A stretch of DNA of 64,000 nt, from contig JBGPIA010000004.1 of the NCBI GenBank assembly GCA_041484665.1, positions 64,001-128,000 of the forward strand, in the 5' to 3' direction. A program made the translations under genes and the position numbers. The notes under the pieces were generated by a model. The model had not been told where the DNA came from. It worked only from the letters and a program-made list of their open reading frames with translations, and did no database searches. Source of the stretch: Candidatus Krumholzibacteriia bacterium (GTDB lineage: Bacteria; Krumholzibacteriota; Krumholzibacteriia; JAJRXK01). This document shows positions 1-64,000 of this stretch, piece by piece (positions within the stretch are counted from its first letter, which is position 1; each line of letters opens with the position of its first letter).

Positions 1-126
1 GCCCAGCAGGCGGCGCCACTCCTCGTCGAGGGACAGCACCAGGTCGAGGTCGACGGCTCCACGCTTGTCGAGGATGGCCTGGCGCACCCGGTCGGGGTGC
101 TCGCGGATCAGCTTGCGGTCGAGCAT
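1..126 (-). CDS. serS: Seryl-tRNA synthetase, N-terminal fragment (runs off window start)
   Basis: Not in ORF track; manual translation from ATG at 126 gives MLDRKLIREHPDRVRQAILDKRGAVDLDLVLSLDEEWRRLLG, the typical SerRS N-terminal arm; GGAGAG RBS upstream. Confidence 0.85.
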   Translation of the reverse strand, partial: MLDRKLIREHPDRVRQAILDKRGAVDLDLVLSLDEEWRRLLG

Positions 127-275
127 GCACGCCTCTCCAGGGGTTGCGCGCGCCCCGCGGGTGGCGTAAGAAGGAGGCGCTCCCGCGCGGCCGGCGCCTG
201 CGGTGGACGTTGAACCTAGTCGACGGTCCGTCGGCGCGGCAAGACCCGATCCCCGGAAGCTCCCGCGACCCGCTC

Positions 276-1007
276 GTGCCTGCCCCAGCCGATGCCTTCC
301 GCGAGGCGGATCCCCGCCACCGCCTGATCGTGGCCCTCGACGTCGCGGGCGAGGACGCGGCGCTGCGCCTGGCCGATCAGCTGCGGCCTGAGCTCTGCTA
401 CGTCAAGGTAGGCCTCGAGCTCTTCTCCGCCTGCGGGCCGGCGATCGTCCGCCGGCTGGCTGGCGCGGGCCTGCGGGTGTTCCTCGATCTGAAGTTGCAC
501 GACATCCCCGCCACGGTCGCCGGCGCGGCGGCTGCCGCGGAGCGCATGGGCGCGCGCATGTGCACGGTCCACGCCGGCGGCGGCGTTGCCGTCGCCGCCG
601 CGCTGGCCGGCGGTGCCACCACCGGCGCCATGGCCGTGCTGGCGGTCACCGTGCTCACCAGCCACGCCGAAGGGGAACTGCAACGACTGTACGGCACGCC
701 GCTGTCCACGGCGGAGCTGGTGCTGGCGCTGGCGCGGGCAGCCCTGGGACAGGGCGCCACGGGGCTGGTCGCCAGCGCGCACGAGCTGCCCGCGCTGCGC
801 GCCGCGAGCGGGCCGCGGCCGCTGCTGGTGATCCCCGGGATCAGGCCCAAGGGCGACGCGCAGGACGATCAGCAACGCACCGCCACGCCAGCGCGGGCGC
901 TGCGCGACGGCGCCGACTTCCTCGTCATCGGGCGCCCGATCACCCAGGCCAAGCTGCCGCGCGATGCGGCGCGGCGCATTCTGGACGAGATGAGCACAGC
1001 GGTGTAG
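276..1007 (+). CDS. pyrF: Orotidine-5'-phosphate decarboxylase
   Basis: LIVALD, KVGLELF, VFLDLKLHDIPATV (DxKxxD), PGIRP, VIGRPIT motifs; start uncertain (GTG 276 chosen, ORF open from 144). Confidence 0.95.
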   Translation: MPAPADAFREADPRHRLIVALDVAGEDAALRLADQLRPELCYVKVGLELFSACGPAIVRRLAGAGLRVFLDLKLHDIPATVAGAAAAAERMGARMCTVHAGGGVAVAAALAGGATTGAMAVLAVTVLTSHAEGELQRLYGTPLSTAELVLALARAALGQGATGLVASAHELPALRAASGPRPLLVIPGIRPKGDAQDDQQRTATPARALRDGADFLVIGRPITQAKLPRDAARRILDEMSTAV

Positions 1008-1087
1008 CGTGGGCAGCGCCGCGCGGCCGCGCGCGGCACCGTCCTCTACCGCCGCGCGAGGCCTGCTTGAGGGACGCCAGCGAGGGC

Positions 1088-1675
1088 ATGCAGCCCGTCC
1101 TCACACCCGCCGAGGTCGCCCAGCGGCTGCAGGAGCTGGGCGCCGTGCTGCAGGGGCATTTCCGCCTGAGCAGCGGGCTGCACAGCGACCGCTACTTCCA
1201 GTGCGCGCGTGTCCTGCAATATCCCGAGCTCGCGCGCGAGCTCGGCCGCCTGCTCGCCGAGCGCTTCAACGAGCTCGAGATCGACTTCGTCCTGTCCCCC
1301 GCCGTGGGCGGCGTGCTGCTGGGGCACGAGGTCGCGCGCGCGCTGGGCCGCCGTCACATCTTCTGCGAGCGCCGCGAGGACGCCCTGGTACTGCGGCGCG
1401 GCTTCGAAGTCCTCAAGGGCGAGACGGCGCTACTCGTGGACGACGTGCTCACGCGGGGAACCTCCTGCCACGAGATGACCGACCTGCTGGCGTCGCACCA
1501 GGCCACGGCCTGTGGCCTCGGCGTGATCGTTGACCGCCGCGACGCCGACGTGCGCCTCGACCTGCGGGTGGAGTCGCTGGTGACGGTCCCGGTAGCGGTG
1601 CATCCGCCGCAGGCATGCCCCCTCTGCGCGGCGGGGGTCCCCCTGGACTCGCCCGGCAGCCGCCACGCGCGCTGA
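1088..1675 (+). CDS. pyrE: Orotate phosphoribosyltransferase
   Basis: GHFRLSSGLHSDRYFQC, PRPP motif LLVDDVLTRG, C-terminal CPLC; follows pyrF; ATG 1088 after GAGGG. Confidence 0.93.
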   Translation: MQPVLTPAEVAQRLQELGAVLQGHFRLSSGLHSDRYFQCARVLQYPELARELGRLLAERFNELEIDFVLSPAVGGVLLGHEVARALGRRHIFCERREDALVLRRGFEVLKGETALLVDDVLTRGTSCHEMTDLLASHQATACGLGVIVDRRDADVRLDLRVESLVTVPVAVHPPQACPLCAAGVPLDSPGSRHAR

Positions 1676-1676
1676 T

Positions 1677-3200
1677 GTGAGCGGCTCGTTCTCGCGCACG
1701 CTGCTGAGCGCAGCGCTGCTGACGCTCCTGCTCTCCGCCGTCTGGTCGCTGCGCACCGCGCCGGCACCCAACTCCGACCGCTACGACTATGCCGGACGCG
1801 CCCTACAAGCGGTGCGGGGCGAAGGACTGCGGCCGCTGGTGGTATACCCCGTACAGCTCGCCGCGCCCGGCGGCGAGCACTGGCCCGTGCGCAATGTCTC
1901 GCGTCCCCCGGCGTGGCCGGCGGCGCTGGTGCCGCTGGTGCGCGCAGGGCTCAGCGACCGCGCGGGCGTGGTGCTGGCGGCCATCTGCGCGGTGGTGTTG
2001 CTGCTGTTGCTGGCACTGGTGGGCGACCGCACGTTCGGGCCCGGCGCCGGCGGGATGGCGGCGCTGGCGCTCGCCAGCAGCTTCGCCGCCACGCGCGCGC
2101 TGTGGGGGGGTGGTCCAGAGCTGGCCCTGTCGCTGCTCACCTACGTGCTGTGGACCTGGAGCCCGCGCGGGCAGGGGCGGCTGGCCCATCTCGCGTGCGG
2201 GACGCTCTACGGGATGCTCCCTCTCTTGCACCCCATCGGCTGGCTGCTGGGACTTCTGGCCCTGCTTGCGCGCGGCGACCGTTACGATCGTGGCGCCTGG
2301 GCGCTGCTCGGCGCGGGCGCCACGCTGATCGCGATCCCTTGGCACGTGCACAGTTGGGCGGTGTGCGGGTCACCTCACTTCTACGTCCAGACATGGGCCG
2401 AGCTCGCCAAGTCCGTGGACGATCCTGCGGGCTTTGGCCCCTACCGCGGGCTGACGCCCGCCTCGACGCTCGCCGTGCTGGGAGCGGAGCCCGGACGCGT
2501 GGCGCGCGCCGCGCTGCACAATGCGGTGCAGCTGGTCACCCACCTCGATGGCTGGCTGGCGTGGCCGCTGCTCGCGCTGGCGCTCCTGGGAGCGCGCGAG
2601 TCCCGCGCGGCCGCGCTGCGCGACCTGGTCCTGATCGCGGCCGCGCTGCTGCTGCTTGCGCCGTGGACGCGCGAGGAGCGTCTGCTCGTGCCCCTGCTGC
2701 CGGTCGCGAGCACATGGGTTGGCGCGGGGCTGGCCGGCGTGGCGCCACGCCGCCGGCCGCGCTGGTGGGCGTGGGGTGCGATCGCCGTGGCGGCCGCGCC
2801 CTGGATCCTGCCGCTGGGATCGACGCTGCGCCCCGGCGCGGAGCTGCGCGGCCTGCCCGCGAGCGTGCGCCATCCGCCGGCGCGGCTCATCCAGGAGGTG
2901 CGCGACGCGGCCGAGCCGGCCTTCCCGTTCTTCACCGACTCGGCGGTGCTGGCCTGGAACGCAAGGCGCCCAGCGATCTTCCTGCCCGACCGGCCGTCCA
3001 CGCTCGAGGCGATTCGCCGGCGGCCGGGATTGCGTGGAGTGCGGCTGCTGGCTCTCACCCAGGGCCCATCCAGCCACTGGACCGCTCCAGCGCAGGCTCA
3101 GTGGGACACGCTTACGGCACGGGCGCAGGCCGTGGTGCGGCTGCAGGAGGGCGGGGTGCTGCTGCACCTTCCGCCTGTGGCCTTGGATCCCGCTCCCTAG
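1677..3200 (+). CDS. Polytopic membrane protein, GT-C (ArnT/PMT-like) glycosyltransferase-like
   Basis: N-terminal TM followed by SDRYDY, RPPAWP motif, many TM segments, ERLLVPLLP; starts 1 nt after pyrE stop. Confidence 0.55.
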   Translation: MSGSFSRTLLSAALLTLLLSAVWSLRTAPAPNSDRYDYAGRALQAVRGEGLRPLVVYPVQLAAPGGEHWPVRNVSRPPAWPAALVPLVRAGLSDRAGVVLAAICAVVLLLLLALVGDRTFGPGAGGMAALALASSFAATRALWGGGPELALSLLTYVLWTWSPRGQGRLAHLACGTLYGMLPLLHPIGWLLGLLALLARGDRYDRGAWALLGAGATLIAIPWHVHSWAVCGSPHFYVQTWAELAKSVDDPAGFGPYRGLTPASTLAVLGAEPGRVARAALHNAVQLVTHLDGWLAWPLLALALLGARESRAAALRDLVLIAAALLLLAPWTREERLLVPLLPVASTWVGAGLAGVAPRRRPRWWAWGAIAVAAAPWILPLGSTLRPGAELRGLPASVRHPPARLIQEVRDAAEPAFPFFTDSAVLAWNARRPAIFLPDRPSTLEAIRRRPGLRGVRLLALTQGPSSHWTAPAQAQWDTLTARAQAVVRLQEGGVLLHLPPVALDPAP

Positions 3201-3273
3201 ACGCTGCGCAGGTCCCCGTGGCCCCCGCCCACGCTTCGCGCGTACTGTAGACGCGCCATCCCAGAGCGCCGCC

Positions 3274-4176
3274 ATGAAGACCGCCGATCTGCTCGACCTC
3301 CTGCGCATCCCCAATGTCACCACCGCCGCCAGCGACGTCATGGCGGCCGGCGCACTGGTGGCCGCTACGGGCCCGGTGCCGGCGGCGGCCTGGGCGCGTT
3401 GGGCGGCGGCGCTGCTGGGTAGCGCCGCGCTGTACTGTGCCGGCATGGCTCTCAACGACGTGGCGGATGCACCACTCGACCGCGCCCAGCGCCCGACGCG
3501 TCCCATCCCCTCCGGGCGGATCGCTCGGGCGACCGCGACGAGGGTGGCCATGGGCCTGTTGGCCGCGGGGCTGCTGCTCGTCGCGCTGGCCGGCCGGCCG
3601 GCGTTCGCCGCCGGGTTGCTGCTGGCCTGCGCGATCGTGCTCTACGATCTGGTGCTCAGCGGTCGCCCGCTGGCGGGGCCGTTGGGGATGGCAGCCTGCC
3701 GTGGCCTCAACATGCTGATGGGGCTGCTCGCGCTGGGTGGCGCTCCGCCGGCCGGGCTCGCCGCGATCGCGATCCTGGTCGTCTACCTGCTCGGTCTCAC
3801 GCACTTGAGCCTGGGCGAAGTGGAGGGCTCGCCGCGCGCGGCCGTGCGCTCGGCCGTGGCGAGCACACTGCTGGCCGCCGTGGCGATCGTGGCCATCGCA
3901 TTCTGGATGCGCGCTGCGCGGCCGTGGGCCGGCTGGGTCGCCCTGGGCGCGTGCCTGCTGCTGTGGCTGGCGCGCCCGCTGCGGCGCCTGGCCGCCGCGG
4001 CGGTATGCCCGCAGGGCAGCGTGGTCGGACCGGCCGTGGGCGCGTTGGTGAGCGGCATCCTGTGGCTGGACGCTTCGCTTGCCGCTGCCGCGTCATGCTC
4101 CTGGGCTTGGCTGGCGGCCTTCGCGGCGCTGGGGATCGCGCAGGAGCTCCTGCGGCGGTCCTTCCGCGTCACGTGA
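3274..4176 (+). CDS. UbiA-family prenyltransferase, EboC-like
   Basis: LLRIPNVTTAASD, GMALNDVADAPLDRAQRPTRPIPSGRI (NDxxD motif), YD, MAACRGLN; multiple TM. Confidence 0.85.
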   Translation: MKTADLLDLLRIPNVTTAASDVMAAGALVAATGPVPAAAWARWAAALLGSAALYCAGMALNDVADAPLDRAQRPTRPIPSGRIARATATRVAMGLLAAGLLLVALAGRPAFAAGLLLACAIVLYDLVLSGRPLAGPLGMAACRGLNMLMGLLALGGAPPAGLAAIAILVVYLLGLTHLSLGEVEGSPRAAVRSAVASTLLAAVAIVAIAFWMRAARPWAGWVALGACLLLWLARPLRRLAAAAVCPQGSVVGPAVGALVSGILWLDASLAAAASCSWAWLAAFAALGIAQELLRRSFRVT

Positions 4177-4221
4177 GCGCGGGCGCGCGAGCGGGCCGCG
4201 GCTGTCTGAGGCGATGAGGCG

Positions 4222-5286
4222 ATGATGCACTGCCTGCTCGTGTTCGTCCCAGGTCTGGCGCGACGCATGGCCGGCCCCGCCCTCATGCCACGTACGTGGC
4301 AGTGGCTGCACGGCGCTGCCGTCGCCAATCTGGCGGTCTCCTTTCCTTGCCTACCGGCGGTCGTGCGCGCCACCGTGCTGACGGGGCAGCGTCCGGCGCG
4401 TCATGGCGTGCTCGGCACTCGCTCCCTGCCGCCCTCGCCGTCGGCACCGTCCTGGACGGCGCCAGCGCCGCAGGGTGCCGCGTCCCCGCTGTGGCTGGCG
4501 CAGCGCCTGGCGCTTGCGCGCCCGCAGGCACGCCTTTGCGAGCTGGGCGCTTCGGTCGAGTGCGCGCCCGCGCACGACGGCGCGGTGTCGGCGCAAGACG
4601 CCGCGCTGATCGACGCGCGCCACGTCGACCACGTGCGGCGAGCGTGGGGGCGCGAGGCACCGCAGCTCCTGGTGCTGTCGCTGCGCTCGCTCGCCGCCGC
4701 GCTGCGCGCGGCGCCCCCGGACAGCACGCCTGTGCGCGAGGCGGCGAGCGCGTTGGACGTCACGCTGGATGGTCTGTTCGGGGCGCGTCCGCGCGGAACG
4801 GCCGCGATGCTGTGCGCGGCGCCGGGCTTCGGCGCGGTCGCGCGCCGGGTCAAGTGGCCGCAAACCGTGCGCGGCGTGGTGGAGGGGTGCAGCGTCGTCG
4901 AAGGCCCGCTGGCGCGCCTGCGTCCGCCCGCGGGCGCGCGCGAGCTTCTGCGCCGGGAGCTGCTGCTCACCCCGGGCATCGAGCGGATCCTCGAGGAAGA
5001 CGCGCTCGCGAGCTGGGGGATCGACCATCCGCAGGCCGGAGACTTGGTCGTGCTCGCCGAGCCCGACGCCATTCTCGAGGAGGGTCGGCCCGCGGACGCG
5101 CTCCCCAGGAGCGCGGCGGGACACCCCGACCCGTGCGCGGCGGGCGAGCCCTGGGCGGCATGGCTCGCCGACGGAGTAGCGGCGGCCTGGCCCGAGCAGG
5201 TGCACGACTACCGGCTGGGAGCAACGCTGGTCGCGGCGCTGGGGCTTCCCCTGACGTCGCTCGCCGACCAGCCGCTGCCGCTGTGA
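4222..5286 (+). CDS. Alkaline phosphatase / nucleotide pyrophosphatase superfamily protein, EboF-like, apparently degenerate
   Basis: ATVLTGQRPARHGVLG and GIDHPQAGDLVVLAEP resemble NPP/EboF; catalytic Thr and metal ligands appear absent. Confidence 0.6.
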   Translation: MMHCLLVFVPGLARRMAGPALMPRTWQWLHGAAVANLAVSFPCLPAVVRATVLTGQRPARHGVLGTRSLPPSPSAPSWTAPAPQGAASPLWLAQRLALARPQARLCELGASVECAPAHDGAVSAQDAALIDARHVDHVRRAWGREAPQLLVLSLRSLAAALRAAPPDSTPVREAASALDVTLDGLFGARPRGTAAMLCAAPGFGAVARRVKWPQTVRGVVEGCSVVEGPLARLRPPAGARELLRRELLLTPGIERILEEDALASWGIDHPQAGDLVVLAEPDAILEEGRPADALPRSAAGHPDPCAAGEPWAAWLADGVAAAWPEQVHDYRLGATLVAALGLPLTSLADQPLPL

Positions 5287-5311
5287 TCCGCCGCGGCGGC
5301 GCCTCCGCGCG

Positions 5312-5590
5312 TCAGCGGAACGCCAGCCCGATCAGCCCCCCCAGCAGCAGCAGGGGGAGCCCCAGGATCAGTAGCACCACGAGCAGCGGCAGCGCCAGGG
5401 ACAAGAGCGGCGCGAGCACCGCGATCGCCAGCGCCACGGCCACCAGCCCCACGACGAGCTTCAGCAGCACCAACCCCAGTTTGAAGGGAAGCAGCAAGAG
5501 CCACAGCAGCAGCTTGAGCAGCATCAGGCCGGCGACCACCACGCCGCCGATCACGACCACTGTCAGGAGGATTCCCAGAGGCTCCAGCAT
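5312..5590 (-). CDS. Small hydrophobic membrane protein (92 aa)
   Basis: AAGGAG RBS, ATG start, almost entirely hydrophobic; ECF-like promoter upstream. Confidence 0.75.
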   Translation of the reverse strand: MLEPLGILLTVVVIGGVVVAGLMLLKLLLWLLLLPFKLGLVLLKLVVGLVAVALAIAVLAPLLSLALPLLVVLLILGLPLLLLGGLIGLAFR

Positions 5591-5646
5591 GGCAGCTCCT
5601 TATGGTCCCGCGCGGCTCGGTCGCGCCCGCGTGGATCGCTCGTTTC

Positions 5647-5673
5647 TACGCGATCGGGGCCACGGGGGTTACA
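5647..5673 (-). promoter_or_regulatory. Putative ECF-sigma promoter TGTAAC-N17-CGTA
   Basis: Minus strand reads TGTAAC CCCCGTGGCCCCGATCG CGTA about 57 nt upstream of the small membrane gene; resembles SigW/SigX-type consensus. Confidence 0.5.
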
Positions 5674-5724
5674 CCCACTCCCCCCGCCGACACGGGCGTG
5701 CGCGCGCGCGGCCTCGTGCACGCC

Positions 5725-7317
5725 TCAGGGCGCCGCGCCCGCGGCGCCGCCTCCCGCGGGCCACGTCAGTTGCAACGTCCACCCACCGACCGGTGTGAAG
5801 CGGACGGCGGGATCGCGGCGCAGCGCGCGGGCGACCTCGTCATGCCACGTGCGCAACTTTGCGCGGCCCTCGAAGGCTGCCACAGGGTCCGCGGCAACGT
5901 CCGCGGCTGGCGCGCTGCCGGGGATCGGATCGGTGCCGCCCGCCACCGTCGCGCCAGGGCCCGGTGCAGCGAGCGCCTCCTCCAGCCGCAGGTCCATCCA
6001 CCGCCCTCGCGCGCCGGCCCGCGGCGGGCGGATCTCCCAGCGCCGTTGTCCCGTGCCCGGCTCCCAACACCACACCTCCCAGGTGCGCGCCTGCGGGTGC
6101 GCCTCCGGCGGAAGCCACACCGGAGCCACCCATGCCGCGTCCGGCGCAGGCCACACCAGCGGTCGCGCGGGACCGGCGCCGCCGCGCAGATCGTAGACCG
6201 TCCACGTGCGCGCCGGCGCGGACGGGAACAGCTCGCGCAGGCGCAGTCGTGGGTGCAGGCGTGCTGCCGTCACGGGCGCGCCCAACGCCAACCAGGCTGC
6301 CGCCGCCGCGGCCAGCAGTAAGAGCGCGGCGCGGGGACCGCGACGTACGAGACCCCGTGCGGCGCCGGGCGCAGCGCCAGCGGTGCCCGCCGCAACGAGC
6401 GGGCGCAGCGCCAGCGGCAGCGCGAGCGTACCGGCGGCCAGCGCGGCGAGCGCCGGCCAGGCTGGCCACCGCAGCGGCGCGACCGCGGCCAGCGCGCCCG
6501 CGAGCGCCAGGTCCAACGTCAGGCCGCCCGTTGGGGGCTCGACCGGCACGCTCCAAGCAGGACCGTCGCGCGGCCCCAACGGCCGCCCGTAGCGAGCGGC
6601 CCACTGCTCCAGCGCGCAGGAGACGGCCGCCGACAGTCGCGGCGGGGCGTCGGCGGCCCAGGCGATCCGCTGCACGTCGTGGTAGGCCGCCACGCGCGCG
6701 GAGAGCGCGGGTGCGGGCAAACGAATCCAGGTGATCTCGCCCGGCCCGCCATCGCGCGCCGCGTCCGCCGGCCCCTCCTCCAGCACCCGGCGCACGCCGT
6801 GTTCGCCGCCCACGAACAAGGCGACCCGCGCGTACGGCGGCAGCGCCGTCAGCGGGCGATCGACGCTCGCCCACGACTCGCCCGCTGCGTCCTGCAAGGT
6901 CGCGGTGACCAGCACGTCCTGAGAGTGCAGCGGGAGCGCCGCGTCGACGATCTGCGGCGTGCCGGGCAGCAGCGAGAGAGGCAGCACGAGCGTCCAGGCC
7001 ACCGGCCCGCCCTTGGGGGTGAGGCGCAGCGTCCACGGCTGCGCCGACACGCCCACCGCGGCGTCGTCGGGCAGCCGCACGACCGCCCGCACGGGCACCA
7101 CGCCTCCACGCACGGCCAACCCGTCCCAGCCCACCTGCAGGGAGAGATAGACGTCCGCCTGCGCCGGCTCGGGCGCCAGCGCGGCGGACACGCCGACGGA
7201 GAAGATGCCCGCGGCGGAGACGCCTGCGGCGAGCGAACACCAGGCGATCGCTGCAGCGACCGCGGCGGCCGCCGCGCGGCGCGCGCGACGCGGGCTACTG
7301 CTTCTTGCCGTCCCCAT
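5725..7317 (-). CDS. Hypothetical exported/membrane protein
   Basis: Signal-like N-terminus, beta-rich segment (GGVVPVRAVVRL), two internal TM segments; overlaps end of upstream gene. Confidence 0.6.
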   Translation of the reverse strand: MGTARSSSPRRARRAAAAAVAAAIAWCSLAAGVSAAGIFSVGVSAALAPEPAQADVYLSLQVGWDGLAVRGGVVPVRAVVRLPDDAAVGVSAQPWTLRLTPKGGPVAWTLVLPLSLLPGTPQIVDAALPLHSQDVLVTATLQDAAGESWASVDRPLTALPPYARVALFVGGEHGVRRVLEEGPADAARDGGPGEITWIRLPAPALSARVAAYHDVQRIAWAADAPPRLSAAVSCALEQWAARYGRPLGPRDGPAWSVPVEPPTGGLTLDLALAGALAAVAPLRWPAWPALAALAAGTLALPLALRPLVAAGTAGAAPGAARGLVRRGPRAALLLLAAAAAAWLALGAPVTAARLHPRLRLRELFPSAPARTWTVYDLRGGAGPARPLVWPAPDAAWVAPVWLPPEAHPQARTWEVWCWEPGTGQRRWEIRPPRAGARGRWMDLRLEEALAAPGPGATVAGGTDPIPGSAPAADVAADPVAAFEGRAKLRTWHDEVARALRRDPAVRFTPVGGWTLQLTWPAGGGAAGAAP

Positions 7318-8425
7318 CGCCGGCCTCGAGGGCCAGGACGGCGAACGCCGTCACGAGGCTGGGATCGCGCTCCCACCAGCGATCGTTGTCATTGACCCAG
7401 TAACCATCGGGCTTTTGCAGCGACGCGAGCTTGGTGACGAGCTCGGCGTACCAGTCGTGGGAGACGCCCTTCTCGTCGACGAAGGAGACGTCGCCAAGCG
7501 CCGCCAGGGCCTTGGCCATCGTGTGGTAGTAGTAGAAGAGCCCCTGCGTGCCCATACCCGGATTGTCGTCGACGGAATAATGCGACTTCAGCCAGCGCAC
7601 CGCCGCCTGCACCCGCGGGTCGTTCTTGTCCACGCCGGCGTAGAGGAAGCTCTTGAGCCCCGCGTAGGTCATGCTCCCGTAGCTGCGCCCGCCCGGCACC
7701 ATACTGTGCTCGGGGTCGGGCAGGTAGATGAACCCGCCGTCATTGCCCGCCCATGGCTGGTCGTTGGTCTCGCTGTAGTTCTGGCAGCGCTGCAGGAACA
7801 CGATGGCTTTCTGCCACATGGGATCGCTGCGGTCGTTGCTGGTCTCGGCCATGGCCTGCAGGGCCAGCTGCAGATTGCTCAGGTCGGGCCGCTCGTCGTT
7901 GCCGTAGCCGATCCCGCCGTAGAACTTGTCCTGCTTGCCGTACCCATCGCCCTCATCGGCCTGCTCCTTCGTGAGGAAGGTGCGCCCCTTCTGGATGGCG
8001 GCATCGTACTGCGCGTTGCCCGTGGCCTTCAGCGCCATGAGCGCCACGGCCGTGGTGTACACCGCCAGGTCTCCCTTGCTGATGCTGCCGTCCTCCTTCT
8101 GCAGGGACAGCAGATAGCTCACCGCGTGGCGGATAAAGGGACCGTCGGTCTCCCGGTACGCCCGTGGGCTGCGGCAGTAGGCTGTGAGCACCAGCGCCGT
8201 GACGCCGGGGTGGTCCGACCAGGAGCCGTCCTCGGCCTGCTTCGTGCGCAGCCACTTCAGACCCCGGTCGATGCTGTCCTTGGCCACGGCGCGCGGATCC
8301 TTGTCGGCGCTGCGCGCGGGCGGCGCCGCTGCCGGAAAAGCGAAGGCGCACGCGACGGCGAGTGCGAGCAGCGCGGCTCGGTGGGGCGCGCGGCGGCGCC
8401 CTGAGCCAGCGATGGAGCACATCAT
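7295..8425 (-). CDS. Secreted prenyltransferase/squalene-oxidase-repeat (QW-repeat alpha-barrel) protein
   Basis: Signal peptide; repeats LRTKQAEDGSW, LLSLQKEDGSI, LQRCQ, LASLQKPDGYW; YGSMTYAGL; strong RBS; no DXDD motif. Confidence 0.85.
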   Translation of the reverse strand: MMCSIAGSGRRRAPHRAALLALAVACAFAFPAAAPPARSADKDPRAVAKDSIDRGLKWLRTKQAEDGSWSDHPGVTALVLTAYCRSPRAYRETDGPFIRHAVSYLLSLQKEDGSISKGDLAVYTTAVALMALKATGNAQYDAAIQKGRTFLTKEQADEGDGYGKQDKFYGGIGYGNDERPDLSNLQLALQAMAETSNDRSDPMWQKAIVFLQRCQNYSETNDQPWAGNDGGFIYLPDPEHSMVPGGRSYGSMTYAGLKSFLYAGVDKNDPRVQAAVRWLKSHYSVDDNPGMGTQGLFYYYHTMAKALAALGDVSFVDEKGVSHDWYAELVTKLASLQKPDGYWVNDNDRWWERDPSLVTAFAVLALEAGDGDGKKQ

Positions 8426-8479
8426 GATCTCCTCTCCTTCGATGCGATCGATAGCGTCATGGTCGATCCAACTGGAGCG

Positions 8480-9301
8480 TCAGGCGGCGCGGTAGCGTCC
8501 CCAAGGGGGCAGTGCCCACGCCAGGAGCACGCCCAACAGCGGCAGCAACGCCGCCACCGCAGCAGGTGGATACTCGAATCGGGATAGACCCAGCGCGGAG
8601 CCGCCGTACCAGAGGCCGTGACGCAGGAGGTCCTGTCCGGCTGCGGTCGCGGCGGCGAGCACGGGGTTGAGCAGGATCAATGCCGGGGCGTAGGCGCGGC
8701 TGGGCAGGACCAAGTCGAGGGCCGGCGGGGCCCAGAACGCGCTGGTCATGAGCAGAGCGAGCGCGCCGAACAAGAGCGCCACCGCCGCGCGCGCGGCGCC
8801 CAGGCGCTCCTGCAGCCATAGGCGCACGGCGCCCAGGCCCAGGCCGAGGGAGAGCGCGTGGAGGTGCAGCCACATAATCGAAGCGGGGCGCGCCGGAGTG
8901 CTTGGCCCCACCAGCAGCCACAGTGCCGCGGCCGCGCTGAGCGGCGGCGCGAGGTCGCCAGCCAGCGCGGCGACGGCGCCGGCGAGGATGCGGCGTCCGG
9001 CACCGGGGATCAGGCAGGCCTGCTCCATCACGCCGACAGCGCGGCGGCGGGGCTGGTCCACGCGCGACAGCAGCAGCACGTATGCGCTGACGCCGGCCAC
9101 CAGAGCCCCCAGATACGCGGCGAACAGCGCCGTCCACCACCAGCGCGCAGCGGGCGCGCCCCGCGCGCTGAGCGCGTCGGCCGCCAGCAGCAACCACAGC
9201 AGCGCGACCACGCCCAAGACACCGGCGGCGCGCGCGATCCTGCGCGTCACGCGCGCGGTCGGGCCCGCCGTCGGGCTGGCTGCAAGGTCGAAGCGTCCCA
9301 C
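8480..9301 (-). CDS. Hypothetical polytopic membrane protein
   Basis: About 6 hydrophobic segments, LNPV motif; starts 1 nt after stop of YdjY-like gene. Confidence 0.6.
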   Translation of the reverse strand: MGRFDLAASPTAGPTARVTRRIARAAGVLGVVALLWLLLAADALSARGAPAARWWWTALFAAYLGALVAGVSAYVLLLSRVDQPRRRAVGVMEQACLIPGAGRRILAGAVAALAGDLAPPLSAAAALWLLVGPSTPARPASIMWLHLHALSLGLGLGAVRLWLQERLGAARAAVALLFGALALLMTSAFWAPPALDLVLPSRAYAPALILLNPVLAAATAAGQDLLRHGLWYGGSALGLSRFEYPPAAVAALLPLLGVLLAWALPPWGRYRAA

Positions 9302-9302
9302 C

Positions 9303-10196
9303 CTACTCCCTGGCGCCGTGCTGGGTGCGTGCGTCCACGAGGATCAGTTCGACGGGAGTCCCGGGCGGGGGCATGCGGTCCTTGTACACCTCGTAGACGG
9401 TATCGTCGGCACCGTCCTCCAGCGGGTTGTCCAGGATCGAGAAGGGGTCGTGATAGGTCGTGATGATCTGGCCCTCGACCTGCGCCATGAACGATCCGTT
9501 GATCACCTGGCTGCCGGAGAAGACCCACTCCACGTGGCGCATGGGCTTGGCCTCGTGCACGTTCCACACGAGGTCCTCGGCGCGCCATTTCTGCGCGGAT
9601 TCCCCCTTGCCCCACCGCACCCAGGCCGTCACCGGATCGCCTTCGGGGCGGCGCGCCTCTCCCTGCTCCTTGAGGGCGCGGCCGTATTCCAGACCCAGCG
9701 CGAGCAGGGCCGTCTCCAGATGCAGCGGATCGACATCGATCTGCAGCGCGGACTCATGGAGCTTGCCGCGCGCGGTGCACGCGAAGACCTCGATCAGGCC
9801 CTCCTGCATGTTCACCTTTCCAGGGCAGGTGATGGAGCCCTCCTGCTTGTCGAGCACCAGGTTCCCCAGCCGGAAGCGGCCATCGGGCAGCTTCTCGAGC
9901 ACGGGGGGCGCGGAGGTCTGCGTTCGCGCCGGCGCTCCTGGAGTCAGGGGCGGGTTGGCCCGCGCCGGCGGCGCGGGGGACGGGGATGGCGCTGCCGCAG
10001 GCGGCTGGGCCGACGCGGGCCCCGTGGACAGCGCCAGCATCACCGCAAGCGCGGGCAGTACGGCACGCGCCGGCAGCGCGGCGAGCGCCAGTCGCGCGCG
10101 CAGGGCCAGCGCCCTGGTCCAGGGGACGCGGCCGGTCCGCACGGGCCGTCCCAGGGCCCAGGCGCAAAGGAGGATCGTGGCGCGGTGAGATTGCAC
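9303..10196 (-). CDS. YdjY-domain exported protein
   Basis: IEVFAC...GKLHES...PLHLETALLALGL...WVFSGS pattern recalled for YdjY-domain proteins; Pro-rich linker after signal; GGAGAG RBS. Confidence 0.7.
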   Translation of the reverse strand: MQSHRATILLCAWALGRPVRTGRVPWTRALALRARLALAALPARAVLPALAVMLALSTGPASAQPPAAAPSPSPAPPARANPPLTPGAPARTQTSAPPVLEKLPDGRFRLGNLVLDKQEGSITCPGKVNMQEGLIEVFACTARGKLHESALQIDVDPLHLETALLALGLEYGRALKEQGEARRPEGDPVTAWVRWGKGESAQKWRAEDLVWNVHEAKPMRHVEWVFSGSQVINGSFMAQVEGQIITTYHDPFSILDNPLEDGADDTVYEVYKDRMPPPGTPVELILVDARTQHGARE

Positions 10197-10401
10197 GGGG
10201 CTCTCCGTTGAAGCGGGGCAGGCTCACGTGGGCAGCGATGCGCGGAAGTCTAGGCCCACCGTGGCGCGCGGGCAAGCGGAGCGGCGCCGCCACGTGGATC
10301 GTGCTGTCGCCAACGCCGCGACATCCGGCCGCTGGTTGCGGTCGCGCGGCCTGGCGGCGCTTTGCACCGGCCGCAAGCCCGATGTAGGCTCGCGCGCGCC
10401 C

Positions 10402-11796
10402 ATGGCCCTGCCCACACCGTCGACGCTCGCCAGCCGGCTGGCGCTGGCCATCGCCGCGCTGCTCGCCGGCACCGCCATCGCGCTCGCGGCGGCGGTGAGC
10501 GCGTCCTTGCTACGCGAATACGATCGCAGCGTCGACGAGCGTCTGCTGCAGCTGGGCACGACGCTCTCGTCGAGCGGGTTGCGCCTGGACGACCGGCTGC
10601 TGGGCTGGGCCGGGCGGATGACGCGCGACGAGCTGGCCGTGGTCCAGCGCGACACGGTGCTCGCCTCGACCCTGGCGGGGCCCGCGCGCGCCGCGCTGCG
10701 AGCGACACTCGCCCGCCGCTTGGACGAGCCGGCGGGGCGCACGCCCGCGCCTTCGGCCGTCGCGCTCGCCGGGCGGGCCTATCGGGTCGCCGTGGTCCCA
10801 CTGCTGCGTACCGAGCTGCACGCCTCGACCTGGCTGGTCGCGCTGGCACCGCTGGATGCATTGGCGCGCACGCGGCGCGTGATCTGGGGCACGGCGGCGC
10901 TCGCCGCGCTGGCCACGGCAGCGCTGGCGGTGGCCGTCGCCCGGGGCATCGCCCGGTCGGTTGCGCGCCCCGTCGAGCAGCTGGTGGCAGCCACCGAGCG
11001 GCTGGCCGGCGGCGATCTCGCCGTACGCGTACCGGCGTCCGGGCCGGCGGAGGTCGCGCGCATCAGCTCGGCCTTCAACGCCATGGCGGAGGCGCTGCGC
11101 AGCTCGCGTGCCTCCCTGCTGGAAGCGGAGCGGCTGGCGGCGGTGGGCAAGATGGCGGCCAGCGTGGCCCACGAGGTGCGCAACCCGCTGTCGGGGATGC
11201 GGCTCTCGGCGCAGCTGGCCGCGGGCGCCCCGGGGCTCGACGCGCCGACCCGCGAAGCGCTGCAGGCGGTCATCGAAGAGATCGACCGGCTCGAGCTGGT
11301 GGTCGGGGGACTGCTCGACCGCGCGCGGCCGCGCCCCATCCAGCCCCGGATGGCCACCCTGTCCGAGCTGATCGATCCGATGCAGCGGCTGCTCACCCCA
11401 CGGCTCGCACACCAGGGAACGCCCCTGCGTGTGGAGGTCGACCCGCAGCTGCCGGCGCTGCCGCTGGACGTCGCTGCCCTCAAACAGGTCGTGTACAATC
11501 TCGTCCTCAATGCCGCGGAGGAGACGCGAGCGGGGGGCGAGATCGTGCTGCGCGCGGAGCGCAGCGGCGATTGGCTGCAGCTCACGGTGCTCGATCGCGG
11601 GCGCGGATTTACTGCGGAGGCCCTGCAGCGGGCCTTCGAGCCCTTCTTCACCACCAAGCCGGAGGGCTTCGGGCTGGGGCTCGCCAACGCACGATCCGTG
11701 ATCCAGGGGCACGGCGGCCGCGTCGAGATCGCCAACCGCGACGGAGGCGGCGCGCGGGTAACGACTTGGCTTCCGCTGCGGCCGCCGCCGGCGTGA
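10402..11796 (+). CDS. Sensor histidine kinase (2 TM, HAMP, HisKA, HATPase_c)
   Basis: VAHEVRNPL H-box, NLVLNA N-box, DRGRG, FEPFFTTK, GFGLGL. Confidence 0.95.
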   Translation: MALPTPSTLASRLALAIAALLAGTAIALAAAVSASLLREYDRSVDERLLQLGTTLSSSGLRLDDRLLGWAGRMTRDELAVVQRDTVLASTLAGPARAALRATLARRLDEPAGRTPAPSAVALAGRAYRVAVVPLLRTELHASTWLVALAPLDALARTRRVIWGTAALAALATAALAVAVARGIARSVARPVEQLVAATERLAGGDLAVRVPASGPAEVARISSAFNAMAEALRSSRASLLEAERLAAVGKMAASVAHEVRNPLSGMRLSAQLAAGAPGLDAPTREALQAVIEEIDRLELVVGGLLDRARPRPIQPRMATLSELIDPMQRLLTPRLAHQGTPLRVEVDPQLPALPLDVAALKQVVYNLVLNAAEETRAGGEIVLRAERSGDWLQLTVLDRGRGFTAEALQRAFEPFFTTKPEGFGLGLANARSVIQGHGGRVEIANRDGGGARVTTWLPLRPPPA

Positions 11797-11899
11797 CGGT
11801 GGTGCGCTCTCCAGAACTCGCCGCGACCCCGGCGGTCGCGCCCCGCTGGCCCGCCTGCCAAGTGCCGCGCTGGCCAAGGCAGCACACGCGGAGGAGCAC

Positions 11900-13390
11900 A
11901 TGGCCTCCATCCTGATCGTCGACGACGAGCCCAACATCTGCTCGGCGCTGCAGCGTTTCCTGGAGGGCCACGGGCACCGCTGCTCCGTGGCCGGCAACGG
12001 CGATCAGGCGCGAGCGCTGGCGCAGCGTGACCGGCCCGACGTCGTCCTGCTGGACGTGCGCCTGCCGGGCGAGTCCGGCCTGACCGTCCTGTCCGCGCTG
12101 CGCACCATCGTTCCGCAGGCGCAGGTGCTGGTGATGACCGCCTACGGGACGATGGAGACGGCCATCGCGGCGATGCGCGAGGGGGCCTTCGAGTACCTGC
12201 TCAAGCCACTGGAGCTCGAGCGCGTGGAGCAGGCGGTGCAGCACGCCCTCCAAGCGCGCGCCCCCGTGGAGCCCGCGCTGCGCGTGGCGTCCAAGCCGCC
12301 ACCGCACGGGGAGCTGGTGGGACGCAGCTCTGCCATGCAGGAGGTCTACAAGACGATCGGGGCGCTCACGCGCCACGACGTCACCGTGGTGATCACCGGT
12401 GAGAGCGGCACGGGCAAGGAGCTCGTGGCGCGGGCCATCCACGAGCACGGTGAGCGGGCCCGCGAGCCTTTCGTGGCGATCCACTGCGGCGCCATCCCGG
12501 TGACGCTGTTGGAAAGCGAGCTCTTCGGCCACGAGCGCGGCAGCTTCACCGACGCCTACGAGACGAAGATCGGCAAGTTCGAGCTGGCCGGCGCGGGGAC
12601 GATCTTCCTGGACGAGATCGCCGAGATGTCGCTGGCGCTGCAGGTGAAGATGCTGCGCGCGCTCCAGGAGCGCGAGATCGAGCGGATCGGGGGGCGCGGG
12701 CCCATCCCCATCAAGGCGCGCATCCTGACGGCGACCCACCGCGACCTCGCCACCCAGGTGGCCAGGGGGCTGTTCCGCGAGGACCTGCTCTACCGCCTGC
12801 AGGTGGCCAGCATTCACCTGCCGCCCTTGCGCGAGCGGCCCGAGGACATCGAGGAGCTGGCGGCGGTGTTCCTGGGGCGCTTCGGCGAGGAGCTCAACAA
12901 GCGCGTGATCGGCATGTCGCGTGCGGCGGTCGATCGGCTGCTGGCCTACAGCTGGCCCGGAAACGTCCGGGAGCTGGAGAACGTCCTCCAGCGAGCGGTG
13001 GTCATGTGCCGCGGGGACGTCATCGATGCGCAGGATCTCCCGCTCTTGATCGGTGCGGATGGCCCCGGGGCGCCCGATTCCGCGGCCGGCGTCGACTGGA
13101 GGCGCTCCCTGCGCCAGTACGCGCACCGGCGGCTCGACGCGCACGCGGGAGGCGAAGGGCTCTACGACGAGATGCTGCTGCGCGTGGAGCAGGTGCTGAT
13201 CGAGGCTGCGCTCGAGCGCCACCAGGGCAACCAGGTGGCAACGGCGCAGGCATTGGGAATCAGCCGTAATACCCTACGCAAGCGGCTGGTGCAGTTCGCC
13301 CTGCTTGCGCCCGAGCCGCACGCCGGCCCGGCGGTTGGAGGCGCGGCTCGCCCGGACACCGCCCGCCCAGGGCCTGGCCGGGGGCGCTGA
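11900..13390 (+). CDS. NtrC-family sigma54-dependent response regulator (REC-AAA+-Fis HTH)
   Basis: ILIVDDE, LLDVRLP, GESGTGKE, ESELFGHERGSFTDA, FLDEI, FREDLLYRL, WPGNVRELEN, GNQVATAQALGISRNTL. Confidence 0.96.
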   Translation: MASILIVDDEPNICSALQRFLEGHGHRCSVAGNGDQARALAQRDRPDVVLLDVRLPGESGLTVLSALRTIVPQAQVLVMTAYGTMETAIAAMREGAFEYLLKPLELERVEQAVQHALQARAPVEPALRVASKPPPHGELVGRSSAMQEVYKTIGALTRHDVTVVITGESGTGKELVARAIHEHGERAREPFVAIHCGAIPVTLLESELFGHERGSFTDAYETKIGKFELAGAGTIFLDEIAEMSLALQVKMLRALQEREIERIGGRGPIPIKARILTATHRDLATQVARGLFREDLLYRLQVASIHLPPLRERPEDIEELAAVFLGRFGEELNKRVIGMSRAAVDRLLAYSWPGNVRELENVLQRAVVMCRGDVIDAQDLPLLIGADGPGAPDSAAGVDWRRSLRQYAHRRLDAHAGGEGLYDEMLLRVEQVLIEAALERHQGNQVATAQALGISRNTLRKRLVQFALLAPEPHAGPAVGGAARPDTARPGPGRGR

Positions 13391-13559
13391 CGGCCCACGA
13401 TCACCTCGAGGGCGCCCCCGGCGGGGCGGGCAGTCGCTGGGACGGACCGCCAGGCGCGCCGAGAGCGGGTGGCCGCGCAGCGGCGGGAACCGTCCGGGGC
13501 CCTTGAGAACTTGGTCGAGGTAGCGGGGCCAGCTACCCTCTGGGGCAATTATTTTTGTC

Positions 13560-13589
13560 TAGCCAGCCCGGCCGGGGTTCCTCTATGCT
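13560..13589 (+). promoter_or_regulatory. Putative sigma70 promoter for the small RNA candidate
   Basis: AT-rich AATTATTTTTG tract, then TAGCCA-N18-TATGCT; predicted +1 near 13597 coincides with the first base of the stem. Confidence 0.45.
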
Positions 13590-13596
13590 CTGCGCT

Positions 13597-13673
13597 GCGG
13601 GCTGCCTCCCTTGGCCACTCGGTTCGGCTAACCACGTTCTCCAAAATCCGGGACAGCCTTCGAGGCGGCTCGC
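13597..13673 (+). ncRNA. Candidate 77-nt structured non-coding RNA (three-way junction), family not recognised
   Basis: 12-bp closing stem GCGGGCTGCCTC/GAGGCGGCTCGC with 2 G-U pairs (plus strand only); internal hairpins TTGGCC/GGCTAA and GTTCT/GGGAC; flanked by promoter and terminator in a gap between convergent genes. Confidence 0.5.
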
Positions 13674-13679
13674 AATTGT

Positions 13680-13718
13680 GGAAGGCCCAGGGCACGCCCT
13701 GGGCCTTCCGCCTTGTTG
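13680..13718 (+). terminator. Intrinsic terminator-like hairpin
   Basis: GGAAGGCCCAGGG-CACG-CCCTGGGCCTTCC perfect 13-bp stem followed by GCCTTGTT; may also serve the convergent M16 operon. Confidence 0.7.
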
Positions 13719-13831
13719 GCCTTGCCGGCCGCTGTGCCGGTCGTTCGTCAGGCCAGCCACCCCGCTGCGCCGTCGTTGCGCTTTTTCCTCACCCCGACGC
13801 CGGCGGGACGTCCTCGCGCGCGGCGAGCCTG

Positions 13832-16006
13832 CTACGACTGCGGGCGCACGAACAGGCTCGTCTCGATCTTGGGATTCACCTCGAATGATGTCACCTCACG
13901 GGACATCTGCTCCTGGCCGGCGTGCAGCGTACGGCTCTTGTGGGGCACGTTGAGCCCCCCCACGGCGCGCACGTCGGAGTAGAAGGTCTCCTCCAGCCCC
14001 GGACTGCGCGTCACCAGGTCCTTGCCCATGGTGGAGGTCTTGAGCAGGACCTTGCTCTGGGTATCGATGTACAGTTTGATCCACTTCTTGTCGCCCACGC
14101 GAGCCAGCACGACGTCGGCGGCGACATCGCCCACCTTCTCCCCTTGCAGGGCCTGGACCTGGAACTGGTCGTAGTGCCCCAGCAAGTACAGCGGATCGGT
14201 CAGGACGGCGTTGGTCAGGTCTTCGGCGTCGCCCCCCGTGACGTCCTGGATCCCCTGCGGCCCCTTGGCCCAGCCGGAGCTCCCGTTGAGCACCTGGATC
14301 ATTTCGCCGAACGGCAGCTTGATCGACGCGTGCATCTTGTCCGGGAAGATGATCGATTGGGTGGTCGAGGCCGACAGGGACATGCCCTGGATCGAGAGGC
14401 CCACCGACTCGGACACGCGCAGCGCCTTCAGGTCGCGCAGCGCCTTACCGCCCATCGCCGTCTGCGCCGACGCCAGGATCGCCCGCCCACGCTCGATGGT
14501 CTCGGTCGTCGGCGGTGGGAACTCCTCCCCCTTCGGCTCGGGGATGGTGATGTCGAGCTTCTCCACCGGCCCGAACTGGCTGAGGTCGTTGTCCCACTCG
14601 GCGGTCTTGCCCACGGCCACGATGGCGAACTCGTCGGGGTGGATGCGGCGCTTGGCCACGTCCTGCACGGCAGGGATGTCGACCTTCTTGATCCCCTCGA
14701 CGTACTTGTCGAGGAAATCGCTGGGATAGCCGTAGTACTCGTAGCTCAAGAGCCGTATCAGCACCTGCGAGCGCTGCGCGAAGTTGAAGACATGGCTGTT
14801 GAGGATGGCGTCCTTGGCGTTCTCCAGCTCCTTCTCGCTGACCGGCTGGCTGCGCATCTTCTCGATCTCGCCCAGCACCGCCTGCAGCGCGTCGTCGGTG
14901 GTGCTGCTCTTGGTGCCGCAGTAGGCCAGGAACGTCCCCTCGTGGTCCAGCGCCGTGCCGTCCGTGCTGCCCACCGCGTAGGCGTAGCCCAGTTTGCTGC
15001 GCACCTCGTTGAACAGGCGGTCCCCGAAGCCGCCGCCCAGGATGCGGTTCATGACCCTCATGGCGAAGTAGTCGGGGTCGTCTGCGCGCATTCCCACGTG
15101 GCCCGCGGCGAACCAGCTCTGCGTGACATCCTCCTTATTGGCGACCAGCACGCGGCGCGAGCCGCCCTTGGGCGCCTTGGGGAGCGGCGGCAGCGGATTG
15201 TCCGTCTTGGGCCAGTCGGCGAGTACGGCCTTGACCTGCTGCAGCATCGCCGGCGCGTCGAAGTCTCCCCATACCGCCATCATCATGCGGTTGGGGTGGT
15301 AGAAATAGTCGTAGAACGTCACCAGGTCGTTGCGCTTGACGGCGTCGATGGTGGCGTACTCGGCGTGGCGCGCGTAGGGATGGTCTGGACCCCACACCGC
15401 CTTGGACACCTCGCGCTGCAGCACGCTCTGCATCTCGTCATTGCGCCGGGCGATGGCCGCGCGCTGGGCGGTCTTGGTGACGTCGATCTTCTCCTGGTCG
15501 AAGGCCGGGTTGCGCAGCACGTCCCCCACCAGCTCCAGCCCGCGCTTGGCGTCCTTGCTCAGGAAGCTGAAGGAGACCGTCCCTTCGGTCTCGTCGATCC
15601 CGGACTCGATATAGGCGCCCATGCGCTCCAGCTGCTCGTCGAGCTCGTCGCCCGAGATGCTCTTCGTGCCGCCGCTGCGCAGCACCTCGGCTTCGATCTG
15701 TGCGAGCCCCACCTTGTCGGGCGGTTCGTAGGCCGAGCCGGTGCGGACGAGGACCTGGCCCTCCACCATGGGCCAGGTGTGGTCCGGCATGAGGTAGACG
15801 ACCAGCCCGTTCTCCAACACGTGGCGCTGGTAGTCGGGCTGATGGACCTGTCCCAGCTCCGGGAACTTGAAGCGCTCCCAGGTCTTCTTTGCGGCGAGCG
15901 CCGCGCGGGGCGCTGCGGTGGCGGAGCACCAGAGGACTGCCGCCAGCAGGACGGCCGTCCGCGCCATGGCGCGCCGGCGGGTGCGGGTGAAGCTGTCAGC
16001 TCGCAT
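13832..16006 (-). CDS. M16B peptidase, non-catalytic subunit, with extra C-terminal beta-rich (LolA-like) domain
   Basis: Signal peptide, LENGLVVYL, no HXXEH, RLFNEVRSKLGYAY (R/Y pair); about 230-aa C-terminal extension. Confidence 0.85.
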   Translation of the reverse strand: MRADSFTRTRRRAMARTAVLLAAVLWCSATAAPRAALAAKKTWERFKFPELGQVHQPDYQRHVLENGLVVYLMPDHTWPMVEGQVLVRTGSAYEPPDKVGLAQIEAEVLRSGGTKSISGDELDEQLERMGAYIESGIDETEGTVSFSFLSKDAKRGLELVGDVLRNPAFDQEKIDVTKTAQRAAIARRNDEMQSVLQREVSKAVWGPDHPYARHAEYATIDAVKRNDLVTFYDYFYHPNRMMMAVWGDFDAPAMLQQVKAVLADWPKTDNPLPPLPKAPKGGSRRVLVANKEDVTQSWFAAGHVGMRADDPDYFAMRVMNRILGGGFGDRLFNEVRSKLGYAYAVGSTDGTALDHEGTFLAYCGTKSSTTDDALQAVLGEIEKMRSQPVSEKELENAKDAILNSHVFNFAQRSQVLIRLLSYEYYGYPSDFLDKYVEGIKKVDIPAVQDVAKRRIHPDEFAIVAVGKTAEWDNDLSQFGPVEKLDITIPEPKGEEFPPPTTETIERGRAILASAQTAMGGKALRDLKALRVSESVGLSIQGMSLSASTTQSIIFPDKMHASIKLPFGEMIQVLNGSSGWAKGPQGIQDVTGGDAEDLTNAVLTDPLYLLGHYDQFQVQALQGEKVGDVAADVVLARVGDKKWIKLYIDTQSKVLLKTSTMGKDLVTRSPGLEETFYSDVRAVGGLNVPHKSRTLHAGQEQMSREVTSFEVNPKIETSLFVRPQS

Positions 16007-17507
16007 CGCGCTTGCCCTCCTCGGTGGTGATGATGAGCCCCACCGTCCGGTTGGTCTCTGTGAACATCTGCGTGGCGATCCGCTGGAGGTCCGCCGCGGT
16101 CACGGCGTCGATGCGCTTTGGATTGCGCAGGCCCTGGTGCCAATCACCCAGGATGACTTCGCTCGTGACCAACAGGCCAGCCATGCCCCCGTTGGTCTCC
16201 ACACTTCGGACCCAGTTGGCCTTCATGCGCGTCTTGAGCCCCTCGAGCTCCTCGGCGCGCACCGGTTCCTGCTGGACGCGCTGCAGTTCGTCGAGCACCT
16301 CCGCCTCGAGCTCCTTGGCGGTGACTCCCTTGGAGGGGACCACGAAGACGATGAACATCCCGGGGTAGAGCTCACCTGGGAATTCCGTGATGGCGCCCAC
16401 CGCCACCGCCTTCTTCTCCTCCTTGACCAGCCTCTGATGCAGGCGGCTGCTGCGGCCGTTGGCCAGCAGCTCGGTCAGCATGCTGTACGCGTCGTTGTCC
16501 GGGTGCCGCGCGCTGGGCTTGTGGAAGCCCATCACGAGGAAGGGCTGCCCCGGATCGCGAATCTCCACGCGGCGCTCGCCGATCTGCGGCGGCTCCTCGG
16601 TGCGCACAGGCTCGGGGACGGGCCCGGCCGCCCAGGCGCTGAAGTACTTCTCCGCGAGGACCTTGACCTGTGCTGGGTCCACGTCGCCCACCAGGCACAT
16701 CACCACGTTGCCCGGCACGTAGTGCTTCTTGAAGAACTCCAGTGCGTCCACGCGCGTGAAGGCCACGAGGTCGCTGTGGTGGCCCACGGTCGGCATCCCG
16801 TACGGGTGCGCCTTGTAGGCGATCGTGAGGAACTCCTCGATCAACCGGCCGATGGGGCTGCTCTCGGTGCGCATGCGCCGCTCCTCGAGCACCACGTCGC
16901 GCTCCTTGTAGAACTCGCGCAGCACGGGTCGCATGAAGCGGTCGCTCTCGAGGTAGGCCCACAGCTCCAGTTTGTTGCTCGGCAGATTGTAGAAGTAGGT
17001 CGTGACGTCGGGCGCGGTGCTGGCGTTGAGGCCGCTGCCGCCGGCCTGCTCGATGATCGAGCCGAACTCGTTGGTCTCCACGTACTGGCTCGCGTTCGTC
17101 TCGGCGTCCTTGAAGGCCTGCCACAGGGCGGCCACTGCGGTCTCGTCGCCGCCGCCGATCTTGGCCTTCCACCAGTCGGCGTAGCGCTGGTCCATGAGCT
17201 CCAGGGACTTCTTCTCCTTGGCGTAGTCCTTGGTGCCGATGGTCTCGGTGCCCTTGAACGCCATGTGCTCGAACATGTGTGCGAGGCCCGTGATGCCGGC
17301 CACCTCGTTCACCGATCCGACCCTGGCGATTGCGACGTAGCTGAAGATCGGGGCGTCGTGGCGCTCGGCGACGACGAACCGCAGCCCGTTGGGCAGCGTG
17401 AACATCGTGACCTGCTTCTCCAGCGCGGCGACGTCCTGGGCGGTGGCCGCGGCGGCCGCGAGCAGGGCGGCACCCAGCGCCAACCCTGCAAACGCACGTG
17501 CGCGCAT
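15996..17507 (-). CDS. M16B zinc peptidase, catalytic subunit, exported
   Basis: Signal peptide, TLPNGLRF, GLAHMFEHMAFKGT (HXXEH), NAST, ERDVVLEERR; AAGGAGG RBS. Confidence 0.93.
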   Translation of the reverse strand: MRARAFAGLALGAALLAAAAATAQDVAALEKQVTMFTLPNGLRFVVAERHDAPIFSYVAIARVGSVNEVAGITGLAHMFEHMAFKGTETIGTKDYAKEKKSLELMDQRYADWWKAKIGGGDETAVAALWQAFKDAETNASQYVETNEFGSIIEQAGGSGLNASTAPDVTTYFYNLPSNKLELWAYLESDRFMRPVLREFYKERDVVLEERRMRTESSPIGRLIEEFLTIAYKAHPYGMPTVGHHSDLVAFTRVDALEFFKKHYVPGNVVMCLVGDVDPAQVKVLAEKYFSAWAAGPVPEPVRTEEPPQIGERRVEIRDPGQPFLVMGFHKPSARHPDNDAYSMLTELLANGRSSRLHQRLVKEEKKAVAVGAITEFPGELYPGMFIVFVVPSKGVTAKELEAEVLDELQRVQQEPVRAEELEGLKTRMKANWVRSVETNGGMAGLLVTSEVILGDWHQGLRNPKRIDAVTAADLQRIATQMFTETNRTVGLIITTEEGKRDAS

Positions 17508-17572
17508 CATCCCTCCTTGGAGCTTTGCGACGTTTCGAGGTTGGGTGGGGCGTCGGCGGAAACCAATGTACA

Positions 17573-17601
17573 AACCTAATCGCCCTCCGGGCGCCGGTCA
17601 A
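17573..17601 (-). promoter_or_regulatory. Putative sigma70 promoter for the M16 pair
   Basis: TTGACC-N17-TAGGTT on the minus strand, overlapping the mpg stop codon. Confidence 0.5.
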
Positions 17602-18212
17602 AGCGTCGCTGCCCGCGGCCTGCGCGAGAGGCCCGCGCTGTCCGGGTCGAAGTACCGCCACGGACGATCGGCGGCCTGGCGGATGCCGATCCGCGGTGAG
17701 CGCGAAAGCGCCCGCGGCCCAGGCCCCGGCCACAGGCCGATCGGTCCCCGCGTCAGGTCCGCCCCGTTGCACGCGCCGTCGATCCCCAGCGCCTGGCAGA
17801 GCTTCCCTGGGCCGTTGGCGATGGCGCGCCCGTGGCTCGCGCGCCGGCGCTCCATGAGACGCAGCCCTGCGACCGGCTCTGCGGCCCGCAGCAGGACGGC
17901 GCCGGCAACCCCCTTGCGCTCGCAGACGACGTTCATACACCAGTGCATGCCGTAGATGAAATACACGTAGAGCCGCCCCGGGGTTGCGTACATCACAGAA
18001 TTGCGTGGGGTGGGTCCGCGGTGGGCGTGGCTGGCGGGGTCCTCCCCCGTCCCCAGGTAGGCCTCCACCTCCACGAGCCGAACTGCGCAGGGACCGCCGA
18101 GCCCGCGCACCACCAACAGGCAGCCCACCAGGTCGCGGGCGACCTCGTGGGTGGGGCGGGCGAAGAACGGCCGACGCAGGCGGCTGCGTTGCGGGAAGGG
18201 GCGGGGCGCCAT
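17598..18212 (-). CDS. mpg: DNA-3-methyladenine glycosylase (AAG/MPG family)
   Basis: VARDLVG, VEVEAYLG, YVYFIYGMHWCMNVV, AVLLRA, NGPGKLCQALGI, PRIGI; TGATG overlap with upstream permease. Confidence 0.93.
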   Translation of the reverse strand: MAPRPFPQRSRLRRPFFARPTHEVARDLVGCLLVVRGLGGPCAVRLVEVEAYLGTGEDPASHAHRGPTPRNSVMYATPGRLYVYFIYGMHWCMNVVCERKGVAGAVLLRAAEPVAGLRLMERRRASHGRAIANGPGKLCQALGIDGACNGADLTRGPIGLWPGPGPRALSRSPRIGIRQAADRPWRYFDPDSAGLSRRPRAATL

Positions 18213-19084
18213 CAGGTGACGACGTACTCTTTGCGCGCGAACACCAGGCTGCCCACGGCCATCAGGCCGGCCAGGATCCCAAACAGGATCACCAGCGAGA
18301 CCAGCGGCTGCAGCCCCTGCTCCGGCGACAGCAGCCGGCGGACGGTGTCCATGAGGGAGTCGGCGGAGGCTGCGCGGCCCATCAGGAGGTTGCGCAGGTG
18401 GTAGTCGAGGGTCCAGTACCTGAACCGCCCCGGCAGCTGCGAGCCGATCAGCTCCCAGCCCAGCGCGTAGAGTACGCCCCACACCAGCGGCCGCACGAAG
18501 GCCGTGCCGATCACGGCGAACACCGCGCAGTAGCAGACGACCGCCAGCATCACCACCAGCACGTGGTTCACATAGAGCTTGAGGAAGTCGAGGCTGAGCA
18601 CGCCGAAGTTGCCCACGACCATGATCGCGAAGCACCCCATGAGCGAGGCCGCCAGCAGCCCTCCGGCCAACAGCTGCACGGCCATCAGCCGCCCCAGATA
18701 GATCGGCGGCTTGGCGATGGGACGCGTGAGCAGGTAGGTGATCGTCCGCCCTTCCACCTCATCGTTGATGGTGGGAACACCGAAGGCCAGCCCCACCAGC
18801 AGCACCAAGAGTTTCAGGTACAGCTCGCGCACCATGTTCGTAAAGAAACCCGGTCCGGTGAGGATCTCGGGTAACCGCAGCGAGTCGGCCGCCTGTTTGC
18901 CCCACACGCGCCACGCCAGGGTGAGCAGCACCGGGATCGCCACCACCAGCCCCAGGAACACCAACCGCCGCCGGCGCAGCAGCTCCGAGGCGGATGCCGC
19001 CATCACCAGCGCGATCACGCGGCGGGCCAGGACAGTCGCGGGCGCGGCACCGGTCGATGGCGTCAAGGGGCTGCGCTCCGTCAC
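18212..19084 (-). CDS. ABC-2 type transporter permease
   Basis: DEVEGRTITYLLTRPI motif, 6 TM. Confidence 0.88.
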   Translation of the reverse strand: MTERSPLTPSTGAAPATVLARRVIALVMAASASELLRRRRLVFLGLVVAIPVLLTLAWRVWGKQAADSLRLPEILTGPGFFTNMVRELYLKLLVLLVGLAFGVPTINDEVEGRTITYLLTRPIAKPPIYLGRLMAVQLLAGGLLAASLMGCFAIMVVGNFGVLSLDFLKLYVNHVLVVMLAVVCYCAVFAVIGTAFVRPLVWGVLYALGWELIGSQLPGRFRYWTLDYHLRNLLMGRAASADSLMDTVRRLLSPEQGLQPLVSLVILFGILAGLMAVGSLVFARKEYVVT

Positions 19085-20031
19085 GATCCCTCCTCCACCA
19101 GATACTCGAACAGGCTCTTGAGGTTGTCATCGAGGGTGACGTAGCCGCGGATCCGGCACGTCCCCTCCAGGGCCAGGCGCGGCAGCCGCTGGTAGAGCCG
19201 CCGCGGCAGGACCGACTCGACCACGATGGCGTCGCCGGCGTCGACACGCACGCCCAGCACGTCGTCGCTGCCGATCAAGCGCGCGGCCAGCTCGCGCGGA
19301 TGCTCGCACTCGATCCGGATCTGGTGCGGGTGGCGCTCGATCAGATCGCGGATCTCGCTGATGTTGCCCTCGGCGAGGATCTGGCCGTTGTGGATGAGCA
19401 GGATGGTGGAGGTCATGGCCTCCACCTCGTGCAGGATGTGGCTGCTCACCAGCACCGTCTTGCCCTCGGCGCCCAGCTGCCTCACCAGCGTCATGGACTC
19501 GTGCCGGCTGACGGGATCCATGCCGTTGAAGGGCTCGTCGAGGAAGAGCACGGTGGGATCGTGGGCCAACGCCTGTGCCAGCTTCACTTTCTGGCGCATC
19601 CCCTTGCTGTAGCCGGCGACCTTGCGGTCGGCCGCCTCGGTGAGGTTGCATCGCAGCAGGCTCGAGTCCGCCCGGCGGCCGGACTCCGAGCGGTCGAAGC
19701 CATGGAGCTGCAGCAGGTAGACCAGCATCTCGCGGCCGGTCATGGACTCGTAGAGCGCATCCTGCTCCGGGCAGAAGCCGATCCAGCGATAGAGGCCACG
19801 GTGGTGTTGGAGATCCTGGCCCAGCAGCAGGACGCGCCCCTTGCTGGGCGCCAGCTGGCCTGCCAGGACCTTGAAGAGGGTGCTCTTGCCGGCTCCATTG
19901 AGGCCCAGCAGTCCGGTGACGCCAGGCTGGACCCGCACACTGACGTTGTTGACGCCGACGACTTGCCCGTACCAGCGCGAGACGCCCAGCGCCTCCAGCA
20001 CCGCGGGCGCTGGCGCAGCCGCGCCGGTCAC
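19081..20031 (-). CDS. ABC transporter ATP-binding protein
   Basis: GLNGAGKST, YSKGMRQK, LFLDEP, SSH. Confidence 0.95.
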   Translation of the reverse strand: MTGAAAPAPAVLEALGVSRWYGQVVGVNNVSVRVQPGVTGLLGLNGAGKSTLFKVLAGQLAPSKGRVLLLGQDLQHHRGLYRWIGFCPEQDALYESMTGREMLVYLLQLHGFDRSESGRRADSSLLRCNLTEAADRKVAGYSKGMRQKVKLAQALAHDPTVLFLDEPFNGMDPVSRHESMTLVRQLGAEGKTVLVSSHILHEVEAMTSTILLIHNGQILAEGNISEIRDLIERHPHQIRIECEHPRELAARLIGSDDVLGVRVDAGDAIVVESVLPRRLYQRLPRLALEGTCRIRGYVTLDDNLKSLFEYLVEEGS

Positions 20032-20067
20032 GTCGTCACCGCGCCCGTCACAGCGCCACTCTGCCGG

Positions 20068-20940
20068 TCACAGCACGACCTCCACCGGCTGGATGCGCCG
20101 GCGGATGACCCAGACGCATAGCGCAGCTGTCCCCACCAGAGCCACCAGGCTGAGGGCGGGGTGGAAGCCGTGGGGAGGCGTGACCCCGAACCACCAGGCG
20201 CCCACCTGCGTCAGGTTGCCCGAGACGGTCAACAGTCCCAGGTACTCGTTGCGCGCCAGCATCTTCAGGAGCGAGATCAGGCCGTGCGCCGGCCCGTAGC
20301 CGTAGACCAGGATCCACGTGCCGGCGATGAAGACGCTGCGCCGACCCACGGCGCTGAGGGCGAGCATGAGCAGACCCGCCACCGCGACCCACAGCGCGCA
20401 GAACGCGGTGGCCAGCAGCGGCACGTACCACACCTTGGCGAAGTACCCCGCCTGCGTGTTCATGAACAGGGCGAACACCCACAGCAGCAGGCACGGCAAC
20501 CACGTGACCAACAGCAGGAAGGTGGCCACGATCCCCAGCTTGCCCAGCACGTAATCGGTGCGCGTGATCGGCTTGGAGAAGTAGATCTGCAGCGCGTTGT
20601 AACGGCGGTCGCGCGCAATCAGATCGGTGCCGACGAGCACGACGAAGACCAGCACCCACAAGCCCTGCTCCCACATGGCGAGGTAGCCCTGCGGACTGAT
20701 GAACTTGAAGAAGTAGCTCGGCTCGGCCGCTCCACCCGGGAGGATGTACCAGGTGCGTGAGTCGAAGTAGATGCGCACTCCGCGTACCACGGCGGGGATC
20801 CAGGCCAGCACGAGCAGGAGCAGGTGGTTGCGACGGGAGAGGTGCCGCATCACGCCGTGGCGCACGATGGGCCACCATCGCACCGGATGCGGGCTGAGCG
20901 TACCCTTCCACCGCTGGTAACCCTGGTCGTAGATCGGCAT
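20068..20940 (-). CDS. ABC-2 type transporter permease
   Basis: MPIYDQGY, LIARDRRYNALQIYFSKPITRTDYVLGK, multiple TM. Confidence 0.88.
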   Translation of the reverse strand: MPIYDQGYQRWKGTLSPHPVRWWPIVRHGVMRHLSRRNHLLLLVLAWIPAVVRGVRIYFDSRTWYILPGGAAEPSYFFKFISPQGYLAMWEQGLWVLVFVVLVGTDLIARDRRYNALQIYFSKPITRTDYVLGKLGIVATFLLLVTWLPCLLLWVFALFMNTQAGYFAKVWYVPLLATAFCALWVAVAGLLMLALSAVGRRSVFIAGTWILVYGYGPAHGLISLLKMLARNEYLGLLTVSGNLTQVGAWWFGVTPPHGFHPALSLVALVGTAALCVWVIRRRIQPVEVVL

Positions 20941-21863
20941 CAGGAGACCGCCTGGAGGAACTCTTCCTCGATGGAGCGATGGGCCTTGACCAGGTGGCGG
21001 ATCTCCACCTCGCCCTTGACGCGCAGCACCGCCTCGAAGATCGGCTCGGGCCCGTCCCCACGCGAGAGCAGCACGCGCACACCGCCGTCGATCGGCACGG
21101 CATCGTGCCCGTCGGCGCGCAGCACCTGGGCCAGCTCGTCCAGCGCCCCGCGCCCACGCACGTCATACGCGATGCGCTCGCTGACGGCAGCGCGATCGAT
21201 GGGCCGGTGGTCCACCACGCGGCCGTCCTTGAGCACCAGCACCTCGCTGCAGGTCTCCTTGACGTCCGGAAGCAGGTGGCTGCTCAGGATCACCGAGACG
21301 CCTTTGGCCCGGCTGATGTCGCGGATGAGCTCCAGCATCGCCTCGCGGCCGGGCGGGTCCATGCCGTTGGTCGGCTCATCCAGGAGCAGCAGGTCGGGGT
21401 CGTGGACCATGGCCTGCGCCAGCTTGAGGCGCTGCTTCATCCCCTGGGAGTAGGTTCCCAGGTCGCGGTAGCGCGCCTCGCCCAGGCCCACGTAGTACAA
21501 CACCTGGTGGGCGCGCTCGCGGGCGTCCACGTGGCGCATCCCCACCAGCTCCCCGGCGTAGGTCGTCAGCTCGACCGCGGTCATCCCGGGAACCAGGCAC
21601 TCGCTCTCGGGCACCAGGCCGATGCGGCGCCTGACCTCCAGGGCGGAGGTCGCCACGTCCAACCCCAGCACCGTGGCCCGCCCCTGGCGTAAGGGCAACA
21701 GCCCCAACAAGGTACGCAGGAGAGTGCTCTTGCCCGACCCGTTGGGGCCCAGCAGGCCGATCGCCCCGGGCATCAGGCGGATCGACACGTCGTGGAGGAC
21801 CAGCTTGGGGCCGTAGGACTGGAACAGCCCTTCGGTCAGCAGGATGGGAACGGCTTGCGTCAC
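20940..21863 (-). CDS. ABC transporter ATP-binding protein
   Basis: GPNGSGKST, YSQGMKQR, LLLDEPTNG, SSH; GTG start chosen at 21863. Confidence 0.95.
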   Translation of the reverse strand: MTQAVPILLTEGLFQSYGPKLVLHDVSIRLMPGAIGLLGPNGSGKSTLLRTLLGLLPLRQGRATVLGLDVATSALEVRRRIGLVPESECLVPGMTAVELTTYAGELVGMRHVDARERAHQVLYYVGLGEARYRDLGTYSQGMKQRLKLAQAMVHDPDLLLLDEPTNGMDPPGREAMLELIRDISRAKGVSVILSSHLLPDVKETCSEVLVLKDGRVVDHRPIDRAAVSERIAYDVRGRGALDELAQVLRADGHDAVPIDGGVRVLLSRGDGPEPIFEAVLRVKGEVEIRHLVKAHRSIEEEFLQAVS

Positions 21864-21957
21864 GGCGGGTCTACGGGTGCCCCGTGGAATGGGTTGCGAG
21901 GGCCGGCCGCCTGCCCCGGGCAGCGTTGGCACGGACGGGGTGGCCCCAACGAGCCGG

Positions 21958-21987
21958 TTGCTCTGACCGGCGGCGGCATGGTACAAT
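21958..21987 (+). promoter_or_regulatory. Putative sigma70 promoter with extended -10
   Basis: TTGCTC-N18-TACAAT with TG extension; same architecture upstream of the paralog. Confidence 0.55.
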
Positions 21988-22091
21988 GTGAGCCTCGCGG
22001 ATGTCCACGCACCGACGGTCCTGATCCGAATCTGAGTCCGCGGGACCCAGACCGGCCAACCCTCACCCTCGATTCCTCAACGGAGGTCAAC

Positions 22092-22859
22092 ATGCTTCGT
22101 TGCGTACGCTTGGCGCCGGCGCTGGCGATTGCCCTGGGCTTGTCGCTGATCGCTGTTCCCGCCTTCGCAGCTTTCCCCGTCACCTTTGGTAGCTCGTGGG
22201 ACTCCGCGAGCCTGCAGAGCATCCTGGACGCCGAGTACGGAGTGGGCACGATCAACGCCGCCACTGACTACGTTGGCTACAACGCGGCCGACCCCGACCC
22301 GTATTACTGGCAGGACGTCGGGCTGGATGGCCTGATCCTTCGCGAGGTTGCCGGGTACCGCAACACCAACATCATGGGGTGGTACGAGGAGACCTTCGTG
22401 CAGCCCGTGATCGACGGTGTGGATGACGGGGTTGTGTTCACGGGCCCGATGGTGCAGGGGCAAAGCGTGAGCATCGCGTTTCCGTCGGGAACCACCCGCT
22501 TCGGCTTCTACCTGAATCCAAATGGCGCCGGAGATTCGACCAACGCGCCTGAGCCGGAGAAGTTCTTCACCAACCGGTTCTACAACGACATCGGCCCTGC
22601 CGGCTGCTGCCCGGTCCATCCGCCGTTCGACGGCGATCCGCAGGTGCTGGTCTACGACATCTCGCACCTGTTCGGCGGCAGGCCTACGTTCGTGCTGGCC
22701 TGGGAAGACATCGACTACGGCAGCCCGATCACCCCGGCCTTCACCCCCACGGGGACCGACGACGACTTCCAGGACTTGGTCGTGGAGATCCAGGCCTTCT
22801 CCCCCGTTCCCGACGTACAGACGTCGTGGGGTAAGGTGAAGTCCCTCTACGGGCACTAG
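22092..22859 (+). CDS. Secreted protein, DUF4114-like, with C-terminal SWGKVKSLY tail (paralog 1)
   Basis: GGAGG RBS, signal peptide ending AFA, LAWEDID...DDDFQDLVVEI, tail PVPDVQTSWGKVKSLYGH. Confidence 0.85.
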   Translation: MLRCVRLAPALAIALGLSLIAVPAFAAFPVTFGSSWDSASLQSILDAEYGVGTINAATDYVGYNAADPDPYYWQDVGLDGLILREVAGYRNTNIMGWYEETFVQPVIDGVDDGVVFTGPMVQGQSVSIAFPSGTTRFGFYLNPNGAGDSTNAPEPEKFFTNRFYNDIGPAGCCPVHPPFDGDPQVLVYDISHLFGGRPTFVLAWEDIDYGSPITPAFTPTGTDDDFQDLVVEIQAFSPVPDVQTSWGKVKSLYGH

Positions 22860-22920
22860 TCCTTGACGCGGTCCAGGGCCTTGCGCACTGGTCCCGCTGC
22901 TAGCGGCGACACTCGCTTGC

Positions 22921-22953
22921 GGAAGGCCTCTCCTGTGCTGGAGGGGCCTTTCC
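22921..22953 (+). terminator. Terminator-like hairpin after paralog 1
   Basis: GGAAGGCCTCTCC-TGTGCT-GGAGGGGCCTTTCC imperfect stem. Confidence 0.5.
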
Positions 22954-23167
22954 ATAGGTGGCGCAACGCGCCGGCGGAATCCCCCCGCGGGGGCGGCATC
23001 GGAGTTGCCACCGTGCGTGGCCACAGCTCGGCACTGCTGCGGGTCCGCGCCGTTGCGGGCCTGGTGCCTGGCGGACTCCCGCGCCATGCTCAGGGAAAGT
23101 GCCGAAGAAAAGGCGAAACTGGGCCGCGATGGCGTGTGGCAAGCCACCGATCGCCGGCCGTGCCGGA

Positions 23168-23197
23168 TTGCGATCCGGCCGGCAAGCGTGCTATCCT
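23168..23197 (+). promoter_or_regulatory. Putative sigma70 promoter with extended -10
   Basis: TTGCGA-N18-TATCCT with TG extension. Confidence 0.5.
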
Positions 23198-23294
23198 AGA
23201 GGTCAAGGCGACTGCCCACGCACCATCGGCGCGGTGGGATCGACAACGCAACGTTTGAATCGAGCAGCTCACCACGGCAGCTTCGAAGGGCAGC

Positions 23295-24065
23295 ATGCAT
23301 CGCACGGCTTGCGTATCCGCGTTCGTCACAGCGACGCTCGTGGCGCTCAGTGCCGTTCCGGCCTCGGCGGCTTTCGGTGTCATCTTCGGCACGTCCTGGG
23401 ATGGAGTCTCGCTGCAGGAGGTCCTCGACGCCGAGTACGGCGTCAGCGCCATCAACGCGACGACGGATTACGAGGGCTATAGCCCCGCCGACGCGGATCC
23501 GCCGTTCTGGCTGGATCAGGGTCTGGACGGCGTCATCGTCCGCGAGATCGCGGGCTACCGTGACAACAACACCCTGGGCTGGTACGGGGAGACCTTCAGC
23601 AAGCCCACGATCGACGGGATCAACGACGGCGTGGTCTTCACCGGCCCGATGGTGCAGGGCGCCACCGCCACGGTGACCTTTCCCTCAGGCGTTACGCGCT
23701 TCGGTTTCTATCTCAATCCCAACGGCTCCGGGGATTCGACGAATGCCCCCGAACCGGAGATGTTCTTCACCAACCGGGCTTACAATGACATCGGGCCCAA
23801 CGGCACCAGCACCGTGCACGGCCCCACCGACGGCGACCCGCAGTGCCTGATCTACAACATCACGCGCCTGCGCGGCGGGGTTCCGACCTTCGTGCTCGCG
23901 TGGGAGGACCTCGACTCGGGCACGCAGATCACCCAGGCGTTCGACCCCAATGGGACCGACAACGATTTTCAGGACCTGGTGGTGGAGATCGCTGCGGCCT
24001 CGCCGGTGCCCAGCCAACAGACGAGCTGGGGCCGCGTAAAGTCGCTCTACGAGGCGGGCCGCTAG
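23295..24065 (+). CDS. Secreted protein, DUF4114-like, with C-terminal SWGRVKSLY tail (paralog 2)
   Basis: Colinear with paralog 1 (roughly two-thirds identical by eye); signal peptide; DNDFQDLVVEI; tail PVPSQQTSWGRVKSLYEAGR. Confidence 0.85.
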   Translation: MHRTACVSAFVTATLVALSAVPASAAFGVIFGTSWDGVSLQEVLDAEYGVSAINATTDYEGYSPADADPPFWLDQGLDGVIVREIAGYRDNNTLGWYGETFSKPTIDGINDGVVFTGPMVQGATATVTFPSGVTRFGFYLNPNGSGDSTNAPEPEMFFTNRAYNDIGPNGTSTVHGPTDGDPQCLIYNITRLRGGVPTFVLAWEDLDSGTQITQAFDPNGTDNDFQDLVVEIAAASPVPSQQTSWGRVKSLYEAGR

Positions 24066-24147
24066 CCAAGCTGCCGGCCGCGCCGACGCCATCGTCGCGT
24101 CGGGCGCAGTCCCGCCAGGCTGGTCGCGCGCTCTGGCCACGCTTCGA

Positions 24148-24185
24148 ACGAAGAAGGCCCCTGCAATGGCAGGGGCCTTCTTCGT
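24148..24185. terminator. Bidirectional intrinsic terminator
   Basis: Perfect 17-bp stem ACGAAGAAGGCCCCTGC-AATG-GCAGGGGCCTTCTTCGT between convergent genes. Confidence 0.8.
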
Positions 24186-24329
24186 AGCACGTCCGTCACG
24201 GCCTCACGTCGGTCACGCGTCGCGGGTCGCCGCAGTCCGGCACGACCCCGCCGCAGCTTGGGGCTGGCACGGCCCGCCGCCCGCCCGCAGTCCGGCCCGG
24301 TACCGGTGGCGCGCGACGCACTCGCGCGG

Positions 24330-26045
24330 CTAGTCCTTCTTCACCGTCGGCGCCCCCTTCACGGCCGGAGCCATGGGAGCTGCGGCGGTGGCGTCCGCGG
24401 CCTTGGCCAGCTGCTTCTGCCGCTCCGCCTCGGCGAGCTTCAGCAGCCCTTCGCGCGTCTTGGCCCGGGAGATCAGGTCGACGGCCTCCCAGATCTGGTT
24501 GTCCTTGTCGATGGAGACGCGGTAGGCCTGCGTGGGCCCGAAGACGCGCCGCATGATCTCGCGACGGATCCCTTCCTTCACATAGTCACCGTTCTGGTCG
24601 TACAGCTCGCGGCTGAGCTTGAGGTCGACCTCCTTGAGGAACTCGCCCAGCTTGGGCCGGCCGGAGGCCAGCGCGTAGAAGTCATCGACCAACTTCGAGC
24701 TGACTTGCAGATCGGTCGTAACGTTGGGGTTCTTCGCAGCAAACTCCGTGGCGTACACGAAGAAGGTCTGGTCGCGCTCCAGCGCCACGTCGAAGTCGTT
24801 GAGCAGGTTCGGCTTCACGTCCACGTCAGGGGTGATGCCGCCGCCGCCGTAGACTTCCCGGCCCATGTCCGTGTGGAACACCTCGGGCGAAGGCTGCTCG
24901 GGGTTGGGCGTCTTGGGCTTCGCGCTCGACTCATCAGGGTTCTCGACCGTCTCCTCTTCCTTGCGCGTGCGGTCCTTGTGGATGGAGCGGCCGCTGGGCG
25001 TGTAGTACTTGGCCGTGGTGAGCTTGAGGGCCTTGTTGGGCGCCAGCTCGAAAACGGTCTGCACCGAGCCCTTGCCGTACGACGTGGTGCCCAGGATCAC
25101 ACCGACGTCGTGATCCTGGATCGCGCCTGCGAGGATCTCGCTGGCACTGGCGCTGCTGCCGTTGACCAGCACCAGCAACGGCAGGGTCGGCCAGCGGGCC
25201 TTGTCCTCGCCGGAAGCGTAGTAGCTCATGTTTTGCTGCGAGAGGCGGCCCTTCGTGTAGACGATGAGCTGGCCCTTGTCGAGGAACAGCTCGCTGACCT
25301 CCTTGGCCGCCTGGAGCAGGCCGCCGGGATTCCAGCGTAGGTCGAGGATCAGGCTCTGCATGCCCTGCCCCTGCAGCGCGGTGATCTTCTCCTTGAGCTC
25401 GTCGGCGGTGGTGCGCGCAAAGTTGGCGATGCGCACGTAGCCGACGCCGTCCTTGAGCATGAAGGCGTAGGGAACGCTCTCCACGTGGATGATGTCGCGC
25501 ACGATGGTGAACGGCAGCACCCGCTCTTCGCCCACCCTGCGGATCCCGATGGTGACCTCGCTGCCCTTGGGCCCGCGCAGCTTCGCCACGGCGTCCTGGC
25601 TCTTCCACCCCTTGGTGCTCTCGCCCTCGATCTCCACGATCTGGTCGCCGCCCTGGATGCCCATGCGGAACGCTGGCGTGCCCTCGATGGGCGAGACCAC
25701 GGTTGGGTAGTCGTCGCGCACCGCGATCGTGATCCCCAGGCCCCCGAACTCGCCGGTGGTGCTGATCATGAGGTCGTCGTAGACCTCGTCGGTGAGCAGC
25801 TGGCTGTGCGGGTCCAGCTTGCTGAGCATGCCGTCGATCGCGGAGTCGATCAGCTCGTTGGGATCGATCTCGTCGACGTAATGGTTGGTGATCTTTTCGT
25901 AGACCTTCCCGAACAGCTCGAGACTCTCCATCCACTCGCTGTTGCGGGCACGCTTCTCGGCGGCCTGTCCACCCAGGACGAAGCCCACGCTGAGCAGCAG
26001 CGCAATTGAGATGATCAACAAGGACTTGCGTGGCGAAAAGCTCAT
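24330..26045 (-). CDS. ctpA: Carboxyl-terminal processing protease (S41A, PDZ)
   Basis: LDPHS, GEFGGLGI, DLRWNPGGLL, SASASEI (catalytic Ser), SYGKGSVQ (Lys), YYTPSGRSI, GGITPD. Confidence 0.93.
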   Translation of the reverse strand: MSFSPRKSLLIISIALLLSVGFVLGGQAAEKRARNSEWMESLELFGKVYEKITNHYVDEIDPNELIDSAIDGMLSKLDPHSQLLTDEVYDDLMISTTGEFGGLGITIAVRDDYPTVVSPIEGTPAFRMGIQGGDQIVEIEGESTKGWKSQDAVAKLRGPKGSEVTIGIRRVGEERVLPFTIVRDIIHVESVPYAFMLKDGVGYVRIANFARTTADELKEKITALQGQGMQSLILDLRWNPGGLLQAAKEVSELFLDKGQLIVYTKGRLSQQNMSYYASGEDKARWPTLPLLVLVNGSSASASEILAGAIQDHDVGVILGTTSYGKGSVQTVFELAPNKALKLTTAKYYTPSGRSIHKDRTRKEEETVENPDESSAKPKTPNPEQPSPEVFHTDMGREVYGGGGITPDVDVKPNLLNDFDVALERDQTFFVYATEFAAKNPNVTTDLQVSSKLVDDFYALASGRPKLGEFLKEVDLKLSRELYDQNGDYVKEGIRREIMRRVFGPTQAYRVSIDKDNQIWEAVDLISRAKTREGLLKLAEAERQKQLAKAADATAAAPMAPAVKGAPTVKKD

Positions 26046-26171
26046 GGAGCGATCCTCGCTCGATTGGGGGCCATGCCGGGGCTCGCGCAGGGAAACGGCG
26101 ACGTCGCCTGCAGCTTCGTCCAAAGCTGCTTGTGGGGGGCCACAAACAGCATAGGGGCATCTACGGCACGC

Positions 26172-26188
26172 AGCAATCTATGTTCCAC
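26172..26188 (-). promoter_or_regulatory. Putative sigma54 (-24/-12) promoter for ctpA
   Basis: GTGGAACATAGATTGCT: GG-N10-GC with TTGCT. Confidence 0.6.
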
Positions 26189-26831
26189 TGGCTGCGGGCA
26201 GTATGATGGGCAGCCCGGGCAAACGATCCCGCAACGCGGCCCATGCGCCCTCGGCCAGGACGTGCGGCGGGGCGCCGCCATCCAGGCGGACGATCCGGCC
26301 GGGCTCGGCGGTGGCAAGCTGCAGGTAGGCCACGCGCACCGCCCGATGGAACTCCATGCGCTCGCGCTCCATGCGGTCCAGGGGGCGCTGCATGCGGTGC
26401 CGGGCCTGCTCGGGATCGAGGTCCACCAGCAGCGTCAGATCCGGCGCCAGGCTGCCGGTGGCCAGCCGGTTGAGCTCGGCCACGCGCTTCTCGCCCAGCC
26501 CCCGCCCGGCTCCCTGGTAGGCCACCGAGGCGTCGGCGTAGCGGTCGCACAGCACGATTTCGCCAGCGGCCAGCGCGGGGCGGACGATCTGCTCCACGAG
26601 CTGGGCGCGGGCGGCGAGCATCAAGAACAGCTCGCTCCAGGGCGCAACCGGCCCGTGCTCGGGTGAGAGTACTAGCTGACGCACGGCCTCCCCCAGCGCG
26701 CTGCCGCCCGGCTCGCGAGTCTGGATCACACGGCGGCCGGCCTGGGCAAGGCCTGCGGCGAGCGTCGAGAGCAACGTCGACTTGCCCGAACCCTCCACCC
26801 CCTCGAACGTGACGAACAGTCCGCCTGGCAC
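26178..26831 (-). CDS. tmk: Thymidylate kinase
   Basis: FVTFEGVEGSGKST, TREPGG, LCDRYADASVAYQG; GGGAGG RBS before GTG. Confidence 0.95.
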   Translation of the reverse strand: MPGGLFVTFEGVEGSGKSTLLSTLAAGLAQAGRRVIQTREPGGSALGEAVRQLVLSPEHGPVAPWSELFLMLAARAQLVEQIVRPALAAGEIVLCDRYADASVAYQGAGRGLGEKRVAELNRLATGSLAPDLTLLVDLDPEQARHRMQRPLDRMERERMEFHRAVRVAYLQLATAEPGRIVRLDGGAPPHVLAEGAWAALRDRLPGLPIILPAASGT

Positions 26832-26944
26832 TGCTGGCGACCTCCCGTACAACCCGGCTCGCTGAGGCTGTGGCGGCAACTGCCGAAGCCGGCCGTCGGA
26901 GCGCGGTTGTGGCCGCGGTTGCCGGCGCGCGACGCCTCGCGCGC

Positions 26945-27553
26945 TCACGCCCGGTCCTGGTCCGAGCGCGCCAGCTTGCCCCACACGTGGGCGATCCGCT
27001 GCACGACCGTCAGCCAGGTCAGCGCCGCCAGCGCGAACAGCGCGAAGCCCAGCGCAGCACGGCCCAGGGCCAGCCCCAGCACCAGCAACACGACGCGCTC
27101 GGGGCGCTCCAACCAGCCGACCTTGCACTCCTCCCCCAGCCCTTCCGCCCGTGCGCGCACGTAGCTGACGGCCAGAGAGCCCGCCAGCGCGAGCAGCGTC
27201 ACCTCCGGCAGCCACCAGGGTCCCCACTGCGACGCGTTGATGTCGCGCAGGATCGCCACGAAGATGGCCGTCTCGCTGATGCGGTCGAAGGTCGAGTCGA
27301 GGAACGCTCCCAGTCGGCTGGCGCGGCCCTGACGGCGCGCCAGCCCTCCGTCGAGGGTATCCAGCAGGCTCGCCGCCAGCAGCCCCAGGGCGCCCCAGCG
27401 CGGGTGGCCCGCGGCGACCACGCCGGCCGCGGCCAGGTTGGCCACCAACCCCGTGAACGTCAACGCCATCGGCGACACCCGCGCCGTGTCCAGCCCGGCC
27501 ACCAACGGTGCGGTCCAAGCGCGCACCACGCGGTCGAGACCCTCGCGCCTCAC
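26945..27553 (-). CDS. CDP-alcohol phosphatidyltransferase (PgsA/PIP-synthase-like)
   Basis: DTLDGGLARRQGRASRLGAFLDSTFDR signature; SYVRARAEGLG; GTGA overlap with rsmI. Confidence 0.9.
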   Translation of the reverse strand: MRREGLDRVVRAWTAPLVAGLDTARVSPMALTFTGLVANLAAAGVVAAGHPRWGALGLLAASLLDTLDGGLARRQGRASRLGAFLDSTFDRISETAIFVAILRDINASQWGPWWLPEVTLLALAGSLAVSYVRARAEGLGEECKVGWLERPERVVLLVLGLALGRAALGFALFALAALTWLTVVQRIAHVWGKLARSDQDRA

Positions 27554-28227
27554 TCCTGCGCCCCCTCCACGACCAACACCATCTCGCCGCGCGGGGGGTT
27601 CTGCTCGAAATGCCCGGCCAGCTCCGCCGCGAGGCCTCGCCGCACCTCCTCGAACACCTTGGTCAGCTCGCGGCAAACGGCCATGCGGCGTTGCGGCAGC
27701 GCCTGCGCGATGGTGCGCAGCGTCTTGACCAGCCGGTGGGTCGACTCCAGCGCGACGATCGTACGCGGCTCCCGCTCCCAGGCTTGTACTTGGCGCTGCA
27801 GCGGCCCGCTGCGCCGCGCCATCCAGCCGTCGAAGACGAAGCGATCGGTGGGCAGGCCGCTGAGCACCACCGCCATGACGATGCTGCTGGGGCCGGGAAT
27901 CATCGTCACGGCGAAGCCGCCCTCCAGCGCGCTGCGGACCACCCGGTAACCCGGATCGGCCAGACCCGGAGTGCCCGCATCGCTCACCAGCACCACCGAC
28001 GCGCCGCCGGCGAGCAGGCCGCGGATCTCTTCGGCCCGCTGGGCCTCGTTGTGATCGTGGCAGCTGCGCAGGCGTGCGTGGGCGCCGAGCTCGGCCAGAA
28101 GTCTGCCCGTGTGACGCGTGTCCTCCGCGTACACCAGCTCGGCCCCCAGAAGCGTGCGCCGCGCGCGGGCAGAGAGATCCTCCCGGTTGCCGATCGGCGT
28201 CGCCACCAGTGTGAGCGTTCCCTTCAC
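27550..28227 (-). CDS. rsmI: 16S rRNA (cytidine1402-2'-O)-methyltransferase
   Basis: LVATPIGNREDLS, AEDTR, VSDAGTPGLADPG, IPGPS, RELTKVFEE; short, appears to lack the C-terminal HTH. Confidence 0.93.
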   Translation of the reverse strand: MKGTLTLVATPIGNREDLSARARRTLLGAELVYAEDTRHTGRLLAELGAHARLRSCHDHNEAQRAEEIRGLLAGGASVVLVSDAGTPGLADPGYRVVRSALEGGFAVTMIPGPSSIVMAVVLSGLPTDRFVFDGWMARRSGPLQRQVQAWEREPRTIVALESTHRLVKTLRTIAQALPQRRMAVCRELTKVFEEVRRGLAAELAGHFEQNPPRGEMVLVVEGAQE

Positions 28228-29060
28228 CCCGTCCAGTCCCGCGGGTAGAGGAAGTCCTTGTCCACCGTGCGCGCGCTGAGCTTGAGGATCACCGGGAGCT
28301 TGCGCTTGAACTGGCTGCGCTGGATCATGCCGTGCACGCGGGACACCAGCTCGGGCGAGAACCCCAACGCCGGGAGGTCGTCGGCGCGGCGGCGGCAGTC
28401 CACCAGGTGATACAGCAGCCGGTCGACCTCCTCGTACGTGAAGCCCATCTCCCCCTCGTCGGTCTGCCCCGCCCAGAGGTCCGCGCTGGGCGGCTTGTCC
28501 AGGACCGGCTGCGGCACAGCCAGCCAACTCGCCAGCAGCCGCACCTGTGTCTTGTAGAGATCGCCGATGGGCATCACCGCGCAGGCGGAGTCCCCAAAGA
28601 GCGTACTGTAGCCCAGCAGCAGCTCGGTCTTGTTGCTGGTCCCGATCACCAGGCGACGCTCCGCGGCGCTCACGTCGTAGAGGATGCTCATGCGCTCGCG
28701 CGCCATCTTGTTGCCTCGGCGCAGCGCGCCGGCCTGCGGCCGGCCGGCGAAGTAGGCGTCCACCTGCGCGGTGATGGGCTCGACGCGGGCCGCGATTCCC
28801 AGCGCGCTCGCCACGAGCTGAGCGTGGGCAAGGCTATCGGGCGAACTCGTGGCATGGGGCAGCAGCAGGGCGAGCACGGCGTCGTGACCGAAAGCGCGGC
28901 AGCACAGATGGGCGACCACCGCGCTGTCCAGGCCTCCCGACAAGCCCAGCACCACGTGGGTGAACCCGGTCCGCTCCACCTCCCGCCGTAAGCCCCGGCC
29001 CAGCACGTCCGCCGCGGCGGCCAGGTTCAGCGCCGGCGGCGTGGAGGACCCTTCGCTCAT
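28224..29060 (-). CDS. nadE: NAD+ synthetase (synthetase subunit)
   Basis: VLGLSGGLDS, GNKMARERM, GTSNKTE, IGDLYKTQV, KPPSADLW. Confidence 0.95.
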   Translation of the reverse strand: MSEGSSTPPALNLAAAADVLGRGLRREVERTGFTHVVLGLSGGLDSAVVAHLCCRAFGHDAVLALLLPHATSSPDSLAHAQLVASALGIAARVEPITAQVDAYFAGRPQAGALRRGNKMARERMSILYDVSAAERRLVIGTSNKTELLLGYSTLFGDSACAVMPIGDLYKTQVRLLASWLAVPQPVLDKPPSADLWAGQTDEGEMGFTYEEVDRLLYHLVDCRRRADDLPALGFSPELVSRVHGMIQRSQFKRKLPVILKLSARTVDKDFLYPRDWTG

Positions 29061-30013
29061 GGCGTGCCTGCCCGCGGCGCGGCGGGATCCGAGTCGGCGG
29101 AGGCGGCGGATTCGGGACCGGCGGCGGCAGCGGGATCGCGGCCGGCGGAGCCAGCGTCCTCGCCGCCGGAGCCGCCGCCCAGGATGCGCTGCAACTCGTG
29201 GATCGTCAGCTCGAGGCGCTCCTCGCGTAGCACCGGGTTGGCCAGACGCGCCTGGCGCACGTTGGCATCGTCGATCTCGCCGACCACGAGCTGCTCGTCG
29301 TAGAGGGGCCCGCTCGTCACCACCTCGCCGTCCGGGCCGAACACGGTGCTGCGGCCCCAGAACAGCAGGCCGTCCTCGCTTCCGACCCGGTTGCAGAATG
29401 CGATGTAGGCGCCGTAAAGCCGGGCGTAGCTGCGCAGCGTGTCCATCCAGATCTCTGCGTTGCGCGGCAGCTCGCCCTCGCGCAGATCGCGCACCGGGCT
29501 GGCCGTCTGCACGACGATCAAGTGCGCTCCGTCCAGCAGCAGCAGCCCGACCAGCGAAGGGTGCCAGCAGTCCTCGCAGATGGCGATCCCCAGGCGCCCG
29601 CGTCGCGTGTCGAACGCGGTGACGCGCGCGCCGGATCCGACGTAGCGCGCCTCGTCGAACACCCCGTAGCTGGCCAGGTAGACCTTGCGGTGGACGTGGA
29701 CGACGCGCCCGTCCTCCAGGTAGAACCCGGCGATGTACTGCGCCAAAAGCGGCGACTCCTCGATGCCTCCCACGCAGACGCCCATGGGCGCCGCTTCGCG
29801 TGCGAGCGCCAGCAGCACCGGGTCGTCGGCGCGCAGACTCACTTCGTGCACCAGATCCTGCAGCAGGTAGCCGGTCAGCGACAACTCGGGGAAGACCAGC
29901 AGATCCACGCCGCGCTCGCGCGCCTGCGCGATCCAGCGGCGATGGGCCGCCAGATTCTGCTGCAGGTCGCCCAGGACGGCGTCGCACTGCGCCAGTCCGA
30001 TCACGTACCGCAT
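29057..30013 (-). CDS. Nitrilase/CN-hydrolase, probable glutaminase subunit for NadE
   Basis: E-K-C triad FPELSLTGY / HRKVYL / ICEDCW; ATGA overlap with nadE. Confidence 0.88.
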   Translation of the reverse strand: MRYVIGLAQCDAVLGDLQQNLAAHRRWIAQARERGVDLLVFPELSLTGYLLQDLVHEVSLRADDPVLLALAREAAPMGVCVGGIEESPLLAQYIAGFYLEDGRVVHVHRKVYLASYGVFDEARYVGSGARVTAFDTRRGRLGIAICEDCWHPSLVGLLLLDGAHLIVVQTASPVRDLREGELPRNAEIWMDTLRSYARLYGAYIAFCNRVGSEDGLLFWGRSTVFGPDGEVVTSGPLYDEQLVVGEIDDANVRQARLANPVLREERLELTIHELQRILGGGSGGEDAGSAGRDPAAAAGPESAASADSDPAAPRAGTP

Positions 30014-30108
30014 GCGTCCTCTTCCACGGTGGCGGCCGGCCTGCGCCGCCGTGCCCGCCCGTCACCCCAGGCCCGCGCCCTCATGGCCACCGCCACCTGC
30101 CCGCCGCC

Positions 30109-31554
30109 TCAAACCCGCCGCCAGAAGTCCGGCGTCAGCAGCACCAGCAGCGTCAGCAGCTCGAGCCTGCCCAGCAGCATACAGAAGATCAGGATCCATT
30201 TCCCCATCGGGGAGACGGCTGCGAACCCCGCCGCCTGGCCGACGGCGCCAAACGCCGTCCCGGTGTTGCCGAGGGTGGCGGCGACCGCGCCGATGGCGGA
30301 GGGCAGGTCCAGCCCCGTGGCGGTCATGGCCAGCGTGCCCAGGGTGCCCGCGGCCAGCAGCAGCAGGAAAAGCCCCACCACGTGCGAGAAGGCGTCGGGG
30401 GTTACAGCGTGCCCGTTGTAGCGCAGCGCGTAGACCGCGTGCGGGTGCAGGAGCTTGCGCAGCTCGTTGCGGGCGTGGCGCAGCAGCAGGAGCACGCGCA
30501 CGATCTTCAGCCCACCCGCGGTGCTTCCGGCACAACCGCCGATCAGCATGAGCATCACCAGCATGGCCTGCACGAGCCCCGTGCGAGAGGCGGGGTCGGT
30601 GGCCGCGAACCCCGCGGTGGTGGTGGTCGAGACCGCCCGCAGCAGCCCCGTGCGCACCGCTTGCGCGGCCGCAGTCGGGGATGCGGCGAGGCCCATGGCG
30701 ACCATCACGAGCGCCACCGCGGCGGTCAGCGCCAGGTAGGTGCGCAGCTCCTGGTCGCGCAGCACCGTCCTCCACTGCCCGCGCGAGAGGAGCAGCAGCA
30801 GCGCGAAATTGGTGCCGCCCAGCAGCATGAACACGATGGTCACCAGCTCCACGGGCAGGCTCTGCAGAGCCGCGATCGAGCCCTCCCGCGTGGAGAAGCC
30901 GCCGGTGCTCACGGTGGAGAAGGCGTGGCAGATGGCATCGAACGGCGAGAGGCCGCACGCAAGCAGCGCCAGCACTGCCGCTGCCGAGATCAGCACGTAG
31001 ATGCCGGACAAGAGCCGCACGCTTTCCCGCACGCGCGGCGTGAGACGGTTGGCCGCGCTGCTCGCGCGCTGCGTGCTCAGCAGCTGTACGGCCCCCACGC
31101 CGACGCGGGGCAGCACCGCCACTGCCAGCAGCACCATGGCCATCCCCCCCAGCCATTGCATGAGACTGCGCCACAGCAGCACGCCGCGCGGCAGACGGGC
31201 GAGGCCCGGCAGCACCGACGCGCCGGTGGTGGTGAAGCCGCTCACCGCCTCGAACAGGGCATCCAAGAAGCGCGGCGCGGCCCCCGACAGCCACAGGGGC
31301 ATCGCGCCCACCAGACAGGCGACCGCCGCCCCGATGGCAACTGCCAGCACGGTCCCCTGCAGGTGCGGCTCCCGGTGCTCGCGCAGGAGCAGGTGCAGCG
31401 CCGCGCCGATGAGCAACGCCGCCAACTGCACCAGCAGGAACGCCGCCCAGGCACGCTCGCCGTAGTAGAGGGAGATCGAGAGCGGCAGCAGGAGAGCCGC
31501 ACCCAGCCCGATCAGGAGCAGTCCCACGCTGCGGCCCAACGCGTGGACGTCCAT
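30109..31554 (-). CDS. trkH: Trk potassium uptake membrane protein
   Basis: SGFTTTGA, WLGGM, STVSTGGF, IGGCAGSTAGGLK, MLLGRLE. Confidence 0.93.
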   Translation of the reverse strand: MDVHALGRSVGLLLIGLGAALLLPLSISLYYGERAWAAFLLVQLAALLIGAALHLLLREHREPHLQGTVLAVAIGAAVACLVGAMPLWLSGAAPRFLDALFEAVSGFTTTGASVLPGLARLPRGVLLWRSLMQWLGGMAMVLLAVAVLPRVGVGAVQLLSTQRASSAANRLTPRVRESVRLLSGIYVLISAAAVLALLACGLSPFDAICHAFSTVSTGGFSTREGSIAALQSLPVELVTIVFMLLGGTNFALLLLLSRGQWRTVLRDQELRTYLALTAAVALVMVAMGLAASPTAAAQAVRTGLLRAVSTTTTAGFAATDPASRTGLVQAMLVMLMLIGGCAGSTAGGLKIVRVLLLLRHARNELRKLLHPHAVYALRYNGHAVTPDAFSHVVGLFLLLLAAGTLGTLAMTATGLDLPSAIGAVAATLGNTGTAFGAVGQAAGFAAVSPMGKWILIFCMLLGRLELLTLLVLLTPDFWRRV

Positions 31555-31580
31555 GCTGCGTCCCCGCCGCGCAGCCCCGG

Positions 31581-32912
31581 TCAGAACAGCCTCTGCACGG
31601 CGCGCTCGATCCCGGGCAGGGTGAACACCACGACACGGTCACCGGGCTCGATCACATCCCCACCGTGGGGGATGACGACCTCGTAGGGCTTGATGATGGC
31701 CCCCACCAGGGCATTGCGCGGGAACTCCAGCTGCGACAGGGGCACGCCCACCGCCTTGCTCTTGTCGGTGGCGGAAAGCTCGAGGATCTCCACCTGGTTC
31801 TCCCGCAGCGAGGTCATGCTGAGCACGTTGCCCTTGCGGAAGTAGCGCATGATGGCGTCGGCGGTGGAGATGCGTGGGCTGACGGCGGCGTCGATGCCGA
31901 TGACGGATGCCAGCGGCACGTAGTGCAGCCCCTTGATCACGGCGATCGTCTTGCGGGCGCCGTGATAACGCGCCACCAGGCTGGCGGTGATGTTGAGCTG
32001 TTCGTCGTCGCTGACGGCCACGAACCCGTCGGCATTGTCGATCCCCTCGCTGCGCAGCAGCTCCTGGTCGGTTCCGTCGCCCAGGAGCACCAGGGCCTTG
32101 TCCAGCTGGTGGCTCGCGCGCTGCGCCGCCTCGGGGTCGCGGTCGATGAGCTTGACGGTGATCCCGTCCTTGCCCAGCCGGGCGGCCAGTGAGATCCCGA
32201 TGTGATTGGCGCCCACGATCATCACGAAGTGGACGGGGGGTGCGGGCAAGGACAGATACTGCAGGCCCTCCTCCATCTTGCCGCTGCGGCCCACCACGAA
32301 CACCTGGTCGTCCTCGCGCAGCATCTCGTCGCCGCCCGGGATGATGGTCTGCTCGCCACGCTTGATGGCGGCCACCAGGGCCCAGCGCGAGCCGATCTCC
32401 TCCTCGATGGCGCGCAGGCTCTTGCCCACCACCGGCGCTCCGGCGCCGACCCGGGCGCCGATGACCTGGACCCGCCCGTCGGCGAACTCGTAGATGTCGG
32501 TGGCCGCGCGCTTGAGCAGCAGCTGGCCGATCTCATCCACCGCCTCGAGATCGGGGTTGATCATCTGGTCGATCTCCTCGAACGCGGAGACCCCCTCGCT
32601 GTAATAGTCCTCGCTGCGAACCCGTGCGACCTTCACCGGCACGCCCAGGCGATGCGCCGCCAGGCAGGAGAGGATGTTAATCTCGTCCACGTTGGTGACC
32701 GCGATCAAGATGTCGGCTTTCTCGACCCCGGCCTCCTGCAGCAGGCGCGCGCTGGCGCCGCTGCCGTGCAGGATCATGACGTCGAGGCTCTTCTGCGCCG
32801 CGGCGACGATCCCGTCGTGGGACTCGATCACGGTGACGTCGTGACGCTCCCGGGAGAGGCGGCGCGCCACCAGCGATCCGACCGCCCCCGCTCCCACGAT
32901 GATGATCTTCAT
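31581..32912 (-). CDS. trkA: Trk potassium uptake NAD-binding subunit (two RCK domains)
   Basis: MKIIIVGAGAVG, tandem RCK N/C domains, IPHGGDVIEPGD. Confidence 0.95.
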   Translation of the reverse strand: MKIIIVGAGAVGSLVARRLSRERHDVTVIESHDGIVAAAQKSLDVMILHGSGASARLLQEAGVEKADILIAVTNVDEINILSCLAAHRLGVPVKVARVRSEDYYSEGVSAFEEIDQMINPDLEAVDEIGQLLLKRAATDIYEFADGRVQVIGARVGAGAPVVGKSLRAIEEEIGSRWALVAAIKRGEQTIIPGGDEMLREDDQVFVVGRSGKMEEGLQYLSLPAPPVHFVMIVGANHIGISLAARLGKDGITVKLIDRDPEAAQRASHQLDKALVLLGDGTDQELLRSEGIDNADGFVAVSDDEQLNITASLVARYHGARKTIAVIKGLHYVPLASVIGIDAAVSPRISTADAIMRYFRKGNVLSMTSLRENQVEILELSATDKSKAVGVPLSQLEFPRNALVGAIIKPYEVVIPHGGDVIEPGDRVVVFTLPGIERAVQRLF

Positions 32913-32971
32913 GGACGACTCGACCTCTGGGACGACGCGACCTCAAGTGGCTCCGGCGGTCCGTGGCGCCC

Positions 32972-33759
32972 TCAGAGCGCCAGCTGGCTCGCCGCGCGGG
33001 CTGCGCGCTCGCAGTCCTGTGTACTCACGTCCAGGTGGGTTACCATGCGCAGCCGCGTGGGGCCCAGGACGCTGACCAGCACGCCCGCAGCCGCCGCCCG
33101 GCGGCCACCATCTCGGCTGTGCCGGCCAGCGCGGACCCCAGCGGCGCAGCCAGCCCCTTGCTGAAGCAGACCGCGACCGAGTCGGCTGCTTGCGCCCATC
33201 GCCGCGGTGCGATCGCCGTGGCCACCACCGCGTTCCACAGCCGGGCGCCGTCGAAGTGCGGGCGCAGTCCGCGGGGCCGCGCCCCCGCGGCGATCTGGTC
33301 CATCTCCGCCAGCAGCACGATTGCGCAACCGGCTCGGTTGTGGGTGTTCTCCAGGCACACCAGCGCGGGCTGCGCGCAGTGGATGTCATCTTCGTGCAGC
33401 GCCTCCTCGATCTGCGGCCATGCCAGTGCGCCGTGCACACCGGCGACGGGCGTGAGCTGCAGCCCCGACAGCGCGGCCGGAGCGCCCGCCTCGTAACGCA
33501 GCACGTGCGCCTGCGCCACCACGATCACCTGGTTGCCAGGGCGTGCCTGGGCGGCGAAGTCGAGCTGGTTGGCCATGGTGCCGCTGGGCGTGAACAGGGC
33601 GGCCTGCTTGCCCAGCAGGGCCGCGACGCGCGCCTGCAGCGCCTGCACCGTGGGATCGTCCCCCAGGACATCGTCGCCCACTTCGGCTCGGGCAATCGCC
33701 TCGCGCATGGCCGGTCCGGGCCGGGTCACGGTGTCGCTGCGAAGATCGATGGGGATCAT
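32972..33759 (-). pseudogene. ltaE: Low-specificity L-threonine aldolase with internal deletion and frameshift
   Basis: [39 protein letters not shown] in one frame; C-terminal LRMVTHLDVS in another; the GGGMRQ-containing segment is missing. Confidence 0.8.
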
Positions 33760-33842
33760 GGGCCTGCCGGCTCCATGGAGAAGGCTCCGGGGCGGAGCGG
33801 GCGCCGCCTCCGCCGGGCGGCGCGGCGGCGGGGCAGGGGGGC

Positions 33843-34121
33843 TCAGGGCATCGCGACGCGGTCCTTGAGCATCTTGCTCACCTTGAACACGGGGACCCTG
33901 CGCGCGGGAACCGGGACGGAGTCGCCGGTGCGAGGGTTGCGCGCCATCCGCGACTTGCGCTGCTTGACCTTGAAGGTGCCGAAGCCGCGGATCTCCAGGT
34001 GCTTCCCCGCCGCCAGGGCGTCGCCGATGCTCTTCAGGAAGAGCTCGACCGCCTCGCTCACCTCTTTCTTGGTCAGACCGGTGCGCAGCGCGATGTCCTC
34101 GACGATATCCTGCTTCGTCAT
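33843..34121 (-). CDS. hup: HU/IHF-family DNA-binding protein
   Basis: MTKQDIV, IRGFGTF, ARNPRTG, VPVFK. Confidence 0.93.
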
Positions 34122-34422
34122 GTCGAACCACCTCGGATCCGCTGATGGCCCCGCACGGCCTTCGCCTGGCCGGGGGCGGAGGGCCGGGAGAGTCCTTCTA
34201 GGGATACGCTGCCACTAACCCCTTGTCAACGTCCAGGTTACTGCCGCTGCGGCAGCCTGCATCGCGGCGCGCGCCCGCCGTGCAAAATCACCCTTCCCCG
34301 CGCTTCCTTTCCGCTCCGGAATCCCCAGCACCGCTGGGTGCCGACGACGGAACATGGGCAACCGCCGTAGCCTGGAGCGCGATCCCCCGTCCCGTGTGGA
34401 GCTACCCTGCGTCCTTGGAGCG

Positions 34423-34439
34423 CTGGTATACCCTTTGCT
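34423..34439 (+). promoter_or_regulatory. Putative sigma54 promoter for the FN3 lipoprotein
   Basis: CTGGTATACCCTTTGCT: GG-N10-GC with TTGCT. Confidence 0.6.
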
Positions 34440-34599
34440 TTCCCCCAGGGTCGACCTCGGGGGGCTCGCTGGCCGCGCTCTGCGCGGGCCTGCGCTCCTC
34501 CACGGCGCCAATGCACGCACACAGGCCTACACGGCAAAGCCTGCCCCGCTGGACTTGGAACGGGAGGCCCAGCTCGTAGCGCGGAGGGACTACATCATC

Positions 34600-35052
34600 A
34601 TGGCGGACACCAAGCGCGGCTCGATTCTCCTTCTGCTGAACATGCTCTGCATCGTGTTGCTCGCGGTGGCGGGCTGCAGCAAGGATGCAAGCAAGACGAC
34701 TGCCCCGATCGTCGACACGATTCCACCGTCGATCCCAGACGGCATCGCAGCGGCGGTCGGCGACGGCGACCAGGTGGCTCTCACCTGGCAAGCAAACACG
34801 GTCGACAGCGATCTCCAGGGCTACGTCGTATACCGGAGCAACGAGCTCCTGCAGGGCTTCCGGCCCATCACCGCGCAGCCGGTCACCAGCAACTCCTGGG
34901 TGGACATGCACACGCACGCCGGCGAGACCTACTACTACTCCGTCGCCGCGCGGGACGTGTCCCACAACGAGAGCGGACGGTCGGCCACCTTCGAGGTGAG
35001 CATTCCGCCACCGCCCTACGAGAGCACCCCCACCGAGATCCCGACCCCCTGA
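34600..35052 (+). CDS. Lipoprotein with one fibronectin type III domain
   Basis: Lipobox VAGC, DTIPPSIP, LTWQAN, GYVVYRS, YYYSVAARD..NES; GGAGG RBS. Confidence 0.85.
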   Translation: MADTKRGSILLLLNMLCIVLLAVAGCSKDASKTTAPIVDTIPPSIPDGIAAAVGDGDQVALTWQANTVDSDLQGYVVYRSNELLQGFRPITAQPVTSNSWVDMHTHAGETYYYSVAARDVSHNESGRSATFEVSIPPPPYESTPTEIPTP

Positions 35053-35091
35053 CCGCTGCCCGGAGCTCAGCGGCGCGGGTGCCGACCTGGC

Positions 35092-35124
35092 GCAGAAGCC
35101 CCGGGCCAAGCCCGGGGCTTCTGC
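35092..35124 (+). terminator. Terminator-like hairpin
   Basis: Perfect 15-bp stem GCAGAAGCCCCGGGC-CAA-GCCCGGGGCTTCTGC; weak U tract. Confidence 0.65.
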
Positions 35125-35218
35125 CGTTGCGGCGGCCTGGGGAGGCGGCCGCCCGGTACCCCCGCTCCCAACGCTCCGCCGCGGCTTGCGGGGCCTGGGG
35201 GTGCCCGATCGCTCCCAA

Positions 35219-35235
35219 TTGGTACAAGTTTCGCT
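35219..35235 (+). promoter_or_regulatory. Putative sigma54 promoter for the large TPR gene
   Basis: TTGGTACAAGTTTCGCT: GG-N10-GC. Confidence 0.5.
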
Positions 35236-35306
35236 GCTCCGCCCCTGCCGGCGCATAGGGCGCCCAACCATTGCAGGATCCGCCACCGGTCAGACGCCAC
35301 AAGCCT

Positions 35307-38300
35307 ATGGATCGCAATCTGGAGAAAACCCTGCGCAAGATCCAGGCGCTGCGCGCCGCCGGTCAGCAGGACCGCGCGCTCAAGCAGCTCCAGGATCTCG
35401 CCCGCAAGCACCCCGATACCCCGCATTACCAGTACGAGGCGGCCATGGTCGCCTTCGACCTGGGCGACTACGGGGTCGGGCTGACGGCGCTGAAGGGCCT
35501 GCTGCGCGCCGCCCCCGACACCCGCGAGAAGGTGCTCAAGGCCTGCTGCGACCGGTTCAACGCCCAACCGACCCTGCCGCTGGCCGAGTTCTTGGTCGAG
35601 CAGTTGTTGGCCGACCGCAAGCTCCAGGAGGCGCTGTCCGTCGCCCAGGCGCTCGCCCCGCCCGAGCTGGAGGTCTACCGCAAGAAGGCCAGCGTCCGGC
35701 AGCGGTCGCTCTCGACCTCGCCGGATACCCCCAAGGATCTGCTACGGGCGGGCCACCTCACCCAGCTGGTGATCGCCCGCGCCGCCCGCGAGCCGCAGGC
35801 ACTGGCCGAGTCCATCGAGGCGCTGCTCGCCCTCGACCCCACGCTGGCCCCGGTGCTGGGCGAGATCTGCGCGGCCGCGCTGACCGATCACCAGCGGGAG
35901 CCGCGGCTATTGCTGGTGCACGGCCGCTGTCTGCTGCAGTCCGGGCGCGTTGCGTCGGGCACCGAGAAGCTGGTGGAGGCCTGCAGCCTGCAACCGGCCG
36001 AGGCGCCGGGGGCGCTGGCCCTGGCCAGCGCGCAGCAACCATCGGCCGACCAGCGGGCCGTCTGGCTGCGCTGCGTGGGTGACCTGGCGCTGCTGGCGCG
36101 TGACGGGAAGGTCGCGGCTGCGTCGTTCCGCGAGGCCGCGGACGTGGATCCGACGTTGCGGACCACGCTGCTCTCCCGGCTGGAGGCGGCGCCCGAGCCC
36201 GACTCGAAGGAGGGGCTGGCGGAGTTGCTGAAGCTGCGGCTGCGTCTGATGGTGGTGCAGCGGCACTACGGGAGCATTCCCGCCCTCACCGAGCGGATTC
36301 TCAGCGAGGGTCTGGCGCCCCCCGAGGAGCTGCGCGGGCTCATGGGCGAGGGCTCCGCGGGACCCGCGGGACCCGCGGGACCGCAGAAGCGCCCGGCCGA
36401 GCTGGTCATGATCCTGGCCGAGGCGGCGCTGGCCGCGACCGATCTGCGCGCGGTCGCCAACTACCTGGCCGAGATCCCCGACACCGACGACCACTCCCTG
36501 CACCGGCTCCTGCGCAGCCTCGAGAAGGCGCTGCCCCAATGGCCGCAGGACGACCGCCTGGAGCTGCTGGCTCTGCTGGCGATCGTGCAAGCGCGGGTCG
36601 GCGACCGCGAGGAGTCGAACAAGACCTTGGTCGGCATGTGGGGCGACCGCTCGGACAAGCTCGACGTGCTGTTCGCCATCACCGAGCGCTGCCTGGAGCG
36701 CGTCCATCCCACCCCCACGCTGCTCACGTGCTTCTTGCCGCACGCGCTGCGGCAGGGCAAGGAGTCGCTGGTCGCCCGCGCGCTGGACAGCGTGCTGCGC
36801 CACACGCCCGAGAACGTCAAGTGGTTGGTCACCGATCTCATCGAGTACATCGACGGCCACCCCCAGCACGCCGGAAACCTCCTGAAGCTGCTCGACGAAT
36901 GCGACAAGGACCTGGGGGCCGCCCAGCACCTGCGCTATCCCGTGGCCTGCGCGGCGCTCCTGGCCCAGCGATTCGAGCGTGCGATCCCCGAGTTCCAGAT
37001 CCTGCTCATGGCGCGCCCGCAGCTCGCCAGCGAGGTGCTCGAGCGCGTGCGCAAAGCCCTGCGCGAGAATCCGGGCGACCTGCACCTCAACCTCTCGGCC
37101 TACGAGCTGCTGGCCGAGGAGAAGGCCTGGGGCGAGGCGGCGCAGTGTCTGGAGCAGGCCCTGAAGGCCGATCCCACGCGCATCGAGGAGCTCTCGCAGC
37201 GATTCGACCAGCTGCTCGAGCGCGACCCGCAGAGCCTCGAGCTGTGGCGCTGCTACGCCGATGCGCTGTTCGCCGTGGGCCGCTTCGGACAGGTGGCCGC
37301 GGTCTGCGAGCGGGCCAGCGGCCACCTGCAGCCCGACGAGCAGGGTGATTTCCGCCTGCTGCGGGCGCGCATGATGGTCGAGGACGGACACCTCAGCGAG
37401 GCCCTCGACGTCGTCGCCGAGCTCCTGGAGTCGGGCGCCGTCACGCCCGCGCGCTCGGCGGACGTGGTGCGGGCGGTGGTGGCGGCCGACCCCACGAGCG
37501 GCCGGGCGCAACTGCTGCTGGGTGTGGCCAGCGCGGAGGACGGTCTGCTGGATGCGGCCATCGAGGCGCTGGTCGCCGCGGCCCGCGCGGACCGCACGCT
37601 GGTGGGCGCCGTGACGCAGAAGCTCGAGGAGCTCGCGGCGCGACCCGCGGCGCAGCCAGCCCACCTGGTGCAGCTGGCGGGCTTCTACCGCTGGAAGGGC
37701 GCGACCAAGGAAGCGGCGCGCGCCTACGAGCAGGCCCTGCGCCTGGACCGCGAGATGTCCGAGCGGGTGCTACTGGAGCTCTCGCGGGAGCTCGACGATC
37801 CGCACGGCGACCTGGCGCTCACCATGGTCGGCGCTCGCGCTGCGCGCATGGCCGGCCGGGCGGAGCAGGCCTGCACGCTGCTGACGCAGGTCTACAGCCG
37901 CGACACCGGACGCTTCGAGTCGGTACTGGCCGAGCTGCGCAAGACCGCCGACGATTTCCAGGGCGAGATGCTCGCACCGCGCACCATGGCGCGCGTGCTG
38001 CTGGCGCACCGCTCCCAGTCGGCGGCGGCCGAAGTGATCATGGCGCTGGCGGAGAACACGCGCTACCCGCTCCAGGCTCGCCTGGAGACGCTGCAGGAGT
38101 TCCACAAGCGCCTGTCCGGCCACGCGGGGCTGGCCATCTCGCTGGCGCAGCTGTGGAGCGCCGGCGGCAACGTCGAGGAGGCGGTCGAGCTCCTGTGGCT
38201 GGCCGTCGACGGGGAGGAGCTGGATGCCCCGCGCGCGGCGCGTGTCTGCCGCTCGCTGCTGCAGTCCGCGCCGGAGCACGGCGAGCTGCGCCTGATCCTG

Positions 38301-39158
38301 CACGATCTGCTGCTGCGCCAGGGACAGATCGACGAAGCCATGGCGGCACTGCCCGAGGCGGAGGCGCTGAGCGCCGAGCGCAACGCCGAGCTCAGCCGCC
38401 GGTTCGCGACGCACCGCCCGCGCGTGCTGTCCAAGCCAGTGCTGGCGGCGCGCTGGGTGGCGTCGCTGCGCCGACAGGGCAAGCAGGACGAGGCGCTGAC
38501 CACGCTGCGCACGGCGGCGGAGGCAGCCCCGCAGGCGGAGGCCGTGCCGCTGTGGATCGACCTCGCGCGGCTGCTGCAGGAGTCCGGCCGCGCTGACGAG
38601 AGCCGCGCGATCATCGAGCGGCTGGTGGGCAGCGGCCACGACCGGGGTGCGCTCTACCAGACGCTGGAGAGCTGGTCCAGCCAGCGACTCGATCACGAGA
38701 TCGGGGCCGTGCGCGCCCGGCTGCAGCGCCAGCCGCAGTCGATGGACGCGGCCCTCGACCTGGCCGATCTCCTACTGCGCCAGGGGCGTGCCGACGAGGC
38801 CGAGCAGACCCTGCGCGCGGGGGCCGCCGAAGGCGAGCAGCGCCTGCGGCGTGCCTGCCTGCTGGCGCGAGCCTTTGTGGACTGTGGCCACGCAGCGTTC
38901 GCGGAGGCCGTGCTGCGGCCGCTGGCTGGCGTGGCCGACACCGGCAGCCTGTGGGCCGAGGAGATCCAATTCCGCCTCGCCGACTGCGCCGACCGCCTGG
39001 AGCGCCACGGCGAGGCCCACGCGCGCTTCGTGGCCCTGATCGACAGCCCGCGCTTCGGGCTGCGCGCGCGCCAGCGGGCGAAGGAGGCCTACGCGCGCTA
39101 TCTCGACGACGCCGCCGGCGCCTACCGTGCCGTGCTCTCGAAGGTGACGACCCTATGA
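35307..39158 (+). CDS. Large all-helical tetratricopeptide-repeat protein (about 1283 aa)
   Basis: Recurring TPR-like units (EAAQCLEQALKADP, EAARAYEQALRLD); no signal peptide or TM seen. Confidence 0.8.
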   Translation: MDRNLEKTLRKIQALRAAGQQDRALKQLQDLARKHPDTPHYQYEAAMVAFDLGDYGVGLTALKGLLRAAPDTREKVLKACCDRFNAQPTLPLAEFLVEQLLADRKLQEALSVAQALAPPELEVYRKKASVRQRSLSTSPDTPKDLLRAGHLTQLVIARAAREPQALAESIEALLALDPTLAPVLGEICAAALTDHQREPRLLLVHGRCLLQSGRVASGTEKLVEACSLQPAEAPGALALASAQQPSADQRAVWLRCVGDLALLARDGKVAAASFREAADVDPTLRTTLLSRLEAAPEPDSKEGLAELLKLRLRLMVVQRHYGSIPALTERILSEGLAPPEELRGLMGEGSAGPAGPAGPQKRPAELVMILAEAALAATDLRAVANYLAEIPDTDDHSLHRLLRSLEKALPQWPQDDRLELLALLAIVQARVGDREESNKTLVGMWGDRSDKLDVLFAITERCLERVHPTPTLLTCFLPHALRQGKESLVARALDSVLRHTPENVKWLVTDLIEYIDGHPQHAGNLLKLLDECDKDLGAAQHLRYPVACAALLAQRFERAIPEFQILLMARPQLASEVLERVRKALRENPGDLHLNLSAYELLAEEKAWGEAAQCLEQALKADPTRIEELSQRFDQLLERDPQSLELWRCYADALFAVGRFGQVAAVCERASGHLQPDEQGDFRLLRARMMVEDGHLSEALDVVAELLESGAVTPARSADVVRAVVAADPTSGRAQLLLGVASAEDGLLDAAIEALVAAARADRTLVGAVTQKLEELAARPAAQPAHLVQLAGFYRWKGATKEAARAYEQALRLDREMSERVLLELSRELDDPHGDLALTMVGARAARMAGRAEQACTLLTQVYSRDTGRFESVLAELRKTADDFQGEMLAPRTMARVLLAHRSQSAAAEVIMALAENTRYPLQARLETLQEFHKRLSGHAGLAISLAQLWSAGGNVEEAVELLWLAVDGEELDAPRAARVCRSLLQSAPEHGELRLILHDLLLRQGQIDEAMAALPEAEALSAERNAELSRRFATHRPRVLSKPVLAARWVASLRRQGKQDEALTTLRTAAEAAPQAEAVPLWIDLARLLQESGRADESRAIIERLVGSGHDRGALYQTLESWSSQRLDHEIGAVRARLQRQPQSMDAALDLADLLLRQGRADEAEQTLRAGAAEGEQRLRRACLLARAFVDCGHAAFAEAVLRPLAGVADTGSLWAEEIQFRLADCADRLERHGEAHARFVALIDSPRFGLRARQRAKEAYARYLDDAAGAYRAVLSKVTTL

Positions 39159-39281
39159 CCCCCGCCGTGCGACAGGCGCCTGCAGAGGCGTCCGCCATCC
39201 ATGGCGGGCGGCGCCGCAGCGCCGCAGCGCCGCGCGTCGCTCGCCATCTGCCCGTCCGTCTGAATCCGCAGGAGTGAAGCC

Positions 39282-40880
39282 ATGCAGGACCGTTCCACAA
39301 GTGTCCGACCGCCGACCAGCAAGTCGGTGCCCCGCCCGGCCGAGGGGCGTGCAGGGGGGACGAACGCGGACGAGGCCTCGGTGCTCGTCATGGAGGCACT
39401 CGAGCGTCTGGCCGGAGCCACCGACCAACTCGCCAACCAGGTGATCCAGCGCCTCGACCGCGTGCGCGACGATCTCGTGGAGGGGGGCGGCGAAGCGGAT
39501 CAGAAGCTGCGCGAGCGCATCGATACCATCGTCACGGAGGTCGCCGGGCGCGTCGAGCGGCTGGAGGCACAGGTCGACCGCGGGTTGCAGGAGCTGCGCC
39601 AGCGCCTGGAGGGCGCGCCGCACGGCGGAGATCAGGGCGGGGGCGCCATCCAGGAAGCCGGGCGCCAGGCGGAGCAGACGCTGCGCGCCGCCGCACAGGA
39701 GGTCAGCGAAGGGGCGCGGTCGCGCGACGCCGCGCTGCGCACGGCGCTGGCCGAGGGGCTTGACAACCTCGGCCGCAACGTCGAGCGCATGGGCTCCGCG
39801 GAGCGCGGGCGGCTCGAGGCGCGGCTGGAGTCCGCGCAGGAGCGCTGGGACCGCGCGTTCGCGGAGCTGCGCGGAGCCCTCGAGAGCGCCGCGCAGGAGC
39901 GGGCGCAGACCGCCCACTCCGTCCAGAGCGCCTTGCAGGAGCAGATGCGCACCCTGGCGCAGGGGCTCGAGCTGGCGCGCGGCGCGTGGGAGAAGCGCAT
40001 GGAGGCCCTCGCCAGCACGGTGGAGACGAGCCTGCGCCAGACCGAGTCCGCGCTGCGCGGAGGGATCTCCGAGCAGCAGCGCGTCTGGCAGCAGCGCCTC
40101 GAGGAGTCCGAGCAGCGGCAGGCCCGCCTGCAGCAGGAGGCGCACGAGCGCCTGGCGCGCGCCGAGTCCATCCTCGCGCGCTTCGAGGCGCAGTCGCAGG
40201 AGCGCCTGAAGGACTTCGAGGCGCGCGTCAGCGGCTGGCACGACGGCCAGAGCACGCGCATGGAGCACATCGAGGAGCAGTCGCGGGGCCTGCGAGCCAT
40301 GGGTGAGCGGCTGGAGCGCAGCCACCAGGACATAATGAAATTCCTGGAGGAGGCCCGCACCCACGCCACCGAGCAGCAGCAACGCGCTGAGCGCGAAGAG
40401 GCGCGCCGGGTGAACAACGCGGGCGTGAGCAGTTACCACGCCGGCGACTACGACGCCGCCCTCAAGTTGTTCGAGAAGGCGATCACCCTCGACACCCGCT
40501 TCGCCGAGGCCTTCAACAACCTCGGGCTCTGCTACACCGAGCTCGGGCGGCACGACGAGGCCACCGCCGCGTTCGAGTCGGCCATCGAGCTGGCGCCGGA
40601 GCTGGGCGCGGTCTACAACAATCTCGGCTACTCCCTGTACCTGCAGTCGAACTACAACGCCGCCGTCGAGATGTACAAGGAGGCCGTCGACCGCAGCAAC
40701 AACAGCAGCGCCGCGTACACCAATCTCGGCAACGCCTACCACAAGCTCGGCGAGACCGACAAGGCGGTGGAGGCATGGCGGCGCGCGGTGGAGGTCGACC
40801 CCACCAACGAGCGCGCGGCCGCCTACCTGGAACGGGTCACGGCCGGGGTGACACCGGCTCCGCGGCCGAAGGCAGGCTGA
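39282..40880 (+). CDS. Long coiled-coil protein with C-terminal TPRs
   Basis: E/Q/R-rich helical region of about 370 aa, then four canonical TPRs (AFNNLG, VYNNLG, AYTNLG); AGGAG RBS. Confidence 0.88.
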   Translation: MQDRSTSVRPPTSKSVPRPAEGRAGGTNADEASVLVMEALERLAGATDQLANQVIQRLDRVRDDLVEGGGEADQKLRERIDTIVTEVAGRVERLEAQVDRGLQELRQRLEGAPHGGDQGGGAIQEAGRQAEQTLRAAAQEVSEGARSRDAALRTALAEGLDNLGRNVERMGSAERGRLEARLESAQERWDRAFAELRGALESAAQERAQTAHSVQSALQEQMRTLAQGLELARGAWEKRMEALASTVETSLRQTESALRGGISEQQRVWQQRLEESEQRQARLQQEAHERLARAESILARFEAQSQERLKDFEARVSGWHDGQSTRMEHIEEQSRGLRAMGERLERSHQDIMKFLEEARTHATEQQQRAEREEARRVNNAGVSSYHAGDYDAALKLFEKAITLDTRFAEAFNNLGLCYTELGRHDEATAAFESAIELAPELGAVYNNLGYSLYLQSNYNAAVEMYKEAVDRSNNSSAAYTNLGNAYHKLGETDKAVEAWRRAVEVDPTNERAAAYLERVTAGVTPAPRPKAG

Positions 40881-42039
40881 GTCCGGGCGGCTTCGTCTGC
40901 CCAGCGGGCGCGGCCGCGCCGCACGCGCCCGTCGCACGCAGGGCGTCCAACACCTCCGCGATGGAGATGCCCTCCATCGTGCCGTCGCGGCTCTGCACCG
41001 CGGCCACCGCGGAGGAGGGCGGCTTCCACACCGATGCCAGGGTGGGCCCGAACAGCGCCACGGTCGCGGTACCCACCGCGCCCGCCACGTGCATGATCCC
41101 CGTGTCGTTGACCAGGGCGAAGTCGGTCTCGGCTAGGGCGGCCGCGACCACCGGCACCGCGGCGTCGCGCAACACGGGCAGCGGCCGGCCCAGCGCCGAG
41201 AGCGTCTGCGCGGTGGCTTGACCATCGGCCGGCCCCTCGATCAGATAGACGCGCGAGCCGGCCTGCTGCAACGCGGCGATGGCGGCCGCGAAGCGCTCCG
41301 GCGGCCAGCGGTTGCGCTCCTTGCCCGCGCCCGGGTGCACGGCCGCGCGTGGCCGCTCCCCCACCGTGCGCAGGAAGGCGTGCGCGAGCTCGCGGGCGGG
41401 TGCGTCGGGCACGATCAACGTCGAGCGGTCCTGCGTGACGATCCCCGCGGCGGCCAACGGCAGCAGCCCGTGATCGATGGCGTGCGCTCCGGCGTCGGCG
41501 CACAGGGGCAGCGTGAGGTTGTAGAGCCAATCGGAGAAGGTCCAGCCGAACGGGCGGCTCTCCCCGCCGATCACCCGGGGCGCCCCGCTGAGCACCGCAA
41601 TCCAGGCCGACGTTCCGCTGAAGCTCACGGTGTTGAGCACCACGGCCAGGTCGGGCGCGAACGCGCGCAACCGCCTCATGAAGCGCAGCGCGGCCCGCGG
41701 GGAGCGCCGGACGGCCACCTTGTCGAACAACAGAATCTCGTCGAGGTAGGGATTGCCGCGCACCACGCCGTCGTTGACCGGGGCGGTGACCAGCAGCGTG
41801 CGAGCGCCGGGGAATGACTGGCGCAACGCACGAAAGGCCGGAACCGCGCAGAGCATGTCCCCCATCTGGTTGTGCTGGCGCACGATCAGGACGCGCCGCG
41901 GCCGCTCGGCCGCGATCTGCGCCAGAGTCAGCTTGGGCCGGCGGATGAACGGACGCAGCAGCGTCTCCAGCGCTCTCTTCAGCCAGCGGTCGCGCCGCCG
42001 ATTGACTCGTCCCACCATTGCGCTCCTTGCCCGCGACAC
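40837..42039 (-). CDS. GT9 glycosyltransferase (LPS heptosyltransferase-like)
   Basis: NQMGDMLCAVP, HPGAGKERNRWP, NDTGIMHVAGAVG, ALFGPT; start uncertain. Confidence 0.9.
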   Translation of the reverse strand: MSRARSAMVGRVNRRRDRWLKRALETLLRPFIRRPKLTLAQIAAERPRRVLIVRQHNQMGDMLCAVPAFRALRQSFPGARTLLVTAPVNDGVVRGNPYLDEILLFDKVAVRRSPRAALRFMRRLRAFAPDLAVVLNTVSFSGTSAWIAVLSGAPRVIGGESRPFGWTFSDWLYNLTLPLCADAGAHAIDHGLLPLAAAGIVTQDRSTLIVPDAPARELAHAFLRTVGERPRAAVHPGAGKERNRWPPERFAAAIAALQQAGSRVYLIEGPADGQATAQTLSALGRPLPVLRDAAVPVVAAALAETDFALVNDTGIMHVAGAVGTATVALFGPTLASVWKPPSSAVAAVQSRDGTMEGISIAEVLDALRATGACGAAAPAGQTKPPGLSLPSAAEPVSPRP

Positions 42040-42050
42040 GCCGCCGCCGG

Positions 42051-43202
42051 CTAGCGCCCCCCGCGCCGCGGGGGCTCGTCTTGGTGCGCGCCGGCGCCTG
42101 GCAGCTCCGCTAGGAGGGCGCTGTAGCTGGCATAGCGACCGGGGTCGATGCGGCCAGCTTGCAGCGCGGCGCGCACCGCGCAGCCCGGCTCCTCGACGTG
42201 CAAGCAGTCACGGAAGCGGCACTCTCCGACCTCCCGCGCGATCTCCACGAACGCGGGCGCCAGATCGGCGCGGGTCATCCCCCACAGCCCGAACTCCCGC
42301 ATACCGGGCGTGTCCGCGAGGTAGCCGCCAGCCTCCAGTCGGTAGAGGCGGCTGGTGGTGGTGGTATGGCGACCCAAACCGGTCCGCTCCATCACGCTGG
42401 CCACCCGCAGGCTCAGGTGCGGCTGAAGGCGCGTGAGGAGGCTGCTCTTGCCGGCGCCCGACGGTCCCACGAAGGCATGGATCCCCTCGCGCAGCCGCAG
42501 GCGCAACCGCTCGATCCCCTCGCCGGTGGCCACCGAGCACAGCACCACGGGGTAGCCCAGGCCCTCGTAAAGCGCCGCCAGCGCGGCGGGATCCTCTCCG
42601 GAGGCCAGCTCGGACTTGTTGACGATCAGACCGGCCGGAACGCCCTGGTGAGAGGCCGACGCGAGCACCCGATCCACGAAGCGGACGCTGGGGGCGGGCT
42701 CGTCGCGCGCGACGACGACCCACAGACAGTCCAGGTTGGCGATGACCACCTGCTCGCGCGAGCGGCGCCCGTCGCCGGTTGGCGCGGGGCGGCTGATCTT
42801 GTTGCGCCGGGGCAGGACCTCGTCAATGACCCCCGTCCGCTCCGTGCGCTGGGTGCCACCGCCGTTGGGTGCGGAGTCCGCCGCGACGACGCCCGCGCGA
42901 CCCGCGGTGCCCTTGGGACCCTCGGTGCCCTCGGGAGGCTCAGTGCCCGTGGGGGACACGGGGCCCTGTTGGCCTTCCTTGCGGGGCGTGAAGAGGACGC
43001 GGTCGCCGATCACGGCCAGGCGGACCACCTCTTGGCGGCCCTTGCGGAGGCGGCCGCGCAGGGCGCAGGCCCACGGAAGCAGTGGATCGGCGTGGCTCTC
43101 CTCCACCAGGTAGCGATTGGCGCCGTGCTGGATCACCAGCCCCGGCCGGCTTACCCCCGCGCTGCCGGGAGCGCCGCCGCCCACATTCCCGGCCGCGCTC
43201 AC
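42051..43202 (-). CDS. rsgA: Ribosome small subunit-dependent GTPase A
   Basis: LRGRLR, VIGDRV, ANLD, NKSE, GPSGAGKSS, GRHTTT, DTPG, CRFRDCLHVEEPGC zinc finger. Confidence 0.95.
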   Translation of the reverse strand: MSAAGNVGGGAPGSAGVSRPGLVIQHGANRYLVEESHADPLLPWACALRGRLRKGRQEVVRLAVIGDRVLFTPRKEGQQGPVSPTGTEPPEGTEGPKGTAGRAGVVAADSAPNGGGTQRTERTGVIDEVLPRRNKISRPAPTGDGRRSREQVVIANLDCLWVVVARDEPAPSVRFVDRVLASASHQGVPAGLIVNKSELASGEDPAALAALYEGLGYPVVLCSVATGEGIERLRLRLREGIHAFVGPSGAGKSSLLTRLQPHLSLRVASVMERTGLGRHTTTTSRLYRLEAGGYLADTPGMREFGLWGMTRADLAPAFVEIAREVGECRFRDCLHVEEPGCAVRAALQAGRIDPGRYASYSALLAELPGAGAHQDEPPRRGGR

Positions 43203-43321
43203 ACCTGCACCCCTGCCCGCGTTCTTGCCACAGGGGCCATTCCAGAGGTTGTCGCCGGGCGACCCATTTGATAGCCTGACAGTCCAGCCGATCGGGCGCC
43301 TGCGGCTGCATAGCGATCTCT

Positions 43322-43789
43322 ATGACAATCGACGAGCTGATCCGTCACGTGCAGCCGTCCTCCTCCGTGCTCGCGCTGCAGGCACGGGACAAGCAGACAG
43401 TCCTCACCGAGATCACCGACGCCCTCGTCGAGCGCGGTCACGTCAAGGATCGCGATGTCGTGCTGCAGATGCTGCGCAATCGCGAGCAGCTGGGCAGCAC
43501 CGCCGTCGGCGCCGGCGTCGCCTTTCCACACGGCCGCTCCCTCGCCGTCCAGAAGCTGACGATCCTGGTGGCGCGCAGCGCGCAGGGGGTGGACTTCGGC
43601 GGCCTGGACGGGAAACCGACCCGCCTTTTCTTCGTGCTGATGGCACCCCCCCAAGATAGCGGCAATCTCTATCTGCAGGCCCTCGGCAAGCTCACCGAGC
43701 TGGTCGCTCGCGACGACGTGCGCCGGGCCCTGTTGCAGACCGCGGACCTGGACGCGTTGGTTGGCATCTTAAGGGGGGCGGGCAAGTGA
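43322..43789 (+). CDS. PTS EIIA domain protein (PtsN/fructose-mannitol type)
   Basis: REQLGSTAVGAGVAFPHGR with phospho-His, GVDFGGLDGKP. Confidence 0.9.
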   Translation: MTIDELIRHVQPSSSVLALQARDKQTVLTEITDALVERGHVKDRDVVLQMLRNREQLGSTAVGAGVAFPHGRSLAVQKLTILVARSAQGVDFGGLDGKPTRLFFVLMAPPQDSGNLYLQALGKLTELVARDDVRRALLQTADLDALVGILRGAGK

Positions 43790-44136
43790 GCCAAGAGCGG
43801 GAAACGCAGCTCCTGGTAGCGCTGCAGGACCTCGAGCAGATGATCCGTGAGGCCGAGGACAAGCGCAATCGGGAGGCACTGGAGAAGATGGGGTTCCCGG
43901 TGACCGGCGTTGAGGAGCTGCGCAAGGCGCAGAAGAAGCTAGAGGACAAGATCGCCCCTCAGGTGCTGGGCCGCTATCGCAAGCTCACGACCCGCAGCGG
44001 CCGGGCGGTGGTGCCCGTGGTCGACGGCACCTGCACCGGCTGTTTCACCAACGTTCCGGCCATCTTCACCAGCTCGGTCAACGCGGGCAAGGTCATCTAC
44101 TGCGAGACCTGCGGCCGCGTGCTCTTCTGGCCCTAG
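43786..44136 (+). CDS. Short C4-type zinc-ribbon protein (DUF164/CdsZ/HP0958-like)
   Basis: LLVALQDLE start, AVVPVVDGTCTGC...CETCGRVLFW; GTGA overlap with EIIA. Confidence 0.85.
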   Translation: MSQERETQLLVALQDLEQMIREAEDKRNREALEKMGFPVTGVEELRKAQKKLEDKIAPQVLGRYRKLTTRSGRAVVPVVDGTCTGCFTNVPAIFTSSVNAGKVIYCETCGRVLFWP

Positions 44137-44247
44137 GCGGGCGGCGGCCAGATTCCGGCCAGAGTTCGGGCTCCAGCGCTCGCAGTCCGCCCCGTCGATC
44201 TCATCCTAAGCCAATATCAACAAATGAGTTGGCAAATTTGCGGCCGG

Positions 44248-44264
44248 TGGGCACCCCGGTTGCT
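44248..44264 (+). promoter_or_regulatory. Putative sigma54 promoter for bactofilin
   Basis: TGGGCACCCCGGTTGCT: GGCAC-N5-TTGCT. Confidence 0.6.
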
Positions 44265-44315
44265 GGCGCAGGGATGCCCGGACACCGGTTCGACCCTATC
44301 CCGACGGAGGGACGC

Positions 44316-44900
44316 ATGTTCAGCGGCAAGGAAAGACAAAGAAGCGGCGATTACGCGCAGCCCCCCCGCCCCGTCACGACGCAGGGCAAGAGCAACCCAG
44401 AGGGCGCGATCACCGCCTATCTGGGGCCCGACACCCACATCGAGGGGACGCTGCGCTTCCAGCACTCGGTTCTGATCGAGGGCTCCTTCAAGGGAGAGAT
44501 CCACAGCGGCGGCAGCCTCGTCATCGGCGAGAGCGCTGTGGTGGAGGCGCGTATCACGACCCTCAACATCACGATCAAGGGCGTGGTCAAGGGGACCATC
44601 GAGGCCAGCGAGCGGGTCTGCATCCAGGGCAACGGCCAGGTCTACGGCGACATCACCACGGCCTCGCTGCAGATGGACGAGTCGGTGGTGTTCCAGGGCA
44701 GCTGCTCGATGCCGAAGGGAACGACCACCAGCGGCGGCGGCACCAGCACCACCAGCAGCATCACCACCAGCAGCAGCACGAGTGGCAGCAGCACCATCCG
44801 CAACTCGACCCTCAAGCCCTCGGCGATCGACGCCCCATCCTGGAAGGACGAGGACAAGATCTATGACGCGGTCATGAAGACCGCCGACGACAAGAAGTAG
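44316..44900 (+). CDS. Bactofilin (polymer-forming cytoskeletal protein)
   Basis: YLGPDTHIEGTL...IEGSFKGEI...GVVKGTI...VYGDI...FQGSCSM beta-helix; S/T-rich tail; GGAGG RBS. Confidence 0.92.
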   Translation: MFSGKERQRSGDYAQPPRPVTTQGKSNPEGAITAYLGPDTHIEGTLRFQHSVLIEGSFKGEIHSGGSLVIGESAVVEARITTLNITIKGVVKGTIEASERVCIQGNGQVYGDITTASLQMDESVVFQGSCSMPKGTTTSGGGTSTTSSITTSSSTSGSSTIRNSTLKPSAIDAPSWKDEDKIYDAVMKTADDKK

Positions 44901-45064
44901 GGCGCTTCCCCCGGCTCCTTGCTGCAGTTCCGTTCCCGGTCGGTCGAGAAGTAGGCTCTCACGGCGGTCCCGGGGATCGGGCGGCGCGGCGCAGCGCCGC
45001 CCGTACTCGTTTCGTGCGGTGGGGTGACCGATCCATGCTGGGGGGGCAGGCGCCCCGGCATCGT

Positions 45065-46354
45065 TCAGCGCCGGTCGGGTGGCCCGCCGGTGTCGGCCAA
45101 CGCGCGGGCGTGGGCCATCACGGTGGTGACCTGCTCGACGACCTGGTTGGCCTCGCCGCCGTCGTCGGCGCCCTCGAGGTCCCTCGACTTCTCCTTCTGG
45201 ACGCGCAGCGCCTCGAAATCGGCGATCTCCGCATCGCTCATCCCGCCCGGCTCCTTCTCGAACACGAAATCCTTGCTCTCGTAGTCCACGGTGACGAGGT
45301 CCCCGCGCACGAGCTGGCCGCTGGAGATCAGGTGGCTGATCGGGGTGACCAGCCGGGCCTCCACGGCACGGCGCAGCGGCCGGGCCCCGAATTGCGGATC
45401 GGTCCCGATTCCGACCAGGGCGTCCTTGGCCGCGTGCTCGACGCGCAGCAGGAAGGGCTCCGCGCAGTCGATGCTGCGGATGTGGATGTTGGCGATCAGG
45501 TTGTCGAGGATCTCGTAGAGGTGGGGCTCCTTGAGCGTATCGTAGACGATCATCTCGTCGAAGCGGTTGAGGAACTCGAAGGGGAACACCTTGCGCGCCT
45601 CGCGCAATGCCGACTCGTGGATGTCCTTGTCCAGGCGCTGCCCCTCGAAACCCCCGTGGAAGCCGATGGAGTGGTGGGCGATGTGCGCTCCCATGGCCTC
45701 GCTGCCCACGTTGGTGGTGAGCACGATGATCGAGCGCGTGAAATCGACTTCCTCGTTATTGCCCAGCACGAGGTTGCCGTCCTCCAGGATGCCCAGCAGC
45801 ATGTTCCAGAGCTTGGGGTGGGCCTTCTCGATCTCGTCGAACAGCACGAGCGACAGGTAGGAGTCCTCCTCGGGGAAGATCTTGTTCACCTTGCCCAGCC
45901 CATCGGCGAACATGCCCAACCCTTCCTGATAGGCCTTCTTGTGATGGCGGTCGAGGTTCTCCTGGCACAAGAGCGGCTTGATCTCGCCGCCCACGTAGCC
46001 CGGGGGGCTGCCCAAGAGCTTGCTCATATTGTAGTGCGCGGAGTACTCCTGGCAGTTGACGCGGGTGTAGGCCTTGCGCGACCCGAACAGCGCCTCGGCT
46101 AGGCAGCGCACGGTCTCGGTCTTCCCCACTCCCGTGGGCCCCAGCAGCATCATGGTAAGCAGCGGTCGCTCGGGATCGCTGATGCCCGCGAGCACGCGGC
46201 TGAATGAGTTCGTGACCGTGTCCAGCGCCGTCGGCTGCCCGATGACCATGCGTTGCATGCGCTCGTGGAAGCGAGCGAGCTGCGGGTTGCGCTTCCCCGG
46301 ATCCAGCCGCAGGCGCTTGGCCGGGCTGCTCGGGCAGGGGGCGGGCTGGGTCAT
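45065..46354 (-). CDS. Single-NBD ClpA/B-like AAA+ ATPase (D2 module only)
   Basis: VIGQ, GPTGVGKTE, LLGSPPGYVG pore loop, LFDEIEKAH, TTNVG, EFLNRFD, FGARPLRR; no N-domain or D1. Confidence 0.9.
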   Translation of the reverse strand: MTQPAPCPSSPAKRLRLDPGKRNPQLARFHERMQRMVIGQPTALDTVTNSFSRVLAGISDPERPLLTMMLLGPTGVGKTETVRCLAEALFGSRKAYTRVNCQEYSAHYNMSKLLGSPPGYVGGEIKPLLCQENLDRHHKKAYQEGLGMFADGLGKVNKIFPEEDSYLSLVLFDEIEKAHPKLWNMLLGILEDGNLVLGNNEEVDFTRSIIVLTTNVGSEAMGAHIAHHSIGFHGGFEGQRLDKDIHESALREARKVFPFEFLNRFDEMIVYDTLKEPHLYEILDNLIANIHIRSIDCAEPFLLRVEHAAKDALVGIGTDPQFGARPLRRAVEARLVTPISHLISSGQLVRGDLVTVDYESKDFVFEKEPGGMSDAEIADFEALRVQKEKSRDLEGADDGGEANQVVEQVTTVMAHARALADTGGPPDRR

Positions 46355-46449
46355 CGCGACGTCCTCCGCTGGCTCGGCGAGTCGGTCGCGGCCCTGGATC
46401 GCTGCGCTGCAAAGCGTTGCGTGGGGTGCCGCGGCTCGCGCGGAGGCAA

Positions 46450-46466
46450 TGCAAGGATCCGGCCCG
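46450..46466 (-). promoter_or_regulatory. Possible sigma54 promoter for the Clp-like ATPase
   Basis: CGGGCCGGATCCTTGCA: GG-N10-GC with TTGCA; weaker -24 element. Confidence 0.4.
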
Positions 46467-46601
46467 CCAAAGTAGGCCGAGCTCGGCCGCGTGACGCACC
46501 GGGACCCCTCGCGGAGTGCGCAGTGGAAGGACCGGCCGTCGCGCTCCGTCCCCGGGAAGCGCGAGGAATCCCCGGGCAGGAACGAGTTGCCGGCCGGCGC
46601 G

Positions 46602-48425
46602 CTACTGGGGCTCCCAGCCCTCCAAGTACGGCGCGCGAGGACCGCCTGGACGCTCGATCCAGCGGTCGTCGACGGCGGGCGCGATGGGAGAATGCCGTTG
46701 CAAGTAGCGCGTGAGCGCGTCGCGCACGGGCATCATCGTGTACTCGATGCGGTCGGGGGGCACTTGCGCCAGGAAGTCCAGGCCGCTGTTGCCTTCCATC
46801 AGGTAGTCGGTGGTGGCCACCCGATAGATGTGGTCCGGTTGGACCGACAGGCCGCCCACGGTCAGCGCCAACACGCGCTGCCCTGCCGCGGCGTCGGGGT
46901 CGACCACCACGTTCGCGCCGCTCTGGCAGATTCCCGCCGACCCGCGCCCGCTCTTGCGTTCGAGGATCTGGCGCAGCAGCCGGCCGTCCATCTGGACGAC
47001 CACCAGTGCATTGCCGAAGGGCTCCACCCGCAGCATGTCCCCGGAGGTGAGCGGCCCGGCCGGGAGGTCGGTACGCAGTCCTCCGTTGTTGGTGAAGGCG
47101 AAGTCGGCGGAAGCGCCCTCCCGCATGGCGTCCGTGACGAAATTGCCCATCGGGCTGTTGGCGCCACCGCGGCGCGTGAGTTCCACGCGGCTGCGGCCCA
47201 GGCGCACCGACAGACCCGCCGCGACCTTCTGGATGTACGGGCGGAGGCTGTCGGTCATGGCGTGGCTGGGCCACCACTCGTCCTCGAAGAGCGTCACCAG
47301 CACACCGTCGCGCCGCGGGCTCTCGTAGCGCAGCGGGAGCCCCGTCGCGCGATCGATGGTCAGGATCGCGTGGCCCACCGACGAGCCGTTGCCGAACGAC
47401 TCGAAGACCATGGCGTGGGTGACCGGGTCGATCCAGGGCTCGCGGTAGCCGCGGTGGGTGTGTCCGCCCACGACCAAGGGGACGCCCTCGAGCACGTGGA
47501 CCAGGTCCATAGCCCCGCGCACGTCGGCGCGGATGTCCTCGCCGGCGGCAACGCGCTTCTGCAGATTCGCCCATTCTTCCTGCGGGTCGAAGGGCAGCCC
47601 CTCGTGCACCACCAAGACGATGATGTCGGCGTGCTGCTGCTGCTTCAGATCATCGCGGTACTTCTCGATGGCCGGCAGCAGTGCCCCGAAGGCCAGCCCC
47701 TTGATGTTCTCCTCGAACGCCATCTGCGCCGTCCCCGGGGTGACCGCCCCGATGATCCCGATGCGCAGCCCGGCGCGCTCAACGACACGGCAAGGCTCCA
47801 CCCAATCCACCAAGGAGTCGGTCCCCTGCTTGAACAAGTTGCAACAGAGGAACTTCTGGTGCATGCCGTGCGAGATGCGGATGGCCACATCCTTGCCGCG
47901 GTCGAACTCGTGATTGCCGGGAGCGACGGCGTCGTAGCGCATCGTGTTGAAGTAGGTCTCCATCACGCTGCCCTCGGTCAGCGTCCCCACCGGCGCTCCC
48001 TGCCAGACGTCGCCCGCGTCCACGAGCACCATCGCCTCGTCGGGCTTGCCGGCAATCTGCTCGCGCAGCTTCTGGACGTAGGCCATCGCCGAAGCGCCTC
48101 CGCCCAGGGGCGGCGGGAAGTTGGGGTTCATGAAGTTCGCGCCCTCGGGCGCCACGTGGCCGTGGATGTCGTTGGTCCACACCAGGTGGATGCGCGCGAC
48201 GCCCGTGCTGGCCGCGTCGCCCATGGGCGGCGCGACGGCGCAGAGCGCCAGGACCGCTGCCGCCGCGAGTGCGCCGGCGGCACGACGGGCCACTCGACGC
48301 GCGGTCTGGTGGGCGGTGGCGCTCGCAGTGACGCGCGCGCTGACGCGGCCGGCGTGGCGCCGGCCCTCAAGTGCGGCACGAGCGAGCAGATCGGCCGCGC
48401 TAGGCCGTCGCGCTGGGCCGGTCAC
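46602..48425 (-). CDS. Exported 5'-nucleotidase / UDP-sugar hydrolase (metallophosphoesterase plus 5'-nucleotidase C domain)
   Basis: WTNDIHGH, DAGDVWQG, PGNHEFD, VVHEG, GGHTH, NFVTDAMR, TNNGGLR, PFGN; signal peptide; start GTG 48425 (GTGA overlap) or 48293. Confidence 0.92.
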   Translation of the reverse strand: MTGPARRPSAADLLARAALEGRRHAGRVSARVTASATAHQTARRVARRAAGALAAAAVLALCAVAPPMGDAASTGVARIHLVWTNDIHGHVAPEGANFMNPNFPPPLGGGASAMAYVQKLREQIAGKPDEAMVLVDAGDVWQGAPVGTLTEGSVMETYFNTMRYDAVAPGNHEFDRGKDVAIRISHGMHQKFLCCNLFKQGTDSLVDWVEPCRVVERAGLRIGIIGAVTPGTAQMAFEENIKGLAFGALLPAIEKYRDDLKQQQHADIIVLVVHEGLPFDPQEEWANLQKRVAAGEDIRADVRGAMDLVHVLEGVPLVVGGHTHRGYREPWIDPVTHAMVFESFGNGSSVGHAILTIDRATGLPLRYESPRRDGVLVTLFEDEWWPSHAMTDSLRPYIQKVAAGLSVRLGRSRVELTRRGGANSPMGNFVTDAMREGASADFAFTNNGGLRTDLPAGPLTSGDMLRVEPFGNALVVVQMDGRLLRQILERKSGRGSAGICQSGANVVVDPDAAAGQRVLALTVGGLSVQPDHIYRVATTDYLMEGNSGLDFLAQVPPDRIEYTMMPVRDALTRYLQRHSPIAPAVDDRWIERPGGPRAPYLEGWEPQ

Positions 48426-49852
48426 TGGTCGGAGGAATCGCATGCCTGCTCCTGGTGGCCGAGGGCGGTGGACTGGGTGGCGAGCTCGATGCGCACTTCG
48501 TAGCTGCGACCGTCGGTGGCGAAGGTGACGTTGTGCTGGGCGCCGCTGCCGCGGAGGCGGTCGAGCGTGGGCAGGTCGTCGATGGCGTAGACGTGAGCGC
48601 CAATGGCCTGCAGGCGCGCGGTCGCCGCCGACAGCGCGTCCGTCAAATCGCCGTCCCAGACCTGCTGGGTGTTGGGAATGAACGCCACGCGGGGCCGCAG
48701 GGCGTTGATCCACGCTGCGCTGTTGGCGTCGTGCAGGCCGTGGTGCTGGGCCTTGTAGAACTCCACCTCCAGCTGCGCCGCGGGAAAGGCAGCCAGGATG
48801 CTGGCGGTGCTCTGGTCCTCGCAATCGCCGCCCATCATGAAATGGACGTCGCCGTAGGTGAAGCGCAGGACGATCGACTCGTTGTTGATGTCGGTGCCCT
48901 CGTAGCCGGTGAGTCCCACGTCGGGGGCGCGGCTGCTGTTGAGCACCGTGACGTCCACCTGCGGATCGAAGGCCAGCGCGGGGTTGCTGGCCGAAGTGTC
49001 GAAGCGGTACACGACCACGTGGGTTGTGCTGGGGTGGCCTGCCAGGTCGGCCAGGGCCTCGCGGTAGGCGGGCTTGTCGAAGGACTTGGTCGGCGAGTCC
49101 AGAAACACGTCGGGGGGCCGCGAGTCCAGCACCGCGAGGGTGTCCGCCGAGCCGACCATTCCACCGATGTGGTCCAGATGGACGTGGGTCGCGACCATGA
49201 CATCGATCCTGCTGACCCCGTGGGCATCCAGGTACTCGCTCACCGCCCGCGCACCGCTGCGCGGCCCGGCGTCGATCAGTACGTGCTCGCCGCTGGTGGG
49301 CATGGTGAGCAGATGGCTGTCGCCAAAGCCGATGTGGATCATCGTGGCGGTCAGGATTCCCGTCGGCGCCGCGATGGCGGCGGTGAAGGTGTCCACGGAC
49401 GTCGCCGCCACGCTGCCGTTGGTGGCTTCCGAGACCGCCTGCACCCAGACGAGCCGTCCGCGGGTCAGGTCCAACAGCGGCACCGAATGATCGAGCGCGT
49501 ACTGGCGATCGGCCCGCCCGGCCGCCACCGGATACGCCGCGTGATCGAAGCGGCCCACGGCGAATCCGTAGCGCACCCAGCCGCGCGCCGGGACCTCGGT
49601 GCGCCAGCGCACGAGGTTGCCTTGGACCGTGAGGCCGCTGATGCCGATGGGAGCGACCGGACCGTCGCCGCCGCTCTTGCCCGAGCAGCCCAGCTGCGCA
49701 GAGAGCGACAGCAGCAGGATTGCCGCCAGCGCCAGGCGCGCGCCAGCGTGGCAGGCGCCAGCGTGGCAGGCGCCCGCGCCGCGCACGCGGCGGCCTCGCC
49801 GGGTCCGGCCGTGGCCGTGATCGGGACGCGGGCCGTTGGCCCATGCGTACAT
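48422..49852 (-). CDS. Lipoprotein: FN3-like domain plus ComEC/Rec2-type metallo-beta-lactamase domain (putative nuclease)
   Basis: Lipobox QLGC; HIGFGDS, LIDAG, THVHLDHIGG (HxHxDH), INNESIV, GGDCE, KAQHHG; no Competence TM domain; AGGAGG RBS. Confidence 0.85.
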   Translation of the reverse strand: MYAWANGPRPDHGHGRTRRGRRVRGAGACHAGACHAGARLALAAILLLSLSAQLGCSGKSGGDGPVAPIGISGLTVQGNLVRWRTEVPARGWVRYGFAVGRFDHAAYPVAAGRADRQYALDHSVPLLDLTRGRLVWVQAVSEATNGSVAATSVDTFTAAIAAPTGILTATMIHIGFGDSHLLTMPTSGEHVLIDAGPRSGARAVSEYLDAHGVSRIDVMVATHVHLDHIGGMVGSADTLAVLDSRPPDVFLDSPTKSFDKPAYREALADLAGHPSTTHVVVYRFDTSASNPALAFDPQVDVTVLNSSRAPDVGLTGYEGTDINNESIVLRFTYGDVHFMMGGDCEDQSTASILAAFPAAQLEVEFYKAQHHGLHDANSAAWINALRPRVAFIPNTQQVWDGDLTDALSAATARLQAIGAHVYAIDDLPTLDRLRGSGAQHNVTFATDGRSYEVRIELATQSTALGHQEQACDSSDQ

Positions 49853-49881
49853 CGAGAGGTCCCCTCCTGGGAGAGGCTGCG

Positions 49882-51258
49882 CTAGAAGCCGCGCGAGATC
49901 CCGACGACCATGCGGACGACGCTGTCGTCGACCTTGGCATCGTACGCAGGCGCCGGGAAGGTGTCCCCGCCGACGGTGGTGGTCGGGTCGAACAGGATGC
50001 CCAGCGGCTGGCGGCTGGTCTGGCGCTGGAACTGCCCCGTCACGTCCATCATGAAGCCCGCCACCGGCACCCCGAAGCCCGCCGAGAAGATCGACCGGGA
50101 CGACTCGCGATCGCTGTAGTTCTCAAGATAGCGAAACCCGGCCCGCAACGGTGTGCCGTTGTAGAAGATGTGCTCCACGCCCATGCGGACGTCCCAGGTG
50201 TCGCGGAAGTCGGGGGTCGCCGGCAGGCTCACGAGCGCCCGCCGGTAGTTCGTCGCCACCGCCGACCAGAATCGCCGCACCGCCTCTACGGTGAACACCG
50301 TGCGCAGCTCGTTGCGCGGCCGGTAGGCCACTCCCAGGCGCAGCGTGCCCGGGTACTCCAGCTCCACATCGGGGACGCTGGCGTGGGTGACGCTCGTACC
50401 CGAGCTGCGCACGCTGGTCGTGTCGGTGGCCAGCGTACCCTTGACGCTGAAGCGGTGCTCGTAGTCGATGCCCAGGTCCAGGCGGTCATTCACCCGCATC
50501 AGCCCGCCCAGGGAGACCCCCCAGCCGGCCAGGTCGTGCTTCAGGCTCTGGACCGAGTCGGGGGGCGCGTGGAAGCCGGCGATACGGCGATCCTGCTCGA
50601 TGGTCCCGAAGTAGCGGTGGACCGAGAGTCCCACGTGCGCGCCCGCCCCCAGCTCCGCCCCGTAGCCGCCGGTGAGCGAGAGCAGCCGGCCGCGTACCTG
50701 CAGCTGCCGCAGGTCCTGGATGGTGTCGCGGATCTGGGAGAAGGGGCTGGGGTCCCGGAACTCCTCGAAGTAGTCGTAGTCGAAATCGAAACGCTGGAAG
50801 AGGCCCAGGCCCACGGCCATGGCCCGCCGGTGCGGGATGCGGTAGACGACGCCTCCCTGGGCGTCGGTGTAGCTGTGGCTGTTGATCGCGATCGCGCTCT
50901 CGGTCGCGAAGCTCTGGAAACTGTCGTACAGCGGCACGAAGCGGTTCTCGCTCGCGTGCCAGAGGCCCAGCACCAGGTCGGCCCGCACGGTCGAGTCGGT
51001 GAGCGCCAGCGCCGCCGGATTCTGCACCAGGGCGGCACTGCCCTGGAAGACCGCGACGCCGGCCCCCCCCATTGCCCCCGAGCGCGCAGTGAAGCCGTCG
51101 ACGGGCGTCCCGTTGGGCACGTCTAGCAGGGTGGTGCAGCGTGCGGGGGCCGGCAGCAAGGCCGCCGGGACGGCCCAAAGGAGGGCCGACCACAGCACGG
51201 CGCAGCGTTGCGGCGCCGGCCGGATGAGGCAGCAGATTCGCGATGGGACACTCATCAC
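49882..51258 (-). CDS. Outer-membrane beta-barrel, FadL/OmpP1-like
   Basis: Signal peptide, ARSGAMGGAG...NPAALA N-terminal motif, alternating beta strands, C-terminal Phe. Confidence 0.75.
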   Translation of the reverse strand: MMSVPSRICCLIRPAPQRCAVLWSALLWAVPAALLPAPARCTTLLDVPNGTPVDGFTARSGAMGGAGVAVFQGSAALVQNPAALALTDSTVRADLVLGLWHASENRFVPLYDSFQSFATESAIAINSHSYTDAQGGVVYRIPHRRAMAVGLGLFQRFDFDYDYFEEFRDPSPFSQIRDTIQDLRQLQVRGRLLSLTGGYGAELGAGAHVGLSVHRYFGTIEQDRRIAGFHAPPDSVQSLKHDLAGWGVSLGGLMRVNDRLDLGIDYEHRFSVKGTLATDTTSVRSSGTSVTHASVPDVELEYPGTLRLGVAYRPRNELRTVFTVEAVRRFWSAVATNYRRALVSLPATPDFRDTWDVRMGVEHIFYNGTPLRAGFRYLENYSDRESSRSIFSAGFGVPVAGFMMDVTGQFQRQTSRQPLGILFDPTTTVGGDTFPAPAYDAKVDDSVVRMVVGISRGF

Positions 51259-51266
51259 GGACTCCC

Positions 51267-53909
51267 CTAGAAGGTGTAATCCAGCTGGAGGCGGAAGGCG
51301 GTGCTCTCGCGGCGGGCATTGTCGCCGTCGATGGGCGAGCCGGACGGATCGTTGAAGCTGCGGATATCGACGTTGGTCTGCGTCAGCCGGCGGTCGTTGG
51401 TGACCTTGAAACGCAACAGCAGCGAGTCGCTCAAGCGGCTGCGCAGCAGGATCCAGTTGCGGAAGCCCTTGCCGTCCACCACCACGAACTCGTTGTCCTC
51501 GAAGTTGAACAGGAACCCATCGTACATCTCGGTGCTGATGGCCACCGTCAGCCCATCGTTCACATTGTGGGTGAGCAGGGCCTGGACCGCCTGCCCGGGG
51601 CTCGCGGCCTGGGCCAGCGGGTTGTTCTGGCTGATCTGGGCCGCTTGCGACAGGCGCGCGCGCGGCGCGAACTGCGTGTTCGTGGAGCTGTAGAGCAGGC
51701 CCAGCTCGTCATAGTCGCTGAGGCGCAGCCGCATCTCCAGGCGGGTGTCCCAGCTCTTGAACTTGCGAAAGTCCTCAGTGCCCATCTCGCTGCGGCTGGA
51801 GAAGCGCTCGCGCAGGCGGAAGCGTACCGGGAAGATGGGTGCGTACTCCAGGCGCGCGGTCCAGCGCCGCTGGTCCTGCTCGTCGGCCACCCGCTTCCAC
51901 TGGTCGTACTCCAGGCCGGAGATGGTGAGCTTGCGCGAGACGCGGTAGCGCGTGGAGAGGAAAAGCCCGCGCTCTGGCTTCATCTGGGGTGTGTCCAGCT
52001 CCAGCCAGGTCAGCACGGGGTTCTGCAGGCGGAAGGGATCGGTGAGCAGCGTCTGCTCGTAGCGCGTGTCGTTGGAGAAGGAGCGGGCGTACGGGTTGTC
52101 GAAGCCCAGGTCGATGGAGCGATACAGCGCCTGGAGCGTGAGATCCTCGTACTGCACCCAGCCGTTGAGCACGAAGGCGTCGGGGGCGGCGCTGAACAGG
52201 CCCTGCAGCCCGCTGTCGGGGCTGCTGTCCAGCTTGGCGTACTCCCCCTGCAGCGCGGCGTTGGCGTAGACGGTCTGGAATTCCGCGCCCACCACGCGGC
52301 GGAACTTGCCCAGGCGCCGGCTGTCGTAGTCGGCGAACAGCTCGCTGTCACGGCTGTCGAGCAGATCGCGGTTGGCGGGAGCGATGAGCGAGTTCACGTC
52401 GGGATTGAAGTGCTTGTCGTAGCGCGCCTCGTACCCGCTGACACCCACGTAGCTCCCGTTGGTGAGCTGCAGCTTGAGGTTGCCGCCATAGACCGTCTCG
52501 TGGAATGCGTCGCGCCGCAGCAGCAGGGGCGTCCCCTCGGCGGTCTGCAGGCCGGCCAGCTCCTCCTCGGTGAGGCGCGGGAGCATGACCACGTACTTGT
52601 TGACCGTGCCGTCGGGATTGAGCAGGCCGTCCTTGTGCCCGTTGCTGTAGAAAGCGACGCCGTGCAAAGGCCCGGCCGAGCCCTCCGCAGCGATTCCCTG
52701 GAGGGCGAACTCGTGGGAGCGGGACAGGTCGCCCAAGAGCGTCTGCGGTCGCTTGTTGAATCCGGTTCCCGTCTTGCGCGGCAGGAAGTAGTCGGTGTTG
52801 TCCATCACCAGGCCCTGCCCGAAGGCGATGCGGTAGTTGCCGACGACCAGGTTCTCCAGCGCCAGCTTGCCGTTCATCTGCGGCTTCCACGAGACGTAGC
52901 CTTTCGCGGTCTCGTTGAGGTGCTCCTCGCCCACGTTGCGGAAGGTCATCAGACCGCCCTTGAGCTCGTTGCCCAGGCGCAGGCGAAGCTTCGTCAGCAG
53001 ACCCGGGTTGGCGTTGTCCAACCCCCGCACGCCCCAAGCGGTGGCGTGCTCGAAGTCCAGGGGGTCAACCCCGGGCTGGGGCTCCACCAGCAGATCCGCG
53101 TCGTCGAGCGTGTAGGGCGTGTCGAAGTACAGAAGCTGCGCGTCACCGCGCAACTCGTCTGCCTTGCGCTGGGGGGGCTGGTAGGTGACGAAGTCGCGCA
53201 GATTGCGGAAGGCGAAGTAGCTGAGCCCGTCGGCGCCGCGCAGCTGGCGCTCGTTCTCGATGCGGCCCGCCAGCTTGCGCGCCTTCAGGATCGCCACGGC
53301 GTCCACCGGCGAGACGTTCTGGAAGGTCTGCAGCTCGTAGAGATTGAGCGTGTTGACATCCTGGGGATCGCGCAGCTGGTCGAGGTACTCCTCGGCCAGC
53401 TCCTCGCTCGCCCCCTCCTGGGCGAGGAACTGCTGGACCTGCCGGAAGCTCGCGTCGTAGCGCTGGAGCGCCTCGTCCTTTGGATCGGGCGGCAGCGTCG
53501 CCACCAGCGGCCACAGCTTGGCCAACAGCTCGGTGGTCACGCCCTCCACCTCGAGCAGGTCCTGCATCGAGCGGAAGAAGCGCACGTACGTGCGGTAGGA
53601 CCAGAGGTTCTGCGCAACCAGCGCCGGCACGGGCAGCTGCTGCAGCTCCTCGAGGGTGGCCCGGTTGACGTCCAGGCGCCCGCGCAGCAGCGCCGCGTTG
53701 GGCTGCTGCGCGCCCACGCGCGGCGAGATCTCGGTGCGCCGCTGCGTCTCCTCCGGCGACTGGGCCCATGCCGGCGCTGCGCGGGCCAGCATGGCCCCGG
53801 TCACTGCGGCGATCAGCGCGGCGGCTCGCACGGCGGCCGGCAGCGTGGCTCGCAGCCCGACCGGCCGCGCGGTCGCGACCGCGGCGCGGATCGCCCCGCG
53901 CACGCTCAC
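51267..53909 (-). CDS. ComEA-type helix-hairpin-helix domains fused to a large outer-membrane beta-barrel
   Basis: Signal peptide; LDVNRATLEELQQLP...FRSMQDLLEVEGV and DVNTLNLYELQTFQNV...ERQL HhH units; VGNYRIAFGQGLV; beta-signal FRLQLDYTF. Confidence 0.85.
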   Translation of the reverse strand: MSVRGAIRAAVATARPVGLRATLPAAVRAAALIAAVTGAMLARAAPAWAQSPEETQRRTEISPRVGAQQPNAALLRGRLDVNRATLEELQQLPVPALVAQNLWSYRTYVRFFRSMQDLLEVEGVTTELLAKLWPLVATLPPDPKDEALQRYDASFRQVQQFLAQEGASEELAEEYLDQLRDPQDVNTLNLYELQTFQNVSPVDAVAILKARKLAGRIENERQLRGADGLSYFAFRNLRDFVTYQPPQRKADELRGDAQLLYFDTPYTLDDADLLVEPQPGVDPLDFEHATAWGVRGLDNANPGLLTKLRLRLGNELKGGLMTFRNVGEEHLNETAKGYVSWKPQMNGKLALENLVVGNYRIAFGQGLVMDNTDYFLPRKTGTGFNKRPQTLLGDLSRSHEFALQGIAAEGSAGPLHGVAFYSNGHKDGLLNPDGTVNKYVVMLPRLTEEELAGLQTAEGTPLLLRRDAFHETVYGGNLKLQLTNGSYVGVSGYEARYDKHFNPDVNSLIAPANRDLLDSRDSELFADYDSRRLGKFRRVVGAEFQTVYANAALQGEYAKLDSSPDSGLQGLFSAAPDAFVLNGWVQYEDLTLQALYRSIDLGFDNPYARSFSNDTRYEQTLLTDPFRLQNPVLTWLELDTPQMKPERGLFLSTRYRVSRKLTISGLEYDQWKRVADEQDQRRWTARLEYAPIFPVRFRLRERFSSRSEMGTEDFRKFKSWDTRLEMRLRLSDYDELGLLYSSTNTQFAPRARLSQAAQISQNNPLAQAASPGQAVQALLTHNVNDGLTVAISTEMYDGFLFNFEDNEFVVVDGKGFRNWILLRSRLSDSLLLRFKVTNDRRLTQTNVDIRSFNDPSGSPIDGDNARRESTAFRLQLDYTF

Positions 53910-54841
53910 GGCGCCTCCTCACCCGTGGGCTTGGGGCCCAAGCGCAGGCTCAGGCCCACCTGGTGGCTGCTGTCCAGCACGCCGCCTCCGGTGGAGAAGC
54001 CGTAGTCGAGGGTGACTACCGGCAGATGGATAGCGAAGCCGCCGGTGAGCTTGTTGGGGTCGGTCTCGATCCCCGCTCGCAGGGACAATGCGCTGGTAAT
54101 CCCCATCTCGAGGCCGCCGTGGAAGCGGAAGTCCTGCCCCATCTGTCCGCGCAGGTCGAAGGTCGTGAGCACGTCTTCGTAGGGCTCGTAGCACAGACCC
54201 ACGGCGATCTGCTGGCGCAGCTCCTCGTCGTCCTCGCCGATGGTCGGGTTGTTGAGATTGCGGGTCAGGAAGCCCACGCGCGTACGGTCGTAGACCGTCA
54301 CCATGGCGCCGATGTCCAGGCCCATCGCCCAGTCGCTGCCCGGATCGATGCCCCCGACCGACTGCGCAAATTCCAGGTTGTAGAAGTTGAGCGTCCAGCC
54401 CACCTGCGCCGAGGTGGAGGCGTCACGGAACAGCCGAAAGCCATGCGAGAGCGAGAACGTCTGCTCGGTGGTCAGGCGCACCTCGTCGCCGCCCGCGCCG
54501 TACTTGACGCCGAACCAGCGGTAGCCGAAGGCCACGCCGCCGGCATTACCCGGCAGGCGGGTGGCGGCGCCAAAGGACGTCAGGCGGTTGAAGGCAGTCC
54601 CGTTGGGCTGGACGGTGGCCGTGGCGACCGAGGGCTGCGCGAGCCTGGGCAGACCGGCGGGATTGTAGTAGAAGTCCCACGCGTCATCGGCCACGGCCGT
54701 GCTGGCCTCCCCCATGGCCCGGGCGCGGGGGCTGACGGCCAGGTCTTCGAACGCCGCGCGCGCCCCCGCTGGCAGCAGTAGCGCGCCCGAGACGGTGGCG
54801 GCCAGCAGCAACGCAATTTGACAACGACCCTGTTGCATCAC
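53906..54841 (-). CDS. PorV/PorQ/PorP-like outer-membrane barrel (T9SS shuttle-like)
   Basis: Signal peptide ARA-AF, ARAMGEA...FYYNPAGL, NLNNP, LRAG, LDYGF, SHQVGLSL; about 310 aa. Confidence 0.75.
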   Translation of the reverse strand: MMQQGRCQIALLLAATVSGALLLPAGARAAFEDLAVSPRARAMGEASTAVADDAWDFYYNPAGLPRLAQPSVATATVQPNGTAFNRLTSFGAATRLPGNAGGVAFGYRWFGVKYGAGGDEVRLTTEQTFSLSHGFRLFRDASTSAQVGWTLNFYNLEFAQSVGGIDPGSDWAMGLDIGAMVTVYDRTRVGFLTRNLNNPTIGEDDEELRQQIAVGLCYEPYEDVLTTFDLRGQMGQDFRFHGGLEMGITSALSLRAGIETDPNKLTGGFAIHLPVVTLDYGFSTGGGVLDSSHQVGLSLRLGPKPTGEEAP

Positions 54842-54851
54842 CGAGAGCCTC

Positions 54852-57800
54852 CTAGCGTTGCAGCCGCGTGGCGACGACCACCGGCATCTGCATCGTCTGG
54901 ATCCTGCCCGTCGTCCGGTCGCTCACCAGCAGGTGGACCACGTAGGCGCCGGCCTCCACGATCTGCACCGTGTCGTCGCGGCCATCCCAGCTCACCGTGG
55001 CGCGGTTGTTGGTGAAGACGGCCGAAGGGTCGCTGAATCGGCTGTCGTAGAGCGTCTTGCGCAAACGGCCGGTGAGATCGAAGACGCGCAGCAAGACATC
55101 GGATCCCCGCTGCACGACCGTCGCGGGAACGGTGAAGGTGATCGGGTACGCTTCGCCCTCTCGCGGCAGGAATGTCTTGGGCGGGCCGACCAGCGTCACG
55201 AAGTCGATGAGCCCCTCCTCCACCGGGCGCACCACGCCGGGGGCTGCGATGGCGTTGCCCGTCGGGTCCGCCACGCCCGCCACGCGCACCGACCAGCCCT
55301 GCGCGACGGCCAGTTCGGCGGCCAGGCCCAGCACGACTTGGGTCGCGTCCTGACCCGCGCGGGCCGACTGGACCGCCACCGTCTCCGTAGGGACCTGGGT
55401 GCGGTAGACCGTGTAGTGCGCCACGTCCGCGATGGTGGCCGGATCGAGCGCCTCGTTGAACTTCAAGGTGAGCTCGGTTCGCCCCGTGAGGCTGGCGCGC
55501 AGCAGGGTCGGCGGAATGTCGTCGGGCGGCGGCTGATCGGTGATCTCCTCGCGCACACCCACGAGCACCTGGAAATCGCTCTGGAACTGGCTGCCCGCGC
55601 CCGAGGCCCAGATGGTGTTGCCGACGTTGAAGGCCGCTGCGCCCAGCGCGGTGACGACGCGCACGACGATGGGCCCGCTGCCGTCATTGACCGTGTAGTT
55701 GCTCGCCTCGTTGGCAGCGCCGGGGTTGGTGACGCTCTTGGCTACGATCTGCCCGGTGACGCGGATGTAGGTGCCCTCCCACGCGTGGCTCGCGGCGGTG
55801 CCGGTGCTCAGCGGCGTCGGCTTGAGCGGCGTGTTGCCGCCGCTGACCAGCGTCACCTCCGTAATGCCGGTGATCTCGATGGTGGTGAAAAAGGTGTCGA
55901 CCGTCCCCTTCACCAGCACGATGTTTCCTCGGTCCCGCAGGAGCGGGCTGCCGGCCGAGCTGCCGAACAGGTTGACTCCGCGACCCGAGTCATCCTGGAT
56001 GTATCCGGAGGTGGTCGACCCCCGATAGTTGTTCGGGATGTAGACCTGACCCTGGATTGTGACGGCCTGCCCCTTGTAGGTGTGCAGATTGTTGTGGATC
56101 GCAGCGATCGGGATGGCCCCCGACGCCGTGTGCGTGAAGGTGGCCGTGTCGCCGGACCCGGCCACGATGGCATTACCGGCCAGGTCCTGTAGGCCGTGCA
56201 CGCGCACCGTGTAGCCGACGTTCTCGGCGAGGCTGCCGCCCAGGGTCAGAGTGACGCTGATCCCGGATCCGAGGCTGGCCGCGCTCACCGGCACGGTGCT
56301 CGTCGGCTGAACCGTGCGGAAGACCTCGTAATTGGCGGCCAGGTTGGCGGTGGCGCCGGTCACGGCCTCGCTGAAACTCACCAGCACCTGCGAAGCGCTG
56401 GACGCCGCGGCGCTGGTCACAGTTGGGGGCGTGGTGTCGCCGCCGCTGGTGGTCTCGGCGATGTCGCCCACGACCCCCACCAAGACCTGGAAGTCGGTCT
56501 GGAACTGGGCGCCCGCGCCGGCTGCCCGGATCGTCTGTCCGACGTTGAATGCAGGCGCGCCCAGGGCGGTCACCACCCGCACGAGGACGTTTCCGCTGCC
56601 GTCGTTGACCGTATAGTTCGTCGCCTCGTTCGCGGCTCCCGGATTGGTGACGGCCTTGGCCGTGATGGGACCGGTGACGTTGATGTAGGTCCCTTCGTAG
56701 CTCGTGCTGCGCGCGGCTCCCGTGCTCAGGGCCAGGGGCGTCAACGGCACGTTGCCGCCGCTGACCAGCGAGATCTGCGTGAGCGTGACGACCTCGATCG
56801 TCGTGAAGAACGTGTCGACGGTCCCTGTCACCAGCACCACGTTGCCGCGGTTCTGCAGCTGCGGATCGTTGCTCGTGCTGCCGAACAGATTGATCCCCCG
56901 CCCCGAGCCGTCCTGGATGTAGCCCGAGTAGGTCGTGCTGCCGCGATAGTTGCTCGGAATGTAGACCTGCCCCTGGATCGTGACGACCTGCCCCTTGTAG
57001 GTGCGCAGGTTATTCTGGATCGTGGCGATGGGGATGGCGTTGCTAGGTGTGTACGTGAAGGTGGCGCTGTCCCCGGCGCCCGCGGCGACGGCGTTGCCGG
57101 CGAGGTCCTGCACGTTGCTGACACGCACGGTGTGGCCGACGCCAGCCGGGAGCGCGCTGCCCAGGGTCAGGGTCGCAGTGAGCCCGTCCCCCGAAAGGCT
57201 CGCCGCGGTGACCGTCACGGTGTTCGCTGGCGTGGCGGTCTGGAAGACCTGGTAGTTGGCCGCCACCTGGCCCGTGGCAAGCGTGACCGCCTCGCTGAAG
57301 TGCACGACCGCCTGCGTCGCGCTGCTGGCCGAGGCGCTCGTCACGGTCGGAGGCGTGGTGTCCCCCCCGCTCGCCAGGGCGATGTCAAAAGAGTTCCCCA
57401 CCAGGATCTGGTAGTCGGTCTGGAACTGCGCGCCCGCGCCGGCCGCCCGGATCGTCTGTCCGACGTTGAACGCCGGCGCACCGAGCGCGGTGACCACGCG
57501 CACCACGATGTTTCCACTCCCGTCGCTCACCGTGTAGTTGGTCGCCTCGTTCGCAGCGCCCGGGTTGGTGACCGCCTTGGCGCTGATGGTCCCGGACACC
57601 TGGATGTAGGTCCCCTCGTAGCTGTGGCTGGCTGCGGCGCCGGTGCCCAGTTGCACGGGCGTCAACGGTGCGTTCCCCCCGCTGACCAGCGAGATCTGCG
57701 TCAGCGTGACGACCTCGATCGTCGTGAAGAACGTGTCGACGGTCCCTGTCACCAGCACCACGTTGCCGCGGTTCTGCAGCTGCGGATCGTTGGTCGTGCT

Positions 57801-58385
57801 GCCGAACAGATTGATCCCCCGCCCCGAGCCATCCTGGATGTAGCCCGAGTAGGTCGTGCCGCCGCGATAGTTGCTCGGAATGTAGACCTGGCCCTGGATC
57901 GTGACGACCTGCCCCTTGTAGGTGCGCAGATTGTTCTGGATCGTGGCGATCGGGGTGGCGCTCGGTCCGCTGCTGAGCGTGAAGGTCACCGTGCTGCCGG
58001 CCGCGATGGGGTTGCCCTGCAGGTCCTCCACGTTCTGCACGCGCACGGTGTAGCCCGTGCTGCTGGCCAGGTCGCTGCCCAGCGTGAGCGTGGCCACGGC
58101 TGCGTTCACCGAGGCGGCGCTCACCACGACCGTGCTGGCCGGGGTCGCAGTCTCGAAGATCTGGTAGTTCGAGGCAGTACCGCCCGTGAATGGGTCGACC
58201 GACTTGGAGAACGTCACCCGCACGGTGCGCGCGTCGGGCGCCGTGGCGCTCACCAGCGCGGGTGCCTGCGCCCAGACCGCCGGGGGGTCGGCCACCAAGA
58301 GCGCCACGGCGCACAGCAGCAGGAGAGCGGAGAGCGGGCGGGCGATCCGGGGAAACCCGTGGGAGAGAGCACGACGGCTGCGCAA
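54852..58385 (-). CDS. Large secreted protein: 4 Ig-like (Big_5/SbsA-type) domains alternating with 3 tandem OB-fold pairs, FlgD-Ig/T9SS-like C-terminal domain
   Basis: TTG start 8 nt after AAGGAG; signal peptide; DTTPPTV...FSEAV...V.DLAGN Ig units; YKGQVVTIQGQV..YIQDGSG and YEGTYI..YTVNDGSG OB units; tail RVFDLTGR...WDGRD...AGAY. Confidence 0.85.
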   Translation of the reverse strand: MRSRRALSHGFPRIARPLSALLLLCAVALLVADPPAVWAQAPALVSATAPDARTVRVTFSKSVDPFTGGTASNYQIFETATPASTVVVSAASVNAAVATLTLGSDLASSTGYTVRVQNVEDLQGNPIAAGSTVTFTLSSGPSATPIATIQNNLRTYKGQVVTIQGQVYIPSNYRGGTTYSGYIQDGSGRGINLFGSTTNDPQLQNRGNVVLVTGTVDTFFTTIEVVTLTQISLVSGGNAPLTPVQLGTGAAASHSYEGTYIQVSGTISAKAVTNPGAANEATNYTVSDGSGNIVVRVVTALGAPAFNVGQTIRAAGAGAQFQTDYQILVGNSFDIALASGGDTTPPTVTSASASSATQAVVHFSEAVTLATGQVAANYQVFQTATPANTVTVTAASLSGDGLTATLTLGSALPAGVGHTVRVSNVQDLAGNAVAAGAGDSATFTYTPSNAIPIATIQNNLRTYKGQVVTIQGQVYIPSNYRGSTTYSGYIQDGSGRGINLFGSTSNDPQLQNRGNVVLVTGTVDTFFTTIEVVTLTQISLVSGGNVPLTPLALSTGAARSTSYEGTYINVTGPITAKAVTNPGAANEATNYTVNDGSGNVLVRVVTALGAPAFNVGQTIRAAGAGAQFQTDFQVLVGVVGDIAETTSGGDTTPPTVTSAAASSASQVLVSFSEAVTGATANLAANYEVFRTVQPTSTVPVSAASLGSGISVTLTLGGSLAENVGYTVRVHGLQDLAGNAIVAGSGDTATFTHTASGAIPIAAIHNNLHTYKGQAVTIQGQVYIPNNYRGSTTSGYIQDDSGRGVNLFGSSAGSPLLRDRGNIVLVKGTVDTFFTTIEITGITEVTLVSGGNTPLKPTPLSTGTAASHAWEGTYIRVTGQIVAKSVTNPGAANEASNYTVNDGSGPIVVRVVTALGAAAFNVGNTIWASGAGSQFQSDFQVLVGVREEITDQPPPDDIPPTLLRASLTGRTELTLKFNEALDPATIADVAHYTVYRTQVPTETVAVQSARAGQDATQVVLGLAAELAVAQGWSVRVAGVADPTGNAIAAPGVVRPVEEGLIDFVTLVGPPKTFLPREGEAYPITFTVPATVVQRGSDVLLRVFDLTGRLRKTLYDSRFSDPSAVFTNNRATVSWDGRDDTVQIVEAGAYVVHLLVSDRTTGRIQTMQMPVVVATRLQR
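56761..57950. repeat. Intragenic direct repeat, 269 nt x2 (56761-57029 and 57682-57950), third diverged copy near 55843-56110
   Basis: Seven mismatches in 269 nt counted by eye; offset 921 nt (307 codons). Confidence 0.9.
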
Positions 58386-58509
58386 GAGACCGGCTCCTTG
58401 CCCCGGACCGGCGCGGCCGGCTCGCGGGGATCGGGGTGGGGGCTGGATTCGTCGCGCTGGCGGGCCCGCACGACGGCATCCCGGCAACCGCGCCGGAAGC
58501 GGAAGGGGA

Positions 58510-58538
58510 ACCATAGCACCCGGGCGCAGACCCGTGAA
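58510..58538 (-). promoter_or_regulatory. Putative sigma70 promoter for the six-gene exported operon
   Basis: TTCACG-N17-TATGGT with TG extension. Confidence 0.5.
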
Positions 58539-58654
58539 GCCCCTCCCGCACGCCGCAGGGAAGGAAGCGGAGGGGTGGAAATCAAGAAAAAGAGGGGCGT
58601 CGCGCGTGCAATGCGTCATGCCGCCCTGGCGAGGCCGGGGCGGCGCGCCTGCGA

Positions 58655-59137
58655 TTAGAAGTGCTTCGCCTCTTCGGCCATCAGGGCGTCGAGGATCCGG
58701 GCGGGCGTCGTCGCGCACCGGACCGCTTTCAAGAACGACTCCATGCGGGCCAGGCGCGAGATGCGCGCGAGCACGCGCAACTGCTGACCGGGCTGGTCCT
58801 TCTGGCCGGCCAACAGGAAGACCAGGTCGACCGGCTCGCCGTCGACGGCGTTGAAGGGGATGGGGCGGGTCAGGCGCGCGATCACCACCAAGCTGCCCAC
58901 GACCGCCTCACTGCGGGCGTGCGGGATGGCGATCCCTCCGCCGATCCCCGTGCTCTCCACCCGCTCGCGAGCGAGCAGGTCGGCCAGCAGCCGCTCCCCA
59001 TCCACGACCTTGCCCAATTCGACCAGACGTCCCACCAGGGAGCGGAGGCACTCCTCGCTGGTTGCGACCGACAGATCGGCGATGACCGTCTCCGGCGACA
59101 CGTAGTTGATGAGCTTCATCGTAGTCTCGTCCGCCAT
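58655..59137 (-). CDS. PTS EIIA domain protein (second copy)
   Basis: RERVESTGIGGGIAIPHAR, FNAVDGEPVDLVFLL; start 59137 or 59119. Confidence 0.9.
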   Translation of the reverse strand: MADETTMKLINYVSPETVIADLSVATSEECLRSLVGRLVELGKVVDGERLLADLLARERVESTGIGGGIAIPHARSEAVVGSLVVIARLTRPIPFNAVDGEPVDLVFLLAGQKDQPGQQLRVLARISRLARMESFLKAVRCATTPARILDALMAEEAKHF

Positions 59138-59180
59138 GGGCGCCCGCGCCGTTGCGCGCCCCAACCAGGAACTCCTGGCA

Positions 59181-60257
59181 CTATCTGGGCGTGGCACCAT
59201 CGTCCTTCGCTTTCAAGAACCGTTCCACGCTGTCGGCGACCTCCGCGAACGCCCGGGCGGAGGCGCTGGCGGGGTGGGCCACGACGACAGGACGGCCGGC
59301 ATCCCCACACTCGCGGACGACCGTCTCGATGGGAACGGCCCCCAGGAAGGGGACGCCGTAACGGTCGCTGGTGCGCTTGCCACCGCCTTTGCCGAAGATC
59401 TCGGTCTCGTTCCCGCAGTGGGAGCAGACGAAGCCGCTCATGTTCTCCACCACACCGATGATCGGAGCGCGGGTCTCCTCGAACATCTGGATGCCGCGCA
59501 CGACATCGATCAGCGCCACGTCCTGGGGGGTGGTGACCATGACCACTCCCGACAGGGGCACCTTCTGCACCAGCGTCAACTGCGCGTCGCCGGTCCCCGG
59601 CGGCAGGTCCACGACCAGAATGTCGAGCTCGCCCCACAGTACGTCGCCAAGGAACTGCGAGACGGCCGCCATGACCATCGGCCCGCGCCAGATCATGGCC
59701 TTCTCCTGGGGAACCAGGAAGCCGATGGACATGTTCCGCACGCCGTGTTTGTCGATGGGGATGATCTTGCGCTCGGCGGTGATCGTGGGCTGCTCATCGA
59801 TGCCCATCATGGTGGGCAGGCTGGGACCGTAGATATCGGCATCCATCAACCCCACCTTCAGCCCCTTGCGCGCCAGCGCGAGCGCCAGGTTGGTCGCCAC
59901 CGTGGACTTGCCCACGCCGCCCTTCGCGCTGGCGACCGCGACGCAGTGGCGGATGCCCGGCAGCATCTGGCGGCCGGACAGCGGATCGGGGGATTTCTGA
60001 GGCGCCTGCTCCTTGCGCCGCAGCTCGAGGCCGACTCGTCCCACGCCGGGCAGGGCGCGTAGCGCAGCCTCGGCGGCGGCGCGGATCTGCTCGACGGACG
60101 CCGGCTCTGCAATGGTGTGCTCGATCACGACGGCGACGTCACGGCCAGTGACCGTAACCTGCCGCACGAGGCCGAACGAGACGATGTCCCGGGAGAACCC
60201 CGGGTACTTCACCGTCCGCAGCGCCTGCTGCACCTGATCCTCGGAGATGTCGGGCAT
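59181..60257 (-). CDS. mrp: Mrp/ApbC (NBP35) Fe-S cluster carrier ATPase
   Basis: SAKGGVGKST, DADIYGPS, WRGPM, DLPPGTGD, ENMSGFVCSHC; AAGGAGG RBS. Confidence 0.95.
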   Translation of the reverse strand: MPDISEDQVQQALRTVKYPGFSRDIVSFGLVRQVTVTGRDVAVVIEHTIAEPASVEQIRAAAEAALRALPGVGRVGLELRRKEQAPQKSPDPLSGRQMLPGIRHCVAVASAKGGVGKSTVATNLALALARKGLKVGLMDADIYGPSLPTMMGIDEQPTITAERKIIPIDKHGVRNMSIGFLVPQEKAMIWRGPMVMAAVSQFLGDVLWGELDILVVDLPPGTGDAQLTLVQKVPLSGVVMVTTPQDVALIDVVRGIQMFEETRAPIIGVVENMSGFVCSHCGNETEIFGKGGGKRTSDRYGVPFLGAVPIETVVRECGDAGRPVVVAHPASASARAFAEVADSVERFLKAKDDGATPR

Positions 60258-60277
60258 GACCCTCCTTGTTGGCCCGC

Positions 60278-60315
60278 CGCGGCCGGATGCGGACAACGCG
60301 GCCGGATGCGGACAG
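60278..60315. repeat. 19-nt tandem direct repeat x2
   Basis: CGCGGCCGGATGCGGACAA then CGCGGCCGGATGCGGACAG, just upstream of the mrp RBS. Confidence 0.8.
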
Positions 60316-60477
60316 CGCGCCCAGTGGGCGCCGCGCAGGGCGCCCCATTGACGCTGCCCGCAGCCGGCCGGGATACTCCGCGCCTGCGGGGGCCGCGCCT
60401 GGCGCGCGGACGGTAAGCAAACACAGACCCCGCAGGCGAGCAACCCGAAAAGGCACACGATTCCAGGAGCGCCCCGC

Positions 60478-61251
60478 TTGCCCTCCTTGAGCGTCACGCT
60501 GATCGTGCGCGACGAGCAGGAGAACCTGCCCGACGCCCTGCGCAGCTGCGAAGCGCTGGCCGACGAGATCGTCGTGGTGGACACGGGCAGCCGCGACGCC
60601 ACGCCGAGCATCGCGCGGGAGCACGCCAAGGTCCGCCTGCTGCACGCCGACTTCCAGGACTTCAGCCAGGCGAAGGGCCTGGCCCTGGAGCAGGCAACCG
60701 GGGAGTGGGTGCTGGCGCTGGACGCCGATGAGCGCGTCAGCCAGCAGCTCGCGGACGCCATTGCGCGACTGCGCGCCAGTGGCGAACTGGCGCGCCACGC
60801 CGGCTACACCATCCACCGCCAAACGCGCATCCTCGGGCGCACCATGACGTCCATGGGTCTGCAGCGCGACGATCCGCTGCGTCTGTTCCGGCGCGAGGGG
60901 GCAAGCTACAACCGGCGGCCGGTGCACGAGGGGATCGTGCTTCCGCCGGGCGCGAGCGTGGGCCGCCTCGAGGAGCCTCTGCTCCACCACACCTTCGGCG
61001 GGGTCGACGCCTACCTGCGCAAGATCGACCTCTACACCACGCTGGAGATCAGGGAGGGCGGGCGGCGATTCAGCCTCTGGCACCTGGTGGCGGGACCGCC
61101 CAGCACATTCCTGCGCTTCTACGTCAGCCGCGGCGGCTACCGCGACGGGTTCCAAGGCTTCCTGTGGGCGAGCCTGACCGCGATCGGGGTGTTCCTGCGC
61201 GACGTCAAGCTCTGGATCGCCCGCGAGCAGGCGGCCGGACGCCTGCGCTAG
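60478..61251 (+). CDS. GT2 glycosyltransferase (WaaE/KdtX-like beta-1,4-glucosyltransferase family)
   Basis: VVDTGSRDAT, WVLALDADE, VHE, YTTLE, GYRDGFQG; TTG start after AGGAG. Confidence 0.9.
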   Translation: MPSLSVTLIVRDEQENLPDALRSCEALADEIVVVDTGSRDATPSIAREHAKVRLLHADFQDFSQAKGLALEQATGEWVLALDADERVSQQLADAIARLRASGELARHAGYTIHRQTRILGRTMTSMGLQRDDPLRLFRREGASYNRRPVHEGIVLPPGASVGRLEEPLLHHTFGGVDAYLRKIDLYTTLEIREGGRRFSLWHLVAGPPSTFLRFYVSRGGYRDGFQGFLWASLTAIGVFLRDVKLWIAREQAAGRLR

Positions 61252-62849
61252 CGCGCTCCCAGGAGTTTGCGCTCAGCGATCTCCCGCCCGCGGTCGGTGA
61301 ACTCACGGAATGGATGCCCGGGGCACTGGCCGTCGAGGTAGTCGTAGATGGCCAGCGCTTGCTCGGCTCCCGCGTCCTGCCGCACCAGCTCGTCGGCAAT
61401 CTGGACCAGGCCCTTGATGGCCGGCACGAGGCCGGGGTCGAGCCCTAGCAGGCGCGTGTAGAGCGAGGTCGCCACGTCCAGCTTGCGCAGCACCTTCTGG
61501 GCGTGGGCGACCTTCAGCCAGTCCTCGGGCGAGAGTCCCAGCTCGTCCAGCTGGTCGGCGAACGGCTCGAGCAGGTCACCGATGGCGCCGTGGCTGCCTA
61601 GAGCGCAGGACTGCTGCGCGGCCTCGCGCGCCGTGGCCAGCGCGATGCCGGGGCGTACCTGCTTCTCCAACGCGGCCAAGCGCGCCAGCAGCTGCGGCTG
61701 GCGTCCCCGCGCCGCCATCAGCTCGTCCAGCTCGGCGAGCGCCTTGGCCGGTTCGGTGCGGGCCAGCCGCTCGTTGGCGCGTAGGACCTCCAGCACGCTG
61801 GCGTTGGCGAGCTGGCTCTTGGGGGGCAACGCGTGCTCGGGGGTGACCGCCGCCGCGCGTGGCCCGGCGTGCGGCGGGTTGGGCATCGTGGCGTGGGGTG
61901 GAGTGGCCGACCCGGCACGCGGGGCCGGGCGAGCCGATGCCGAGGCCGCCACCGTGGCCGCCGCCGAGGCCGCCGAGGCGGCCGCGGCCGCCTCGATCAG
62001 AGCGGAGTCCACGGCGCGCGAGACGCCGCCCGCCGCGAGGCCGAAAATCTGCACCGAGCCACTGTCCGCGGCAGACGCGCGCGGCTTTGGACCCGACGCG
62101 CCGGCATCCACGCCGACCACGCCCACGCGGATGAATCCGCCGACGAGCCGGCCGAGCAGCAGCAGCATCACGCCAAAGCTATAGACACCGGCGATGACGC
62201 CAAAGGCGACCATCGCATTGAGCTTGCCGTTGCCCAGGGCGACGGCGAACAGGTAGGCGAGCCCCATCCCGCCCAGCGAGCCCCCCAGGTACACCGCGAT
62301 CAGGGCGGCGACGTCGTGGCCGCGGCCTGCGAACATCGAGCGCCACTGCTCGCGGTCGAGGAGGTCGGCGAAGCTGAGCGCGGAGACGCTCGCAATCAGG
62401 AACAGAGGCGGAAGCAGCGCGAAGGAGAGCACCAGGAGGGCCAGCCCCGGGCCCACGGCGCCGGCGACGCCGCCCGTCATCAGCCGGGCGGGGAGGTCCT
62501 GTGCCACCCCGCGCGCCAGCAGGCCTGCGGGGATCAGCCAGAGCAGGTTCAGGAACAGGAAGCGACCCAGCGCCGCCACGGCCTCGGGCCAGTTGGAGCC
62601 GTCGTCCTTGAAGAAGCCAGCGTGCGGCGACCCGAACGCGCTCTGCAGCGCGATGCGCAGCAGGAACAGGCTGTTGACCACGAACAGGACCAGTGGCATG
62701 AGACCGCTGCCGGCCCCCGACCGCAGCAGCACCCCCAGTCCCAGCAGCAGGCCGCCACAGAACAGCCCGATGACCACTGCATACGGAGAAAGGCTCTGCC
62801 AGAGGATCGCGGCGACCTCGCCGCCGTACTGGCCATTCTTGCGTTCCAT
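61248..62849 (-). CDS. Hypothetical protein: about 6 TM, Ala/Pro-rich linker, C-terminal TPR-like helices
   Basis: Hydrophobic N-half, low-complexity linker, helical C-terminus; ATG 62849 after GGAG. Confidence 0.7.
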   Translation of the reverse strand: MERKNGQYGGEVAAILWQSLSPYAVVIGLFCGGLLLGLGVLLRSGAGSGLMPLVLFVVNSLFLLRIALQSAFGSPHAGFFKDDGSNWPEAVAALGRFLFLNLLWLIPAGLLARGVAQDLPARLMTGGVAGAVGPGLALLVLSFALLPPLFLIASVSALSFADLLDREQWRSMFAGRGHDVAALIAVYLGGSLGGMGLAYLFAVALGNGKLNAMVAFGVIAGVYSFGVMLLLLGRLVGGFIRVGVVGVDAGASGPKPRASAADSGSVQIFGLAAGGVSRAVDSALIEAAAAASAASAAATVAASASARPAPRAGSATPPHATMPNPPHAGPRAAAVTPEHALPPKSQLANASVLEVLRANERLARTEPAKALAELDELMAARGRQPQLLARLAALEKQVRPGIALATAREAAQQSCALGSHGAIGDLLEPFADQLDELGLSPEDWLKVAHAQKVLRKLDVATSLYTRLLGLDPGLVPAIKGLVQIADELVRQDAGAEQALAIYDYLDGQCPGHPFREFTDRGREIAERKLLGAR

Positions 62850-62937
62850 CGCTGCGCTCCCGGGAGAGTCGCATTCTGCAATGCGGCCTCCCTTCTCGGG
62901 ATGGATGGGCGGTCGTTCCCCAACACTGGAGCGGCGA

Positions 62938-62954
62938 CGCAAGGATCGCGCCCG
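62938..62954 (-). promoter_or_regulatory. Putative sigma54 promoter
   Basis: CGGGCGCGATCCTTGCG: GGCGCG-N4-TTGC. Confidence 0.5.
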
Positions 62955-63076
62955 GACCGGGTTGCGCCGGATGGGGTGCGCTGAGGGCGGCGCTTCCCGG
63001 TTGATCCCCGGGGGGCTCCGTCGCCGCGCCGGTCGCGAGCGCGCAAGCAGCAATCCCTGCCGGGTTGCAGCGCAGG

Positions 63077-63421
63077 CTAGGGCTGGGCGAAGGAGGCGAC
63101 GGCCGCCGCCTCATCCTCGAACGTCTCGAAGATGAGCTCCAGCTGCGTAACGTGGAGGATGTTGTCGATGCGGTCGGAGACCTCGGCGATCTTCATGCGG
63201 CCGCCGTTCTTGACCAGCGTCGTGTACGCCGAGACCAGCAGCCCCAGCCCCGTGCTGTTGATCCACTTCACCTTGGAGAGGTTCAGCACGATATCGACCT
63301 TGCCCTGGGAGATGAAGCTCTTGATCGTGTTGTTGAACAGCTCGAAGTCCTCGCCGCCCATGATCTTGCCCGAGATGTCCAGGACGGTGACGTCACCCTT
63401 GTCGCGCTGCTTGATCTTCAA
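63077..63421 (-). CDS. STAS-domain anti-sigma factor antagonist (RsbV/SpoIIAA-like)
   Basis: VLDISGKIMGG, VLNLSKVKWINSTGLG (phospho-Ser), ITQL-like VTQL..IFE; TTG start after GGGGAGGG. Confidence 0.9.
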   Translation of the reverse strand: MKIKQRDKGDVTVLDISGKIMGGEDFELFNNTIKSFISQGKVDIVLNLSKVKWINSTGLGLLVSAYTTLVKNGGRMKIAEVSDRIDNILHVTQLELIFETFEDEAAAVASFAQP

Positions 63422-63465
63422 GAGACCCTCCCCGGCGTACCGCCACGCCCTCCCGCCGCCCCCGA

Positions 63466-64000
63466 CTACTGCACCATCGTGACGGCGCGCGCGCGCACGC
63501 TGCCAGCCGCTTCCAGGCGCACCTGGTAGACCCCGCTCCCCAGGCGCGAGCCCGCATCGTCCCGGCCGTCGAACACGGTGCTGAACGCCCCAGCCGGCCG
63601 CCGTTCGTGCAGCAGCGTCCGTACACGCCGGCCGCGCGCGTCGAATACCGACAGATCCACAGCCCCGGCCGCGGGCAGCGTGAATGGGATGAGCGTGGCG
63701 GGGTTGAACGGATTGGGGACGTTGGCCGCAAGCGTCAGGCGTGCCGGGGCCGAGGTTGCATCGCTGACGGCGACCTCCCCGAGCCACTGTTCGGGCGACT
63801 GCGGGGTGGCGCCCAGCATGCGGTAGGTGCGCCGCCCGGCCAGGGGTGTGGGGTCGAAGACGGCCCCCTCACCCTGCGCCGCGGGCAGCGCCTGCACCAG
63901 CGCGTAGTCGCCCTGGCCGTCGCGGCGCTGCAGCAGCAGCTGCGTGAGCGTCCCCGCCTCGGGCAGGCGCCACTGCACCCTCACGCCGCCGGGCTGCGGC
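63466..64000 (-). CDS. C-terminal part of a secreted protein with FlgD-Ig/T9SS type A-like sorting domain (runs off window end)
   Basis: ANVPNPFNPATLIPFTL...VFDARGRRVRTL...FDGRDDAG..LGSGVY. Confidence 0.85.
   Translation of the reverse strand, partial: PQPGGVRVQWRLPEAGTLTQLLLQRRDGQGDYALVQALPAAQGEGAVFDPTPLAGRRTYRMLGATPQSPEQWLGEVAVSDATSAPARLTLAANVPNPFNPATLIPFTLPAAGAVDLSVFDARGRRVRTLLHERRPAGAFSTVFDGRDDAGSRLGSGVYQVRLEAAGSVRARAVTMVQ

Follow-up and report, generated by a model that had tools for sequence, protein, structure and literature searches.

A six-gene DNA-utilisation locus, ddbABCDEF, has been characterised in Bacteroides thetaiotaomicron (10.1101/2025.03.18.642099 / PMC12478041), and related transformation genes, RA0C_RS04915/04920, are known from Riemerella (PMC8459023). 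Loci for the degradation of extracellular DNA in Izemoplasmatales, Shewanella, and Lutibacter bring together a nuclease, an LTD/nucleic-acid-binding protein, and a nucleotidase for DNA foraging (PMC8289736). For protein display, the type IX secretion literature describes type-B CTD proteins with cognate PorP/SprF partners, namely the pairs SprB-SprF and PG1035-PorP (PMC9143113, PMC12618676). Here we describe an operon that shares features with each of these systems. In the window (the 64,000-nt stretch of DNA analysed, to which all coordinates refer), six open reading frames, g1 to g6, lie on the minus strand (46602..58385) with junction gaps from g1 to g6 of 10, -4, 8, 29, and -4 nt, in agreement with the positions and tight co-directional spacing reported in a first-pass annotation. 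Its domain calls for g1 to g6 also stood up to profile searches and structure models, and its view that all six products are exported is matched by plausible signal peptides in 6/6 proteins, as assessed by eye. Promoter and terminator scans of the operon region gave chance-level matches only, an Rfam search of the region gave no match, and the operon has no TonB/ExbBD gene.

We consider it somewhat more probable than otherwise that the operon is a nucleic-acid or nucleotide utilisation locus of FCB-related uncultured bacteria, functionally akin to ddbABCDEF, from which it would differ in its pore and its T9SS-type display. The statement in the first-pass annotation that no characterised system has this composition is true of the composition, although ddbABCDEF is a characterised DNA-utilisation locus of six genes with another transporter. 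In both, six exported genes encode a transporter of the outer membrane (a putative one here), a surface protein of OB type, and nucleases that vary. However, DdbC is of the TonB-dependent type, while the putative transporter here is a 24-strand HhH-barrel (g3) without a TonB-receptor or plug match; g1 is a CTD-bearing multi-domain protein rather than a lipoprotein lid, and resembles p204 HIN where DdbD/DUF5689 resembles p202 HIN; and two FadL-family barrels and a predicted 5'-nucleotidase are added. The operon likewise shares a ComEA-fold (HhH)2 (in g3) and a ComEC-type MBL nuclease domain (in g5) with ComEA/ComEC (PMC9747964, PMC12455585), but in g3 the HhH is fused to an outer-membrane barrel and is without the hairpin glycines and key Lys of ComEA (PMC9747964), and the g5 MBL is a free lipoprotein without the channel or OB domain of ComEC (PMC12455585). 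The DNA-degradation loci differ in relying on ABC transporters or unlinked genes, and the accessible part of that paper describes no such barrel (PMC8289736). A literature search, with subscription papers and supplements outside its scope, found no paper on a g3-type barrel or on the operon.

The synteny survey covered 80 genome loci (close relatives) and 80 metagenome loci (distant relatives), with counts taken from loci that had enough contig. A core of five genes was conserved, encoding the CTD surface protein (g1), the PorV/PorP-like barrel (g2), the HhH-barrel (g3), the FadL-like barrel (g4), and the 5'-nucleotidase (g6). Core order was kept at genome loci with room for g2 (80/80), g1 (72/72), g4 (73/73), and g6 (63/64), and equally at distant loci with room (72/72, 62/62, 77/77, and 71/71, respectively); this gene order is far above chance expectation. 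The g5-type MBL gene was found at 14/64 genome loci and 0/80 distant loci, and is an accessory gene outside the conserved unit. The non-synteny that the first-pass annotation had named as counting against its reading was not observed. Synteny extended to the five-gene core but not to the optional MBL gene, and the six-gene composition is not the conserved unit. The operon occurred in 64/68 genomes of one large family, look-alikes were found in Fidelibacterota and Cloacimonadota, and the core order is common to several uncultured bacterial groups. A plasmid search with one distant homologue gave no match. A weak match in G038 was dismissed as spurious. In G031, g5 and g6 were present with no g3 match, but a run of N lies directly upstream, and this genome was therefore left out of the argument. 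Among the 80 distant loci, 37 carried a fusion of the 5'-nucleotidase to an EEP domain, 34 a separate EEP gene, and 8 an Endonuclease I gene; the unrelated nuclease-family genes in or beside the operon occupy different clades of the g3 tree. Within the sequence covered, which is incomplete at some loci, no nuclease was present at 72/104 non-redundant loci.

The first gene, g1 (54852..58385, minus strand; 1177 aa), encodes a signal peptide, four Big_5 Ig domains alternating with three tandem-OB repeats, and a C-terminal sorting domain; in most relatives the N-terminal part consists of Lamin Tail Domains (LTD). By repeat detection, the first two repeats span about residues 143-336 (57378..57959, minus strand) and 450-645 (56451..57038, minus strand), and the third, at about residues 758-950 (55536..56114, minus strand), was modelled as two OB folds with Z scores of 10-11.6 to aminoacyl-tRNA synthetase anticodon OB, RPA, PolC, MCM, and p204 HIN-dsDNA structures. 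The top Atlas look-alike cluster of repeat 1 has DUF5689 in 13% of its members, and g1 had no match to PF18942 at E<1. As modelled, the tandem OB resembles RPA and p204 HIN and, weakly, DdbD. The repeats are neutral to acidic rather than basic, with net charges of -1, -1, and -2 here and -2 to -19 in 25 relatives. Three further tail-bearing proteins of the same genome carry comparable OB/LTD modules, and a domain search found no nuclease domain in them.

The claimed link to T9SS display is supported by an SprA-like translocon gene, with PF14349 over its cut-off in a 2506-aa frame of this genome and a counterpart in 37/41 genomes searched. As in type-B pairs, a CTD surface protein is followed by a PorV/PorP-superfamily barrel. 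However, the g1 tail (54855..55199, minus strand) matched neither the type-B profiles TIGR04131/PF13585 nor the type-A profiles TIGR04183/PF18962; it is homologous to the FlgD-Ig/type-A-like tails of this genome (E about 1e-10) but has diverged from them, lacking their PNPFNP motif, carrying TFxPxxGE, and ending in VVVAxRL, and it matches the C-terminal regions of PorU and PorZ structurally. A second CTD protein of the distant loci passes PF18962. By profile matches, g2 (53906..54841, minus strand; 311 aa) belongs to the PorV/PorP/PorQ superfamily, but it falls under every family cut-off (47 bits against 90 for NF033709, PorV/PorQ-like); in its family, 102/103 members match NF033709 and 21 match TIGR03519. 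The pair also differs from type-B pairs in its fixed association with a large barrel and a nucleotidase. In this genome, which is 94% complete, PorK did not pass its cut-off (TIGR03525 for PorK/GldK reached at best 51 bits against 350). A shuttle-like barrel gene lies directly downstream of the CTD gene in 72/72 genome and 62/62 distant loci with room, and g2 is likely the cognate shuttle or anchor of g1.

g5 (48422..49852, minus strand; 476 aa) is a predicted lipoprotein (lipobox-like QLGC, by eye) with a ComEC/Pce-type MBL domain and, in a Pfam search, no PF03772 membrane channel domain. Its metal ligands (HxHxDH, GD, HHG) are kept in 92/93 homologues and correspond to HxH/DxDH, the downstream Asp, and HHG in an alignment to 9ic4, which by sequence upholds the earlier call of a nuclease-type MBL. 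ComEC nuclease domains give 5'-phosphate products (PMC12455585), the predicted substrate of g6. The g6 gene (46602..48425, minus strand) encodes a UshA/CD73-type 5'-nucleotidase of up to 607 aa, with metallophosphoesterase metal motifs intact in this genome and a PF02872 C-domain; a ribosome-binding site could not be seen, which leaves the start of the gene uncertain. The terminal nucleotidase activity read by the first-pass annotation is not invariant, as the nucleotidase domain is degenerate in 34/34 full-length EEP fusions. g4 (49882..51258, minus strand; 458 aa) is a FadL/TodX/BamG-family barrel by profile match (PF03349, 36 bits, cut-off 29.7), and is homologous to g2 (profile probability 98%).

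The same genes could instead serve organophosphate scavenging or envelope remodelling, a reading that we hold to be fairly unlikely; the substrates would then be phosphodiesters other than DNA/RNA, for example phospholipid head groups, phosphocholine, teichoic-type polymers, NAD, or nucleotide sugars. MBL, EEP, and calcineurin-like domains are general phosphoesterases, most MBL, EEP, and 5'-nucleotidase families also work on non-nucleic phosphoesters, and LTD reputedly accompanies such hydrolases generally, by its Pfam description. The FadL family of g4 comprises channels for hydrophobic compounds, the ComEC substrate Ser after HHG is Ser in 2/92 g5 homologues and Leu/Val/His/Arg in 90/92, and the ComEC domain has its nearest structural relative in Pce (PMC12455585). 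The best solved relatives of the g5 MBL itself are nonetheless ComEC nuclease domains (E 1.5e-17), with Pce/CbpE far behind (E 0.43-0.96), the g1 OB pairs match nucleic-acid-binding OB folds, and the Endonuclease I of the eight distant loci belongs to a dedicated DNase family.

The large barrel g3 (51267..53909, minus strand; 880 aa) combines two ComEA-shaped (HhH)2 domains and an acidic helical linker with an outer-membrane barrel of 24 strands that ends in Phe (g3 model, pLDDT 86, pTM 0.84). Two HHH_3 matches were obtained (54 bits). HhH domain 1 (model residues 29-92; 53493..53684, minus strand) has the ComEA fold (Z 12.0, rmsd 1.2 over 64 aligned residues to 8dss) with degenerate hairpins and a median net charge of -4, against +7 for the genome's own ComEA. 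In alignment, the HhH domains are without the GhG hairpins and the DNA-contacting Lys of ComEA (Bs K164, K193): at the K164/K166 place, all 107 sequences have V/L/I/M in domain 1 and Asp in domain 2, and 45/49 distant sequences also have this Asp. Here it is Asp156 of HhH domain 2, a domain that covers model residues 136-197 (53178..53363, minus strand). By sequence, these degenerate, acidic domains do not look capable of conventional DNA binding, and the earlier claim that they bind DNA is not supported.

The barrel had no sequence match to a solved structure, and fold searches returned generic barrels only, which does not in itself prove a new fold. It matches none of the TonB-receptor, plug, and carboxypeptidase-regulatory Pfam families, which a real TonB receptor of this genome does match, and it models as an undescribed 24-strand type. 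Five lumen-side arginines form a ladder on strand 17 (model residues 648-659; 51792..51827, minus strand), conserved at 94-100% in 107 sequences and R/K in 32-46 of 49 distant g3; the lumen side averages 29.7 K/R against 16.9 D/E, as counted for g3 alone. The ladder would suit any polyanion, as organophosphate scavenging would have it. Alternatively, g3 may be a protein-handling platform. As a channel or scaffold resembling an usher or SprA, it would join g2 and g4 in exporting or displaying g1 and in tethering g6, while the enzymes act outside and small products pass general porins. PapC and FimD, ushers of 24 strands, are indeed the best fold matches (Z 13.2, rmsd 5-6 A, 9-10% identity), large barrels that handle proteins have FadL-family partners in PorV and BamG, the HhH domains do not look like DNA binders and weakly match a GspK domain (E 0.0012), the EEP fusions keep a dead phosphoesterase domain as a docking module would be kept, and a Bacteroidota look-alike of 632 aa is without the HhH Pfam. 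Yet other porins match at Z 12-13, so the usher match shows barrel size only, SprA is already in the genome, and the conserved ladder suggests an anionic ligand, small or polymeric; we regard this platform as unlikely. A third account is very unlikely. In it, the core would gate DNA at the outer membrane and feed ComEC in natural transformation, much as the DdbC/DdbD-like system of Riemerella does, and the nucleotidase would salvage the strand that is degraded. In its favour, ComEC occurs in 40/41 genomes searched, ddb-type loci serve both transformation and nutrition in Bacteroidota, the K199-equivalent is K/R in HhH domains 1 (95/107) and 2 (107/107), and the genome's own ComEA and Thermus ComEA also carry Leu at the K164 place. 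Against it, ComEC is equally frequent where g3 was not found, no competence gene lies in the core of any examined locus, and extra nucleases would destroy donor DNA. Outside the operon, this genome moreover encodes two secretins, a complete ComEC that includes an MBL domain, and a stand-alone ComEA next to pilB/pilT/pilC-like genes. The placement of these genes agrees with the earlier preference for nutrition over transformation.

Nucleic-acid utilisation is favoured by the conserved core order, the unrelated nuclease families in different g3-tree clades, the g5 motifs and closeness to ComEC, the OB pairs and their DUF5689 cluster, the K/R-rich lumen with its ladder, and the SprA-like gene and NupC-family carrier in the genome. 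It is weakened by the degenerate acidic HhH, the non-basic OB repeats, the OB/LTD modules in nuclease-free proteins, the many loci without a nuclease, the dead nucleotidase in EEP fusions, and the lack of TonB/ExbBD in the operon. A DeoC match (57 bits) was dropped as evidence, as it may be another aldolase. Mechanistically, and by analogy with type-B CTD/shuttle pairs of the T9SS, the SprA-like translocon would export g1 and g2 would retain it at the surface. There the OB or LTD modules of g1, recognised by fold, may gather DNA/RNA or enzymes acting on it. An interchangeable phosphodiesterase, judged by family, would then cut the polymer: the ComEC-type MBL g5 here, EEP or Endonuclease I elsewhere, or an enzyme encoded outside the operon. 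Anionic fragments could cross the outer membrane via the arginine-lined g3 barrel, and its HhH domains and acidic linker would sooner serve for gating or docking in the periplasm than as a ComEA-type DNA ratchet. Periplasmic g6 would, as its family suggests, strip the 5' phosphate, nucleosides and phosphate would enter by ordinary carriers, and g4 may serve to anchor g6 or to let small products through.

In seawater and sediments, extracellular DNA makes up a major pool of phosphorus, nitrogen, and carbon. More tentatively, and with doubts prevailing, g3 might be the first of a novel class of nucleic-acid channels in the outer membrane: a 24-strand Arg-ladder barrel that works without TonB and is gated by repurposed, substrate-mimicking acidic ComEA-fold domains. 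It would form one complex with g1-g2, acting as an OB/LTD catcher displayed by the T9SS, and with g4 and the N-domain of g6, acting as an enzyme dock that takes lineage-specific nucleases. If true, g3 would add to pili and SusC-like DdbC a third way for DNA to pass the outer membrane. The operon also offers expressible targets, including a barrel family without a solved structure, a display pair of T9SS type from outside Bacteroidota, and a nucleotidase domain retained after catalysis was lost.

Domain searches further identified a single ClpB-D2-like AAA+ gene 247 nt downstream of the operon (45065..46354, minus strand). It adjoins the operon in 52/58 close loci but in 0/80 distant loci, which speaks against a seventh member, and it is probably a lineage-level neighbour rather than part of the unit.

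We found six minus-strand open reading frames in the window with gaps of 10, -4, 8, 29 and -4 nt, confirming the layout of the first-pass annotation: g1 (54852-58385, a surface protein with a C-terminal tail, CTD), g2 (53906-54841, a PorV/PorP-like barrel), g3 (51267-53909, an HhH-barrel), g4 (49882-51258, a FadL-like barrel), g5 (48422-49852, a ComEC-type MBL lipoprotein) and g6 (46602-48425, a 5'-nucleotidase). Purine-rich ribosome-binding sites precede g1 to g5; none is visible upstream of g6, so its start is uncertain. Pfam and NCBIfam backed the domain calls, with the two small barrels mostly below family cut-offs, and signal peptides were assessed by eye. Judging from gene order, folds and motifs, we lean towards a locus that displays a catcher on the surface, with nucleic acid cut by an exchangeable enzyme, anionic fragments crossing through g3 and dephosphorylation following in the periplasm.

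Among the matches listed, the closest named relatives (g3 identity 56-61%) carry the label Ca. Krumholzibacteriota, and those further out are assigned to Eisenbacteria, Latescibacterota and bins with varied labels. After one weak match was discarded as spurious, g3 was present in 17 of 41 class genomes; in a 151-genome sample, whose tally includes weak HhH-only matches, it was matched in 64/68 genomes of one family and 0/53 of five others. Synteny was assessed in two similarity-ranked sets with near-duplicates included, one of genome loci (best 80 of 214) and one of metagenome loci retrieved with a distant alignment (best 80 of 348); denominators count loci whose contig left room for the gene. 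The genome loci contained g2 (80/80), a g1-type tail gene (72/72), g4 (73/73), g6 (63/64) and g5 (14/64), and the distant loci (GC 31-58%) contained g2 (72/72), the tail gene (62/62; a tandem pair in 39/39), g4 (77/77), g6 (71/71) and g5 (0/80). The conserved unit therefore comprises five genes with g5 as an accessory, and the proposed six-gene synteny stands for g1-g4 and g6 and fails for g5.

The ComEC-type assignment of g5 was upheld: ComEC nuclease domains are nearest (E 1.5e-17), Pce is far off, and metal ligands occur in 92/93 homologues; the ComEC-type substrate Ser is rare (2/92). The available text of PMC12455585 describes ComEC domain products with 5'-phosphate ends, which would suit a 5'-nucleotidase, and the g6 motifs are intact in the source genome. 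Across the best 80 of 348 distant loci, an EEP domain replaces the g6 C-domain in 37/80, a separate EEP gene occurs in 34/80 and an Endonuclease I gene in 8/80. Phosphoesterase motifs are degenerate in 34/34 full-length 5'-nucleotidase-EEP fusions, and EEP motifs are retained in 5/5 EEP domains inspected. Fusions of this kind (37 metagenome loci within L151-L200, e.g., L169:13757-15679) pair an intact EEP domain with an N-domain that lacks its metal ligands and is possibly a docking module; a second EEP lipoprotein gene usually comes next. Since MBL, EEP fusion and separate 485-aa EEP sit in different clades of the g3 tree, nuclease-family genes have been acquired repeatedly; in 72/104 non-redundant loci none was found within the stretch of DNA covered. 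Wider organophosphate scavenging, a rival reading of the locus, appears unlikely.

In the g3 model (pLDDT 86, pTM 0.84), two helical HhH domains precede 24 strands joined by long loops and short turns in alternation, which would place the N-terminal domains in the periplasm. Fold searches with the model hit ushers, porins and TonB receptors (identity 8-13%) and gave no clear relative. The acidic linker may sit in the lumen, since several alignments begin at model residues 103-113 and pair them with in-pore segments from VDAC or from the plugs of receptors. For the g3 family alone, the lumen side averages 29.7 K/R vs 16.9 D/E; five strand 17 arginines are 94-100% conserved in 107 sequences, their positions being R/K in 32-46 of 49 distant sequences. 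Another barrel, g4, belongs to the FadL/TodX/BamG family, with conserved loop motifs.

Nucleic acid binding by the g3 HhH domains, as first proposed, fared poorly against ComEA alignments and the mutational data in the available text of PMC9747964. GhG hairpins are present in neither domain, the place of B. subtilis ComEA K164 is hydrophobic in domain 1 (107/107), itself acidic, and Asp in domain 2 (107/107; 45/49 distant), and that of K193 is mostly Glu or aromatic. Because the K199 place is retained and K164 is also absent from the source genome's own ComEA and Thermus ComEA, we call DNA binding by these domains no more than unlikely.

In g1, four Big_5 domains are interleaved with three repeats; a model (pLDDT 89) covering the third repeat together with the Ig domain and tail gives two OB folds per repeat. 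Their best fold matches are anticodon-binding, RPA, PolC, MCM and Stn1 OB domains (Z 10-11.6, rmsd ~2-2.7 Å), with p204 HIN-dsDNA also among them. DUF5689, the DdbD family, occurs in 13% of members of the top Atlas cluster, and g1 itself has zero DUF5689 matches by Pfam. Counting against DNA binding are the neutral to acidic charge of the repeats and three unlinked, secreted proteins of the source genome with ordinary tails and Lamin Tail Domain (LTD)/OB/Ig modules (L201:7677-10691, L212:6871-9102, L213:5776-7674), in which no nuclease or other catalytic domain was found. LTDs replace the OB/Ig part in 61/80 genome loci (best 80 of 214), and distant orthologues hold both together.

The suggestion of a T9SS-like tail on g1 survives in part: it is a divergent relative of the FlgD-Ig/type-A-like tails (~180 profile matches across all contigs of the genome), but falls short of both the type A and the type B CTD models. 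g2 falls in the PorV/PorP/PorQ superfamily (NF033709 matched by 102/103 family members), and the g1-g2 order is that of type-B CTD/shuttle pairs, a tail gene then a PorV/PorP-type barrel in the available text of PMC9143113 and PMC12618676; by analogy, we infer that g2 may display g1. A SprA-like gene occurs in the source genome and in 37/41 genomes, PorK gave no match over cut-off in the source genome, and that genome seems to have a much used, possibly minimal T9SS outside Bacteroidota. Other PorV-like barrels of this genome adjoin large tail-bearing proteins (L204:5921-12746, L203:6076-13949), with ExbB/ExbD-like genes and, at L204, a TonB-dependent receptor, which suggests a lineage-wide layout of transporter, displayed protein and PorV-like anchor. 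A protein export or display platform, another reading of the locus, is in our view distinctly unlikely.

Nutrition is favored over transformation, as the first-pass annotation had argued, because other parts of the genome encode two secretins, a ComEC that includes an MBL domain and a separate ComEA adjoining pilB/pilT/pilC-like genes, ComEC occurs in 40/41 genomes whether or not g3 is present, and the source genome has a NupC-family carrier; the two could also operate together. The operon uses ComEA and ComEC folds, yet is not competence machinery, the comparison covering competence papers on P. gingivalis and Riemerella (available text of PMC11532111 and PMC8459023), and a competence gate is improbable. 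From its genes, the operon seems functionally similar to ddbABCDEF, the DNA-utilisation locus of Bacteroides thetaiotaomicron (10.1101/2025.03.18.642099, available text), but the transporters are unrelated and it is therefore not a member. No description of a g3-type barrel was found in the literature searched, which included the available text of PMC8289736 on extracellular-DNA degradation loci; the operon is real and deeply conserved, and it is apparently undescribed.

Two plus-strand PTS EIIA-like genes, recognized by eye, flank the region (43322-43789 and 58655-59200), the latter with zero Pfam or NCBIfam matches. A stand-alone Clp-like gene (45065-46354), whose sole AAA+ module corresponds to the second one of ClpB/ClpA, lies 3' of the operon in 52/58 close loci (best 80 of 214) and in 0/80 distant loci (best 80 of 348). 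Frameshifts in g3 and g4 at L035 (G006:C5:119483-121918) may be sequencing error or decay. Loci L170 (4674-5030), L187, L189 and L198 carry an extra 118-123 aa gene between the tail gene and g2, presumably resembling a four-helix-bundle intervening-sequence protein.
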